Shown piece by piece: positions 1 through 55,645 of a DNA stretch of 55,645 bases (its first letter is position 1; each line of letters starts with the position of its first letter). Position numbers and translations under genes: made by a program. The notes beneath the pieces were generated by a model that was not told the origin of the DNA, did not search any database, and worked only from the letters and a program-made list of their open reading frames with translations. The stretch is from Promethearchaeota archaeon (GTDB taxonomy: Archaea; Asgardarchaeota; Lokiarchaeia; Sigyniarchaeales; SOKP01), in assembly GCA_019058245.1 (NCBI GenBank), contig JAHPZJ010000022.1:1-55645 (forward strand), read 5' to 3'.

Positions 1-77
1 TTATTATTATAAAGAATAATAAAGAAATGGTATTTTTCAAAAATTATCTTTTATATAAAAAGTAAAAAAATTTTTTA

Positions 78-890
78 TTATTGAGCTTCTAATTCAATTT
101 TTTTTGTTAAGAACTCAGTTATCACATTAATTACCTTCTCAGGATTTGGTTGAAAGAAAAAATGAGCAGCGTTATCGAGTATAATCATTTTTGCATCAGC
201 TATATTTTTTGCTAAAACTTCAGCATTTCCAGATGGTACTAAAATATCTTCTTTACCATGAAGGATTAATGTAGGGTTTTTAATTTGCTTGAGTCTCCTA
301 CCTGAATTGAAACTCATTGCTTTTAATTGACGGCGATATGAGCTTATTTCAATGGGTATTTTAAGCATTTGTTGTTTATATGATTCTATGAATTTAGGAT
401 TATTTTCAATGAAACTTTTAGTAAATAATAGAGGTATAAATCCATTAATAAGTTCTATAACATCTTCAGGTGGATTTATAAGAAAATTCATTGCTTCATT
501 TGAAGGGGCTATACTTTTAATACCACCACAATGTGTACTACAGAGAATTAATTTCTCAACTCTCTCAGGATAATTGAGTATCATTTCTTGTGCTATAAAT
601 CCCCCCATAGAATATCCTAAAATATGTGCTTTTTGGATTTTTAATGCATCCATTAATCCTATGGTATCATCGGCAAACATTTTAATTGAATAATCAATTT
701 CGGGTTTATCAGTTCGTCCTACTCCTCTATTATCAAAGACAATAGTTTTAAAGTTTTTTGCAATTTCGTTTATAGTGTCTAAAGGCCACCAATTAACATC
801 ACAAGATAGACCCAAAATCATAATAAGTGGGAACCCTTCTCCATGAATTTCGTAATACACATTGATATCATTTACTTTTATTGTTGGCAT
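78..890 (-). CDS. Alpha/beta fold hydrolase (enol-lactonase/esterase-like)
   Basis: GYSMG nucleophile elbow, DNRGVGRT motif, C-terminal HGKEDILVP and AAH (catalytic Asp/His). Confidence 0.9.
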   Translation of the reverse strand: MPTIKVNDINVYYEIHGEGFPLIMILGLSCDVNWWPLDTINEIAKNFKTIVFDNRGVGRTDKPEIDYSIKMFADDTIGLMDALKIQKAHILGYSMGGFIAQEMILNYPERVEKLILCSTHCGGIKSIAPSNEAMNFLINPPEDVIELINGFIPLLFTKSFIENNPKFIESYKQQMLKIPIEISSYRRQLKAMSFNSGRRLKQIKNPTLILHGKEDILVPSGNAEVLAKNIADAKMIILDNAAHFFFQPNPEKVINVITEFLTKKIELEAQ

Positions 891-1080
891 ATCAAATTCA
901 CTTCAATTTAAAATTACATTTTTGTAAATTATTGATAATTAGATTATTTTTAAGTTTATTTAATATATAATTTTTAGTGATTTAGGGCTTTATATCGGAG
1001 TATATAAAAATAATAATAATTAACTTTTTTTTCAATTTTTAATATCCATACTTAATTCTTTAAAGATTAGTTGTAAAACT

Positions 1081-1869
1081 ATGAAATTTATAGTATGTGT
1101 AAAACAGGTACCAGATACAACCGAGGTTAAAATCGATCCAGAGACTAATACCTTGATAAGAGAGGGAGTCCCTAGCATTCTGAATCCATTTGATCAATTT
1201 GCACTTGAAGAAGCTATTAAAATCAGACAAGAAGGTGACAAAATTGTTGTTATTTCCATGGGACCACCTCAAGCTAAAAAAGCTTTATTGAAATGTCTTG
1301 CGTTAGGAGCAGATGAAGCTATTTTACTAAGTGATAGAGCCTTTGCTGGAGCAGATACATGGGCAACCTCTTATACTTTAAATCAGTGTATCAAGAAGAT
1401 TGGTGAATTTAATATCATTTTTTGTGGTTTGCAAGCTATTGACGGAGATACGGCCCAAGTAGGACCTGAAATTGCCGCTCAATTAGGTATTCCTCAGATT
1501 ACTTATGTTGAGAGTGTTGAAAAAGTAGAGGGAAAGAAATTAACTGCAAAAGTCCAAACAGATGAGGGCTATAAAATCGTAGAAGCTAGACTTCCTGTAC
1601 TCATAACTGGAATAACCCCTTCTTCGTTTGAGCCAACAAATCCTCCCATGATGAGTATAATGAAAGCGAATAAAAAACCTTTTTCTACCTGGAATGCTGA
1701 TGATCTTGGAGGAAATAAAGATGATTATGGATTAAATGGTTCATTAACCGAAGTTATTAAAGTTTATTCCCCTCCAGCACGACAGCAAGGAGTTGTTATT
1801 AAGGAGGAAACTTCTGAAGCAGCCGTTCAGAAATTAATTGAATTATTATCTAAAGATAAGGTGATTTAA
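1081..1869 (+). CDS. etfB: Electron transfer flavoprotein beta subunit (copy 1)
   Basis: CVKQVPDT, LIREGVPSILNPFD, SDRAFAGADT, QAIDGDTAQVG. Confidence 0.95.
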   Translation: MKFIVCVKQVPDTTEVKIDPETNTLIREGVPSILNPFDQFALEEAIKIRQEGDKIVVISMGPPQAKKALLKCLALGADEAILLSDRAFAGADTWATSYTLNQCIKKIGEFNIIFCGLQAIDGDTAQVGPEIAAQLGIPQITYVESVEKVEGKKLTAKVQTDEGYKIVEARLPVLITGITPSSFEPTNPPMMSIMKANKKPFSTWNADDLGGNKDDYGLNGSLTEVIKVYSPPARQQGVVIKEETSEAAVQKLIELLSKDKVI

Positions 1870-1870
1870 T

Positions 1871-3064
1871 CTGATAAATGTAGATAAGGAAAAATGTACT
1901 GGATGTGGACTATGTGAAAAAGCATGTCCATTTGGAGCGATTACCATTATAGATAAACTTGCAGAAATAGGAGACGAATGCACTCTTTGTGGTGCCTGTG
2001 TCGATCAATGTAATATGGGAGCAATTACAATTCAAAGGAAAAAAATTGAAGACGTTGACTTATCAAAATTTCAAGATGTATGGATTGTTGCTGAGATAAA
2101 AGATAGCCACATAAGAAATGTATCTTTTGAATTGCTAGGAAAAGCAAAGGAATTAGCAAAAGAATTGAATCAAAAAACTTGTGTCTTGCTATTGGGGGAT
2201 AATGTAAAAAGATTCTCTGAGGAATTCACAAGAAGAGGTGCTGACAGGATCTATGTTGCTGAACATGAAGCTCTTAAGGAATATTATACGGGAACATATT
2301 CAGCAGTTATTATTGGTGTAATTTCAAAATATAATCCTAATATTGTATTGTATCCAGCAACTATCAATGGAAGGGATATTGCTCCAAGAATAGCAGCAAA
2401 TCTTCACTTAGGACTTACTGCTGACTGTACTGGATTATCTATCCAAGATGGATTGTTATTGCAAACAAGACCCGCATTTGGTGGTAATATTATGGCTGAT
2501 ATTATATGTCGTACTTCACGTCCCCAAATGGCAACAGTCAGACCAAATGTTATGGAACAAGCAGCAATTCAAAATAATGGCGACGCAGAAATCATTGAGT
2601 TGTCTATAAAAGTAGATCTTCAAGGATTAAAAGTAAAAACAAAAGAAGTTATCAATGAAACTGCTGCTGCATGTGGAATTCCTGTTTGTGAAGCAGATAC
2701 CATAGTATCTGGTGGAAGAGGAGTTGGAAGTAAAGAGAATTTTAAATTAATTGAAGATCTTGCTAATGTTTTAAATGCTGCTGTAGGAGCAAGTAGAGCT
2801 GCTGTCGATTTGGGGTGGATTCCAAAATCACAACAGGTAGGACAAAGTGGAAACACCGTATCTCCAAGGCTTTATATTGCCTGTGGTATATCAGGAACAA
2901 TCCAACATTTAGTTGGAATGAAAAGTAGCGACATTATAATTGCAATTAATAAAGATCCTGAAGCTGCAATCTTCCAATTTGCTAACTACGGAATTGTTGG
3001 TGATCTTTGTGAAATTTTACCTTTATTAACAAAAGCCTTGGAAGATAAATTAAATGAAAATTAA
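1871..3064 (+). CDS. etfA: ETF alpha subunit with N-terminal 2x[4Fe-4S] ferredoxin domain (copy 1); probable CTG start
   Basis: The ORF track starts at 2015, but the frame is open back to 1865 and encodes CTGCGLCEKACP and CTLCGACVDQC. CTG at 1871 lies 6 nt after GGTGA. Body has LTADCT, QTRPAFGG, GGRGVG, QVGQSG, GISGTIQH. Confidence 0.92.
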   Translation: MINVDKEKCTGCGLCEKACPFGAITIIDKLAEIGDECTLCGACVDQCNMGAITIQRKKIEDVDLSKFQDVWIVAEIKDSHIRNVSFELLGKAKELAKELNQKTCVLLLGDNVKRFSEEFTRRGADRIYVAEHEALKEYYTGTYSAVIIGVISKYNPNIVLYPATINGRDIAPRIAANLHLGLTADCTGLSIQDGLLLQTRPAFGGNIMADIICRTSRPQMATVRPNVMEQAAIQNNGDAEIIELSIKVDLQGLKVKTKEVINETAAACGIPVCEADTIVSGGRGVGSKENFKLIEDLANVLNAAVGASRAAVDLGWIPKSQQVGQSGNTVSPRLYIACGISGTIQHLVGMKSSDIIIAINKDPEAAIFQFANYGIVGDLCEILPLLTKALEDKLNEN

Positions 3065-3120
3065 TATTTATACAAACTTTTATTAAGATCTTTATATCAA
3101 GAAAAAATTATATTTATAAA

Positions 3121-3555
3121 TTATCTATTAACGAGACGGATAGATCCTGTAGGACAGACAATCATACATGAAGGTTTTTTTTTCTTTTCTAATCTTTTGA
3201 TACATAGATCGCACTTTACAGCTACCTCTTGATTATCGTCAAATTGCATAGCTTCATAATTGCATGCCTTGATGCATTCTTTACATCCAATGCACAATTC
3301 GCTATCGATTAAAACGATACCTTGGTCATTTATAGATATAGCCTTTACAGAACAAAATTCCTTACAAGGAGGGTTTTCACAATGATGGCAATATATAGGA
3401 ATGAAATCAGGAGATTGCTCAATCACTCGCACTAATCTTGGACCGAGACCAAGGTTATGCTCCTGCTTGCATGCAATTTCACAAGCATGACAACCCATAC
3501 AGTTATCCTTATCAATTATTAGTGATATTTTTTCCATCTTGTTCATCTCATTCAT
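3121..3555 (-). CDS. DmsB/NrfC-type Fe-S cluster electron-transfer subunit
   Basis: CMGCHACEIACK, CHHCENPPC, CIGCKECIKAC, KCDLC...C...CP; overlaps the stop of the upstream Mo-enzyme gene. Confidence 0.9.
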   Translation of the reverse strand: MNEMNKMEKISLIIDKDNCMGCHACEIACKQEHNLGLGPRLVRVIEQSPDFIPIYCHHCENPPCKEFCSVKAISINDQGIVLIDSELCIGCKECIKACNYEAMQFDDNQEVAVKCDLCIKRLEKKKKPSCMIVCPTGSIRLVNR

Positions 3556-5638
3556 CTTCGCAGCGAATTATATTACATAAGAGGACTCTTAAATTTGTTG
3601 CCCCCATTACTGGATCCATCGACTCATAGGAGTTATCTGTCAGTAAGTTTATATTTGAAGTTTTCCACCCATGATCAGAGCTTTTGACCTCTGGATACCA
3701 CCAACCATGTTCTGCTACGATCACTTTGGGATCTATCCCACTATTCAATTTTGCCCGTTGCTTAACACGTCCCCGTGGTGATTCAATCCAAACCCAATCC
3801 CCTTCCCGTATTTCATGCTTTCTTGCTGTTTTAGGATGAATCTCAACAATTGGATCAGGTCTTATCTCCCTAAGCCATGGGATCATCCTGTTTTCAGAAT
3901 GAAAATAAGTAGGTGTCCTTAATCCAGCATTTAGGATATATGGGTACTTTTTAGCTAAATCTGGAGTAGATATAGGGCTTTCTGGTATCTCCTTATATTT
4001 TGGTAAGGGATCAAAACCCCATTTTTCGAGAATAGTCGAGTATAGCTCAACTTTTCTTGTAGGAGTGGAAAAACCTTTTTCTTTGTATTTGTAATATGTC
4101 ATATCCCCTTGAAGATAACCGATCTTTTTAAATTCGTCCCATGTTATACCTGATGGTTCTAGTAACCAGTTCAAGGAATCTTCCACATTATTCCACCATT
4201 TTTGACCTAATTTCTTACCCAATTCCATGAAAATCTTATGATCCTGCCAACATTCACCAATTTCCACAGCCTTTTGTCTTGCTATGATATATCCGTGATA
4301 TTTCCAGTTTTCTGAAACGTGATCCTGTTCAAGCCATGTACCAGCTGGAAGAAAAATGTCTGCCAGTTCTGCAGTTGGTGTTAGGAAGAAATCTGATACA
4401 GCAAGAAAGTCAAGATTCTCTAATGCTTTATAGACTTCATTTGCGTTTGCTCTTGATACCACAGGATTAGTCCCCACAAGATATCCTGCTTTTACAGGAT
4501 AAGGTTTTTCGTTTAAAATGGCATCCCATGCACATTTAGGTGTAATGATGGTCATTCTATCAGCCAGCTTATATTGATTTCCTCCGAGGCGTTTCTTTTT
4601 TTGTTCGGGAGGTAAGGCACTATTAGCAGAAAATTCAGAAATTCTTCTAACTGGGGGTGGTTGGTAAAAAACATTCCCACCAGGAACATCAAGGTTTCCG
4701 GTAGCTGCCATGAGACCTATGGCTGTTCTAGTAAAATCAGTGCAATTGATATTCTGTTCTGTTGGTACACCCCAATGGATCCCAGCTGGTTTTGTAGTAG
4801 CATACAATCTAGCTGCATTTTGGATTAACTCTTGATCGATCCAAGTTATTTTTTCTACACGGTTGAGAGGGTAATCCTTCATGACTCTTTCAACAAAATC
4901 ATCCCAACCGTGAATAAAGTGTGTTACAAACTCCTTATCGTATAGCTCTTCTTCAATAATCACTCTAAAAAATCCTAAAGCTAGTGCTGCATCAGTTCCT
5001 GGTCTCAATTGGAGCCAATAATCTGCTTTTTTTGCTAAGAAACCTTTTCTTGGGTCGATTACAATCAATTTTGCATCCTTTTCATAGGCATGCCAGAAAT
5101 TAACTCCCTTATATTCATCTGGATTCGTCCAGAGAGGATTACAAGCCCATAATATAATACACTTGGGATTATTTACATAATCACACACAGGATGTCTTCC
5201 ACATGTAATTAAACTGGCTCCAACACGTGAAAGATAACACATATGTCCTGCAGTAAGCAAATTTGGCGTACCTAGCAAGTTACCAAACCTTGAAAAATGA
5301 CTCTCATAATCTCGTCCAGTCCCTTGACCGATAATAATTGCTTCTGGTCCATAGTTCTTGATAACTTCTCTGAATTTTTTAGTTATTGTATCTAAGGCTT
5401 CTTCCCAAGAAATCCTCTGCCAATTATTTCCTTTTTTTTTCATTGGATAAATTATTCTATCTGGATGATAAACTAGTTGGGTAATAGCTAAGCCTTTGCT
5501 ACACATTGTACCATGACTTATAGGTGATTTAGGATCACCTTCTACTTTTATCACTTTATCATTTTTCACGTGAACAATGACACCACATCCACCATGACAG
5601 CTTCTACAAACAGTCCGTATCTTCTTAAAATTATCCAT
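3548..5638 (-). CDS. Mo/W-bisPGD (DMSO reductase family) catalytic subunit, acetylene-hydratase-like clade
   Basis: CRSCHGGC...CSKG [4Fe-4S], ISWEEALD, GHMC putative Cys metal ligand, LRPGTDAAL, TPTAELAD, C-terminal EIHP/SPRG binding domain; no Tat signal. Confidence 0.85.
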   Translation of the reverse strand: MDNFKKIRTVCRSCHGGCGVIVHVKNDKVIKVEGDPKSPISHGTMCSKGLAITQLVYHPDRIIYPMKKKGNNWQRISWEEALDTITKKFREVIKNYGPEAIIIGQGTGRDYESHFSRFGNLLGTPNLLTAGHMCYLSRVGASLITCGRHPVCDYVNNPKCIILWACNPLWTNPDEYKGVNFWHAYEKDAKLIVIDPRKGFLAKKADYWLQLRPGTDAALALGFFRVIIEEELYDKEFVTHFIHGWDDFVERVMKDYPLNRVEKITWIDQELIQNAARLYATTKPAGIHWGVPTEQNINCTDFTRTAIGLMAATGNLDVPGGNVFYQPPPVRRISEFSANSALPPEQKKKRLGGNQYKLADRMTIITPKCAWDAILNEKPYPVKAGYLVGTNPVVSRANANEVYKALENLDFLAVSDFFLTPTAELADIFLPAGTWLEQDHVSENWKYHGYIIARQKAVEIGECWQDHKIFMELGKKLGQKWWNNVEDSLNWLLEPSGITWDEFKKIGYLQGDMTYYKYKEKGFSTPTRKVELYSTILEKWGFDPLPKYKEIPESPISTPDLAKKYPYILNAGLRTPTYFHSENRMIPWLREIRPDPIVEIHPKTARKHEIREGDWVWIESPRGRVKQRAKLNSGIDPKVIVAEHGWWYPEVKSSDHGWKTSNINLLTDNSYESMDPVMGATNLRVLLCNIIRCEDE

Positions 5639-5668
5639 TTTTATAATATATTCTTTTTTCTTTAACTA

Positions 5669-7318
5669 CTATTTGAGTTTTCTTTTTAAAACCTTTCCTG
5701 CTGGACTTTTTGGTAAATTGTCTACGAATTCAATTATTCTTGGATACATATACGCAGCTATATTTTTTTTAGTCCAATTAATAATTTCCTGTTCATTTAC
5801 TTTCTCTTTGTATTTATCTCGAAGAACAATAAAAGCTTTTATATCTTCACTTTTGATTGGATGTTTTACACCAATTACAGCACAATCTAAGACTGCGGGA
5901 TGTTCATGCAAAACTTTTTCAACTTCTCTAGGATAAACACTGTGTCCTTTATATTTTATCATATCTTTGATTCGATCTAAAATATAGATATATCCCTCTT
6001 CATCAATTTTACCAAAATCACCAGTTCTTAACCATCTATAACCACCTGCCTCAAAAAGTACTCTTTTGTTCTCTTCAGGCCTATTATGATAACCAATCAT
6101 TACTTGAGGTCCAGAAACAACTATTTCACCAGCATTTTCAATCGGTAAAAATTCCAATTTATCATTTATTATACCTACTAAAGTATTAGACATTGGATGA
6201 CCACAACTTCCTGTTTTCTTCTTTGACCAAGGCGGAGAAATGGCTACACCAGGGCTAGCCTCAGTGAGTCCATAACCTTCACCCATAGCAAATCCTGTTC
6301 TATTCTCCCATTCTTTTGCGGCCTCAATTGGCATTGGAGTTCCTCCCACATGAGTGGATTTCAAACAAGAGATATCAATCTTTTCCCTAAAAGATGAACT
6401 TAAGAGAGTAATAAACATAGTAGGTACACCAAACAATGAATTTGGCTTAAATTTTTTTATTATTTCAAGTATTTGTTCTACATTAAAACCTTTTAAGACG
6501 AATGCTTTTGAACCAAGAAAAAGAGCAGAAACTAATTCCACAATTTGGCCGAAAATATGATACCATGGGAGTATAAAGATTGAAACCAAATCTTCCTTAA
6601 GAAATTTATCTTTTAGATAATCGTTAACTTCTTTGAATTCTAAAATAATAGCAACTAAATTATAATGCGATAAGCATGCACCCTTTGGATGACCTGTAGT
6701 TCCACCAGTGTATTGAATAACAGCAATATCTTTTTTTGGATTAATTTTAAATTCTGGTGTAGAAAATGGTTCAAGATTTTGATCCATTAAAGTATTAAAA
6801 TAAATTATTTTATCTGTTTTAGTTTTAATTGGAGCTCCATCCTCTAAATTAACTAAAATTACTTTTTTCAAGGTTAATTGATCTTCTACTTTTTTAAATT
6901 CATTAAAAAGATTATCATTCATTATGAGATATTTTGCACCTGAATCTCTAATTTGATAAGCTACCTCTCTCGCTATATATAATGGACTAATAGCAGTTAC
7001 AGTTCCTCCTATATTCAATACAGCAAAGTAGCTTATAATAAAATGTGGACAATTTGTTAACCATAATGCTATTACATCTCCTTTCTTTACCCCTAATTTT
7101 AAAAGAGCATTGCTAAATCTAAATGTTAGTTCTTGTATACGTTTATAGGTATAATCTTTGTTCTCATACACTATGAAAGTTTTATTCTTATACTCTTCAG
7201 TATATTTTTTGAATAAATCACATAAAGACATATCTTCAGGTATTTCTACTTCTAAAGGAACTCCCTCAGGTAAATAATTTTTCCAATATCTATTTTTTAT
7301 ATACTCGGGTATATCCAT
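5669..7318 (-). CDS. Long-chain fatty acyl-CoA synthetase (AMP-forming)
   Basis: YTGGTTGHPKG, EGYGLTE, RTGD, YPREVE, LPKSPAGK. Confidence 0.93.
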   Translation of the reverse strand: MDIPEYIKNRYWKNYLPEGVPLEVEIPEDMSLCDLFKKYTEEYKNKTFIVYENKDYTYKRIQELTFRFSNALLKLGVKKGDVIALWLTNCPHFIISYFAVLNIGGTVTAISPLYIAREVAYQIRDSGAKYLIMNDNLFNEFKKVEDQLTLKKVILVNLEDGAPIKTKTDKIIYFNTLMDQNLEPFSTPEFKINPKKDIAVIQYTGGTTGHPKGACLSHYNLVAIILEFKEVNDYLKDKFLKEDLVSIFILPWYHIFGQIVELVSALFLGSKAFVLKGFNVEQILEIIKKFKPNSLFGVPTMFITLLSSSFREKIDISCLKSTHVGGTPMPIEAAKEWENRTGFAMGEGYGLTEASPGVAISPPWSKKKTGSCGHPMSNTLVGIINDKLEFLPIENAGEIVVSGPQVMIGYHNRPEENKRVLFEAGGYRWLRTGDFGKIDEEGYIYILDRIKDMIKYKGHSVYPREVEKVLHEHPAVLDCAVIGVKHPIKSEDIKAFIVLRDKYKEKVNEQEIINWTKKNIAAYMYPRIIEFVDNLPKSPAGKVLKRKLK

Positions 7319-7324
7319 TCTATT

Positions 7325-7765
7325 TCACATCATTTTAATCAAATTTAATCGATTTATTACAAATAATATAATTAAATTAAAAATCATCAAAAGTGGGATA
7401 GGAAAGATAATTGGAAATAAATTCTCTCCTTGAGAATTTAATATAAACAATGCAGGTAGGGATAATGATAAAGGGATTAGTTCACTAATAGCACCACTTA
7501 ATATAAACAATTTCTTATTATATTTTCCAATTATTAATAGAAAAATACTAAGTACAAAAACCAATAGAAAAAAACAAAATTGAAAATAATACTGAAATGC
7601 GCTAAAAAATCTTATTGAATACCAGGCAGGGTTAATAGGAACTTCCCATATCATTGAAATAATAGAATTTGGTCCAGGACCTAAGTCTATATGGATACCA
7701 AATGGAAGAAAGAAAACTACTAAGATTGTGAAGATAATGATTATAATGGATATAGATCGTTTCAT
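7325..7765 (-). CDS. Hypothetical membrane protein
   Basis: Several hydrophobic segments; fills the gap within a co-oriented run of genes. Confidence 0.7.
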   Translation of the reverse strand: MKRSISIIIIIFTILVVFFLPFGIHIDLGPGPNSIISMIWEVPINPAWYSIRFFSAFQYYFQFCFFLLVFVLSIFLLIIGKYNKKLFILSGAISELIPLSLSLPALFILNSQGENLFPIIFPIPLLMIFNLIILFVINRLNLIKMM

Positions 7766-7814
7766 GAGAATTTATTCCAACACACATTTCTTTTTAATAG
7801 TCTTTCGAATAATA

Positions 7815-8861
7815 CTATTTTTGACATAATATAATAATTCTTATTCCTTCCCCCTGTCGCTTAACTTCAAAAGCTTCATTAATTTTTGAGAGTGGGAATT
7901 TATGGGTAATTATCGGTTTAAGCTGAAGTGAACCATTCTTTACTAAATTAATAATATTTGGATAATCCACAGGACGGCAACCAAGGCTTCCTATTACTTC
8001 CATTTCTCGAAACATCACACGACCTATGTCGAATCCATCCCAGCGCTTAGGAGAATATCCAACAGCCACTAAACGACCTCCAGTTCGTAAGCTATTAAAC
8101 GCTTGTTTCATTGTTGCAGGGTGCCCAATTACTTCAAAAGCAATATCTGCACCTCCTCCTGTTATTTTTCGAATATCTCCAACTATTTCTCTTTCAGTTT
8201 TATCCTTTGCTAAAATAGTTTCATAAGCACCAATCTCTTTAGCAATTTCAAGCTTTTTTGGAACAGTATCAACAGCAATAGCTAAGCCACCAGCAACTCT
8301 AACGTTTTGAACAACATTTAACCCTATTCCACCACATCCAATTATCACCACCCAATCACCAGGTCTTACTTGAGCTCTATTTTTTACTGCGTGGTATGGT
8401 GTTGAAATAGCATCCGAAATGATACAACTTTCTTCTAATGACAATTCAGGAGGTAAAGGGATTACATCTTTTATAGGAACTTTTATTTGTTCTGCAAATC
8501 CCCCATCAATATGGTTCCCAAGCATTATTTGATTAAGACAAATATTTTCTCTTCCTATTCTACAATTAAAACAATATCCACAAGAAAGCACAGCAGGAAT
8601 AATTACGTGATCCCCTACCTTGAAATTTTTTACATCCTTACTTATTTCTTTTATACGTCCTGATATTTCATGACCTAATATAAGAGGTGGCTTTTTAACT
8701 GTTGGTACACCATATTCTAGATAGCTAAAATCAGTATGACAAACTCCACATGCTTCTATCTCTATAATTGTTTTACCTAATTCTCCAGAAATAGTAGGAT
8801 CAGGATAATCTTCATCTACTTTTAAAGGTTCCTTAACTTTTTCAAAAACCGCTGCTTTCAA
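7815..8861 (-). CDS. Zn-dependent MDR dehydrogenase resembling 6-hydroxycyclohex-1-ene-1-carbonyl-CoA dehydrogenase (Had/BamQ)
   Basis: CGVCHTD, GHEISG, CGYCFNC...C structural Zn site, GCGGIG; GVPTVKKPPLILGHE, DAISTPYHAV and GCRPVDYP recall BamQ/Had. Confidence 0.75.
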   Translation of the reverse strand: MKAAVFEKVKEPLKVDEDYPDPTISGELGKTIIEIEACGVCHTDFSYLEYGVPTVKKPPLILGHEISGRIKEISKDVKNFKVGDHVIIPAVLSCGYCFNCRIGRENICLNQIMLGNHIDGGFAEQIKVPIKDVIPLPPELSLEESCIISDAISTPYHAVKNRAQVRPGDWVVIIGCGGIGLNVVQNVRVAGGLAIAVDTVPKKLEIAKEIGAYETILAKDKTEREIVGDIRKITGGGADIAFEVIGHPATMKQAFNSLRTGGRLVAVGYSPKRWDGFDIGRVMFREMEVIGSLGCRPVDYPNIINLVKNGSLQLKPIITHKFPLSKINEAFEVKRQGEGIRIIILCQK

Positions 8862-9071
8862 GTTAATTTCCTACGTTTTATTTTCACATTATTCTTAATT
8901 AATTTTTCAAATTAATTTAATATTCGTTAAAAAAAAAGCTTCATTAAGAATAGAATTCTCTTGATGATATATTTAAAGAGAAATATGAAAAAAAGAGGAA
9001 TATTTAAGCAAATATTAACTTAATATGCATTGTAAAATCGTGAAAGAACAATAAAAAATATAATAAAAACT

Positions 9072-9335
9072 GTGAAATCAAATAAAGAATTAATTAAAGA
9101 CGAAAAAGTTCAACAAAGACGTTCTAGAGGAAAAGATTGGGAAAGAAGATTCAATGTTGAAGAAAGTAGGGTTACTGAGTATGTAGAATTGTATAAATCA
9201 ATGGGTTTTGAAGTGTATGTTGAAAATTCTACTCATAATGAAATGGAAGACTGTGAAATATGCTTTAAAGCTGATTTTGATAATTTAAAGACAATTTATG
9301 TCAGACTAAAGGATAGAGAAATGAAATTAAAATAA
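9072..9335 (+). CDS. Small hypothetical protein with CxxC
   Basis: WERRF..EYVELYKSMGFEV..CEIC; divergent from the Had-like gene. Confidence 0.65.
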   Translation: MKSNKELIKDEKVQQRRSRGKDWERRFNVEESRVTEYVELYKSMGFEVYVENSTHNEMEDCEICFKADFDNLKTIYVRLKDREMKLK

Positions 9336-9373
9336 TAGTTAATATTTTATCTATTTTTTCATTACTTTATTGT

Positions 9374-9811
9374 ATGTCAGAATTAGATCCTGTCAAATGG
9401 GATGATTACGAAATTGGGCAGTCAGCATCATTTACTAAAACGATAACAGAAGAAGATGTCATGAAATTTGCTGAAGTAACTGGAGATTACAATCCAATTC
9501 ATGTAAATCCTCAATATGCTGCAACTCAAATGTTTGGAAAACAAGTGGCACATGGAGCTTTGAGTTCTGGTTTAATATCGGCCGTTTTAGGCACAAAATT
9601 ATTTGGACCGGGTATATTATATGGAGGACAGACAGTAAGGTTTGAAAAACCAGTATTTTTTGGTGATACTCTAACTGCTATTGCCACAGTAAAGGAAAAA
9701 TATACTAAAAAAGAAGGTAAATTAAAATTTATTGATTGTGAGACTATTGTAAAAAACCAAAATGGTGAAGTAGTAACATCTGGAGAAGGTACTATATTAG
9801 TTTTAAAGTAA
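9374..9811 (+). CDS. MaoC/PhaJ-type (R)-specific enoyl-CoA hydratase
   Basis: FAEVTGDYNPIH hydratase motif, AHG, PVFFGD. Confidence 0.92.
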   Translation: MSELDPVKWDDYEIGQSASFTKTITEEDVMKFAEVTGDYNPIHVNPQYAATQMFGKQVAHGALSSGLISAVLGTKLFGPGILYGGQTVRFEKPVFFGDTLTAIATVKEKYTKKEGKLKFIDCETIVKNQNGEVVTSGEGTILVLK

Positions 9812-10025
9812 TTCTTTTCTTCTTTTTTCTTCATATAATTGGAAGCTAAATTGTATAATCTAAACCATTTCGGGCATTAACTTCTTTTAAGATTTTATAT
9901 ATTTTTAATTATTTTCATTTTTGCAGCAGAATTTATTATTTCTTTGAATTTAAAAAGTATATTTTAACTTTTTATAAGTATAGTATTGAATAATTTTAGT
10001 AAGGAAAGTGCACAAAATAAAGATT

Positions 10026-10718
10026 TTACAAATCTTTTCTGAAACTATTAAATATTAACAATGTACCTATTATGAATGAAATAGGTGCTATAATTTTAGT
10101 CAATTCTATTATTATATCCAAAGTTTCAGAAAATCCACTATATATATCTAAAATATCTGGTCCAAAAATATATCCGAAAATAATAAAACAAGCACCAAAC
10201 ACTATCAATAGAGTTTTATTTCTTGAAGTTCCAGTGTTATTAAAGAATATAAAAAAGATTAAAAAGGGAATAAAAGTTGTAAAGAAGAACAGATAAATTA
10301 GAAAAATATTTGATAAAGAAGTAAATCCTAGCACTAATATTAAAATAAGGGGAATAACACCTGCAAAATAATGTCTTTCATATGATATTATATTCATAAC
10401 TTTTTCTAAATGAATTATTTTTGTCCAAAATGGAAAAATCATGATTAAAATCCTAATTCTTAAAAGAAAAAAAGAAATTTGAACATTATCTAAGAAAAAT
10501 AATGATAATATTTGTAGGATATTCTCAATACTAATAAAAATATAAAACATTTCCCAAGAAAATATGTCATTATAGAAGTGAAAATTTTTTTCTTTAGAAA
10601 ATTTCTTTGAAATATATAGTTTGTCGATTATAAGTGTTGCAAAGAGTAGTGATAAAATGATATTAATCACATATAATATTATATCTACAATTTCTAAATC
10701 CATGATTAATTCTCCCAA
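10026..10718 (-). CDS. Hypothetical multi-pass membrane protein
   Basis: About 7 hydrophobic segments over 230 aa. Confidence 0.7.
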   Translation of the reverse strand: MGELIMDLEIVDIILYVINIILSLLFATLIIDKLYISKKFSKEKNFHFYNDIFSWEMFYIFISIENILQILSLFFLDNVQISFFLLRIRILIMIFPFWTKIIHLEKVMNIISYERHYFAGVIPLILILVLGFTSLSNIFLIYLFFFTTFIPFLIFFIFFNNTGTSRNKTLLIVFGACFIIFGYIFGPDILDIYSGFSETLDIIIELTKIIAPISFIIGTLLIFNSFRKDL

Positions 10719-10738
10719 ATAGAAATTAAATTATATAA

Positions 10739-12034
10739 TTATTTATTTTTAAGGAAAAACAAAACTAATGGTACTAAATTTCCTTTAAGCGACAGTCTCT
10801 CATTTTTACCTCGATTCACTAAATTAAATGCCAATTGATTAATAGATTTTTCAGTATCATCAAGATTGAATAAGACTCTGAATTTAGGATCATCAGGATT
10901 TGAGATAATTGTTTTCTGCCATTGAAGACCCAAAGCATTGGCTTGAAGTTGCAATCCTGCAAGTGCCATACCTGCTTCAATCTCTGCCCAATATTTCGTA
11001 TTCATAAATGTTTTTCCAATAGTACTATGCATAAAACCTGAGCATGGTTTCTTTCTATCAATACATAATAAAATAGCATAATGAGAAAAATCCACATCAA
11101 ATTGACTTTCTATTTCATCTTTATGAATATCTGATGTATAACATTTAAGAAAATGATCATAAATCTTACGATTATTCACCTTAACCCATCTATTTAATGC
11201 AGAATATCCAACAGGATTATATATATATGATCCTTTTGGTACTTGAATAAGTTCATCCACAATAACTATTGGATAAACTGAATAACCTGCACATCCAGAA
11301 GCATGAACTCTACCATAACCGTTCTTCTCCAAAACATCTCTATTTCCATGAGTAGCATGGTCAGTTTCTCCTTGGCAAGCCCATAATAATTGAGAGATTT
11401 CATGTAAATTTGTATAATTTGGTGGCTTTTTATCCACTTTTTTAAAGATGGCATTGTCTAACGGAATTCCATTATATTGTTTTTTGTAAATTGAACGCTC
11501 TTTATAACATGCTGGTATGTCTAGCAATATTATTCCCTGCATTTCTGTTTTTCGAAGGGGTTCTAAAGTATCTTCTAGTAAAACGTCCCGATCTCTTTCA
11601 CGAACAGCCACAGAATATAGAAAAACATAATCACGATTTAGTATATTATTAATTAGTTTATTATATTTTTTTGGAGATCTAGCACGTTGAGATACTCCAA
11701 GCCCTATGCTTTCCGCTTTTAATGAAAGGTATTGCCAAATAAGTCCCATTTCAATTAACTCCACTAATTCAAGTGGGTCGTTCCAAATCATTTCTGGATA
11801 GAGTTCCATTGAATATTGAGTATTTTCTTTATCTGTAATTAATTTTAGCTCATTATCCTTATACAAATATATTCCTCCAGAATAATTCTCACCTTCGGGC
11901 AGGACAACAAATAAATTTTTTGATGATGCCGCTTGATTGGTTGATCTGCAAATATCTAAAATCTGTGTTAGTGATAGTACTCTACCTTTTCCTGAACAGT
12001 CTTTGCGACTTGACAAGCATCCTTGCAAGCTCAT
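10739..12034 (-). CDS. Divergent nitroreductase-superfamily (SagB/ThcOx-like) protein, probably tandem domains
   Basis: EISQLLWACQG, GRVHASGCAGYSVYP, KGSYIYNP, IEAGMALAGLQLQANALGL; echoed in the N-terminal half by GIYLY and IEMGLIWQYLSLKAESIGL. Confidence 0.65.
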   Translation of the reverse strand: MSLQGCLSSRKDCSGKGRVLSLTQILDICRSTNQAASSKNLFVVLPEGENYSGGIYLYKDNELKLITDKENTQYSMELYPEMIWNDPLELVELIEMGLIWQYLSLKAESIGLGVSQRARSPKKYNKLINNILNRDYVFLYSVAVRERDRDVLLEDTLEPLRKTEMQGIILLDIPACYKERSIYKKQYNGIPLDNAIFKKVDKKPPNYTNLHEISQLLWACQGETDHATHGNRDVLEKNGYGRVHASGCAGYSVYPIVIVDELIQVPKGSYIYNPVGYSALNRWVKVNNRKIYDHFLKCYTSDIHKDEIESQFDVDFSHYAILLCIDRKKPCSGFMHSTIGKTFMNTKYWAEIEAGMALAGLQLQANALGLQWQKTIISNPDDPKFRVLFNLDDTEKSINQLAFNLVNRGKNERLSLKGNLVPLVLFFLKNK

Positions 12035-12265
12035 GTTTATATCATTTCTTTTATTTAATTAGATGAAATCTTAATATTTACTTCAAATAAAATTTATGAT
12101 TTTTAAAATTTAATAAATTTTTCCCTAAATAAAGTAAAAAGTAAAATTTTTTATCTAATCTTACTGTTTAAAATAAGATTAAAAGATCATTAAATTTGAT
12201 CTGAACTATTAAAACTGTGAAATTATTTATTTAACTAAACAAATACGCAATAGAAGGATAATTGT

Positions 12266-13843
12266 ATGCCATGGCTTAATATTGGTGAAATAGTTAATGT
12301 TAATGCTAAAAAATATCCAGATAAATTAGCCCTAAAAGATACAAGAAAACGATTATCATTTAAAGATCTAAATGAAAGAACTAATAGACTTGCTAATGGA
12401 ATTCTTAAGTCTGGTATAAAAAAAGGTGATAAAGTAGCTATTTTATCAAATAATTGCATTGAATTTATGGAACTATTCGTTGCAGCGGCTAAAGGAGGAT
12501 TTATCGTAGTTCCCTTAAATTTTCGATTACATCCTGACGATATAAATTTTATAATTAATAACTCAGATGCGAAATGGTTGTTTGTAGAATCCCGATTCTA
12601 TGCTACTACAAAAAAAATATGGGAAGACGCTAAAGAGTTAGGATTCGAAAATATAGAACGCGTTCTAATTGCCGATAATCCTGCTAAAGGCTGGAAATTC
12701 TATGAAGATCTTGTTGAAATTGGGGAAAATAAATATCCATCAATAAAAGTTGATCCAGAAGACAAATGGATAATACTTTATACTTCTGGAACAACAGGTA
12801 GGCCAAAGGGCGTTATTCGTTCGCATCGTTCTTTTATTGCTTTTTTTTTAATCAATGAAGTAGAATTTTCCTTTACACCTCAAGATTATGGAATGATATT
12901 GATGCCGTTGTCACACATAAACTCTATTTTTCATTCATTTGTCTTCATATATTTAGGAGCTCCTGTTTTTATACATATAGAATATAAATTTGATCCTGAA
13001 GAAGTGTTAAAAATAATACATCAGGAGAAAATAACATTTACTTCGATGATACCTACTCATTTTAATCTAATATTGAGTTTGCCAGAAGAAATTAAACAAA
13101 AATATGACCTTAATAGCATAAAATCGTTATTAACTTCATCCGCGCCAGCAACTAAACAAATGAAATTAAATGTTATGAAACTTTTTAGCAAGGTGCGGCT
13201 TTTTGAGGCATATGGATCAACTGAAGCAGGTTTAGTAACACTTCTAAGACCTGAAGACCAGATGAATAAATTAGGTTCTATTGGTAAAGAATGTATTGGA
13301 AGTGATAATATAAAACTATTAGACAAAGAAGGAAATCCTGTAGCAATTGGAGAAATTGGTGAGCTATTTTCCCGTAGTCCACAAATGTTTAATGAATATT
13401 ACAAGTTGCCTGAAAAAACTAAAGAATCATTTAAAGGAGAATATTTTACTGCAGGTGATATGGCAACAAAAGATGGACAAGGTTTTTACTATTTAGTAGA
13501 TAGAAAAGCTAATATGATAATTAGTGGTGGAGAACATGTTTATCCCTCCGAAGTTGAAAAAGTGATCATTTCGCATCCTTCAGTTAAAGAATGTGCAGTT
13601 ATTGGGTTGAGTGATTACAAATGGGGGGAGTGTGTTACTGGTGTGTGTGTTTTAAACGAGAAAGTTGACTTAGATACCTTTAATAAGGAAATGCACCAAT
13701 ATTGTGAAGATAAATTAACTGGATTTAAGATTCCAAAAAAATTTATATGTGTGGATGCTAAAGAAATTCCTAGAACTAGTTCTGGAAAAATTATTCATCG
13801 AAAATTAAGAGAAAAGTTTGATAAGCAAATAAATGATATATAA
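12266..13843 (+). CDS. Acyl-CoA synthetase (AMP-forming)
   Basis: YTSGTTGRPKG, AYGSTE, TAGD, SGGEHVYP, PRTSSGK. Confidence 0.93.
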   Translation: MPWLNIGEIVNVNAKKYPDKLALKDTRKRLSFKDLNERTNRLANGILKSGIKKGDKVAILSNNCIEFMELFVAAAKGGFIVVPLNFRLHPDDINFIINNSDAKWLFVESRFYATTKKIWEDAKELGFENIERVLIADNPAKGWKFYEDLVEIGENKYPSIKVDPEDKWIILYTSGTTGRPKGVIRSHRSFIAFFLINEVEFSFTPQDYGMILMPLSHINSIFHSFVFIYLGAPVFIHIEYKFDPEEVLKIIHQEKITFTSMIPTHFNLILSLPEEIKQKYDLNSIKSLLTSSAPATKQMKLNVMKLFSKVRLFEAYGSTEAGLVTLLRPEDQMNKLGSIGKECIGSDNIKLLDKEGNPVAIGEIGELFSRSPQMFNEYYKLPEKTKESFKGEYFTAGDMATKDGQGFYYLVDRKANMIISGGEHVYPSEVEKVIISHPSVKECAVIGLSDYKWGECVTGVCVLNEKVDLDTFNKEMHQYCEDKLTGFKIPKKFICVDAKEIPRTSSGKIIHRKLREKFDKQINDI

Positions 13844-13889
13844 AATATCATCAAAATAGCGATTAAAAAATTTAATGGTCTATTAGAAA

Positions 13890-15098
13890 ATGACTTTTAA
13901 AAAAGTATATATCCCTTATGGACAGTATTGGAGCACTCCTTTTTCAAGGTGGCAAATGAGTTTCCAAAATCTTCATGCCATAAGATTTGCGGCAGATATT
14001 TCTAAACGTTTTTTGGATATAAGGGGAATTTCACCTAATATCTTTGATGAACTCATATTTGGTATTACAATTCCCCAACTTTATAGTTTTTATGGAGGAC
14101 CTTGGTTAGCAAGTATGATTGGAATAGAACATGTGACTGGACCTATGATTAGTCAAGCATGTGCCACAGGAACACACGCAATTTCTATTGCTGCTCAAAA
14201 TGTTGAGACGGGAATAAATAAAAATGTACTTGTAATAACCGCAGATCGATGTTCAAATGGACCTCACTTAGTCTATCCCAATCCTCAAGCTCCTGGAAGC
14301 ACATTGGAAGCAGAAAATTGGGTTTGGGACAACTTTGGAAGGGATCCTTTTGCTGAAAACTCAATGATTCAAACAGCTGAAAATGTAGCTAAAGAAGCGA
14401 ATATTTCCAGAAAGGACCAAGACAAAATTACACTTATGCGATATAATCAATATCAGAATTCTTTAAAGAATAATAGTGCATTTCAAAAGAGATATATGAT
14501 AGAACCAATTAAAGTTAAAGATCATAAGGGTCAAAAAGTAATTTCAGTTGTAGAAGGAGATGAAGGTATATATCCTACTACAATGGAGGGTCTATCGAAG
14601 CTTAAACCTGTTCTTTCAGGAGGTACAGTTACTTATGGAACTCAAACTCATCCAGCAGATGGAAATTGTGGAATAATTATTACAACAAAAGAAAAGGCAA
14701 ATCAATTAAGAAAACGAGAAGATATTGAGATAAGAATCATATCTTATGGAGAATATAAGACTAAAAAAGGATATATGGCAATGGCCATAGTTCCAGCAGC
14801 AAATAAAGCTCTAAAAAGAGGAGATATTTCTATACAAGATGTATCTGTAATTAAAACTCATAATCCTTTTGCAGTTAATGATATTTATTTCTGTATGGAA
14901 ATGGATATTGATTGGAAGGATATGAATAACTATGGTAGTTCACTCATATATGGACATCCTCAAGCGCCCACAATGATGCGGATAATTATAGAATTGATTG
15001 AAGAATTGGTAGAAAAAGGGGGAGGATTCGGTCTTGCTGATGGCTGTGCGGCTGGAGATACAGGAGCCGCTCTCCTGATAGAAGTAAAAGTAGATTAA
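13890..15098 (+). CDS. Thiolase family protein (HNPF variant)
   Basis: QACATG active-site Cys, HPADG, KTHNPFA in place of NEAF, YGHP, CAAGDTG. Confidence 0.88.
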   Translation: MTFKKVYIPYGQYWSTPFSRWQMSFQNLHAIRFAADISKRFLDIRGISPNIFDELIFGITIPQLYSFYGGPWLASMIGIEHVTGPMISQACATGTHAISIAAQNVETGINKNVLVITADRCSNGPHLVYPNPQAPGSTLEAENWVWDNFGRDPFAENSMIQTAENVAKEANISRKDQDKITLMRYNQYQNSLKNNSAFQKRYMIEPIKVKDHKGQKVISVVEGDEGIYPTTMEGLSKLKPVLSGGTVTYGTQTHPADGNCGIIITTKEKANQLRKREDIEIRIISYGEYKTKKGYMAMAIVPAANKALKRGDISIQDVSVIKTHNPFAVNDIYFCMEMDIDWKDMNNYGSSLIYGHPQAPTMMRIIIELIEELVEKGGGFGLADGCAAGDTGAALLIEVKVD

Positions 15099-15159
15099 TT
15101 TATTATTTTAAAATTTATTTTTTCAAATTTAAAAGAAATTAATTATAAGGGCATGATTA

Positions 15160-16386
15160 ATGCTTAGAAAAAAAATACAAGCATCAAAAAAATTAACCCA
15201 AGTAATGTCTGATTATTATCATGAATTAGACCATGCTTCCAATAGTAGTGAAAAGAAAGTTGCTTGGTGTTCTAGTGTAGGTCCTGCTGAAATTTTAAGG
15301 AGTTTAGATTTTAAAGTCTTTTTTCCAGAAAACCATAGTGCTATGTTAGGTTCTTCCAGAATGGCTACAGAATTAATTCCCTATGCTAATGCAATAGGAT
15401 ATTCTCCAGAAATATGTTCTTACCTTACTGCAGATATTGGGGCATACTTAAAAAAAGTGACTCCCCTAACAAAAGCATACCCCGATATTAAAAGTATTCC
15501 AAAACCAGATGTGCTTGTGTTTAACACCAATCAATGTAGAGAAGTTCAAGATTGGTTTGATTGGTATGCTAATGAATATAACGTTCCTGTAGTTGGTATT
15601 TCTACGCCTAGGACTATTGGTGAAGTTACCAAAGAACATATTACATTTATATCACAACAGATGGAAAATCTTGTTGAGGTGTTAGAGAAAATTTCTAAAA
15701 TTTCATTTGATATAAAAAAACTTAAAGCTGTATTATCACTTTCGCGGGAATGCTCTGAACTTTGGAAAAAAGTGTTAAATACAGCAACTAACAAACCTTC
15801 ACCCTTAACATTTTTTGATGGAACTATTCATATGGGACCTGCTGTAGTTTTAAGAGGAACAAATCAAGCAGTAGATTATTATAAGACTTTATTAGCAGAA
15901 TTAAAAGACCGAGTTAAAAATCACATTGGAGCTGTAGAGAATGAGAAATTTAGACTTTATTGGGAAGGTATGCCTATTTGGGGAAGATTAAGACATTATT
16001 CAGAATTATTTGCATCTTTAAATGCATGTGTAGTAGCCTCAACATATTGTAATAGTTGGATTTTTTCCGCTTTTGATGAAACTAATCCATTTAACAGTAT
16101 GGCAAAAGCTTATACTAAATTGTTTATTGTTCGTTCAGATGAATATAAAGAAAAATATCTTAGAAAAATGGCTGAATTTTTTAGTATAGATGGGATCATA
16201 TTTCATGATGCTAAAACTTGCCCTCATAATACAAATAGTAGATATGGTATGCCCCAAAGACTCGAACAAGTTATTGGAATTCCCAATTTGATTATAAATG
16301 GAGATTTGAATGACTTGAGATGTCTTTCCGATGAACAATCAAGAACAAGTATAGAAGCTTTTATTGAACAATTAGAACAGAGTTAA
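15160..16386 (+). CDS. 2-hydroxyacyl-CoA dehydratase / benzoyl-CoA reductase family subunit
   Basis: GPAEIL, FPENH, GYSPEICSY, NTNQC, RLYWEGMP, IDGIIFH..KTC, IEAFIE. Confidence 0.88.
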   Translation: MLRKKIQASKKLTQVMSDYYHELDHASNSSEKKVAWCSSVGPAEILRSLDFKVFFPENHSAMLGSSRMATELIPYANAIGYSPEICSYLTADIGAYLKKVTPLTKAYPDIKSIPKPDVLVFNTNQCREVQDWFDWYANEYNVPVVGISTPRTIGEVTKEHITFISQQMENLVEVLEKISKISFDIKKLKAVLSLSRECSELWKKVLNTATNKPSPLTFFDGTIHMGPAVVLRGTNQAVDYYKTLLAELKDRVKNHIGAVENEKFRLYWEGMPIWGRLRHYSELFASLNACVVASTYCNSWIFSAFDETNPFNSMAKAYTKLFIVRSDEYKEKYLRKMAEFFSIDGIIFHDAKTCPHNTNSRYGMPQRLEQVIGIPNLIINGDLNDLRCLSDEQSRTSIEAFIEQLEQS

Positions 16387-16468
16387 ATGAGAATTAATCA
16401 ATATTAATATTATAATAATTTTAAGTAATCAAAAATATAATAATTTGAATAAAAGAGTGGTTAAAAAT

Positions 16469-16939
16469 ATGGTTGATAAGATAAACGCAATTGAGATAAA
16501 GAATTATATTGGGAAGGAGTTTCATACAAAATGGTATCAAGTTACTCAAAAAGCAATAAATATATTTGCGGATCTAACTCGTGATCATCAGTTTATTCAC
16601 ATCAATCCTGAATTAGCAAAAAATTCAATGTATGGGCAAACAGTTGCTCATGGTTTTTTTGTTTTATCTATGCTGGGTTTCTTTACATTACAAGATGGAA
16701 AGCAAGAATCAATGCAATTTTATGTAAAAGATGCCAAATCAATAATTAATTATGGATTTGATAAAATAAGATTTATCTCCCCTGTTCCGGTTGGCTCATA
16801 TATTAGAGATGTAACCCAAATTTCTAAAGTTGAATTAGTTAAAAGAGGAATGAAATTTACTTCTCACCATGTAATTGAAATTAGAGGTCAAACCAAGCCT
16901 GCGGTTATTGCAGATTGGATTAATTTACTTATTTTATAA
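16469..16939 (+). CDS. MaoC/NodN-like acyl dehydratase
   Basis: FADLTRDHQFIH, AHG, NYGFDKIRF; start at ATG 16469 or TTG 16445. Confidence 0.88.
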   Translation: MVDKINAIEIKNYIGKEFHTKWYQVTQKAINIFADLTRDHQFIHINPELAKNSMYGQTVAHGFFVLSMLGFFTLQDGKQESMQFYVKDAKSIINYGFDKIRFISPVPVGSYIRDVTQISKVELVKRGMKFTSHHVIEIRGQTKPAVIADWINLLIL

Positions 16940-17140
16940 ATAAAATTCATAATGAAATTATATTCTATAATAGAAATTTTATTTTTGAATAACTTGTTTT
17001 CTGATTTTAATATTATTGATGAAAAACTATAAAATACTATATATTAGAATTAAAAAATAAAAGATTGTTTGATATGATAAAAATTCACTTCACTATTGAT
17101 TTAATACAAAAAATTTAAAATTTTACGTATTGAAATAATT

Positions 17141-18076
17141 ATGGCACAGAATTTTAAATTTGGAATCATTGGAGTAGGACCATCAGGAGGGATTTTAGCC
17201 GCTCATTTAGTAAAGGCTGGCTATGAGGTTGTTCTTGTTGATATTAATAAAAACCATATGAATGCTATAAAAAATTATGGATTGAAAATTAGATATCTTA
17301 AACAATTTATGGTCACCTTTCCAAAAGAAAATATATTAAATTCCGTAAATGATCTTCAAAATAAAGATGTAAATGTTTTGTTTATTGCGGTAAAAGCACC
17401 GTATCTTAAAATAATTTTGCCTCAGGTTACAAAAGTTGTGAAATCAAAAACAATCTTAGTTAGTTTGCAAAATGGATTTGACACAGAAGAAATAATTGCA
17501 GAATTTGTTGGAGAAGAAAATTCTTTGCGTATGATTGTTAATTTTGGTGGTTATATTATAGACAATGGAGTAATAAGAATGTCATATTTTAATCCTCCAA
17601 ATTATTTGGGAGTATTAACTAAAAAAGCTGAAGAAAAAGCAAAAAAAATAGCAGAAATAATTAATTCCTCAGGATTAGAAACGATTTTCACTAAAGACAT
17701 CAAAAAAGAAGTATGGATAAAATGTATTCTTAATACAGTTGCCCCTCTTTGTGTATTAACCCATACTACAATGAAGGAGATAATGGATTTTAGTGGAACG
17801 AGAGAAATTAGTAGAAAATTATTGCGTGAAGGAGTAGAGGTTGCAAAAGCGTATGGTATATCTTTAGAACCAGATTTTATAGATAAAGGCATAGACTATT
17901 TGGAACATTTAGGACATCATAGAGTTTCAATGGCGCAAGATATCTATAACGGAAAACCATCCGAAATCGATTTTCTCAATGGAAAACTTGTAGAATATGG
18001 GAGGATCAAAGGTATAGAAACAATTTATAATAAATTATTTGTTTCTTTAATAAAAGTATGTGAATTTGCTCCTTAA
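17141..18076 (+). CDS. panE: Ketopantoate reductase (PanE/ApbA family)
   Basis: GVGPSG, AVKA, SLQNG, WIKCILN, SMAQD, SEIDFLNG. Confidence 0.85.
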   Translation: MAQNFKFGIIGVGPSGGILAAHLVKAGYEVVLVDINKNHMNAIKNYGLKIRYLKQFMVTFPKENILNSVNDLQNKDVNVLFIAVKAPYLKIILPQVTKVVKSKTILVSLQNGFDTEEIIAEFVGEENSLRMIVNFGGYIIDNGVIRMSYFNPPNYLGVLTKKAEEKAKKIAEIINSSGLETIFTKDIKKEVWIKCILNTVAPLCVLTHTTMKEIMDFSGTREISRKLLREGVEVAKAYGISLEPDFIDKGIDYLEHLGHHRVSMAQDIYNGKPSEIDFLNGKLVEYGRIKGIETIYNKLFVSLIKVCEFAP

Positions 18077-18112
18077 TGTCCTCCTTAATTATAATTTATT
18101 TACTATAAAATT

Positions 18113-18907
18113 ATGACTAATAAAATCTTTGTTATAGGTATTGATGTAGGAACTTCATATATAAAATCAGTAATCATAAATAATAATAAAGAATTAATAA
18201 GCTCATTTATTAAGCGTACAGGTACTTCAATTGAGATTTCAAGTAAAACTGCTCTTGAAGAAGTAATTAATAAAGGATCATTGAAAAAATCCTCAATAAA
18301 GCACATCGTGGCAACTGGTTATGGAAAAAATAAAGTTACTTTTGCTGATAGTTATAAAACTGAAATTAGCTGTCATGCAAAAGGAGCTTATTACTATTTT
18401 CCAAAAAAAAATACTATTATCGATATTGGAGGACAAGATACTAAAGTTATCAAGCTTGATAAGGAGGGTAAAATACTTCGCTTCAAAATGAATAGAAAAT
18501 GTGCTGCAGGCACAGGAGCGTTCATTGAAGAGATTGCATATCGTTTAGATATTCCTCTTAATGAATTAAATACATTAGCATTAAAATCTACATCAAATAC
18601 ACCCCTTGCAAGTTTTTGTACAGTTTTTGCTAAAACAGAAATTTTAACCCGTATTAAAGAGGGTGAAAAGGTGGAAGACATGATAAAAAGTGCTTTTGGC
18701 TCAGTAATAAAAAGAATAATTGAAATGACCAAAATAGAGGATTCAGTTGTTCTTACTGGTGGATTAATTGCTCATAATAGTATTATTGGAGATATTTTGA
18801 AAAAAGAATTAAATACTGATATTTTAATTCCTCCTCATCCACAGTTAATAGGAGCTTTTGGAGCAGCACTATTTGCCCTAGAAAAATATGAAGTAAAATC
18901 ACAGTAA
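18113..18907 (+). CDS. 2-hydroxyacyl-CoA dehydratase activator (HgdC/BadFG ASKHA ATPase, [4Fe-4S])
   Basis: GIDVGT, ATGYG, EISCHA, DIGGQDTK, MNRKCAAGTG, CTVFA. Confidence 0.93.
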   Translation: MTNKIFVIGIDVGTSYIKSVIINNNKELISSFIKRTGTSIEISSKTALEEVINKGSLKKSSIKHIVATGYGKNKVTFADSYKTEISCHAKGAYYYFPKKNTIIDIGGQDTKVIKLDKEGKILRFKMNRKCAAGTGAFIEEIAYRLDIPLNELNTLALKSTSNTPLASFCTVFAKTEILTRIKEGEKVEDMIKSAFGSVIKRIIEMTKIEDSVVLTGGLIAHNSIIGDILKKELNTDILIPPHPQLIGAFGAALFALEKYEVKSQ

Positions 18908-18951
18908 TAAATTATAAAAAAATAAAGAATTTTTGAATTCTTTGAGGTTTT

Positions 18952-19482
18952 TTAGCTTAACAATTTTCCTAAATCTTTTCTAGCTTTTTTAGTTTCATCA
19001 TTTGTGATTAAAAATCCAATAAAATAAGCAAGTAAAACAAGTAAAAAGTAGATTAATGCAGTTAAATAAAACCACCGTCCTAAATGCCCCATTACATCCA
19101 TTATTATCCATTTAAGTAACCATGTAGAAGCACCTCCGAAAATAACAAAAATAATATCAAACAAGGAGTTAATCAATGAATCCTTCCTATTTTCATATTT
19201 TAAGCCCAATTTCCATAAAATTGTATTTTCTATTAATTCCCAGCAAACAGCAACAATTAACACAAAAATAATGATATAATACCATGGCATTGTTGCAGGA
19301 CCGATAAGCCACTCCCAGATTGTGATTATTAATGAAAAAATCGAAAATGCGGCGATTCCAAAGGCAATATGACCCCAACTATAATAATCCCAAGGTGAAC
19401 GACCTACATAATCCTCAAGAAGACCAACAAAAGGAACATAATGCTTTTCTCCAGATTCTTCACTTGACATTTTAAATCTCAC
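18952..19482 (-). CDS. Hypothetical membrane protein (H..WE..E..D motif, VanZ/DUF2238-like)
   Basis: SWGHIAFG, WELIEN and DSLINSLFDII within 4 hydrophobic segments. Confidence 0.65.
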   Translation of the reverse strand: MRFKMSSEESGEKHYVPFVGLLEDYVGRSPWDYYSWGHIAFGIAAFSIFSLIITIWEWLIGPATMPWYYIIIFVLIVAVCWELIENTILWKLGLKYENRKDSLINSLFDIIFVIFGGASTWLLKWIIMDVMGHLGRWFYLTALIYFLLVLLAYFIGFLITNDETKKARKDLGKLLS

Positions 19483-19679
19483 ATCACATTTCTAATTTTT
19501 TTTTGAACAAATTACTTAATAATACAAGAGTACAACTATTTTATAAATTTTAGTAACAAAACTTTGTTCCTTTTATTTGACAAATTAATGAAGAATCTGG
19601 AACTCAAATTTATATACTTTAAATTACCTTTGTAGGTTACAGATCATTTTATAGATCTTTTTAAATAAAAAAATAAAGG

Positions 19680-22600
19680 TTGAATATGACGAAATCGACT
19701 TTACATAAAAAAAAAATAATTTCTTTAGCAGTAGTCCTAACTTTGCTTATACTCGGTATTTTTAACTTGAATTCTGTATCAGCAATTTCTTGGCCTGGGG
19801 ATGGTGCAGTCTTTATCCCTGATGATGATCATCCTACCCAATATGGTGTTTACATTCCAGAACCAGATACGTATAGTACAATGTTAATTGATGCATCAAA
19901 TCAAGGTAATTACACAATAATGGATTGGTTTGGGACAGAATGGCATAATGAACTAGTAGATTATCCAGGACAAGATATTTCCGAAGTATATCCTTGGTAT
20001 TTCGATACATATTTAAAAGATACTACATCAAATAACAATTTTACTAATCCTTGGTTAATTGATTGGATAAATGTTACAATGATGAATCCTTACGATATTG
20101 AACTTTCAAATTATACAATTAATTCTATCTTCAATTATCATGTATTAACCGAAAATAATAAGTTGACCATGCCATTAAACAGCTCAATTCCAATACAAAT
20201 AGATCTTATGATATCTAGTGTTGGTCCAAAAATGCTAAAAATTGATTGGTTAAATCCGGATCTTCCTACTACTACTTTTCCCGATCCATTAGGAGGAATG
20301 TGGAATTTAATATCCCCTTCAGGTAAACTAGTAAGTGGAGCATTTTACACGGCGATGAATTGGAGGGCTTTATTTGCTGGTAATAAGGAACTTTATAATG
20401 CTATCCCTTTTGTAGCTCATGAAAAAGGAACTTATCGCTTATTAATGTTACCAAGTGATGATAAACCCACTCAGTTATCTTTAGAGTTTATGGATACTTC
20501 TGTATCAACATTAAAATCAGATTCATTAGAAATTGTAACTAATGCTGATGAGTTGCCTACTGTAGTAGAAGCAATGGATATAAAAGCTCAGCATAAATGG
20601 TATAGGATTAATGGGGAAAAAGGAGATTTATACAGATTAGATCTTGGATTGGATTATGAAAGTGTAGCTACTCAACGAATTGATTCTTGGGTACCATGTG
20701 GAAATGGATATATTAGGAATCAGTTAACTCCAGGTGTTTATGATATATATTTTCCAACAAAAGGAACAGCCTATATTTCGTTTATAGATACCCTTTATGG
20801 TGATACATATAGTTATTCATTATATCTAGAGAAATTTAAAACTTTAAACTATACTGTTGGACATGATTTATATACTATACATCTCTCTAGAGATCAGAGA
20901 AAAGCTATTGAATTTAAAGTTGAACAAGATTCTTTTGTACGGTTTAATTATACGCTATTTGAACAACCTGAAGGAAATCCAACAATATATTCATTAGATG
21001 GCACACAATATGGATTTATCTTTGAAGATGCAAAAAAGATACGGTGTTATGAAGATATAGGACCACTTGATAGTAAGGTTGTGGGTAATGAAACTTTCTA
21101 CTATTATTATATGCCCGCTGGAACATACAAGGCTTTGCTTAAAAACAACGATGTACAATCTGAAGGAGTAATTCAGATAAGTTCACAATATGTTAACCTT
21201 CTTAATGGTTCAATTCCGATTACTTCGCTATCTTATCCAGAACTCTATCTCTCACAATTTTCAACAATAGACTTCGAACCAGATGACTATTATCCTGGTA
21301 TTCATAAGGCTCAATATGTTAATATAGATATTACAGAACCAGGGCAATATTTCCTGAATGCTACAATTTATGCTTCAGATAATATTGGAGCTCTACCATT
21401 AGAAGCAAATCCACTTAAAGTTGTTACTTGGAATTCCAGTGCAAATACATATATTGATGTTACAGATTTAGCTTTAGATCCTTCAAGGAATTTCTCTGCA
21501 TTCTCAACAGACGATCCTCTTGATACATATGAAGATAGAGTCTATATTGCATATACTTCTAAATGGCATGATATGCATTTCAATTTTTCTACTCCAGGAT
21601 CCTCCTCAGGTACACCTGATATAGATGCTTTCTTTTGGAATGGTGCAACTTGGGCAGAAAACAGTATTACAATACCTAACAATGATGGTACCGCTGCTTT
21701 TACCCAAAATGGTACAATAGTAATCCCTAGTCTGACTGCTACTTATTTTAACAATTGGATTATGGGTGCTGATTTTGACTTACCAAATATCGATGAAGAT
21801 CAATATTATTGGTTAGCGATTGATCATGATACTGCTCCTACGGACAGTTATGATTTACAACTTCCTTATATTCAAACAATAACTTTGTCAAATATTACTA
21901 TGGAAGGAGATATAAATCTTGCTCTTATCGGTGAGAGTGGCTATACATATTGCAATTTCTGGGAACCTGGGATTGATACAACATTGGATGATCTATTAAT
22001 TAATCAAGAGGTTGGAAATGAAAATGATTCAGCATCAACTCTTTTATTCGAAGATTCACCACCATTTATGAAGGGGATTGAACCTGGACACTATAAATTA
22101 CTTATTATTCCATACGGATGGGGTTATCAAGGACAACTTCATATTGATTTTGGTATTGGGAACTTTTATTCTTATAGACAAGAGCGGATGTATAACATAA
22201 CAGAGGAACCAAATCTTTATCCATATCAAATAAACAATTATACTGATGGCTGGTATGGCCCAAATAATATCACAACGTTTAGTTATGGATTAACTACAAC
22301 CTATAATGATACTGAAGCATCTCTAGGTGGAATGGGTAGTTATTTTGTACTAGACTGCTATGGTGATCCCTATATGTGGACGCAATTAGTTCTTTCAACT
22401 AATAATGTTTCTGATTATAACCTCTACTTGATGCAAGATCTTCCTTGGATTACTAATAATGGACCGAATATGGAAGTTGCGACAATTTATGATTCAGGGA
22501 GCGCTCCACTAAATACTACCTATGAATTTGGAGTACTTACAGGCCATTTCTATTTGATATTTGTAGTTACAGCAGCTACTGATTCGGTGACTTTCAGAAT

Positions 22601-22790
22601 TGATTTAACTCAATATAATACCACTCTTCTGACTACAAGTGTACCAGTTGGCTCATACTCACCGCCATCCAAAGGACTTTCTGGACCCCTCGTTTTGGGC
22701 TTAGCTATTGGAATCCCTGTAGCTGCAGGAGTTATTGTTCTCATTTATGTCTTGAAGAAGAAAGGTAGAATTGGATCAAAAACACCGTAA
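19680..22790 (+). CDS. Large secreted, C-terminally anchored cell-surface (glyco)protein
   Basis: N-terminal basic+hydrophobic signal peptide, acidic beta-rich body with many N-x-S/T sequons, C-terminal TM followed by KKK. Confidence 0.85.
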   Translation: MNMTKSTLHKKKIISLAVVLTLLILGIFNLNSVSAISWPGDGAVFIPDDDHPTQYGVYIPEPDTYSTMLIDASNQGNYTIMDWFGTEWHNELVDYPGQDISEVYPWYFDTYLKDTTSNNNFTNPWLIDWINVTMMNPYDIELSNYTINSIFNYHVLTENNKLTMPLNSSIPIQIDLMISSVGPKMLKIDWLNPDLPTTTFPDPLGGMWNLISPSGKLVSGAFYTAMNWRALFAGNKELYNAIPFVAHEKGTYRLLMLPSDDKPTQLSLEFMDTSVSTLKSDSLEIVTNADELPTVVEAMDIKAQHKWYRINGEKGDLYRLDLGLDYESVATQRIDSWVPCGNGYIRNQLTPGVYDIYFPTKGTAYISFIDTLYGDTYSYSLYLEKFKTLNYTVGHDLYTIHLSRDQRKAIEFKVEQDSFVRFNYTLFEQPEGNPTIYSLDGTQYGFIFEDAKKIRCYEDIGPLDSKVVGNETFYYYYMPAGTYKALLKNNDVQSEGVIQISSQYVNLLNGSIPITSLSYPELYLSQFSTIDFEPDDYYPGIHKAQYVNIDITEPGQYFLNATIYASDNIGALPLEANPLKVVTWNSSANTYIDVTDLALDPSRNFSAFSTDDPLDTYEDRVYIAYTSKWHDMHFNFSTPGSSSGTPDIDAFFWNGATWAENSITIPNNDGTAAFTQNGTIVIPSLTATYFNNWIMGADFDLPNIDEDQYYWLAIDHDTAPTDSYDLQLPYIQTITLSNITMEGDINLALIGESGYTYCNFWEPGIDTTLDDLLINQEVGNENDSASTLLFEDSPPFMKGIEPGHYKLLIIPYGWGYQGQLHIDFGIGNFYSYRQERMYNITEEPNLYPYQINNYTDGWYGPNNITTFSYGLTTTYNDTEASLGGMGSYFVLDCYGDPYMWTQLVLSTNNVSDYNLYLMQDLPWITNNGPNMEVATIYDSGSAPLNTTYEFGVLTGHFYLIFVVTAATDSVTFRIDLTQYNTTLLTTSVPVGSYSPPSKGLSGPLVLGLAIGIPVAAGVIVLIYVLKKKGRIGSKTP

Positions 22791-23322
22791 AATAATTTTA
22801 ATACTCAAATTTTCTTTTTTTTTTTAATATTTTTAATACTTACTTATTTCTTTAATGTTATAATTTCACAATCATAAACTATTTTAAATTTATTTATAAA
22901 AATTGAAAAATCACTAAATTTTGATTTATTTTTGGTGGAATAAATGAACCAATAACTAAAAATAATTACTTTAATTAAAGAGTTAATCTTCTTAGATTTG
23001 TAGAACAGAATTCATTCTTATTAATTTCTTAATAAAATTCAAAATTATTTTTATTAAAATGAAGTAAATAAAAAATTTACAAAAAAAATTGGATAACCTT
23101 TTTCATAAAAAGTGATTTCTTTTCCGTAATTTTTACGAAAAATTTTTTTTTTCAATTAAAATTATGAACTGATTTAGCTTTTATTTTTAAAATAAGGAAG
23201 TATTATATAAAAATCAATACCCTAATCTCATAATAATATCATAACAATACTATTCACGCAATAATGGAACAGAACGTTCATAAAATTGACGAAACATTTA
23301 TTAGGATGGGTGACTAAATACA

Positions 23323-23420
23323 TACTAGAAAAAAATATTTTTTTTCTAGTAGTGGAATGTTTGTTTTTTAGCCCATAATTTTATTCCTCCACGAATAAAA
23401 CTAAAAATCATTCCATTACT
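23323..23420. repeat. Two abutting, partly overlapping inverted repeats (candidate structured RNA or terminator)
   Basis: TACTAGAAAAAAA-TAT-TTTTTTTCTAGTA (23323-23351); long hairpin AGTAGTGGAATG...TTTTTAG..TTTTATTC-CTCCAC-GAATAAAA-CTAAAAA..CATTCCATTACT (23348-23420) followed by a T-tract. Confidence 0.6.
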
Positions 23421-23537
23421 TCCTTTTTTTTTCCTAAAATTGATGATTTTGGCTTTTTTAAATTCCAAGTTTTAAATCTCTTTAGTGAATAAATCAAATA
23501 TGAGAAAAAAGGAAGATCGGATTTAAATTTGGTTAAT

Positions 23538-24737
23538 CTATTCTTCAGATTTTAATTTTTTAAATTCCTGAATAAGGATTGGAATAATTTCATTAAGATC
23601 ACCAATTATACCATAATGAGCCCAATGAAAGATTGGTGCATTTGGATCTTTATTTATTGCAACTATAATATCAGAATTTTGCATACCCACAATATGTTGA
23701 ATTGCTCCTGAAATTCCACAAGCAATATATAATTTTGGATTGACAGTTTTTCCTGTCTGACCAATTTGTCTATCTGGATCTAACCAGTTCAATTCAATTG
23801 TTATTCGGGATCCTCCCAATTCAGCACCTAAAACATTAGCTAAATCCTTTAAAAGTTTAAAATTCTCTTTCGATCCAACTCCGCGACCTCCAGCAACAAT
23901 ATATTTAGCGTCCTCAAGATTCACAGTATTTTTTGTTTTACTTATTACTTTTACTATTTTTGTTACAGAATCCTTTTCTTTAAATTGATATTCAATAGTT
24001 CTAATTTTTACATCTTTTTGCACTTTTTCAGGTATTTTGAAAATACCGGGTCTTACAGTGGCCATTTGAGGTCTACTAGAAGGTGTTTGAATGGTTGCTA
24101 AAATATTTCCGCCATATGTAGGACGCGTTTGAAGCAAATTTTTAGTTTCTGGATTTATTTCTAATCCTGTACAGTCTGCAGTTAATCCAGCATTAAGTCT
24201 TTTTGCAATTCTGGGGGCAAAATCCCTTCCCGTAGGAGTAGCTCCTATTAATATAATTTCGGGGTTGTTCTGTACTACAAGTTCGGAAATCACTTTCACA
24301 TACAAATCTGAATAGTAATCTTTCAATATTGGTGCTCTAACATATAATATCTCATCCATACCATATTGGCTAAATTCCTCTAATTTATCATCGAAATTCG
24401 CTCCTAATATAACAAGAGTTAAATTTACCTGTAATAGATCTGCTAATTCTCGTCCTTTCCGTAATAATTGGAATGCTACATTATGAATTTTATTCTTATA
24501 ATGTTCTGCGATAACCCAAACTCCTTTGTATTGGCTAATATCTATTTTTTTTGTTTTGATGTCGCCTCGTTCCAATGAAATTGCTTCTTCAGGACATGCT
24601 TCTATACATGCTCCACATAGAGTACAATTTGGTAAAACTTTTGCAATATTATTATTTAATTCAATAGCTCCATACATACAGCTTTCCACACAGCTTGCGC
24701 ATCCAGTGCATAGTTCATGATCTATTTTTATACTCAA
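23538..24737 (-). CDS. etfA: ETF alpha subunit with N-terminal ferredoxin domain (copy 2)
   Basis: CTGCASCVESC, CTLCGACIEACP, LTADCT, QTRPTYGG, QIGQTG, GISGAIQH. Confidence 0.95.
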   Translation of the reverse strand: MSIKIDHELCTGCASCVESCMYGAIELNNNIAKVLPNCTLCGACIEACPEEAISLERGDIKTKKIDISQYKGVWVIAEHYKNKIHNVAFQLLRKGRELADLLQVNLTLVILGANFDDKLEEFSQYGMDEILYVRAPILKDYYSDLYVKVISELVVQNNPEIILIGATPTGRDFAPRIAKRLNAGLTADCTGLEINPETKNLLQTRPTYGGNILATIQTPSSRPQMATVRPGIFKIPEKVQKDVKIRTIEYQFKEKDSVTKIVKVISKTKNTVNLEDAKYIVAGGRGVGSKENFKLLKDLANVLGAELGGSRITIELNWLDPDRQIGQTGKTVNPKLYIACGISGAIQHIVGMQNSDIIVAINKDPNAPIFHWAHYGIIGDLNEIIPILIQEFKKLKSEE

Positions 24738-24750
24738 TGAAAATTTCCTC

Positions 24751-25557
24751 TTAGAGAATTTTATCCTCTTGTAGATGATGACATAATTTTTTTACTACTT
24801 CTTCAGGAGAACCTTCTAAAATAATACGTTTTCCATTTCTTTCAGGAAAAAAAATTTTTTTAACCTCAGTCATAGAACCATTTAATCCAATTTTAGAGAT
24901 ATCTGCATTTAAATTCTTAGAATCAAAATATATTACGTTTGAGTTTTCATATGCTTTCATAATTCCCATCATAGTTGGGAATCTCGGCTTATTTATATCA
25001 GTTAATACTGAAATTAATGCAGGTAATTTTGTCTCAATAACTACAATCTCAGTAGCTCTAAATTTTCTCTCAACTACAATTTTATCTTCACTTAATTCAA
25101 GTTTTTGAACATAAGTAATTTGCGGAATTCCTAATTCTTCTGCCAATTCTGGAGGCACTTGTCCAGTATCTCCATCGACTGCTTGAGATCCGCAAATGAT
25201 AAGATAATTTTCTTCAGAATCAGATTCTTTTAGAATTTTTTTAATTGCCAAGGCTAGAGTATATGAGGTTGCTAAAGTATCGGCCCCTGCAAAAGCTCTA
25301 TCACTTAATAAAACTACCTTATCAACTCCCATTGCTAAAGCTTCACGTAATATCTCTTCTGCCTGAGGAGGTCCCATAGTCAAAGCTATAACTTCTGCTT
25401 TTTGTTCTTCTTTAAGTACTAAAGCCATTTCAAGTGCATTTCGATCATTTGGATTAAGAATCGACTCAACGCCTTCTCTTATTAGGGTATTTGTCTTTGG
25501 GTCAATTTTAACCTCTGAAATTCCTGGTACTTGTTTAGTACATACGAATATTTTCAA
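24751..25557 (-). CDS. etfB: ETF beta subunit (copy 2)
   Basis: CTKQVPG, LIREGVESILNP, SDRAFAGADT, QAVDGDTGQV. Confidence 0.95.
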   Translation of the reverse strand: MKIFVCTKQVPGISEVKIDPKTNTLIREGVESILNPNDRNALEMALVLKEEQKAEVIALTMGPPQAEEILREALAMGVDKVVLLSDRAFAGADTLATSYTLALAIKKILKESDSEENYLIICGSQAVDGDTGQVPPELAEELGIPQITYVQKLELSEDKIVVERKFRATEIVVIETKLPALISVLTDINKPRFPTMMGIMKAYENSNVIYFDSKNLNADISKIGLNGSMTEVKKIFFPERNGKRIILEGSPEEVVKKLCHHLQEDKIL

Positions 25558-25706
25558 TCTAATCTCATGACCTTATTATCTTATCTCAAAAATTATCTAT
25601 TTTTTTTTTGAAAGTAAAAAAAATCCTGAAAGATTATAATTTAATGATGTTGAAATAAAAATCTTTAATTATATCGGATTATACAAACGTTATTTATGGA
25701 TCTTTT

Positions 25707-26861
25707 TTATACTCCTTTTCTTAAAAGGTTACCCGCAATTACCATTCTTTGAACTTCACTAGTTCCTTCATAAATTTCACCCATCTTAGCGTCGCGGAAA
25801 TATCTTTCTACAGGATAAGCTTTCATTAATCCATAACCTCCATGGATTTGAACGGCATCATGAGCTGCTTGCATTGCCGCTTCAGAAGCTACTAGTTTTG
25901 CCATTGAGCTAGCCGTTCCAAAATCCTCTCCCTTATCATGTATAAATGCTGCTTTATATGTAAATAACCGAGCGGATTCCACAGCACATGCCATATCTGC
26001 TAATTTCCATTGTATTCCCTGAAATCTTCCTATAGGTTTTCCAAATTGGACTCTTTCATTTGAATATTTGACTGATGCTTCTAATGCAGCTTGTCCTAAT
26101 CCTAAACATTGGGCAGCAATACCAATTCTCCCGAAATCTAAGATTCTCATTGCCATTTTAAATCCATCCCCGTATTGACCTAAAATATTTTCTTGGGGTA
26201 CCCTAACATCTTCAAATACAAGTTCTGAAGTATTTGATGCTCTTACTCCTAATTTATCCTCTTTTACTCCTACAGAATAACCAGGAGTTTTACTATCTAC
26301 AATAAAAACAGTCATTTCTCGTCTACTATCTTTATCTCCCGTTTTCGCAACAACTAATAATGTTCCAGCTATACCACCAGAGGTAGAGAATATCTTTGTG
26401 CCGTTTAAAATATATTCATCACCATCTTTAACTGCTGTTAATTGAACCCCCGCAGCATCTGAACCTGCATTTGGTTCAGTTAAACAAAAAGATCCTACCT
26501 TGTTACCATTTGCGAGATCTTCTAAAAAAGTTTGTTTTTGTTCTTCAGTACCATATTTATAAATTGGATACGCTGCAACTCCATTATGTACTGCTATAGT
26601 AATCCCCCAACCTGCATCTGCACGTGAAATTTCTTCAATAACTATACAAAAACCAATAGTATCATTTTCAAGTCCTGCACCTCCATATTTAACTGGAAGA
26701 CAAGCTCCAAAATAATTCATTTCCTGCATTTTTTTAAAAGCAGTTTTATTTAATTCTTGTTTTTCATCACTTTCCTTTGCTACAGGTACAAGATATTCCT
26801 CAGCAAATTTCCTAGTTATTTTTCTTAACATTTTTTGTTTTTCAGTTAACGAAAAATCCAT
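25707..26861 (-). CDS. Short-chain (butyryl-type) acyl-CoA dehydrogenase
   Basis: CLTEPNAGSD, LNGTK, KLGVRAS, RVQFGKPI, QIHGGYG, IYEGTSEVQ; lies upstream of etfBA. Confidence 0.93.
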   Translation of the reverse strand: MDFSLTEKQKMLRKITRKFAEEYLVPVAKESDEKQELNKTAFKKMQEMNYFGACLPVKYGGAGLENDTIGFCIVIEEISRADAGWGITIAVHNGVAAYPIYKYGTEEQKQTFLEDLANGNKVGSFCLTEPNAGSDAAGVQLTAVKDGDEYILNGTKIFSTSGGIAGTLLVVAKTGDKDSRREMTVFIVDSKTPGYSVGVKEDKLGVRASNTSELVFEDVRVPQENILGQYGDGFKMAMRILDFGRIGIAAQCLGLGQAALEASVKYSNERVQFGKPIGRFQGIQWKLADMACAVESARLFTYKAAFIHDKGEDFGTASSMAKLVASEAAMQAAHDAVQIHGGYGLMKAYPVERYFRDAKMGEIYEGTSEVQRMVIAGNLLRKGV

Positions 26862-26982
26862 AATAACATCAACAAATAATTTTCTGTTTTTTAAATAGTC
26901 TGTTTTTAAAAACTAATTAAGCATCCTAATTATATTTTATTAAAAATCAAATATAAAAAGAAAAAGAATTAAAACAAAATAC

Positions 26983-27522
26983 TCATAGTTCATGGAGTTT
27001 TTCAGATTTGAATAAATTGATTGAATATTTCACAATTTCCTTAGCTTCCGAAGCATTTTTCCATTCTTTAAATTTTACCCATTTATGTGGTTCTAATCTT
27101 TTATAAGTTTCATAGAATTCTTGAATTTCCTTTAGTTTATGTTCATGTACATCTTTAATATCATGATACCCACTAAATCTAGCATCATTTATTAAAACTG
27201 AAAGTATTTTTGGATCATCTCCATGTTCATCCTCTATAATTAAAGCACCGATAACTCTAACATTTACAATACACCCCACTTCAAGTGGTTCATAACTTAA
27301 GATCATTATATCAAGAGGATCATTATCATCTGCCCAAGTCTGTGGGACAAAACCATACTCTACAGGAAAAATAACTGAGGAAGGAATTATTCGATCTAAA
27401 ACAAATGCTTCCCATTCTTGTTTATATTCATATTTATCTCTGGAACCAGTAATAACCTCTACTACTGCGTTTAAAATTAGTGGAGGATTATCTCCAGGCG
27501 GAATATCTTTCCACAAATTCAT
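26983..27522 (-). CDS. ppa: Family I inorganic pyrophosphatase
   Basis: KYEY, LDR, YGFVPQT, DNDPLD, DPKIL, YKRLE. Confidence 0.95.
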   Translation of the reverse strand: MNLWKDIPPGDNPPLILNAVVEVITGSRDKYEYKQEWEAFVLDRIIPSSVIFPVEYGFVPQTWADDNDPLDIMILSYEPLEVGCIVNVRVIGALIIEDEHGDDPKILSVLINDARFSGYHDIKDVHEHKLKEIQEFYETYKRLEPHKWVKFKEWKNASEAKEIVKYSINLFKSEKLHEL

Positions 27523-27564
27523 AATACTGATAAAATTAAATCTGTAATAAACATTACTCTAATT

Positions 27565-28374
27565 ATGAAGAGTGAAAATCAACATTTTGATATTTCGAAA
27601 CATAAAGAATATTTGCATGTAATTAAAGAAAATATTTCACTTGTTAGTCCTGTTTATACGAATGATCCTCTTAATATCTATTTACTTTTAGGAAATCATA
27701 CAGCTCTTTTACTTGATACTGGTTGTGGATTGTATCCTCTGAAATCAATTATAGCTGATTTGATAGGAAAAAGAGAACTTTTAGTATTCAATACTCATTA
27801 CCATTGGGATCATCCTTTAGGTAATGTAGAATTTGGAGAGGTTTATATTCATGAAAAAGAAGTTGATATTATTTCGAAGCCTTATGATGTTTCTTATTTT
27901 ATGGATTCTCCAAATGAGATTGTAAAGATATACGCAGAAAAGAATTATTTAATCCCTCCTGCAAAAAAAGTTAATCCATTGAAAGAAGGAGATAAATTTG
28001 ATTTAGGGAAAATCAAGGTGGAAGTTATACACTGTCCAGGACATTCACCTGGTTCAATATGTTTACTTACAAATACAGGAGAACTCTTTACAAGTGATGT
28101 AGCTTATTATGGAGATCAATTTTTGCCAAAAAGAGAAAAATTTCCAGAAGTTCTTAATAGTCTTTCTAAATTGATTAGGTTATGTGAAAAACAAAAAGAT
28201 CTTGAGCTTTATCCCTCACACAGACAATATCCATGTGATATAACTCTATTAACAGATCTTTATAAAGGAATTGAAAATATCGATAATCTATGGAATACTA
28301 AAAAACCTTTTGATTTCTTTAATGCATGGCAGATTGATGATGAGAAATTTAGATACTTTATATCTCGATCTTAA
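27565..28374 (+). CDS. Metallo-beta-lactamase fold hydrolase
   Basis: LDTG, THYHWDH, PGHSPGS, TSD, PSH. Confidence 0.9.
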   Translation: MKSENQHFDISKHKEYLHVIKENISLVSPVYTNDPLNIYLLLGNHTALLLDTGCGLYPLKSIIADLIGKRELLVFNTHYHWDHPLGNVEFGEVYIHEKEVDIISKPYDVSYFMDSPNEIVKIYAEKNYLIPPAKKVNPLKEGDKFDLGKIKVEVIHCPGHSPGSICLLTNTGELFTSDVAYYGDQFLPKREKFPEVLNSLSKLIRLCEKQKDLELYPSHRQYPCDITLLTDLYKGIENIDNLWNTKKPFDFFNAWQIDDEKFRYFISRS

Positions 28375-28464
28375 ATTTAACGAAATTCTTTTTTATTTCA
28401 AAAATTTACTTTACATTAAAGGAAAATTTATGTTTAAATTGTAAAATAAATCGAGGTTTAAATA

Positions 28465-30141
28465 TTGTTTGATAATGAATATTTAGAGAAAATTAGAGAA
28501 GAAAAAGAAAAGTGGGAAGAATTATATAAGACTCAGAAAGAACGAGATATGAAGTTTGTTACAGACTCAGAAATCCCTATCAAACAACTTTATACTCCTT
28601 TAGATATAAACGATAAAGATTATATAAATGATATCAGTTTTCCAGGGGTACCTCCTTACACTCGAGGTGTTTATCCAAGCATGTACAGAGGAAGACTTTG
28701 GACTATGCGATTGTTTTCAGGTCATGGAACTCCTGAAGAGACCAATAAAAGGTGGAAATTCCTTTATGAAAATGGTGAAAGTGGATTTAGCGCAGCCGTA
28801 GATAACCTAACCTTTAATGGAATTGACCCTACCGAACCCGACGGTGCACCTGAAGTTGGCACCTCAGGTGTACCTCTTTATTGTATTGATAGTTTTTTTG
28901 CATTAACTGAAGATATTCCCATCGATAAAATCAGCGTAGCATTAGTAGTAGAACCTTTTACTTCTGCTCCTGTTTGTTCTATGTATTTTAATATGGCTCA
29001 GATGCGAGGTTATGACATAAAAGAACTGATTGGAACAACTCAAAATGATATTTTAACTATGACAGTAGGTTATATTCCGTATAAAAATTCTCCTCCTAAT
29101 CATATACTTCGTTTAGCGTGTGATTTGATTGAATGGACTGTGGCAATGAAGAATGTCCCTAAATGGCATCCAATAAATTTCACAGGATATAATTATAGAG
29201 AAGGGGGAATTGATGCTGTACAGGAATTAAGTTTTGTATTTGCAAGTGCCTGTTCACATATTGATAATTTAATTGAAAGAGGATGGAAAGCAGATGATTT
29301 TGTAGGGCGTTTAGCATTTCATTTAGCAGCTCATAAGGATTTCTTTGAAGAGATTGCGAAATTCAGAGCTGCTAGAAGAATTTGGTATAAATTAATGAAA
29401 GATAAGTATGAAGTTCAAGATCCTAGAAACTTAGGGTTTCGATTCCATGTACAAACAGCCGGATCTTCCTTAACTGCACAATCACCTAAAATTAATATAA
29501 TTAGAACAGCAATTCAAGCGTTAGAAGCAAATTTGGGTGGCTGTCAGTCTTTACATACAAATTCTTATGATGAAGCAATTTGTTTACCTTCTGAGGAAGC
29601 AGCTTTAATAGCGTTAAGGACTCAGCAAGTAATTTCTGATGAAACTAGAATCCATAATACCATTGATCCTCTAGCTGGATCATACTTTATAGAATGGTTA
29701 ACAGATGAAGTTGAAGATAGGGTATGGAAATATATAGATAAAATCCAAAAAGTTGGATCTATTGATAAGGCTCTCTCTACAGGATTTCTATACAAAGAAA
29801 TGAGAGATGCCTTTCATAAACGACGAATGAAAATCGAAAATGGTGATGAGATAATGCTTGGTGTTAATAAATATCCCGTCCCTTATGATACAGTTACAGA
29901 TGTTTTTAGAACTAATAAAAACGCAATTGATATTGAAGTTAATCGTATTGAAAAGCTAAAAGCTCGAAGAGATAATAAAAAATTAGAAACTATTTTAGAT
30001 CAACTTAGAGATGTTTGTGAGAAAGAAGAAAACGTTATGCCTACTGTTATGAAAGCTACAAGAGAAGGTGCTACTGTTGGGGAAGTTTGTAATGTATATA
30101 GAGAAATATGGGGAACTTGGGATCCACCATTAGCAATTTAA
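28465..30141 (+). CDS. AdoCbl-dependent acyl-CoA mutase, large (substrate-binding) subunit
   Basis: PYTRGVYPSMYRGRLWTMR, GTTQNDIL, EIAKFRAARR, QTAGSSLT, SLHTNSYDEA, DPLAGSY. Confidence 0.93.
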   Translation: MFDNEYLEKIREEKEKWEELYKTQKERDMKFVTDSEIPIKQLYTPLDINDKDYINDISFPGVPPYTRGVYPSMYRGRLWTMRLFSGHGTPEETNKRWKFLYENGESGFSAAVDNLTFNGIDPTEPDGAPEVGTSGVPLYCIDSFFALTEDIPIDKISVALVVEPFTSAPVCSMYFNMAQMRGYDIKELIGTTQNDILTMTVGYIPYKNSPPNHILRLACDLIEWTVAMKNVPKWHPINFTGYNYREGGIDAVQELSFVFASACSHIDNLIERGWKADDFVGRLAFHLAAHKDFFEEIAKFRAARRIWYKLMKDKYEVQDPRNLGFRFHVQTAGSSLTAQSPKINIIRTAIQALEANLGGCQSLHTNSYDEAICLPSEEAALIALRTQQVISDETRIHNTIDPLAGSYFIEWLTDEVEDRVWKYIDKIQKVGSIDKALSTGFLYKEMRDAFHKRRMKIENGDEIMLGVNKYPVPYDTVTDVFRTNKNAIDIEVNRIEKLKARRDNKKLETILDQLRDVCEKEENVMPTVMKATREGATVGEVCNVYREIWGTWDPPLAI

Positions 30142-30158
30142 TTAATAAGGTGCTGATT

Positions 30159-30557
30159 ATGAGTAAGAAAAAAATAAGAGTATTGATGTCTAAACCTGGT
30201 ATAGATGGACATTGGCGAGGTGGAATTGTTGTATCAAGAGCAATTAGAGATGCTGGTATGGAACTCATTTTTGGAGGATTTCAAAATGTCAAAGAAATTG
30301 TTGAAGCTGCTATACAAGAAGATGTAGATGTCATAGGGTTAAGTATTCATTCTGGAGCTCATTTTGCTTATACACAACAGGTTATTGATTTATTAAAAGA
30401 GCGTGGTGTCCTTGAAGATATTATGATTCTAGTTGGTGGAGTTGTACCAGCAAAAGACTTCCCTAAGTTAAAAGAAATGGGGGTTGCTAATGTCTATGGT
30501 CCAGGTTCAATGACATCTGAAATTGTTGATTTTATTAAGACTCACATAAGAAAATAA
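30159..30557 (+). CDS. Acyl-CoA mutase cobalamin-binding subunit
   Basis: KPGIDGHWRG (DxHxxG), QEDVDVIGLS, VGG, GPG; ATG 30159 follows an AGGTG SD motif. Confidence 0.92.
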   Translation: MSKKKIRVLMSKPGIDGHWRGGIVVSRAIRDAGMELIFGGFQNVKEIVEAAIQEDVDVIGLSIHSGAHFAYTQQVIDLLKERGVLEDIMILVGGVVPAKDFPKLKEMGVANVYGPGSMTSEIVDFIKTHIRK

Positions 30558-30877
30558 AAAAATATATATTAGAAAATAGAGAACTTTTTGAGTTTGGGGA
30601 TAAAAGTTTAAATATTAGATGAATATATTATCTTGTAACAATGATTTTAATTAGTACTGCTACAAGAACAATGGTAAGGGTATTATTATCCTTAAGTATT
30701 ATTCTCTTAGTAGTATTAATTATCTAAGCGAAATAAATCCACCTTATCTTTTTCTTTTAAATTTCTTACGGATTTGTTCGCTTCGAGTATGATTTTTATT
30801 TGAAAAGGTAATTGGGGGGTTCATTTCGTTTTTAAAAAGAACAGAATAATTATTATTAGAATAAATAAAGAAGAGAA

Positions 30878-32329
30878 ATGAAAATGAAATATAAAAATAG
30901 GGAAACGAAACATGAGGTAATTGAATACTTGCAATCATATTTTCTTGGTATTGGATTTCAAGATTTAAAAGAACTTGTAATAGATAAAAACAATTGTGTT
31001 TTTTGTGGTACTTGTGCCTCATTATGCCCTCGTATTGGTATAAATGAAAAAGAAATCAGACTATTAGAATATGATCCGGAATGTTCTACCTGTTTCAGGT
31101 ATTGTCCAAGAACATACTTTCCTAAAGATATGTTTGAAAAAGAATTATTCCATGATTGTATGAACAAAAGTAATACACTAGGATTTTATAAAAAGGGTGT
31201 CGTTGCTAAAAGCAATGATGATGAGATATTGACGGTCGCTCAAAATGGAGGAGTAGTTTCCTCATTACTTATACATGCTTTAGATACAGGACTAATAGAT
31301 GGAGTTCTTCTTACTGATAGAGATGAAAAATGGTATCCAAAACCTAAAATAGCACGAACTTCTAATGAAATATTATCATGTAGTGGTTCTAAATATACAA
31401 TTGCTCCGACCTTAAGTATTTACAAAGACGCGATAGAGGATTTAAAACTAGAAAAATTGGCTTTTGTGGGGATGCCTTGTCAAATCCAAGCAGTAAGGAA
31501 ATTACAATTGTTCTCTCCTCTCTCAGAAGAATATGGAAAATTCACATTAATTATAGGACTTTACTGTTTCTCGAATTATTCATATGATTTAATGAAGTTA
31601 TTTGTTCAAGGAGAACTCGGAGTCTCACTAAATAAGGTTAAGAAGATCGATATTTCACGGGGAAAGTTTTATGTTTATTTAAATGACGGATTAATAGTAG
31701 CTCCAATAAAAGAAATTAAGAAATATAATTGGCCAAGTTGTCAATATTGCAAAGACTATTGTGCTGAATTTGCAGATATTTCTGTTGGAAGTGTGGGAGC
31801 TTCCAGGAATGACTGGAATAGTGTATTATTACGGACGGATATAGGTGCAAAATTATTTAATGATGCAATAAAAGCTAAGAAAATAATATCTTCCAATAAG
31901 ATTGATCTATTTAAAATCGAGAAAGAAACACTTAGAAAAAAAATAAGAGTTACCCAAATTGATAAACAAATACTAAGCGCTATAAAGTTATTAAAGATTT
32001 CTGATTTCGAAATAAAAACTTATATGACTCTAATGTCATTAGGGAATGCAAGTGTATCAATATTAAGTAAGATTATGAAGACAGAGGAACCCGAGGTTAG
32101 AAACGCACTTCAAAAACTAAATCAACGTGAATGGGTTATAGCAGCAAATGGATTATATAGTACTGTAAATCCTACTTTAGTTATTAATAATGAAATATAT
32201 AATTTAAGGCAGAGTTTCTTCAAAAATATTAAAAAACTGAAAACTGAAGTTCTTACTAATTTAGAAGCGCTATTTATACAAAATAATTTTAATCATGTAC
32301 GGCATGATGAAATCTTGGATTTAATATAA
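30878..32329 (+). CDS. FrhB/FpoF-family F420-interacting Fe-S flavoprotein with C-terminal TrmB-like winged HTH
   Basis: CVFCGTCASLCP, AQNGGVV, GSKY, VGMPCQ, IGLYC, CQYCKD, ADISVGSVG; C-terminal LKISDFEIKTYMTL...EVRNALQKL..REWV. Confidence 0.85.
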   Translation: MKMKYKNRETKHEVIEYLQSYFLGIGFQDLKELVIDKNNCVFCGTCASLCPRIGINEKEIRLLEYDPECSTCFRYCPRTYFPKDMFEKELFHDCMNKSNTLGFYKKGVVAKSNDDEILTVAQNGGVVSSLLIHALDTGLIDGVLLTDRDEKWYPKPKIARTSNEILSCSGSKYTIAPTLSIYKDAIEDLKLEKLAFVGMPCQIQAVRKLQLFSPLSEEYGKFTLIIGLYCFSNYSYDLMKLFVQGELGVSLNKVKKIDISRGKFYVYLNDGLIVAPIKEIKKYNWPSCQYCKDYCAEFADISVGSVGASRNDWNSVLLRTDIGAKLFNDAIKAKKIISSNKIDLFKIEKETLRKKIRVTQIDKQILSAIKLLKISDFEIKTYMTLMSLGNASVSILSKIMKTEEPEVRNALQKLNQREWVIAANGLYSTVNPTLVINNEIYNLRQSFFKNIKKLKTEVLTNLEALFIQNNFNHVRHDEILDLI

Positions 32330-32611
32330 ACAAAAAAGGTATAATCTTAGAAATGGCTTCAAATCTCTCTATCAAAAAGTTTTGTTTAAACTCATTAATA
32401 TAAGACCAAAAAAATAAGATTAAGGAAAAGAATTTAAATTTTTTCAATCATATCAGGTTCTCTTATAATATCATATAATTAATAGATCATAATTGAATTC
32501 AGATATTGTAGAGTTTATTAAAACAAATGTCCAAAAATAAAAATAACATGCTGTATTCTTTTCATCAAATTATAATTTAACTGCTATTTTTCTATTGAGG
32601 AATGTATTTCA

Positions 32612-33592
32612 TTGAAAGCATCTTATGATCTTGATACTTTAATCAATAACTTTAAGAAGAAAGATAAAATTGCTTTAGCAAAATTAATTACAATTTTAGA
32701 AAATGAACCAGAAAAAGCACATGAGATATTCAAATACTTTGAAGATATATCTCATGATTCCTATATTATTGGCATTACAGGTTCACCAGGAGTGGGAAAA
32801 AGCACATTAACAGGGGCTATATGTAAAAAAATTTTAGAAAATGGTAAATCCGTTGGTATTATTTGCGTTGATCCCACATCTCCTTTTAGTGGGGGTGCCT
32901 TTTTAGGAGATAGAGTTCGTATGACTAATATATCATTACATCCGAACGTTTTTTTAAGAAGTCTTGCTTCAAGAGGCTATAAAGGAGGTATATCAAGAGC
33001 TGTTTTTGATATAGGTTTATTATATGAAGCATACGGAATGGATATAATTATCATTGAAACGGTTGGTGTTGGACAAGCAGAATTTGATATTTATAATCTT
33101 GCTTATTCTGTTATTGTTGTTTTAGTTCCTGGTTATGGGGATGCTATTCAAATGCAAAAAGCAGGTATTATTGAGATTGGTGACATGTACAACATAAATA
33201 AAAAAGATTTAGGTGGAGAAGATATAGCTGTTCAAGTTGAAATGATGCTTGATGATACGGTATTTCATAGCGGTTGGAGACCACCTGTTTCTATGACTGA
33301 TGCAATTACAGGTGAAGGAATTGAAGAACTTATCCAAAATATATGGGATCATAAGGAACATCTTGAACTATCAGAAGCAATTATCCAAAAAAAGAAAAAT
33401 AGATTCTCATTTAAGATAAAGGAACTAATTTATTCTAAAATTGAAAGAATAATCTCAGAAAGATTAATCAACGAAAATGAGATTGAGGAAATAATAAATC
33501 ATGCACTTGCTGATGGGAAATTTAAAATCTACAGAATTATCCATAACAAATTTGAAGATATGAATTTTGAATTAAAAAAAAAGAGTAAATAA
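32612..33592 (+). CDS. meaB: MeaB/ArgK GTPase metallochaperone for B12 mutase
   Basis: GITGSPGVGKST, VDPTSPFSGGAFLGDRVRM, ETVGVGQAE, QKAGIIE, NKKD. Confidence 0.95.
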   Translation: MKASYDLDTLINNFKKKDKIALAKLITILENEPEKAHEIFKYFEDISHDSYIIGITGSPGVGKSTLTGAICKKILENGKSVGIICVDPTSPFSGGAFLGDRVRMTNISLHPNVFLRSLASRGYKGGISRAVFDIGLLYEAYGMDIIIIETVGVGQAEFDIYNLAYSVIVVLVPGYGDAIQMQKAGIIEIGDMYNINKKDLGGEDIAVQVEMMLDDTVFHSGWRPPVSMTDAITGEGIEELIQNIWDHKEHLELSEAIIQKKKNRFSFKIKELIYSKIERIISERLINENEIEEIINHALADGKFKIYRIIHNKFEDMNFELKKKSK

Positions 33593-33858
33593 TTCTGATT
33601 TAATCATCCTCTAATATTAACATAAAGGATTTTGAATTATGCTTTATTTTATTAAAATGAAAAAAATTTATAGATTGTTCTATAAGTGCACCTCAAATGT
33701 TTATAAACAGATTTATTTTTTAATCTATAAATAAAACCTAAAAACTAAATATTTTAATAAATATTTATAATGTAAGAGAAGTCTATGTTAAAATTTCATG
33801 CTTAAAATTAAATAGAAATAAATTTCAAAAAGAATAAGCATCAAAAGAGCTCCAGATA

Positions 33859-34581
33859 ATGGAAAGCCTTGAACTATCTAAAAAGTTTAAATTTTTTTTA
33901 TTATTAGAATGTGCTCTGATAATTTCTTTTTTAGTAATTGGCTTCAATTTCATATTCTCGTTCATTATTACTCAAAAAGCAGCTGGACACCTCTATGGAT
34001 ATGGAACTTCTACGTATCATTTAATTTCAATTACCATTTTACTAGTTATAATTTCCTTTATTTCTATTTTTGCTGTTCTCACTTTACAAGAATATAAAAA
34101 GTGTTTAGCAAGGAGGGCATATATATTAAATGGAAAATCTAATTTAAGTCTAACAGAGATACTTGAAAATGAAAATCGTTTGAATATATTGATGGAAATT
34201 CTCAAGAATCCTGGAATTCATCAAAATGAATTACTAAGAAACTGTGCTCTCCAAAAAGGACAGTTACAATGGCATTTAGCTATTTTAATAAAGAATGGTA
34301 TGATAAAAAAAGAAAAATTTGGACAATATACCATATACTTTCCAATTACTTCCTCCATGGAATCAATTGAAAAATACAAGAATCTCCCTAAAAAGTCAGA
34401 AACTACTGAAAATATTTTAGATATTATTCGAAAGAATCCAGGAATTAATTCTTCAAAAATCTCTCGAATTTTAAACCTCTCACGTAATACAATTAAGTAT
34501 CATATTGATAAATTATCAGAAAATAACTTAATACTTCTTGAAGAAAAAGGACGAAAAATTGAATTATATCCAAATATGTAG
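33859..34581 (+). CDS. Membrane-anchored tandem winged-HTH transcriptional regulator
   Basis: Two N-terminal TM segments, then two HTH repeats (NPGIHQNEL..LQWHL; NPGINSSKISR..IKYHIDKL). Confidence 0.8.
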   Translation: MESLELSKKFKFFLLLECALIISFLVIGFNFIFSFIITQKAAGHLYGYGTSTYHLISITILLVIISFISIFAVLTLQEYKKCLARRAYILNGKSNLSLTEILENENRLNILMEILKNPGIHQNELLRNCALQKGQLQWHLAILIKNGMIKKEKFGQYTIYFPITSSMESIEKYKNLPKKSETTENILDIIRKNPGINSSKISRILNLSRNTIKYHIDKLSENNLILLEEKGRKIELYPNM

Positions 34582-34643
34582 AATAAATACTTCCTGGCTT
34601 TCCTAAAATAAAATTTAAAATTACTAAACGAAGAAATAACTCT

Positions 34644-35600
34644 TCAATTAACAAGTTCAGAAGACGAGGAATATATTTCAGAAGTAACCTTTTTATAAAT
34701 TGCTCTTAAGACAATTTCAAAAGCCTTATTTTCAATATTTTGAGGAATTCCTAAATTCTCTACAGTTTCTATAATTTTTCCTGGATTTCTTATTTCAAAG
34801 TTAATTTTGAAATCTCGTTCTCGGATCTCTTTATTTGTTTCAGATAATTCTTGAATAGTAATTTTAGGTATATTAAATTGGAAATCAAATTCTTGATTTA
34901 TAGATTTTTTTTCTAACTCCTTCTTACTTTTTAATGATTGACCTAAGCTTAATTCTGTAAGTATATCATTCTTAGATTTTCCTCGCAATTCTAATAACAA
35001 AAATGGATTAAAATCTATAACTCGGGCGATATACAAAATTACAGCAGCAATATGTTTACATGGAATTGCTTTATCCGGACAGGAGCAGGTAGCGTTTAGG
35101 CCTTTTGATGCATCAGGAAATAATGAATATTCACTCTCATTAAAAATAGATGTAATACCTTCTGGTAAGGAACCTTCTATTAATTCTAAAAGGTTAACTG
35201 GTTTATTTATAAGTTTATTTAAAATAGTTTTCCATTCTTTTTCAAGGATTGTTTCAAATTTTATTTTTACACGATAGGGAGTTGGAGCAGTACCTTGCAC
35301 AGTTGCGAAAATCTGACCTGGAGTAATTGAAAGATTATCAATTCGTCTTTTATCTTTTACATATTCAATTCCCCTTTGCATTCGAAAGGGACGCCCTATT
35401 TTTAGATTTGATTTAATCCATTGTTTTCCCCATGATGTATTGGCATAATTTAAAAGATTCTTTTTAATTTGATCGACTTCATCATGAGTACGTTGTCTCT
35501 CATATTGTGTCTTTTTTTGAGGTAAATTAGGTTTTTTTCCCTTAGATCTTCTACTTTCCATGAATTGTTTTTTACGGTTATTTATTTTTATCACCTTCAT
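34644..35600 (-). CDS. SWIM zinc-finger protein
   Basis: RMQRG..Y, ATVQGT, CSCPD-PCKH, NPFLLLELRG. Confidence 0.9.
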   Translation of the reverse strand: MKVIKINNRKKQFMESRRSKGKKPNLPQKKTQYERQRTHDEVDQIKKNLLNYANTSWGKQWIKSNLKIGRPFRMQRGIEYVKDKRRIDNLSITPGQIFATVQGTAPTPYRVKIKFETILEKEWKTILNKLINKPVNLLELIEGSLPEGITSIFNESEYSLFPDASKGLNATCSCPDKAIPCKHIAAVILYIARVIDFNPFLLLELRGKSKNDILTELSLGQSLKSKKELEKKSINQEFDFQFNIPKITIQELSETNKEIRERDFKINFEIRNPGKIIETVENLGIPQNIENKAFEIVLRAIYKKVTSEIYSSSSELVN

Positions 35601-35603
35601 TTT

Positions 35604-38600
35604 TTAAGTGCTTAATACTAATAATTCCTTGAGTTTTTCTTCATCTAAATCAGAAATCCACGATTCTCCGGAGGAAACTACAATTTTATCAGATAAATCT
35701 CGTTTTTCCTCCAAAAGTAAGTCAATTTTCTCTTCAATTGAACCACTTGTAACAAATTTATATACATTTACTATTGATTTCTGACCAATTCGATAAGCTC
35801 TATCTGTAGCTTGATCTTCAACCGCAGGATTCCACCATCGGTCAAAATGGATTACTGTTGTTCCTTGAGTTAGATTTAATCCTGTTCCACCAGCTTTTAA
35901 GGATAAAACCAAAATTGGTGGACTTTCGATATCTTCCGATTGAAATTCATCTACTATTTTTCTTCTTTTATTTTCTGGAACACCACCATGAAAGTAAAGT
36001 ATTTTAAAATTATACTTCCATTCAAGTATTTTTTTTAATAATGATCCCATTTGTGTAAATTGAGTAAAAATCAAAACTTTCTCCCCATTTGATATGACCT
36101 CATCAGTCATTTCTAATAATCTCTCCAGTTTATTTGATTGAGAGATAACTATATTTATTTCTTTATCTGTTCTTAATGATTTTATATCCTTTTTTAGATA
36201 TTGAAATGGATGATTACAAATTTGTTTTAGTTTAACTAACAATGCTAGTATTAATCCCCTCTTTTGCCTATTATCAACCGATTTATCTCCGATCTTTTCC
36301 AATATCTCTTCTGTAAGATTTTTATATAGACTAATTTGATCTTCGGTTAATTCGACAATAATTTTCATCTCATTTTTTTCAGGTAAATCTTGTATTATAG
36401 ATTTATCTGATTTGACTCGACGCATAATAAAAGGAGCTATAATTAATTTCAAATTTTCAATCGCTTCTTGATTTTGAAATCTTTCAATTGGTAAGACATA
36501 CTTTTGTTGAAATTCCGTTCTATTTCCTAAAAGACCAGGATTTAAAAAATTAAAAAGGGACCATAGTTCTAATAAACGATTTTCTATTGGAGTACCACTT
36601 AAACAAATTCTATATTGACTTTTTAATTTATATAACGCTTGCGTTTGTTTAGAATTGTAATTTTTCATATTTTGACTCTCGTCAATGATAACTCCATTGA
36701 ATTGAATTGATTCTAAGAAAGAAATATCATTTCTAATAGTACCGTAGGATGTTAGAAAGATTCGATGGGATTTTAAAAATTCTGGAAGATCTGACGCTTT
36801 TGTATATCGTTTTGTCCCATGATGGAATATCACTTCTAAATCAGGAGCAAATCTCTTGAATTCACGATACCAATTGAAAAGAACTGAAGTGGGACATACA
36901 ATTAAAACACTTCCTGGATTATTTGGATACTCTTCTTTTAAATAAAGTAAAAAAGCGATTACTTGAATCGTTTTTCCAAGCCCCATATCATCAGCTAAGC
37001 ATAATCCAAAATTAAATTTGGTCATATTACCCATCCATTGAAGTGCTTCTTCTTGATAATGACGTAGTTTACCATTAAAAGATGAAGGACATGAAATATC
37101 TTCAAAAGAATCTATTGACTGTAGTTTATTGACAATCTCCCTTAATTCGCCCTCAATAATTACCTCATATTTAGTACCATTTTCTTGTAATTGAACTTTT
37201 CCTATCAATCCAAGTCTTAATGCATCCAAATAACCTTTTATTTCAAAATCTTTACTATTTCTCAAATCTTCAAGGTCATTTTGATCCACTAATATCCATT
37301 TTCCTCTTAAATTAACTAAGGGCTCATTAGAGTTAATTATATTATTTAATTCATCCTCAGTTATTTGTTTTCCCTCAATTCTGACGTCCCATTTAGTTTC
37401 TAATAATGAACCAACATCAAAAAGTGAGGATAATGCTTTAACTTTTCCACTTGTTTTTTCTGCTTTGTCTTTTGAACGAATTATTATTTTTGCTGTTAAA
37501 CGTTGCCTTCCACCCATTGAAAATACTTCTGGTAGAACAAGATTAAATCCATTCTGAATTAATAAATCTTTTGGATATTTTAAAAAATCTAGTACCTCGC
37601 TTGAAGTAAGATTAATTTCATCTTTCATTTTGTCCATAAAAATTCTCTTAATGGGTGGAAATATTTTTGCTGCTGTTCCTAAAGTGCGTAAAATTATCTC
37701 TAAATAGTGTTCATCATTTTTAAATACTTTAGAAATTTCTTTTTTAAATCGATCACTTCCTTCCCAAATTTCATTTAATGGAATCTTCTTAGGATTATTC
37801 TGAAATAAAAGTGAAAAAGTTAATAACCAATCATCCTCAATTTGTTCTGGATATTTCAATTCTAAAGTCAAAGTAAAATTACTTTTTAATTGAAATCCAT
37901 GAGCAGATTGAGTCCAATTCTTAATTATAATAGGAAGAATTGTTTCATAAAATTCATCTACTTTAAAAATTGGGTCTTTTTTGATAAGTCCTTTAAGTAA
38001 TTTATAATCCCAGCTTAATCTAAAATCAGGATTAGTCTCTTTTTTAATTTCACTGCTATAAAATTCTTCAAAAGTCTGAAAATTTCCTTTATGTAATATA
38101 GAACGTATAAGAAAATCTCCAACACTATCCATAAATGCTGAAAAAATGTAAGACGGATGCCAAAGCCCATTAGTTTTAAGTACTCCTTCTTCATGGAAAA
38201 AATTATTCGGAAGACAAAAAGATGACCAAGAACTATTTTTTAAAATAAAATTAAAACGATCCCTATCATACTGAGACTTTAAAATTAATTGCCATTTACT
38301 CGTATATAATTTTTCTGTAGTTGGTTCTAAAACAGGTACAAACTGTCCTTTATTTAATAATTCAAATACTAATTTGGTTAGAAAAGCCCATGTTTTTATA
38401 GAATTGCTAAATGGTACTTTAGTCCTATCAGGATTTTCAATTATTTCCAATTGATAAAGTAATTTGGTTGCTGGTGAAATCGGAATGATTTTTCCGAAAT
38501 GTGTAATAATTTCAAAAAACTTTTCTGAGGATTTACCCATTTCTTTTGCATTTTTTAAGTTGCTAGGAATTGCGAGGTTAATTTTGCAGGATAAAAGCTT

Positions 38601-38801
38601 ATCTGGGGGAATACTTGGTAAAATAAGTTTAATTTGTTCAACTAGCTTTTTTTCAGATTCATTTAAAGGAATCCATAAAAGGAAAAAGTTTGTGTTTTGA
38701 GGAAGATTTTTTCCTTTAGATAATAATTCAAAACCACTGGATGGTTCATTCCAATACGTTGTGGGGATATAGAGTAATTCTAGTTTCTTATCAAAATTCA
38801 T
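35604..38801 (-). CDS. SNF2-family helicase/ATPase
   Basis: LRHYQ, LADDMGLGKT, DESQ, SGTPIEN, KQICNHP, SLKAGGTGLNL, DRWWNPAVEDQATDRAYRIGQ. Confidence 0.95.
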   Translation of the reverse strand: MNFDKKLELLYIPTTYWNEPSSGFELLSKGKNLPQNTNFFLLWIPLNESEKKLVEQIKLILPSIPPDKLLSCKINLAIPSNLKNAKEMGKSSEKFFEIITHFGKIIPISPATKLLYQLEIIENPDRTKVPFSNSIKTWAFLTKLVFELLNKGQFVPVLEPTTEKLYTSKWQLILKSQYDRDRFNFILKNSSWSSFCLPNNFFHEEGVLKTNGLWHPSYIFSAFMDSVGDFLIRSILHKGNFQTFEEFYSSEIKKETNPDFRLSWDYKLLKGLIKKDPIFKVDEFYETILPIIIKNWTQSAHGFQLKSNFTLTLELKYPEQIEDDWLLTFSLLFQNNPKKIPLNEIWEGSDRFKKEISKVFKNDEHYLEIILRTLGTAAKIFPPIKRIFMDKMKDEINLTSSEVLDFLKYPKDLLIQNGFNLVLPEVFSMGGRQRLTAKIIIRSKDKAEKTSGKVKALSSLFDVGSLLETKWDVRIEGKQITEDELNNIINSNEPLVNLRGKWILVDQNDLEDLRNSKDFEIKGYLDALRLGLIGKVQLQENGTKYEVIIEGELREIVNKLQSIDSFEDISCPSSFNGKLRHYQEEALQWMGNMTKFNFGLCLADDMGLGKTIQVIAFLLYLKEEYPNNPGSVLIVCPTSVLFNWYREFKRFAPDLEVIFHHGTKRYTKASDLPEFLKSHRIFLTSYGTIRNDISFLESIQFNGVIIDESQNMKNYNSKQTQALYKLKSQYRICLSGTPIENRLLELWSLFNFLNPGLLGNRTEFQQKYVLPIERFQNQEAIENLKLIIAPFIMRRVKSDKSIIQDLPEKNEMKIIVELTEDQISLYKNLTEEILEKIGDKSVDNRQKRGLILALLVKLKQICNHPFQYLKKDIKSLRTDKEINIVISQSNKLERLLEMTDEVISNGEKVLIFTQFTQMGSLLKKILEWKYNFKILYFHGGVPENKRRKIVDEFQSEDIESPPILVLSLKAGGTGLNLTQGTTVIHFDRWWNPAVEDQATDRAYRIGQKSIVNVYKFVTSGSIEEKIDLLLEEKRDLSDKIVVSSGESWISDLDEEKLKELLVLST

Positions 38802-38957
38802 ATATTAGTATCGCTCAGACACAAGGAACTTTTTCTATTCTAATATTGATTATTATGAAAATAATTTTAGTAATTAGGTTTTGATAATTAAAGAATTAAC
38901 ATAAAGATTTCAAATTTATATAAAAAGAAGTTCAATATTAAATTATTAAAAAAAACG

Positions 38958-39329
38958 GTGAATAATAAAATGGTTGATATTGAAAAAATAAAAAAAATAT
39001 TCGGTATAATTTGGTTAATCATTTTGATATTTTTATGGGTCACTTATCCTTTCTATCCTGGGGATATATTTTTCTGGATGTGGTTAGCAATTATCTGGAG
39101 CATAATTGGTGGTGTCATAGGTACCATATTTTTCATGATGGAGAGTAAAAAGAATGAGAAAATAATAGCAACAATCTGGGCTATTATTTTGGTACTTCTA
39201 TGGATTTTCTATCCTTATTTCCCTGGTGATAATGTTTTAGTTTGGATGTGGACTGCTATTATCTGGAGTATAATTGGCGGTATCATTGCTATAAGTCTTT
39301 TTATAATCAGGAGAATAAAAAAAGAATAA
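38958..39329 (+). CDS. Small 4-TM membrane protein made of an internal tandem duplication
   Basis: Two copies of IW..IL..LW..YP..PGD....WMW.AIIWSIIGG. Confidence 0.8.
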   Translation: MNNKMVDIEKIKKIFGIIWLIILIFLWVTYPFYPGDIFFWMWLAIIWSIIGGVIGTIFFMMESKKNEKIIATIWAIILVLLWIFYPYFPGDNVLVWMWTAIIWSIIGGIIAISLFIIRRIKKE

Positions 39330-39399
39330 ATAATTCCTTTAATTAAGCTAAATCTTAATAAAATACCTTTTTTTCTTTTAATTTATTTTAAATAAAGAA

Positions 39400-40281
39400 T
39401 TAAATAGTAATTAATTTTGGATATTTATTTTGCTTAGCAAGTTCTTTTTGAATTATATCATTTAATAACTCTTCACGTTCATTTCCTGAAACAACTTCTA
39501 ATTTTCTTATTTCTAGTGGATCAACCTTCTCTCTTAATAGTTTAATTTCTTTTATAGTGGGAGGTTTAGTCTGCTGTATATCCTTTGGAATTATCAATTC
39601 AAATCCAGTCGATTTTATTATTGTATCTAAATCTTTGTTAGGATGAATTGAATTTAATCTCATTTTTTTACTCTCATCATCAAAATCCAAATAAGCCAGA
39701 TTTGTAATAATACACTGAGGTCCTGAGCCACCACATATAGAAGATTTACCATTAGGAAAACCAACTCCTGAAATAAAATCAAATTTTTCCGTAGGAACAA
39801 ATGTTCTTTTATCATGACGGGGGGTGTAAAGAAAGGAACCACGAGCATAAAACATACTAAAATCAAGGATTCCTGCTGCTCCTGGAAGCCTAACTTTTGG
39901 TTTATTCCAATCCCCGATACATATATTATTTGTATTTCCATATTGGTCTATCTGAGCAGGGCGAAAAAATTCAATGGTGGTTAGTTTATCTGAAGGAAGA
40001 GATTCCAAAGTACATTCTACACTATTTTGAAATCTGTATGCTCTTGCTGTATTCATTTCAAGATATAGTAAACTCACCTGTCGAGCTTCTTGTACAAATG
40101 TATTCCCCATTATGTAGTGATAGATCGCATCTGGCGCATGAGTTACTTTTGCTAATGTAAATGCTGTCCAGACCATCGGAGTCGCAACACCGACTATCAT
40201 TATATCATCATTTCTAACTTCCCTTGCCATTAAGACAGTCATCATCTCATCAATAGTATAATCTTTTGAATATTTACTCAT
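39400..40281 (-). CDS. Family I CoA-transferase beta subunit (glutaconate CoA-transferase B-like)
   Basis: VGVATP, AQIDQYGNTN, RLPGAAG, ITNLA, STGFEL, LREKVDP. Confidence 0.88.
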   Translation of the reverse strand: MSKYSKDYTIDEMMTVLMAREVRNDDIMIVGVATPMVWTAFTLAKVTHAPDAIYHYIMGNTFVQEARQVSLLYLEMNTARAYRFQNSVECTLESLPSDKLTTIEFFRPAQIDQYGNTNNICIGDWNKPKVRLPGAAGILDFSMFYARGSFLYTPRHDKRTFVPTEKFDFISGVGFPNGKSSICGGSGPQCIITNLAYLDFDDESKKMRLNSIHPNKDLDTIIKSTGFELIIPKDIQQTKPPTIKEIKLLREKVDPLEIRKLEVVSGNEREELLNDIIQKELAKQNKYPKLITI

Positions 40282-40466
40282 CTTTTTTCTCCCTAAATAT
40301 ATATTAAATCTAAGATTATGCCAATATTTTATTTTAATAATTCCATATTGTTCCTTATGCTTAAATACAAAAGGTTTAAGATATTATAAGAATTCATTTT
40401 TAATATAATCCATAGTATTCAGGATTTAATGCTAATTCATAAAAAAATTGATAAATAGATATTATT

Positions 40467-41078
40467 ATGTTTCTTGTTTGTTTTGATTTAGAAGGTGTAT
40501 TTACACCAGAAGTATGGATTGCAGTAAGTAAATCGACTGGAATAGATGAACTTAATTTAACTACAAGAGATATTTCTGATTATGATGTTCTTATGAAAAA
40601 AAGACTTGCTATACTTAAAGAAAATAGAATTACATTAAAAGATATTCAAAAAATAATTTCAAACATGGAATTATTACCTGGTGCCAAAAAATTTTTAGAT
40701 TGGATTCGTTCTCAAGCACAAATTATAATATTAACTGATAGTTTTATCGAATTTGTAGTTCCTTTCATGAAAAAGCTAGATTATCCTTTTTGTTGTTGTC
40801 ATAATCTTGAAACTGATGAAGATGGGATAATAAAAGATTATAAAATCCGTATCAAAGATATGAAAAAAAACACTGTTATAGCTTTTAAAAATTTGAATTA
40901 TGATATTATAGCTGCTGGAGACTCATATAATGATACTAAAATGCTTGTAGAAGCGAAACATGGTATTTTATTTAGGCCTCCTCAAAATGTTATTGAAGAA
41001 TTCCCTCAATTCCCTGTAGTTAATGAATATTCTGAATTAAAAACTTTAATTTCTAATTATTTAGATCTATCTGATTAA
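40467..41078 (+). CDS. thrH: Phosphoserine phosphatase / homoserine phosphotransferase (HAD)
   Basis: DLEGVFTPEVW, LTTRDISDYDVLM, AAGDSYNDT, LFRPP. Confidence 0.9.
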   Translation: MFLVCFDLEGVFTPEVWIAVSKSTGIDELNLTTRDISDYDVLMKKRLAILKENRITLKDIQKIISNMELLPGAKKFLDWIRSQAQIIILTDSFIEFVVPFMKKLDYPFCCCHNLETDEDGIIKDYKIRIKDMKKNTVIAFKNLNYDIIAAGDSYNDTKMLVEAKHGILFRPPQNVIEEFPQFPVVNEYSELKTLISNYLDLSD

Positions 41079-41093
41079 ATTATAGGATGAATT

Positions 41094-42452
41094 TTAATTG
41101 CTAAATTCTTTAAGTAAAAAACTCTTAAAATCTTGGTAATTATTAAGTTCTATAGGATTAGGTAATTCTTTTTTATCTCTTATCTTTTGTAATGAAATTG
41201 GCATTTCCGGAGTAATTTTTATTAATGAAATTATCTCATCTGGAAATTTTGATGGATGAGCAGTTTCGAATGTTATTGATTTAACATTCTTATTCTCAGG
41301 AAAATCATTACGATAAGATTTAATAGCAGCCCATCCTACAGCTCCATGAGGTTCTATTATTTTTTTTTGCTTTTCATAAAAATCTATAATTGTATCTTTA
41401 GTAACCTCATCACTTATTGAATAGGAAGTAATATCTTTACGAAGTTCTTCCATATTTGGTATTTTATAGATATTTCCACTCTCATCTAATTGTCCTCCGT
41501 AAAGATCAATTATTCTAGCTAAATTTGAGGGATGCCCTACATTCATGGCATTAGAAATACACTTTTTTGAGGGTTCAACTTTTTTATACACACCCGTTTG
41601 TAAAAATGTTGGAAATTCATCATTCTCATTAACAGCTGAAATAAAAATCTTAACAGGAAGTCCCATTTTTTCTGTAATAAGGCCTCCAGTAAGATTTCCA
41701 AAATTACCTGAAGGAACAGAAAAAATAACTTCTTCTCCAGTTTTTTTTGTAATACGTGAATAACTCCAAAAATAATATAGAGTTTGAGGCATTAATCTCC
41801 CGAAATTTATAGAATTTGCTGAAGATAAATTGATCTCTTTTAACTCTTTATCTGCAAAAGCAGCTTTTACTAAACTTTGACAATCATCAAACTTTCCATT
41901 TATCCCTATCGCAATAACATTTTTACCTAAAGTTGTCATTTGTTTTCTTTGCAAATCACTAATTTCATCCTTAGGGTATAATACTACAACTTTAATTCTT
42001 GGCATTTCATAGAAAGCCTGAGCGACGGCTCCACCTGTATCTCCAGAAGTTGCGGTTAATATAACTAAATCCTTATTTTCAATTTCAAGAAAATGTTGCA
42101 TTATTCTAGCTAGCATTCTAGCACCAAAATCTTTGAAGCTACACGTGGGACCACGATCTAAATAACATATATAATCATTATTAGTAATCTTTTCAACAGG
42201 AATTTTAAAATTCAAGGCAGAATTAACTATTTTATTGAGTTTTGCTTCCGAGATAATATCTCCAATGAATTTTGAAATTACAATTAATGCCATTTCAATG
42301 AAATCCATATTTTTAAAAGATTCAAGAGTATTGTCATTTAATTTCGGAATTTTATTTAGCATGTATAATCCATAATCTGAAGCTTGACCTTGTAAAATAG
42401 CAGTTTTAAAATCTACATCGGCGGAGTTGTAATTTGTAGAGTGAAATTTCAT
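41094..42452 (-). CDS. thrC: Threonine synthase (long, class II-type)
   Basis: GPTCSFKDFG PLP lysine, ATSGDTG, FDDCQ, ANSIN, VPSGNFGN, TAHPSKF. Confidence 0.95.
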   Translation of the reverse strand: MKFHSTNYNSADVDFKTAILQGQASDYGLYMLNKIPKLNDNTLESFKNMDFIEMALIVISKFIGDIISEAKLNKIVNSALNFKIPVEKITNNDYICYLDRGPTCSFKDFGARMLARIMQHFLEIENKDLVILTATSGDTGGAVAQAFYEMPRIKVVVLYPKDEISDLQRKQMTTLGKNVIAIGINGKFDDCQSLVKAAFADKELKEINLSSANSINFGRLMPQTLYYFWSYSRITKKTGEEVIFSVPSGNFGNLTGGLITEKMGLPVKIFISAVNENDEFPTFLQTGVYKKVEPSKKCISNAMNVGHPSNLARIIDLYGGQLDESGNIYKIPNMEELRKDITSYSISDEVTKDTIIDFYEKQKKIIEPHGAVGWAAIKSYRNDFPENKNVKSITFETAHPSKFPDEIISLIKITPEMPISLQKIRDKKELPNPIELNNYQDFKSFLLKEFSN

Positions 42453-42470
42453 TTGAAAAGCCTCAATTAC

Positions 42471-43499
42471 TTAATTATTAAAATTATCGTTTTTTTTTTT
42501 TCTCTCTTTGATAATGCTAATTAAATCGTTAAGGATCGCTGAAGCTGCTTCAAAACCACCAGCGCCTCTCCCGATAAATATTATGGGTCCTGCTTCTTTA
42601 GTCTGAAGTTTAATAAGATTCAATATTCCACTAATATTTAACGGAGAATCCCTCTTTACCAGCCTTGGTTCCACTATTAAATCATTATTTTCTGCAATAG
42701 CCAGATGTTTTATAATATATCCATCTGATTTTGCTAAATCCATAGCTTCTAGTGTTATTTTAGTGATACCTTCAACTTTTACATCATCAATATTTTTTGA
42801 CCAATTAAGTAGTTCATTTGCCAAGATTACCAATTTCCCAGCCGCATCATATCCATCAATATCCAAACTTGGATCTGCTTCAGCATATCCTAATTCTTGA
42901 GCTTCTTTTAACACTACTGCAAAAGGTATTCCTTCAGTTGTCATTCGACTTAAAATATAGTTATTTGTTCCATTTAATATTGCTTCAATACGAGTAATGT
43001 CATTACCTAATAAATTTCTTTTTACCGATAAAGCAGGGACACAACTTGCAACTGTTGCTTCATACTTTACAAAACAGTTCATTTTCTGAGCTAAATTTTT
43101 AATTTTATTATAATGTAAATAGAATGGGGCTTTATTTGCCGAAATTACATCAATATTATTACTCAAGGCTTCAATAATATGCGTTAATGCGGGTTCTCCA
43201 GTTTTTGGTTCAGTAGGAGTTGTTTCAATGCAAATATCTATATCTAGTTTAGAAATAAGATCTGTTGCTTTCACATTTTTTTTCCAAAATTTATTTTCCT
43301 TAAAATTGTTGTTATTAACTAAAATTTCTTCTAAATCAAGTCCATTATTATTAATTAACGCACCATCATATTCAAAAATTGCAACTAATTTACAATTACA
43401 GTTATAATTCTCTTTAATATTATGACTTTTCTTTTTTAATAATTCTAAAAAGCGAGTTCCTACATTACCTTTACCTATTAAACATATTTTTAGTTCCAT
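42471..43499 (-). CDS. hom: Homoserine dehydrogenase
   Basis: GKGNVG, ANKAP, YEATV, ILNGTNNYIL, AQELGYAEADP, DAAGKL, GRGAG. Confidence 0.95.
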   Translation of the reverse strand: MELKICLIGKGNVGTRFLELLKKKSHNIKENYNCNCKLVAIFEYDGALINNNGLDLEEILVNNNNFKENKFWKKNVKATDLISKLDIDICIETTPTEPKTGEPALTHIIEALSNNIDVISANKAPFYLHYNKIKNLAQKMNCFVKYEATVASCVPALSVKRNLLGNDITRIEAILNGTNNYILSRMTTEGIPFAVVLKEAQELGYAEADPSLDIDGYDAAGKLVILANELLNWSKNIDDVKVEGITKITLEAMDLAKSDGYIIKHLAIAENNDLIVEPRLVKRDSPLNISGILNLIKLQTKEAGPIIFIGRGAGGFEAASAILNDLISIIKERKKKNDNFNN

Positions 43500-43521
43500 C
43501 TCAGCACACTACTTTAGCTTA

Positions 43522-44013
43522 TTATGATCGTATCAAGAAAAGGTTTTTTTCCTTACAAATTTTTTCAATTTCATGAATTAATTCGAATTTTGTCATAGAT
43601 TCGGGGAATTCTACACTGATTTTAACATTACTTATCTCATCAAATCCCGCAAATTTTGCTGTTAATTCAAATACTTTAATTTCTTTTTTATCTAAACGTC
43701 TTAGAGTATCTGTTATATCAGTATCAAAAACATGTCCAGATAAGATAAAAGTCATCTTATTTTTTTTTGAATCTATAGAAATATTAATAATTTCTATATT
43801 TTTTTTAATTAGATCTTTCTGAATCTTATCTACTGATAAATCAAGAGATTCCTCCTTTAAATCAAACCAAACAGTAACAGGAATCATATTATTTATTTTT
43901 TTGTCGTGATTATGTAAAATCCCATAAATATTTCCACCATTTTGGGAGATTGGCTTCATCATTTCTATTAAACTTCCCGGAATGTCTGGTAATTTAACTT
44001 CTAAATAAATCAT
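43522..44013 (-). CDS. ACT-domain regulatory protein associated with homoserine dehydrogenase
   Basis: LPDIPGSL...GGNI, LSGHVFDTDI; directly upstream of hom. Confidence 0.85.
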   Translation of the reverse strand: MIYLEVKLPDIPGSLIEMMKPISQNGGNIYGILHNHDKKINNMIPVTVWFDLKEESLDLSVDKIQKDLIKKNIEIINISIDSKKNKMTFILSGHVFDTDITDTLRRLDKKEIKVFELTAKFAGFDEISNVKISVEFPESMTKFELIHEIEKICKEKNLFLIRS

Positions 44014-44208
44014 TTTGAAAAAATCTTCTAATTTCTATAAAAATTTTATTTAATAGCTAAGGTTATTAATAATAATTTATCTGTTTTACGAATAGTACAT
44101 CATTGTATCCATTTTAATTTTTCGAACCATAAATTAAAATTGAAAATTAATAATATAGAGAATTAACTATTTTGAAGGGTATCTATAAAGATTTTACCTA
44201 AATTGAAA

Positions 44209-45069
44209 TCATAATAAGATATTTAGTATCATTTGAGCCCCTCCCGCTTTATCTAGATATTCAGCATGAGAATTAACCTCAATATATTCCTCTTTATAAT
44301 CATTAAAATTCATTTTTAAATATGTCTGAATATGTAACGCATCAAATGTATAAAGAGGGTAGACTGAAGTCGGATGGGCCCCAAAAGGTACTTTCACGAC
44401 AGCGTTGGTCGTTTGCATAGGTAACTGTGCCTTCCCTGGTAAATATCTTATATCTTCAGTTTCTACTAATTTTTCACAAGTAATTATTGTATTTTTTGCT
44501 GTTTTAGCCATGTCCGCGTCCATCCAAACTGCTCCGGCAATGTTGCAATTTCCAAATTCATCTGCATATGGTACGTGGATAATTGCAACATCTAGATCTA
44601 TCTTAGGCACAGCCATTATTTTTGTTCCAGAACCTAAAGGATCTTCAATTTGTCTAATGTCATCCCTTACTTTTGGCATATCTGTCCCTATTATACCTTT
44701 TAAGGGCATGAAAGGCACTTTTAAATAGGATGCCCTTAACCCTAAAGCAATGGTCGCTTCGCTTTCCTCAGATATTTTAATCGAACCGTTTTCTACTGAT
44801 TTTCTATAATGTGGAGCCATTCCAAACATTTCCATTCCTACAAAGCAACTTCTTACTTCCGCAGTACAATTTCCAGCTATAAGCATATCTATTTCAATTC
44901 CACCTACGAATGTACATAATCTCAACTTTTTCTTTTTCTGTCTTACTATCTCTCTACAAGCACTAATTGGTTTTCTCCAGAAAGAAAGACCTCCAAAACC
45001 TACAAGATCTCCATCATTGATATAAGTTGATATAGCTTCGTCTATTGATATTAATTTACTTTCCCTAAT
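44209..45069 (-). CDS. Family I CoA-transferase alpha subunit (GctA-like); probable ATT start
   Basis: The ORF track begins at 44925, but the frame extends to ATT 45069 (right after a TAG) and encodes SKLISIDEAISTYINDGDLVGFGG..RKP. GAGGGGA SD lies 6 nt upstream. Body has PFMP, DVAIIH..ADEFGN, PFGAHP. Confidence 0.88.
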   Translation of the reverse strand: MRESKLISIDEAISTYINDGDLVGFGGLSFWRKPISACREIVRQKKKKLRLCTFVGGIEIDMLIAGNCTAEVRSCFVGMEMFGMAPHYRKSVENGSIKISEESEATIALGLRASYLKVPFMPLKGIIGTDMPKVRDDIRQIEDPLGSGTKIMAVPKIDLDVAIIHVPYADEFGNCNIAGAVWMDADMAKTAKNTIITCEKLVETEDIRYLPGKAQLPMQTTNAVVKVPFGAHPTSVYPLYTFDALHIQTYLKMNFNDYKEEYIEVNSHAEYLDKAGGAQMILNILL

Positions 45070-45220
45070 CTAGAATCCCCTCATAAAATCACATCTATCT
45101 CGCATTAAAAACTAATTAAGTAATAGAGTATTTCAAAATATAATAAATTATTAGATTAATAAACAATGAATAACGATAGAAAAAGATTAAAACAAGGGCT
45201 AGTTCAAGAATATTTTGGTA

Positions 45221-46522
45221 TTATTCAGGTCTTTTTCGTTGTAAGCTATTAGAATAAACTGACATCATTTTTTTATAGATTTCCGGTCCAATTGCTAATC
45301 TATAAGTTCCTTGATTCTTATCCTTAAATCCAATTTTATTATAAATTCTATAAACATTCTTTATATCTTGAAGTAGTGCTTTACTCGATGATATTATTTC
45401 CCCTGAAAATTTTAATCCTTTTCTATTATAATAAACGGTACCATCACCATCGAAGTAGCCTAATAACCAAGCTAGACCAATTTTCCTTTCTTCAGAATTA
45501 GATAATGATTGTTTCTGGTTAAAATCCATTAATTTCTTAATAACTTTTGGAACTCTTTTCTTATCATCTGATGAACCTGATCCGAATTTACTATTATTGA
45601 CTAAAGCTTCTCCCATTGGAAGGCATGTAAATCTCAAATATGACATCTCTGATAACGAGATACTCCCATCCTTTAATTTAACTAACCTTAAACGATCCTT
45701 TATATTCTCTTCACTTATTCCAACAAATTTCGCAAGCTTATAAAGTTCTGATTTATCTTTACTTGAAATTTCTAATGAAATTTCATATTTGTTAGTAGGT
45801 CGGACATATAAACTCGCATCTGCACATAGGAATCCAAGCCAATATGCTTTTTCTACTGTATCAATTTCGTCAAATATATAGGGATTCTTTATAGAATATT
45901 GTTGATGAGAATATTCTGGTAAATCTGAATTACTTGAAATATAATCATCAATCATTAAAATGAAATTTTTTGCTTTACATCCAAGAATCTGATAGAAAAT
46001 AACCTTGAATTTATTTAATTTTCGAATTGATAATTTCTTATTTGGATTAAATTGAGGAAAATTTGGGTTATTTAAACATTGCTTTAAAAAAGCAATATAT
46101 CTCGGATTTCCAAATAAAAGAATAGAGATTTCTTCATCCAAAACTTCGATTAACCCAGAATAACGCCCAATTTCCATTCTCAATGATTCAATGAAGTCAA
46201 GAGACTGAATATCTTTATTAATGAATCTCTTTATTAATTTCAGACAAGTATCTGATTTTGCCCCTAAAATAACATTTATATTATTTTTTAATTTCTCCAT
46301 GGCTGTCCTAGTTATTTCAGAACCTTTCCTTAATCTAACCTTTAATTTATTAACATCCATCCCCCATAATTTAGAAAATTTTGGATCTGATAATCTTTTT
46401 ACTCTCTCAGGAAAGATTTCTGCCAGTTTTTCTCCGAAGTTTTGCAGTTCAATCTTTAAACTTTCAATCAATTCCATAGGATTCATTGAATATATAAAAA
46501 TATTTATCGTTTTTAAATTCAT
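45221..46522 (-). CDS. Free-standing double-motif LAGLIDADG homing endonuclease-like protein with N-terminal extension
   Basis: EKAYWLGFLCADASL and AWLLGYFDGDGTV motifs, SLQRK end; no intein splice residues and no host gene around it. Confidence 0.85.
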   Translation of the reverse strand: MNLKTINIFIYSMNPMELIESLKIELQNFGEKLAEIFPERVKRLSDPKFSKLWGMDVNKLKVRLRKGSEITRTAMEKLKNNINVILGAKSDTCLKLIKRFINKDIQSLDFIESLRMEIGRYSGLIEVLDEEISILLFGNPRYIAFLKQCLNNPNFPQFNPNKKLSIRKLNKFKVIFYQILGCKAKNFILMIDDYISSNSDLPEYSHQQYSIKNPYIFDEIDTVEKAYWLGFLCADASLYVRPTNKYEISLEISSKDKSELYKLAKFVGISEENIKDRLRLVKLKDGSISLSEMSYLRFTCLPMGEALVNNSKFGSGSSDDKKRVPKVIKKLMDFNQKQSLSNSEERKIGLAWLLGYFDGDGTVYYNRKGLKFSGEIISSSKALLQDIKNVYRIYNKIGFKDKNQGTYRLAIGPEIYKKMMSVYSNSLQRKRPE

Positions 46523-46619
46523 AATCGGTTTGAGATTGCTAATTTATTATTTAAAAAAATTAAAATGAAAAAATTCATTCTTTTAACTATTATAAAAATA
46601 ATAAAAAATTTTGATAAAT

Positions 46620-47189
46620 TTGAATGAAAAAAATAGACTTAAACTTGGTCTGGTGCAGGTATATTTTGGAAGGGGTAATATTGCTGTGATTTAGACAGGA
46701 ATGCCTAGAGGTAAAACCACTGCTGCAATAGGGCAAGGTATACGTGCCATTGGACATGGATTTAAAGTATATATGGTTCAATTTATGAAAGGTAGTTATA
46801 AATATGGTGAAATTGAAGCTATAAAAAATATACCCAACTTTGAACTAAAGCAATTTGGTAACCCTGAGTTGATAGCAGAACCAGGAAAATTTGACTTGGA
46901 AGAGGGTCAAAAGGCTCTAAATTACGCTAAAGAAATTATTACTAGTGATGAATATGATATTGTAATTCTTGATGAAGTTGGAGTGGCAATATCTATGAAC
47001 GTTATCCCTGTTGATCCTGTATTGGAACTTATAAAAATAAAACCAGAAAAAGTAGAGCTTATTTTAACAGGTGGACCAAATATGCATCCTAAGATAAAAG
47101 AAGCAGCAGATTTGGTAACTGAAATGAGAATGATTAAACATTATTATTCTTCTCAAGGAATTATTGCTAGATACGGGATAGAATATTAG
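46620..47189 (+). CDS. cobO: Cob(I)alamin adenosyltransferase (CobO/BtuR), interrupted by a candidate 30-nt intron
   Basis: Exon 1 from TTG 46620 (or 46611) gives LGLVQVYFGRG; exon 2 gives GKTTAAIG..RAIGHG, VQFMKG, ILDE, ELILTG, ADLVTEM, GIEY. Spliced product is 179 aa. Confidence 0.9.
46679..46708 (+). other. Candidate archaeal bulge-helix-bulge(-loop) mRNA intron
   Basis: In-frame TAG at 46692; central helix GGGU(46673-76)/GCCU(46703-06); 3-nt bulges AAU and AGA; intron stem AUUGCUGU/ACAGGAAU. Excision gives GGT AAA GGT AAA ACC (GKGKT). Confidence 0.8.
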
Positions 47190-47363
47190 AGTAAGATAAT
47201 GAATAAAAAATACAAATTCTTAATCTTTAAAAAATAGATTTTTCTATGTGAATAATTACTTTTTTCAATTATTTTTGAAAATAATAAGAAATATAATTTG
47301 TAGAAAATTCAAGATTTTAGTATTATAAAATAATAAGAAATAAAACAATAAAATGATGATAAT

Positions 47364-48623
47364 ATGGGAAAATTAGCAAGAAAAGTAGCTATGGTTGGAG
47401 CAGGAATGAGTAAATTTGGTGCACATTTTCCTCATAAAAGAAATCCAGATTTATGGGTAGATGCATGGTTAGATGCTAGTAGTAGGGTTGATAATGGTAT
47501 TGAACCTAAAGATATTGATGCTTGCTATGTTGGTAATTTTAATTCAGAGTTATTTAATCATCAAGGACATCTTGGACCACAGATAGCAGATTTAGTTGGA
47601 TTAACCCCAAAACCTGCCAGCCGATTTGAAGGTGCGTGTGCCAGCAGTGGAATAGCACTTCGTCAAGCAATTATAGCAATTGCCTCAGGAGTCCATGATG
47701 TTATTGCAGTAGCGGGAGTCGAATGCATGACAGAACAACCAACAGTAAATGTAACTGATGTGTTAGCAACAGCATCAGATAGTTTATTTGAATATCCTGC
47801 AGGAGCTACATTTCCAGGATTGTATGCGACATTGGCATCAGCACATTTCCATAAATATGGAACAACAGTAGAAGATTTAATGAGAGTTGGAATAAAAAAC
47901 CATGAAAATGGGGCGGAAAATCCATACGCACAAATGCAAAGCTCTATTAGAGATTTAATGAAAAATAAAATAGCAAAAATTGAAAAGTCGGGGGGAGATG
48001 TTCCAGATTGGAAGGATGAGTTTGATTATCTAAAAAGTAGTTCAAATCCAATGATTGCTTATCCTTTAAGGTTATTCGATTGTAGTTTAATTACTGATGG
48101 TGCAGCATGTGTCTTTTTAGCAGCTGAAAATATGACAAAAAACTTTACAGATACCCCAATTTGGATTACTGGCACAGGTCAGGGCAGTGCAGCTTTATCC
48201 TTACATGATAGAAATGAATTAACTAGTTTTATTGCTACAAAAGAAGCGGCTCGACAAGCTTATGAAATGTCAGGGTTGAAACCTAAAGATATTCAGGTAG
48301 CTGAGGTGCATGATTGTTTTACTATTGCGGAAATTGTGGCATTAGAAGATTTAGGATTTTATGAGAAGGGCAAAGCTGTTGATGCAATAAAGAATGGAGA
48401 AACAAAGCGAGATGGGTTATTACCTATAAATACTAGCGGAGGATTGAAGAGTAAGGGTCATCCTGTAGGTGCTACTGGCGCAGCATTTTGTGTGGAAGTA
48501 TTCAAACAAATGAGAGGTATAGCTGAAAGGAATAGACAAGTAAAATTTGATATAGAACGAATGATGACTCATAATTTAGGTGGATCAGGAGCTACATGTG
48601 TGGTAACAATTTTTGAAAAATAG
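47364..48623 (+). CDS. Archaeal/SCP2-type thiolase
   Basis: EGACASS, ITDGAA, EVHDCF, SGGLKSKGHPVGATG, HNLGG. Confidence 0.93.
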   Translation: MGKLARKVAMVGAGMSKFGAHFPHKRNPDLWVDAWLDASSRVDNGIEPKDIDACYVGNFNSELFNHQGHLGPQIADLVGLTPKPASRFEGACASSGIALRQAIIAIASGVHDVIAVAGVECMTEQPTVNVTDVLATASDSLFEYPAGATFPGLYATLASAHFHKYGTTVEDLMRVGIKNHENGAENPYAQMQSSIRDLMKNKIAKIEKSGGDVPDWKDEFDYLKSSSNPMIAYPLRLFDCSLITDGAACVFLAAENMTKNFTDTPIWITGTGQGSAALSLHDRNELTSFIATKEAARQAYEMSGLKPKDIQVAEVHDCFTIAEIVALEDLGFYEKGKAVDAIKNGETKRDGLLPINTSGGLKSKGHPVGATGAAFCVEVFKQMRGIAERNRQVKFDIERMMTHNLGGSGATCVVTIFEK

Positions 48624-48635
48624 AGGTGGAAAAAA

Positions 48636-49058
48636 ATGGTTGAAAGTGAGAGAGATTTTACAATAAAAAGTTATATAGATTATTTAGCTGAAAAGAAATT
48701 AATGGGATCAAAATGTAAAGAATGTGGAGAAATATATGTTCCTGTGAGAAAATTGTGTATTAAATGTAATAAAGCAAATATGGAATGGACGGAAATGTCA
48801 GGAAATGGAGAAATTGCAGCTTTTACAAGTATTACAGTAGGAACTCCATTTTTCGTAGAAAAAGGGTATAATAGAAATAAACCTTATTGCTTTTCAGTAA
48901 TAAAACTAGATGAAGGTCCGATGGTAAGTGGACAATTAATTAGAGTAGATGAAAGTAAACCAGAAACAATTAATATTGGAATGCCTGTTAAAGCGACGTT
49001 TATTGAAACAGATATTAAGGGTGAAACAAGGGTAGATTTAGGGTTTGAACCTAGATAG
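48636..49058 (+). CDS. DUF35 Zn-ribbon/OB-fold protein (thiolase partner)
   Basis: KCKECG..P.RKLCIKC, LDEGP, IGMPV; follows the thiolase with a GAGGTG SD. Confidence 0.92.
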   Translation: MVESERDFTIKSYIDYLAEKKLMGSKCKECGEIYVPVRKLCIKCNKANMEWTEMSGNGEIAAFTSITVGTPFFVEKGYNRNKPYCFSVIKLDEGPMVSGQLIRVDESKPETINIGMPVKATFIETDIKGETRVDLGFEPR

Positions 49059-49138
49059 CCTTCTATTTTTTTATTTTTTTATTTCAAATGATGATAAAAT
49101 CATATTCATATTAAATATTTAATTTAAGGTGATTTTGG

Positions 49139-50296
49139 ATAAAAAAATTATATCAAATCTTAATCCCAATCGTAATTTCATCAATAATTATTTTTTCACT
49201 CATTATTTTTAATATTCCCTCAAACAACTTAAATATCCAAAATTATGAAGAAAATTTGCAATTTAATGGGGATAATGCTTATTCTTATATTCAAGATCAG
49301 CTTGATATTGGTTTTCGAATACCTGGTACACAGGAACGGGTAGATTGTGCTAATTATTTCATATCCAAATTTCAAGAGATCGATAATAATTTTATATATC
49401 ATCTTCATAACTTCACAACACATTTAGTTGATTGTCAAAATGTACTTTTTAAATTAAACGAAGATAAACCGAATATTATCATTTTAGGAACACATTATGA
49501 TTCTCGTGCAAAAGCTACAAAAGATCCAGATATAACAAATAGAGATAGCCCCGTTCCAGGTGCTAATGATGGGGCAAGTGGTAGTGCAGTTCTTTTAGAA
49601 ATTGCTAAAGTTTTGTACAATCGAAGAGAGAATTTATCATGTCAAATATGGTTTTTATTTTTTGATGCTGAAGATCAAGGAAAAGACAATGATTATGGAC
49701 TTGATGGATGGGATTGGTGTATAGGATCTCGAGAATTTGCCTCTGAGATAGATAATTATTATAATTCAACAAAAGAGAGTTTTGAATGCATGATATTATT
49801 AGATATGGTTGGTGGAGATAATTTGCAATTTATTAATGAACAATACTCTACTTCTTCCCTTTTGAATGAATTATTTGCAGTAGGAAGACAGCTTGGGTAT
49901 AATAATCAATTTTCATCGAATCCTGAAACCGCGTCTATAATTGATGACCATAGAGCCTTTTTGAATATAGGTATTTCTTCGGCGGATTTGATAATTAATT
50001 TCTGGGATAATCCCGGATGGTCTTATCATCATACAATTCAAGATAATATAAATCACATCTCAAATATTAGTCTTGATGTTACTGGTAAAACTGTAGAGCA
50101 GTTTATCTATAATAATTATATAAAAAACCCGGAAAACTCATATCAAGGGAATTTTCCATGGATTAAGGATAAGAACATTTTATCAATTGATATGTTGATA
50201 ACTATTATCTTAATTATCATTTTTATATGTATAATTATCGAATTATTTATTATTATAAGAGATGAGACCGTGGATAATATAGAACTTAAAAAATAA
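49139..50296 (+). CDS. M28 family peptidase / glutaminyl cyclase-like, membrane-anchored; probable ATA start
   Basis: THYDSR, GANDGASG, FDAED, LDMVG, DDH, HHT.QD. The frame extends upstream of 49256 through a signal-anchor segment (IKKLYQILIPIVISSIIIFSLIIF); ATA lies 6 nt after GGTGA; C-terminal TM. Confidence 0.85.
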   Translation: MKKLYQILIPIVISSIIIFSLIIFNIPSNNLNIQNYEENLQFNGDNAYSYIQDQLDIGFRIPGTQERVDCANYFISKFQEIDNNFIYHLHNFTTHLVDCQNVLFKLNEDKPNIIILGTHYDSRAKATKDPDITNRDSPVPGANDGASGSAVLLEIAKVLYNRRENLSCQIWFLFFDAEDQGKDNDYGLDGWDWCIGSREFASEIDNYYNSTKESFECMILLDMVGGDNLQFINEQYSTSSLLNELFAVGRQLGYNNQFSSNPETASIIDDHRAFLNIGISSADLIINFWDNPGWSYHHTIQDNINHISNISLDVTGKTVEQFIYNNYIKNPENSYQGNFPWIKDKNILSIDMLITIILIIIFICIIIELFIIIRDETVDNIELKK

Positions 50297-50337
50297 AATG
50301 TATGGTCAAATTCTACATCCAAAAACTAAAAATAGTT

Positions 50338-51303
50338 TCATTCATAATTACATTCCCAAAAATATCTTCCATGCTCTTTCTTAAAGGCTTCTGCCACTTC
50401 ATTTACCACTGGTCTAATAAATTCACATCCATCTTTTATACATTCATAATTTACAGGTATTTTATCTAGTATTTCCCCATCTACTTGACAAATATAAGGA
50501 TCAGGATCATCGGAATCCAACATTTCAACTCTTAATTTCTTACTTGTATATTCATAGATGTCTGGATGGGGTAATAGAGTTGCTTTATACATTCGATTAA
50601 AATGTTTAAGCAATTTAAATTTCCCAATATTCACTATATTGATATGAAAAAGACCATCATTTACTTGAGCTCGTTGACAGATATACATAAATCCACCATA
50701 ACTTGGTCCATTTGCACAAGCTAAACAATTAGCATATCCTTCATAAACATCGTCATCCATTATTGCTTTAATCTTTCTATTTTTCCAAGGTAGTAGAGCC
50801 TTGAGAGTTTGTGTAACATAACTTTTTCCCCTTTTAGCTTCATTAAATCTTCGTGTTACTTCACTATCAAATCCCTGACTTCCAATTCCTAAAAAGTAAC
50901 GTTCTATACCTGTATCCGTTTTTGCAAAACCAATGTCAGATTTACTTATATTGTTTTCAGCTATTATTTCACAAGCTCTTTTAATATCAGGAAGGATTCC
51001 AATAGCGGCAGGTATATCATTACCAGATCCCATAGGAATAAATCCACATAAAGTATTGGTATTGGAAATTATTACTCCATTCATAACCTCATTACAAGTG
51101 CCGTCTCCTCCAGCTCCGATTACTATGTATCCATCTTTTGCTAATTGTTGCCCTAATTCTACAGCATGTCCTATATATTCAGTTTTAAATAATTTATATG
51201 AAATATTTAATTCTTTAAGACATTTTTCCATGAAATTGATATCTTTTAATCCCCCTTTCCCTTTACCTGCTTCGGGATTATAAATAATCGCATAATCTTC
51301 CAT
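50338..51303 (-). CDS. Diacylglycerol kinase family lipid kinase (YegS/DagK-like)
   Basis: YNPEAG, AGGDGT..EV.NG, PMGSGND, GFDS, NGPSYGG, QVDGE. Confidence 0.92.
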   Translation of the reverse strand: MEDYAIIYNPEAGKGKGGLKDINFMEKCLKELNISYKLFKTEYIGHAVELGQQLAKDGYIVIGAGGDGTCNEVMNGVIISNTNTLCGFIPMGSGNDIPAAIGILPDIKRACEIIAENNISKSDIGFAKTDTGIERYFLGIGSQGFDSEVTRRFNEAKRGKSYVTQTLKALLPWKNRKIKAIMDDDVYEGYANCLACANGPSYGGFMYICQRAQVNDGLFHINIVNIGKFKLLKHFNRMYKATLLPHPDIYEYTSKKLRVEMLDSDDPDPYICQVDGEILDKIPVNYECIKDGCEFIRPVVNEVAEAFKKEHGRYFWECNYE

Positions 51304-51491
51304 TATTATCCAACCTAATTTTTATGATTTTTTTTAATAAGTTGAAGATTCTTTAATCATTATGTTAAATTATGAACTATTTAAAATTATATTTATATTC
51401 AAAGCTCTAAGAATTGAATTTAAACTTTAGAAAATATTGCTTTTTTTAATTTATAGTAATTTAATTTAGGGAAGTATATTTAAACAATATC

Positions 51492-52325
51492 TTAGCGTAC
51501 CCTCCACTCGTGACCACACTCAGCGCAGCAGTTTTTTTTTCCATATATTTTAGGATAATCTAGAATTATCACACTCTTATCAATCATTTCATGGATTAAA
51601 CCCTTATTTCCACAATTAGGACATATTCTACGTTCAAATTTATCAGGTATTATCAAGACAGTATTGTCATTCGAGGTTAATGATAGATCTTTTTGATTTG
51701 ATTCTAAAGATGAATCTGAACTTTCATTATTCTTCTCTTCTTCTATTAATTCTACGTCGTTATTTTGAGTCAGTTTTTGCTCGTTTACTATTATAATATA
51801 ACCTTTGACAATGGAATAAATTTCATCCTTTTTTGGAAATCGGTGATATTTTTCTACAAAATTCTCAACAAATTCTTGGACGTCTTCAATTTTAACAGTA
51901 TATCCTCTCTCCTCAATAAGACCACTAATTTTCTCAATAATTTCATCTTTTGTGGATTTTAATTTCTCAATTTTTTCTATATTAATTGTATTATTCAAAT
52001 TTTTTTCGAATTCCTCCCATAATTGACTGATTTGTGAATCATTCAATTTTCCGTTTATTTGCACGTAAATTTTTTTTTCTTGTTCATATAAAATTGTGAT
52101 CCTATTATCTTTTTGGCTTTCTATATCTACATTATTGTCAAAATAGTTAATTCTGAATAAAGAACTCCCCAATCTTTTTGATTTAGTTGAAAAGGATAGA
52201 TCTTTTTCCAATATATTTACTAATATCCTTTGGATCTCATCATGATTCTTATCTCTTATATTAAATAAGTGGCTTCTTTCTTGCATTTTAACGTTCTTAA
52301 CCCTATTTAGAACATTTCTATTCAT
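51492..52325 (-). CDS. Hypothetical protein with C-terminal zinc ribbon
   Basis: RRICPNCG...CCAECGHEW. Confidence 0.75.
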   Translation of the reverse strand: MNRNVLNRVKNVKMQERSHLFNIRDKNHDEIQRILVNILEKDLSFSTKSKRLGSSLFRINYFDNNVDIESQKDNRITILYEQEKKIYVQINGKLNDSQISQLWEEFEKNLNNTINIEKIEKLKSTKDEIIEKISGLIEERGYTVKIEDVQEFVENFVEKYHRFPKKDEIYSIVKGYIIIVNEQKLTQNNDVELIEEEKNNESSDSSLESNQKDLSLTSNDNTVLIIPDKFERRICPNCGNKGLIHEMIDKSVIILDYPKIYGKKNCCAECGHEWRVR

Positions 52326-52503
52326 CTGATTGGGATATTTTTAATCTAGATTTTTTAATTTATAATGTTAATCTTTTGTTATAAGTCATTCTTACTATTA
52401 CTAATTAAAAAATTTCAATAATAATAATTTATATTATTATCCTAAGAAGATTTATATTGATATTTTTATTTATTTTGACCAAAGGATACCTGGTTTTTTT
52501 AAT

Positions 52504-53223
52504 ATGGAAAAAAACGGTTTACGAGCAGCTTTTAACGATAGAATCTCTAAAAAGAAGGGAAATCGGTCAATAAAAAAAATAATTATTGCTGTAGTGTTAA
52601 TAGTTTTTGCGTTTTCGGGCTCATTTTTAATTTATTTTATAATGCAAATTACTCTAAATACTAACAATCCCATGGTTGTTGTAGTCTCGGGATCTATGGA
52701 ACCGAATCTGCATAAGGGGGATTTATTGTTTTTAAAAGGAAAAGATCCTGCTACAATAAAGAGTGGAACAATTGAAGGAAAAGAAGGTGATATAATTGTT
52801 TTTTATACTCAAAATTTACCTGGTTTTGAAAGTTACCCTAATGATCCTATTGTCCATCGAGTTATTGATAAGTATAATGATAGCGGATTTTTTTTTCTAA
52901 CCAAAGGGGATGCTAATCCAATTCCTGATCCTGGATGGGTGCCAGAGAGCCATATTTTAGGAGTTGTTTGTGGCAGAATTCCTTATCTTGGATGGGTAAA
53001 AATCATACTTACTGATTCTGGCTTATTAATTCCACTTTTAGTTGTTGTATCCGTTTTACTAATAATTAGCATTGTTTGGGATATTGTAAGAAAAGAAGAT
53101 GATGATGTTAAAGGTAAATATAAAGAAAATAAAAATCTAACCTTTAAACCTAAGGCTAAAAAAGATGATTCAGTGAGAGAACTCGAATTTGATTATACTA
53201 AATATGATGATTTGAAAACTTAG
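52504..53223 (+). CDS. sec11: Signal peptidase I, archaeal/ER type
   Basis: VVVSGSMEP, GDIIVF, IVHRV, TKGDAN, IPYLG. Confidence 0.93.
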   Translation: MEKNGLRAAFNDRISKKKGNRSIKKIIIAVVLIVFAFSGSFLIYFIMQITLNTNNPMVVVVSGSMEPNLHKGDLLFLKGKDPATIKSGTIEGKEGDIIVFYTQNLPGFESYPNDPIVHRVIDKYNDSGFFFLTKGDANPIPDPGWVPESHILGVVCGRIPYLGWVKIILTDSGLLIPLLVVVSVLLIISIVWDIVRKEDDDVKGKYKENKNLTFKPKAKKDDSVRELEFDYTKYDDLKT

Positions 53224-53336
53224 TACCTAACTTTTAAAATAATCCATTTAAATAGGAGTATATCTTATCTTACTTTAAATTTAACTAAACTAAAATTAAA
53301 AATTAAAAGTCTTTTAGGAAAATAGGTGAAAAATAA

Positions 53337-53555
53337 ATGGCATGGACTCCTCCAAGCAAACTTATTGTAATACTAACCCTTATTTTAATGGTATTCGGGA
53401 TCTTTATCTTTATAGATGTATATATGACCTTCTGGGATAGTCTTTTACCTACGATTGAAATTTTCAATATAAGTTTATGGGATCTTCTTATACTGATACT
53501 GTTTTTTCTCACGTGGTTTCTATTTTTCCTTGGTGTAAAGTTAAAAGGTATTTAA
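53337..53555 (+). CDS. Small 2-TM hypothetical protein
   Basis: AGGTGA SD, two hydrophobic segments, T-rich terminator-like tract downstream. Confidence 0.7.
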   Translation: MAWTPPSKLIVILTLILMVFGIFIFIDVYMTFWDSLLPTIEIFNISLWDLLILILFFLTWFLFFLGVKLKGI

Positions 53556-53704
53556 ATCTCCAAATCCTTTTTTTTTATTTATTTTAGAAATCTATTCAAT
53601 TTATACTATTTATTTTATAATTCTCTCTTAAGTTATTCTGAAAATAGATTAAGTATAATTTTCTGTTAAAATAAAAGAAGTAAAAAAAAAGATTTAAGAT
53701 GTTC

Positions 53705-55540
53705 TTACTTGAATATCTGTTTCTTATGATATATTTTAATAATAATACTACTAATAGCTATCCCGGAAAATAGAGTAATAAAAAGTCCCATAATGAAGTA
53801 ATCTAAACCTATCCAAAAATCTGGAACACTCCCAGTTATATTCTTTGATAAAATTAACCATTGAAAGGAAAGATGTCCTAAGGTGTCATTCGCATAAAAT
53901 GTTACATTTGCAGTACCTTCGGGTACGAAGTTCCATATTTGCGAGGGAATAGTAAAATTTACTACATCTACTATAATCACAGGAGTCCGATCTTCAATAG
54001 TATACCAGACAGTTTCTAAATTGGGGTCTGTAATTGTCATATTGAAAGTGGGTGGAGTAGTACCGAATACATCTCCAGATACAGGGGAATATATTGTAAT
54101 TACTGGAGCAAGGGTGTCTTTTTGTACAACAACCTGAGCATTCCCTATATTTCCTGGTAAGTCGCTTGCGTAAAATGTGAGTGTAATATTACCATCAGAT
54201 AGAGCATCCCATGCAGTTTGATCAATTATTCCACTCAAACTTGTGAATGGATAGTTTGTAGCACTATTATTAATTTTATACCATCTGGAAACTAAATAAT
54301 CCTCAGCAATGGTAAGTGTAAAATCTGGTGCAGTCTCGTTAAACACATCATCATTAGGTGAAAGGATAGTTATCCGTGGTGCCCCATCTTCAGCTATTGG
54401 TAAATAATCTTTACTTTGAGCAGATCCACTTATATTGTATGGTCCATATTGGGCATCCACAATTCCATCTACAGGATTAGCATCTGGTCCAGTAAGATTA
54501 TCCCAGTAATTTCCAATTGTCGTGCTATTCCAAAAATTATTTGACCCATCATCAACCGCATGCTTTTGATTTCTGAGAAATACATTTTCATAAAATTGAT
54601 TATTACCAGAACTTGAAGTACAATTTATCCCAATTTCTCCATTATCATATATCCAATTTTCATAACTTTCCGCATAATTAGAATCATTTAAGAGTATACC
54701 ATACAATTTATTATTATTGATGTTGTTAGACTCAATAGTAGTATCATTACTTCGATAACATAAGATTCCGTGTTCCTTACTATCATAAATAGTATTACTC
54801 ATTAAAGTATTATTATAACTTCCCATTAAATAAATACCGCTACTAGTATGATTATATACTATGTTTCCAGAAAGTTCATTGAATTCCCCAGTCATAACTC
54901 TAATTCCATAGCGTGAATTGTTATAAATAGTATTCCCTGAAATAACATTATAGGAACTATTAACATTTAATCCAATTCCATCAAGCGTACTATCATAAAT
55001 TCTATTTCCAGAAACAGTATTCATACTACTATTGAATAGATATACTCCTCCACCAGGATTATCGAAAAAATCATTGTTTGAAATAAGACCATTTGTGGTA
55101 TTTTGTAGATGTATTCCTGCATAATAAGCTGGTCCTACTTGCCACGCATCTCTGAAAATACAATTTCTAATAATAAAATGCTTTCTTGAATTAAGAATTG
55201 AAATACCAGGACCAATACCACCAGTAGAATTAAATGTGTGCCCCTCGATAATATAGGGATCCCCTGAAGTTCCAGTTCCTTGAGTACACCACTGTTGGGT
55301 TCTTGCCCATGTCCAATTTAATAGATTACCTGGTAGATCATTTATCATGATATCACTATACGAACCTGATAACTTCAAATTTTTAGTAAAATCTTTAGAC
55401 GCTGGATCATCATTCAAGAAATTTTGTTTATTTGTGTATAAACTAAGATTTATTGAAAGAAAACCTAAAGTAAATATGATTATCATAAATACTGAGGCGC
55501 TAATTTTTGTTCTTGCGTGAGTTTTTATTTTTTTCATCAA
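53705..55540 (-). CDS. Parallel beta-helix (NosD/CASH repeat) cell-surface protein with Ig-like stalk and C-terminal TM
   Basis: Signal peptide, GTGTSGDPYIIE, repeated N.I..N...GI.L units, GNYWD, D..AP.ITI.SP repeats, C-terminal TM. Confidence 0.88.
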   Translation of the reverse strand: MMKKIKTHARTKISASVFMIIIFTLGFLSINLSLYTNKQNFLNDDPASKDFTKNLKLSGSYSDIMINDLPGNLLNWTWARTQQWCTQGTGTSGDPYIIEGHTFNSTGGIGPGISILNSRKHFIIRNCIFRDAWQVGPAYYAGIHLQNTTNGLISNNDFFDNPGGGVYLFNSSMNTVSGNRIYDSTLDGIGLNVNSSYNVISGNTIYNNSRYGIRVMTGEFNELSGNIVYNHTSSGIYLMGSYNNTLMSNTIYDSKEHGILCYRSNDTTIESNNINNNKLYGILLNDSNYAESYENWIYDNGEIGINCTSSSGNNQFYENVFLRNQKHAVDDGSNNFWNSTTIGNYWDNLTGPDANPVDGIVDAQYGPYNISGSAQSKDYLPIAEDGAPRITILSPNDDVFNETAPDFTLTIAEDYLVSRWYKINNSATNYPFTSLSGIIDQTAWDALSDGNITLTFYASDLPGNIGNAQVVVQKDTLAPVITIYSPVSGDVFGTTPPTFNMTITDPNLETVWYTIEDRTPVIIVDVVNFTIPSQIWNFVPEGTANVTFYANDTLGHLSFQWLILSKNITGSVPDFWIGLDYFIMGLFITLFSGIAISSIIIKIYHKKQIFK

Positions 55541-55645
55541 ATATCACTTCGAAATTATACTTTTTATTATATTTATATATAGAGTAATAAGTATTAGTTC
55601 TTTTAACAATTATTTATTTTTAACTGACAATAATGTAAAAATTAA

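Follow-up and report, generated by a model that had tools for sequence, protein, structure and literature searches.

How can an Asgard archaeon make a complete corrinoid adenosyltransferase from a cobO gene whose reading frame is interrupted in the P-loop, and how did the interruption get there? We addressed both questions in a window of 55,645 nt (the whole stretch of DNA that was analysed), which belongs to a metagenome-assembled, 76%-complete genome, G000. An earlier note on this DNA had described a frame that starts at TTG 46620, is broken by an in-frame TAG at 46692–46694 and contains an internal ATG at 46701; all of these coordinates were correct. Taken as a whole, the locus is probably best explained by a bulge-helix-bulge (BHB) intron that is spliced out of the cobO mRNA by the endonuclease EndA and was spread by collaborative homing of a mobile cassette. 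The features of the locus are listed in Table 1.

Table 1. Features of the interrupted cobO locus (window coordinates).
Feature	Position	Strand	Details
Orphaned original 5' end of cobO, decaying	45166..45220	+	ATG 45166 through Gly-Arg codons; invariant Val changed to Glu
LAGLIDADG endonuclease gene, free-standing, two-motif, 433 aa, open frame	45221..46522	-	Pfam LAGLIDADG_3, E 1.7e-8
AT-rich spacer separating replacement exon 1 from the divergent endonuclease gene	46523..46619		presumed promoter region
cobO replacement exon 1	46620..46678	+	TTG start, 19 codons plus AA
Bulge-helix-bulge motif, HBh' class	46673..46709	+	central helix 46673-76 (GGGU) with 46703-06 (GCCU); bulges 46677-79 (AAU) and 46707-09 (AGA); inner stem 46680-87 with 46695-702
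30-nt intron (predicted)	46679..46708	+	in-frame TAG (46692) and in-frame ATG (46701)
cobO exon 2, host-derived	46709..47189	+	PF02572, E 4e-49

Geometry and distribution of the insert in cobO

The helix, bulges, stem and loop that had been predicted for the insert were present in the sequence, and the MFE fold contained the same central helix, bulges and inner stem. The central helix consists of two G-C and two G-U pairs; the inner stem is paired at seven of its eight positions, with one G-G mismatch, and closes a 7-nt loop. Fold energy alone was unexceptional (z of -0.79 for 71 nt and -2.14 for the 37-nt core), and longer fragments were not significant. The geometry at this fixed site was rare: four of four central pairs together with at least seven of eight stem pairs occurred in 138 of 200,000 shuffled inserts and in 124 of 200,000 random genomic 30-mers, about 0.07%. 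A search of positions 45100–47300 against Rfam gave no match at E up to 1. Group I and group II self-splicing introns and other Rfam RNAs were rejected as candidates, because the insert is only 30 nt long and has no Rfam match.

Removal of the predicted intron generated an open frame of 179 aa. Among all 30-nt deletion registers, only the one expected for EndA produced GRGKGKTT in G000; this is the register whose recreated Lys the earlier note had pointed out. The predicted spliced product is a CobA/CobO-type ATP:corrinoid adenosyltransferase of 179 aa, in which the GxGKGKT P-loop exists only after splicing. Alignment of an intron-less orthologue to the solved CobA structures 1g5r and 4hut confirmed that the intron position lies in the P-loop.

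We then compared the insert with cobO of 61 relatives and 135 family genomes. The fetched loci gave 97 parsed cobO copies, and loci of G108 and G072 and a G087 paralogue, which failed to parse, lie outside this number. The orthologue alignment that had been suggested for this gene revealed inserts at exactly the same site in 20 of the 97 copies, from 20 genomes of four genera; since all suspected carriers were fetched and not all non-carriers, the frequency in the family is nearer 20/112. The remaining 77 copies were uninterrupted and all read G-K-G-K. The inserts were 29, 30, 31 or 33 nt long, and every one contained a stop codon or shifted the frame. Splicing in the EndA register would give AAA or AAG, both Lys, as the junction codon in all 20 carriers, whereas the residue at an in-register junction varied (R, M, I, K or T); no register other than that of EndA restored the motif in G000 or G102. 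Outside the family, none of the cobO matches had an internal stop, in a search that scored internal stops only.

The carriers also conserved the pairing. On alignment A1, the 12 predicted pairs held in 96.3% of the cells, and five pairs showed two-sided changes. Paired cells made up 98.6% of the central helix and 95.1% of the intron-side helix, where all five of these pairs are located. The covariation score of 0.36 was reached by none of 500 shuffles, a control that ignores relatedness, and slid-structure controls were only 31–59% paired. As the carriers are related, these counts overstate the number of independent events. Synonymous exon sites fitted the helix as well: the third base of the Gly codon was T or C in 20/20 carriers, compared with 50/77 non-carriers. 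The loop sequence was not conserved among carriers. Pairwise dN/dS (Nei-Gojobori pairs) ranged from 0.03 to 0.28 in carriers and from 0.04 to 0.12 in non-carriers, and the pooled pN/pS of exon 1 was 0.175 and 0.163, respectively; purifying selection on both exons of carriers is thus equal to that on uninterrupted copies.

In terms of BHB criteria, the 4-bp central helix with a 3-nt bulge on each strand was fully paired in 19 of 20 carriers and had three of four pairs in G025, which contains one A-C mismatch. The 8-bp intron-side helix was present. An exon-side helix adjacent to the bulge was found in no carrier, so the motif has one outer helix and belongs to the HBh' class rather than to the full hBHBh' class, which has both; HBh' is counted as canonical in a recent preprint (bioRxiv 10.64898/2026.10.13.758758). 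Because this helix is missing and the central helix of the carriers includes two to three G-U pairs, the predicted cleavage would need an EndA of relaxed specificity.

Four intron-less alleles (L087, L078, L053 and L054, from G128, G147, G098 and G085) were nested among the carriers, and some of them kept carrier-type exon flanks. These alleles need either precise loss of the intron or back-conversion.

A cassette with a LAGLIDADG gene at the 5' end of cobO

Beyond what the earlier note had covered, the main context of the intron is that of cargo in a homing-endonuclease cassette that replaces the 5' end of cobO. When G000 was aligned with its syntenic, intron-less sister G024, the two were colinear and about 92% identical up to 45218, and about 95% identical from 46710. 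Between these points, 1,491 bp in G000 stand in place of 10 nt in G024. This cassette of about 1.49 kb contains a minus-strand LAGLIDADG gene, a spacer, the replacement exon 1 and the intron. The replacement exon 1 differed at 2/38 positions from the distant G004, but at 8/38 positions from G024, the sister in exon 2. The spacer is part of a stretch common to G004 (about 83%) and missing in G024; a sigma-70 promoter scan of the spacer gave sites not above those in shuffled sequences, which is chance level. TTG 46620 aligns with an ATG in G004. Initiation at this TTG might face competition from an out-of-frame ATG (46624–46626) 4 nt further 3'.

The product of the minus-strand gene is predicted to be a LAGLIDADG homing endonuclease, as judged by its two motifs, their acidic residues and its modelled fold. 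Both motifs keep the acidic residue, and D235 and D360 are invariant in alignment A2. The model had a pLDDT of 87, and its top PDB fold matches were the bI3 maturase, I-AniI, I-DmoI and I-SceI, although a profile sequence search against the PDB gave no match. The first ~215 residues (45878–46522, minus strand) form an all-helical N-terminal extension that was confidently modelled and had no Pfam match; it is common to dozens of family homologues, some of them in much longer ORFs.

The endonuclease gene ends with its stop codon directly at the left cassette junction, which lies 7 nt 5' of the intron position. This arrangement, an endonuclease stop abutting the cobO break, was found in four hosts, and each of them has an orphan 5' end of its own. 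The same cassette with a host-specific orphan was present in G102, G004 and metagenome contigs, with orphans equivalent to that of G000 in G102, G004 and the metagenome locus L159. The orphan copies visibly decay, whereas the cassette exon 1 does not. Between G004 and L159, the cassette was 95.9% identical and exon 2 only 77.4%; between G002 and G121, which belong to different genera, exon 1 plus the intron stems differed by 2% and exon 2 by 27%. The carriers were dispersed over the cobO tree and had intron-less sisters, and their monophyly was rejected on the exon-2 tree (delta lnL 623, p-AU 0.025, quick tree). As judged from these genome comparisons, the intron, exon 1 and the endonuclease gene have moved between hosts as a unit. 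Endonuclease and intron are thus co-inherited and move horizontally together, which is one of the features of collaborative homing.

The cassettes were found in successive stages of decay. Upstream of cobO, the endonuclease gene was located in 3/20 carrier genomes and also on three metagenome contigs, whereas the non-carrier flanks that we examined all lacked it. It was open in G000 and L159 and contained a stop in G102 and G004; in G121, G126 and G112 it was gone and an orphan relic was left; the remaining carriers had the intron only, with no trace of the endonuclease. In loci L141, L144 and L145 (G121, G126 and G112, respectively), a pseudogenised duplicate of exon 1 precedes the splice site by about 120 nt. 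These duplicates are relics of deleted cassettes.

We consider it fairly likely that the endonuclease cuts intron-less cobO, that repair copies the cassette in and that the carrier allele is then immune. In such a course, the enzyme would cut intron-less alleles in the conserved P-loop codons, near the left junction, and break repair would install the cassette and turn the old 5' end into the orphan, while the replacement 5' end would keep cobO working. The intron would split the rebuilt target site and thereby protect the allele, which is collaborative homing. Later, the endonuclease would decay and then be deleted, so that the intron alone persists. The endonuclease gene could be lost by recombination of the two 5' ends, old and replacement, which would put the intron under the native promoter.

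The endonuclease could instead be a hitch-hiker, or an enzyme for another site, beside an intron that is spliced but spread by recombination or gene transfer without conferring immunity. Its target in cobO is one that we infer from the position of the junction only, 17/20 carriers have no endonuclease gene upstream, and homologues at 33–38% identity lie beside many unrelated genes with no neighbouring intron. However, the stop codon of the gene lies at the cobO break in four hosts, each with an orphan; relics mark former cassettes in three of the endonuclease-free carriers; and the homologue in L127 likewise lies between duplicated gene ends. We therefore regard this alternative as improbable, and homing of the cassette as the better account.

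In L127 (G108:C15), a homologous LAGLIDADG gene (36%) is flanked on both sides by a copy of the final ~300 nt of a deacetylase-like gene, the two copies being 77% identical. This is likely a cassette of the same family that replaces a 3' end, and no intron was seen in it. Nine more distant homologues of the endonuclease had no convincing neighbouring intron. At L122 (G102), the cassette and exon 2 are close to those of the window, and the orphan 5' end and the upstream gene are of another host type; this mix suggests a longer conversion tract.

Splicing, expression of cobO and AdoCbl supply

G000 encodes two EndA paralogues, with genes on C28 and C20, and RtcB, that is, both a splicing endonuclease and a ligase. 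A two-subunit EndA has been reported for most Asgard genomes (bioRxiv 10.64898/2026.10.13.758758), and the gene set of G000 is consistent with this. The pre-mRNA would fold into the HBh' motif, a two-subunit EndA would cut after the second base of each bulge, and RtcB would join AA to A, yielding the full 179-aa CobO with an intact P-loop. The same-site inserts, the covariation and the presence of EndA and RtcB strongly support the central proposal of the earlier note, a tRNA-type intron in an Asgard cobO mRNA, and on this comparative evidence the 30 nt are very probably spliced out.

Expression without splicing would require either a short exon-1 peptide plus a 162-aa protein restarted at the intronic start codon, or ribosomal bypass. 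There is some scope for translation restart, since all 20 inserts have an in-frame ATG, GTG or TTG in their 3' portion, ahead of exon 2; in inserts of 29 nt, the ATG and the stop codon overlap. A restart would, however, divide the P-loop (GNGKGKT in Salmonella CobA), and the restarted protein would lack the first strand. The T and G of the NTG are themselves engaged in the predicted pairs, and its N covaries with the base opposite; restart also leaves the bulge geometry, the covariation and the Lys-only junction unaccounted for. For bypass over 29, 30, 31 and 33 nt at one site, no supporting signal was found in these sequences. Expression by either route is very unlikely compared with splicing.

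The earlier note had further suggested that splicing might regulate AdoCbl supply to the mutase of the window. A mutase gene is indeed present (28549–30138). G000 also has a second CobO-family paralogue, which is uninterrupted and retains the complete P-loop (about 41% identical; G000:C10:67723-68277, minus strand), so AdoCbl supply need not depend on splicing and the proposed link to the mutase is weakened. A PduO-type adenosyltransferase was not found in this 76%-complete genome. A regulatory switch, in which splicing efficiency gates AdoCbl synthesis, is compatible with splicing itself; full CobO cannot be made from unspliced mRNA, and the insert has been kept across genera. The patchy presence with intron-less sisters, the cassette origin, the intact paralogue on C10, the absence of an Rfam match and the unconserved loop all speak against it. 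Regulation is thus unsupported and very unlikely, and the intron is most plausibly a selfish passenger that the host tolerates rather than a regulator.

Finally, a pseudogene-making insertion or an assembly artefact, both of which the earlier note had considered, can hardly be credited: the second paralogue could cover a loss and the genome is metagenome-assembled, but same-site inserts occur in 20 genomes and in independent assemblies (identical in G102), the pairing covaries, and both exons are under purifying selection as in intact copies.

Known parallels and other inserts in the genome

In the papers covered by our search, cbf5 was the one archaeal gene with a confirmed intron in its coding sequence (PMC7714728; PMC2738675). 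The known archaeal mRNA cases are cbf5, whose pre-mRNA carries a BHB intron in Desulfurococcales and Sulfolobales (Watanabe 2002; Yokobori 2009, PMC2738675), and a 5' UTR intron of Haloferax (PMC7714728). The cobO insert resembles that of cbf5 in being a short BHB intron in coding sequence, in a conserved catalytic motif, with cuts after the second bulge base, and in its lineage-specific absence. In cbf5, however, the intron is ancestral and inherited vertically with losses, and splicing has been confirmed by cDNA, whereas cobO is an Asgard metabolic gene with a horizontally distributed intron on a mobile cassette and predicted splicing. The BHB intron of Haloferax HVO_1309 is likewise an mRNA substrate of the tRNA splicing endonuclease, but it lies in the untranslated region and leaves the reading frame unbroken.

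For the cassette, the closest parallels come from other systems. Collaborative homing is known from T3/T7-like phages, a cyanophage and the ICP1 terminase (PMC10448857). There, as in cobO, a free-standing endonuclease gene lies beside an ORF-less intron, is co-inherited with it and is thought to cut its insertion site. The phage introns are self-splicing, whereas the cobO intron is 30 nt long, predicted to be spliced by host enzymes and located in a cellular archaeal gene; cobO also differs in having a LAGLIDADG enzyme, a replacement 5' gene end and an orphaned old end. Mobile-ORF gene hybrids in fungal mitochondria (Allomyces atp6; Glomus atp6, atp9, cox2 and nad3; PMC3630166) show how an endonuclease ORF can insert together with a foreign gene end that takes over from the native one; the displaced end is more similar to close relatives than the replacement is. 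Those hybrids affect the C-terminus, occur in organelles and are mostly intron-less; in cobO, the N-terminus is affected and a BHB intron is present. At the tRNA-Thr(GGU) locus of Caldiarchaeum subterraneum (Sugahara 2012, PMC3293823), a mobile ORF separates a rebuilt gene, which contains an additional intron, from an orphan fragment of the old 5' end located 1.8 kb upstream. The host there is a tRNA gene and the ORF was read as a recombinase, in contrast to the protein gene, the LAGLIDADG enzyme and the decay series across genomes seen for cobO. We found no paper on this combination of a cassette and a BHB intron in an archaeal protein gene in a search whose coverage left out most subscription journals.

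According to an October 2026 preprint on Asgard tRNA introns, their route of arrival 'remains open' and they show no general link to mobile elements (bioRxiv 10.64898/2026.10.13.758758). The cobO locus offers a concrete route by which introns may be introduced into protein genes and disseminated, and its carriers represent intact, decayed and deleted cassettes as well as the intron alone. As the cassette decays and disappears, the footprint of the mobile element would usually be missing.

The earlier note had also suggested a search for further inserts in the genome, and three other genes were confirmed to carry them. In ahcY (contig C10, minus strand, near 121094), the insert was 32 nt long with 4/4 central pairs; in the mevalonate kinase gene (C15, near 8315), it was 31 nt with 3/4 central pairs; and in rnhB (L153; C25, 92012–92041), it was 30 nt with 4/4 central pairs. 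All three contain stops, and removal in the BHB register restores conserved motifs, indicating that cobO is not an isolated case in G000. The interrupted rnhB is the only rnhB found in this genome. Inserts in uppS and cdhA were not confirmed by a short-motif test, the design of which is unsuited to multi-intron cases. A de novo genome-wide BHB scan (ORF joining plus coding score) returned 9,636 motifs, of which 960 joined ORFs; it recovered ahcY, missed cobO because of the short exon 1 and was too noisy to give a genome-wide count.

We lean towards a wider reading in which, in the family of G000, LAGLIDADG cassettes with replacement gene ends seed tRNA-type mini-introns in conserved motifs and then vanish. 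EndA-dependent mRNA splicing would then be routine for many housekeeping genes, and the cobO locus would display this cycle in full, beginning with an intact cassette and ending with the intron alone. Such inserts matter for annotation, since gene callers truncate or miss the affected proteins in the closest prokaryotic relatives of eukaryotes. In the whole genome, ARAGORN called only 19 tRNA genes, many of them odd, which is expected if most tRNA genes of this archaeon carry several introns.
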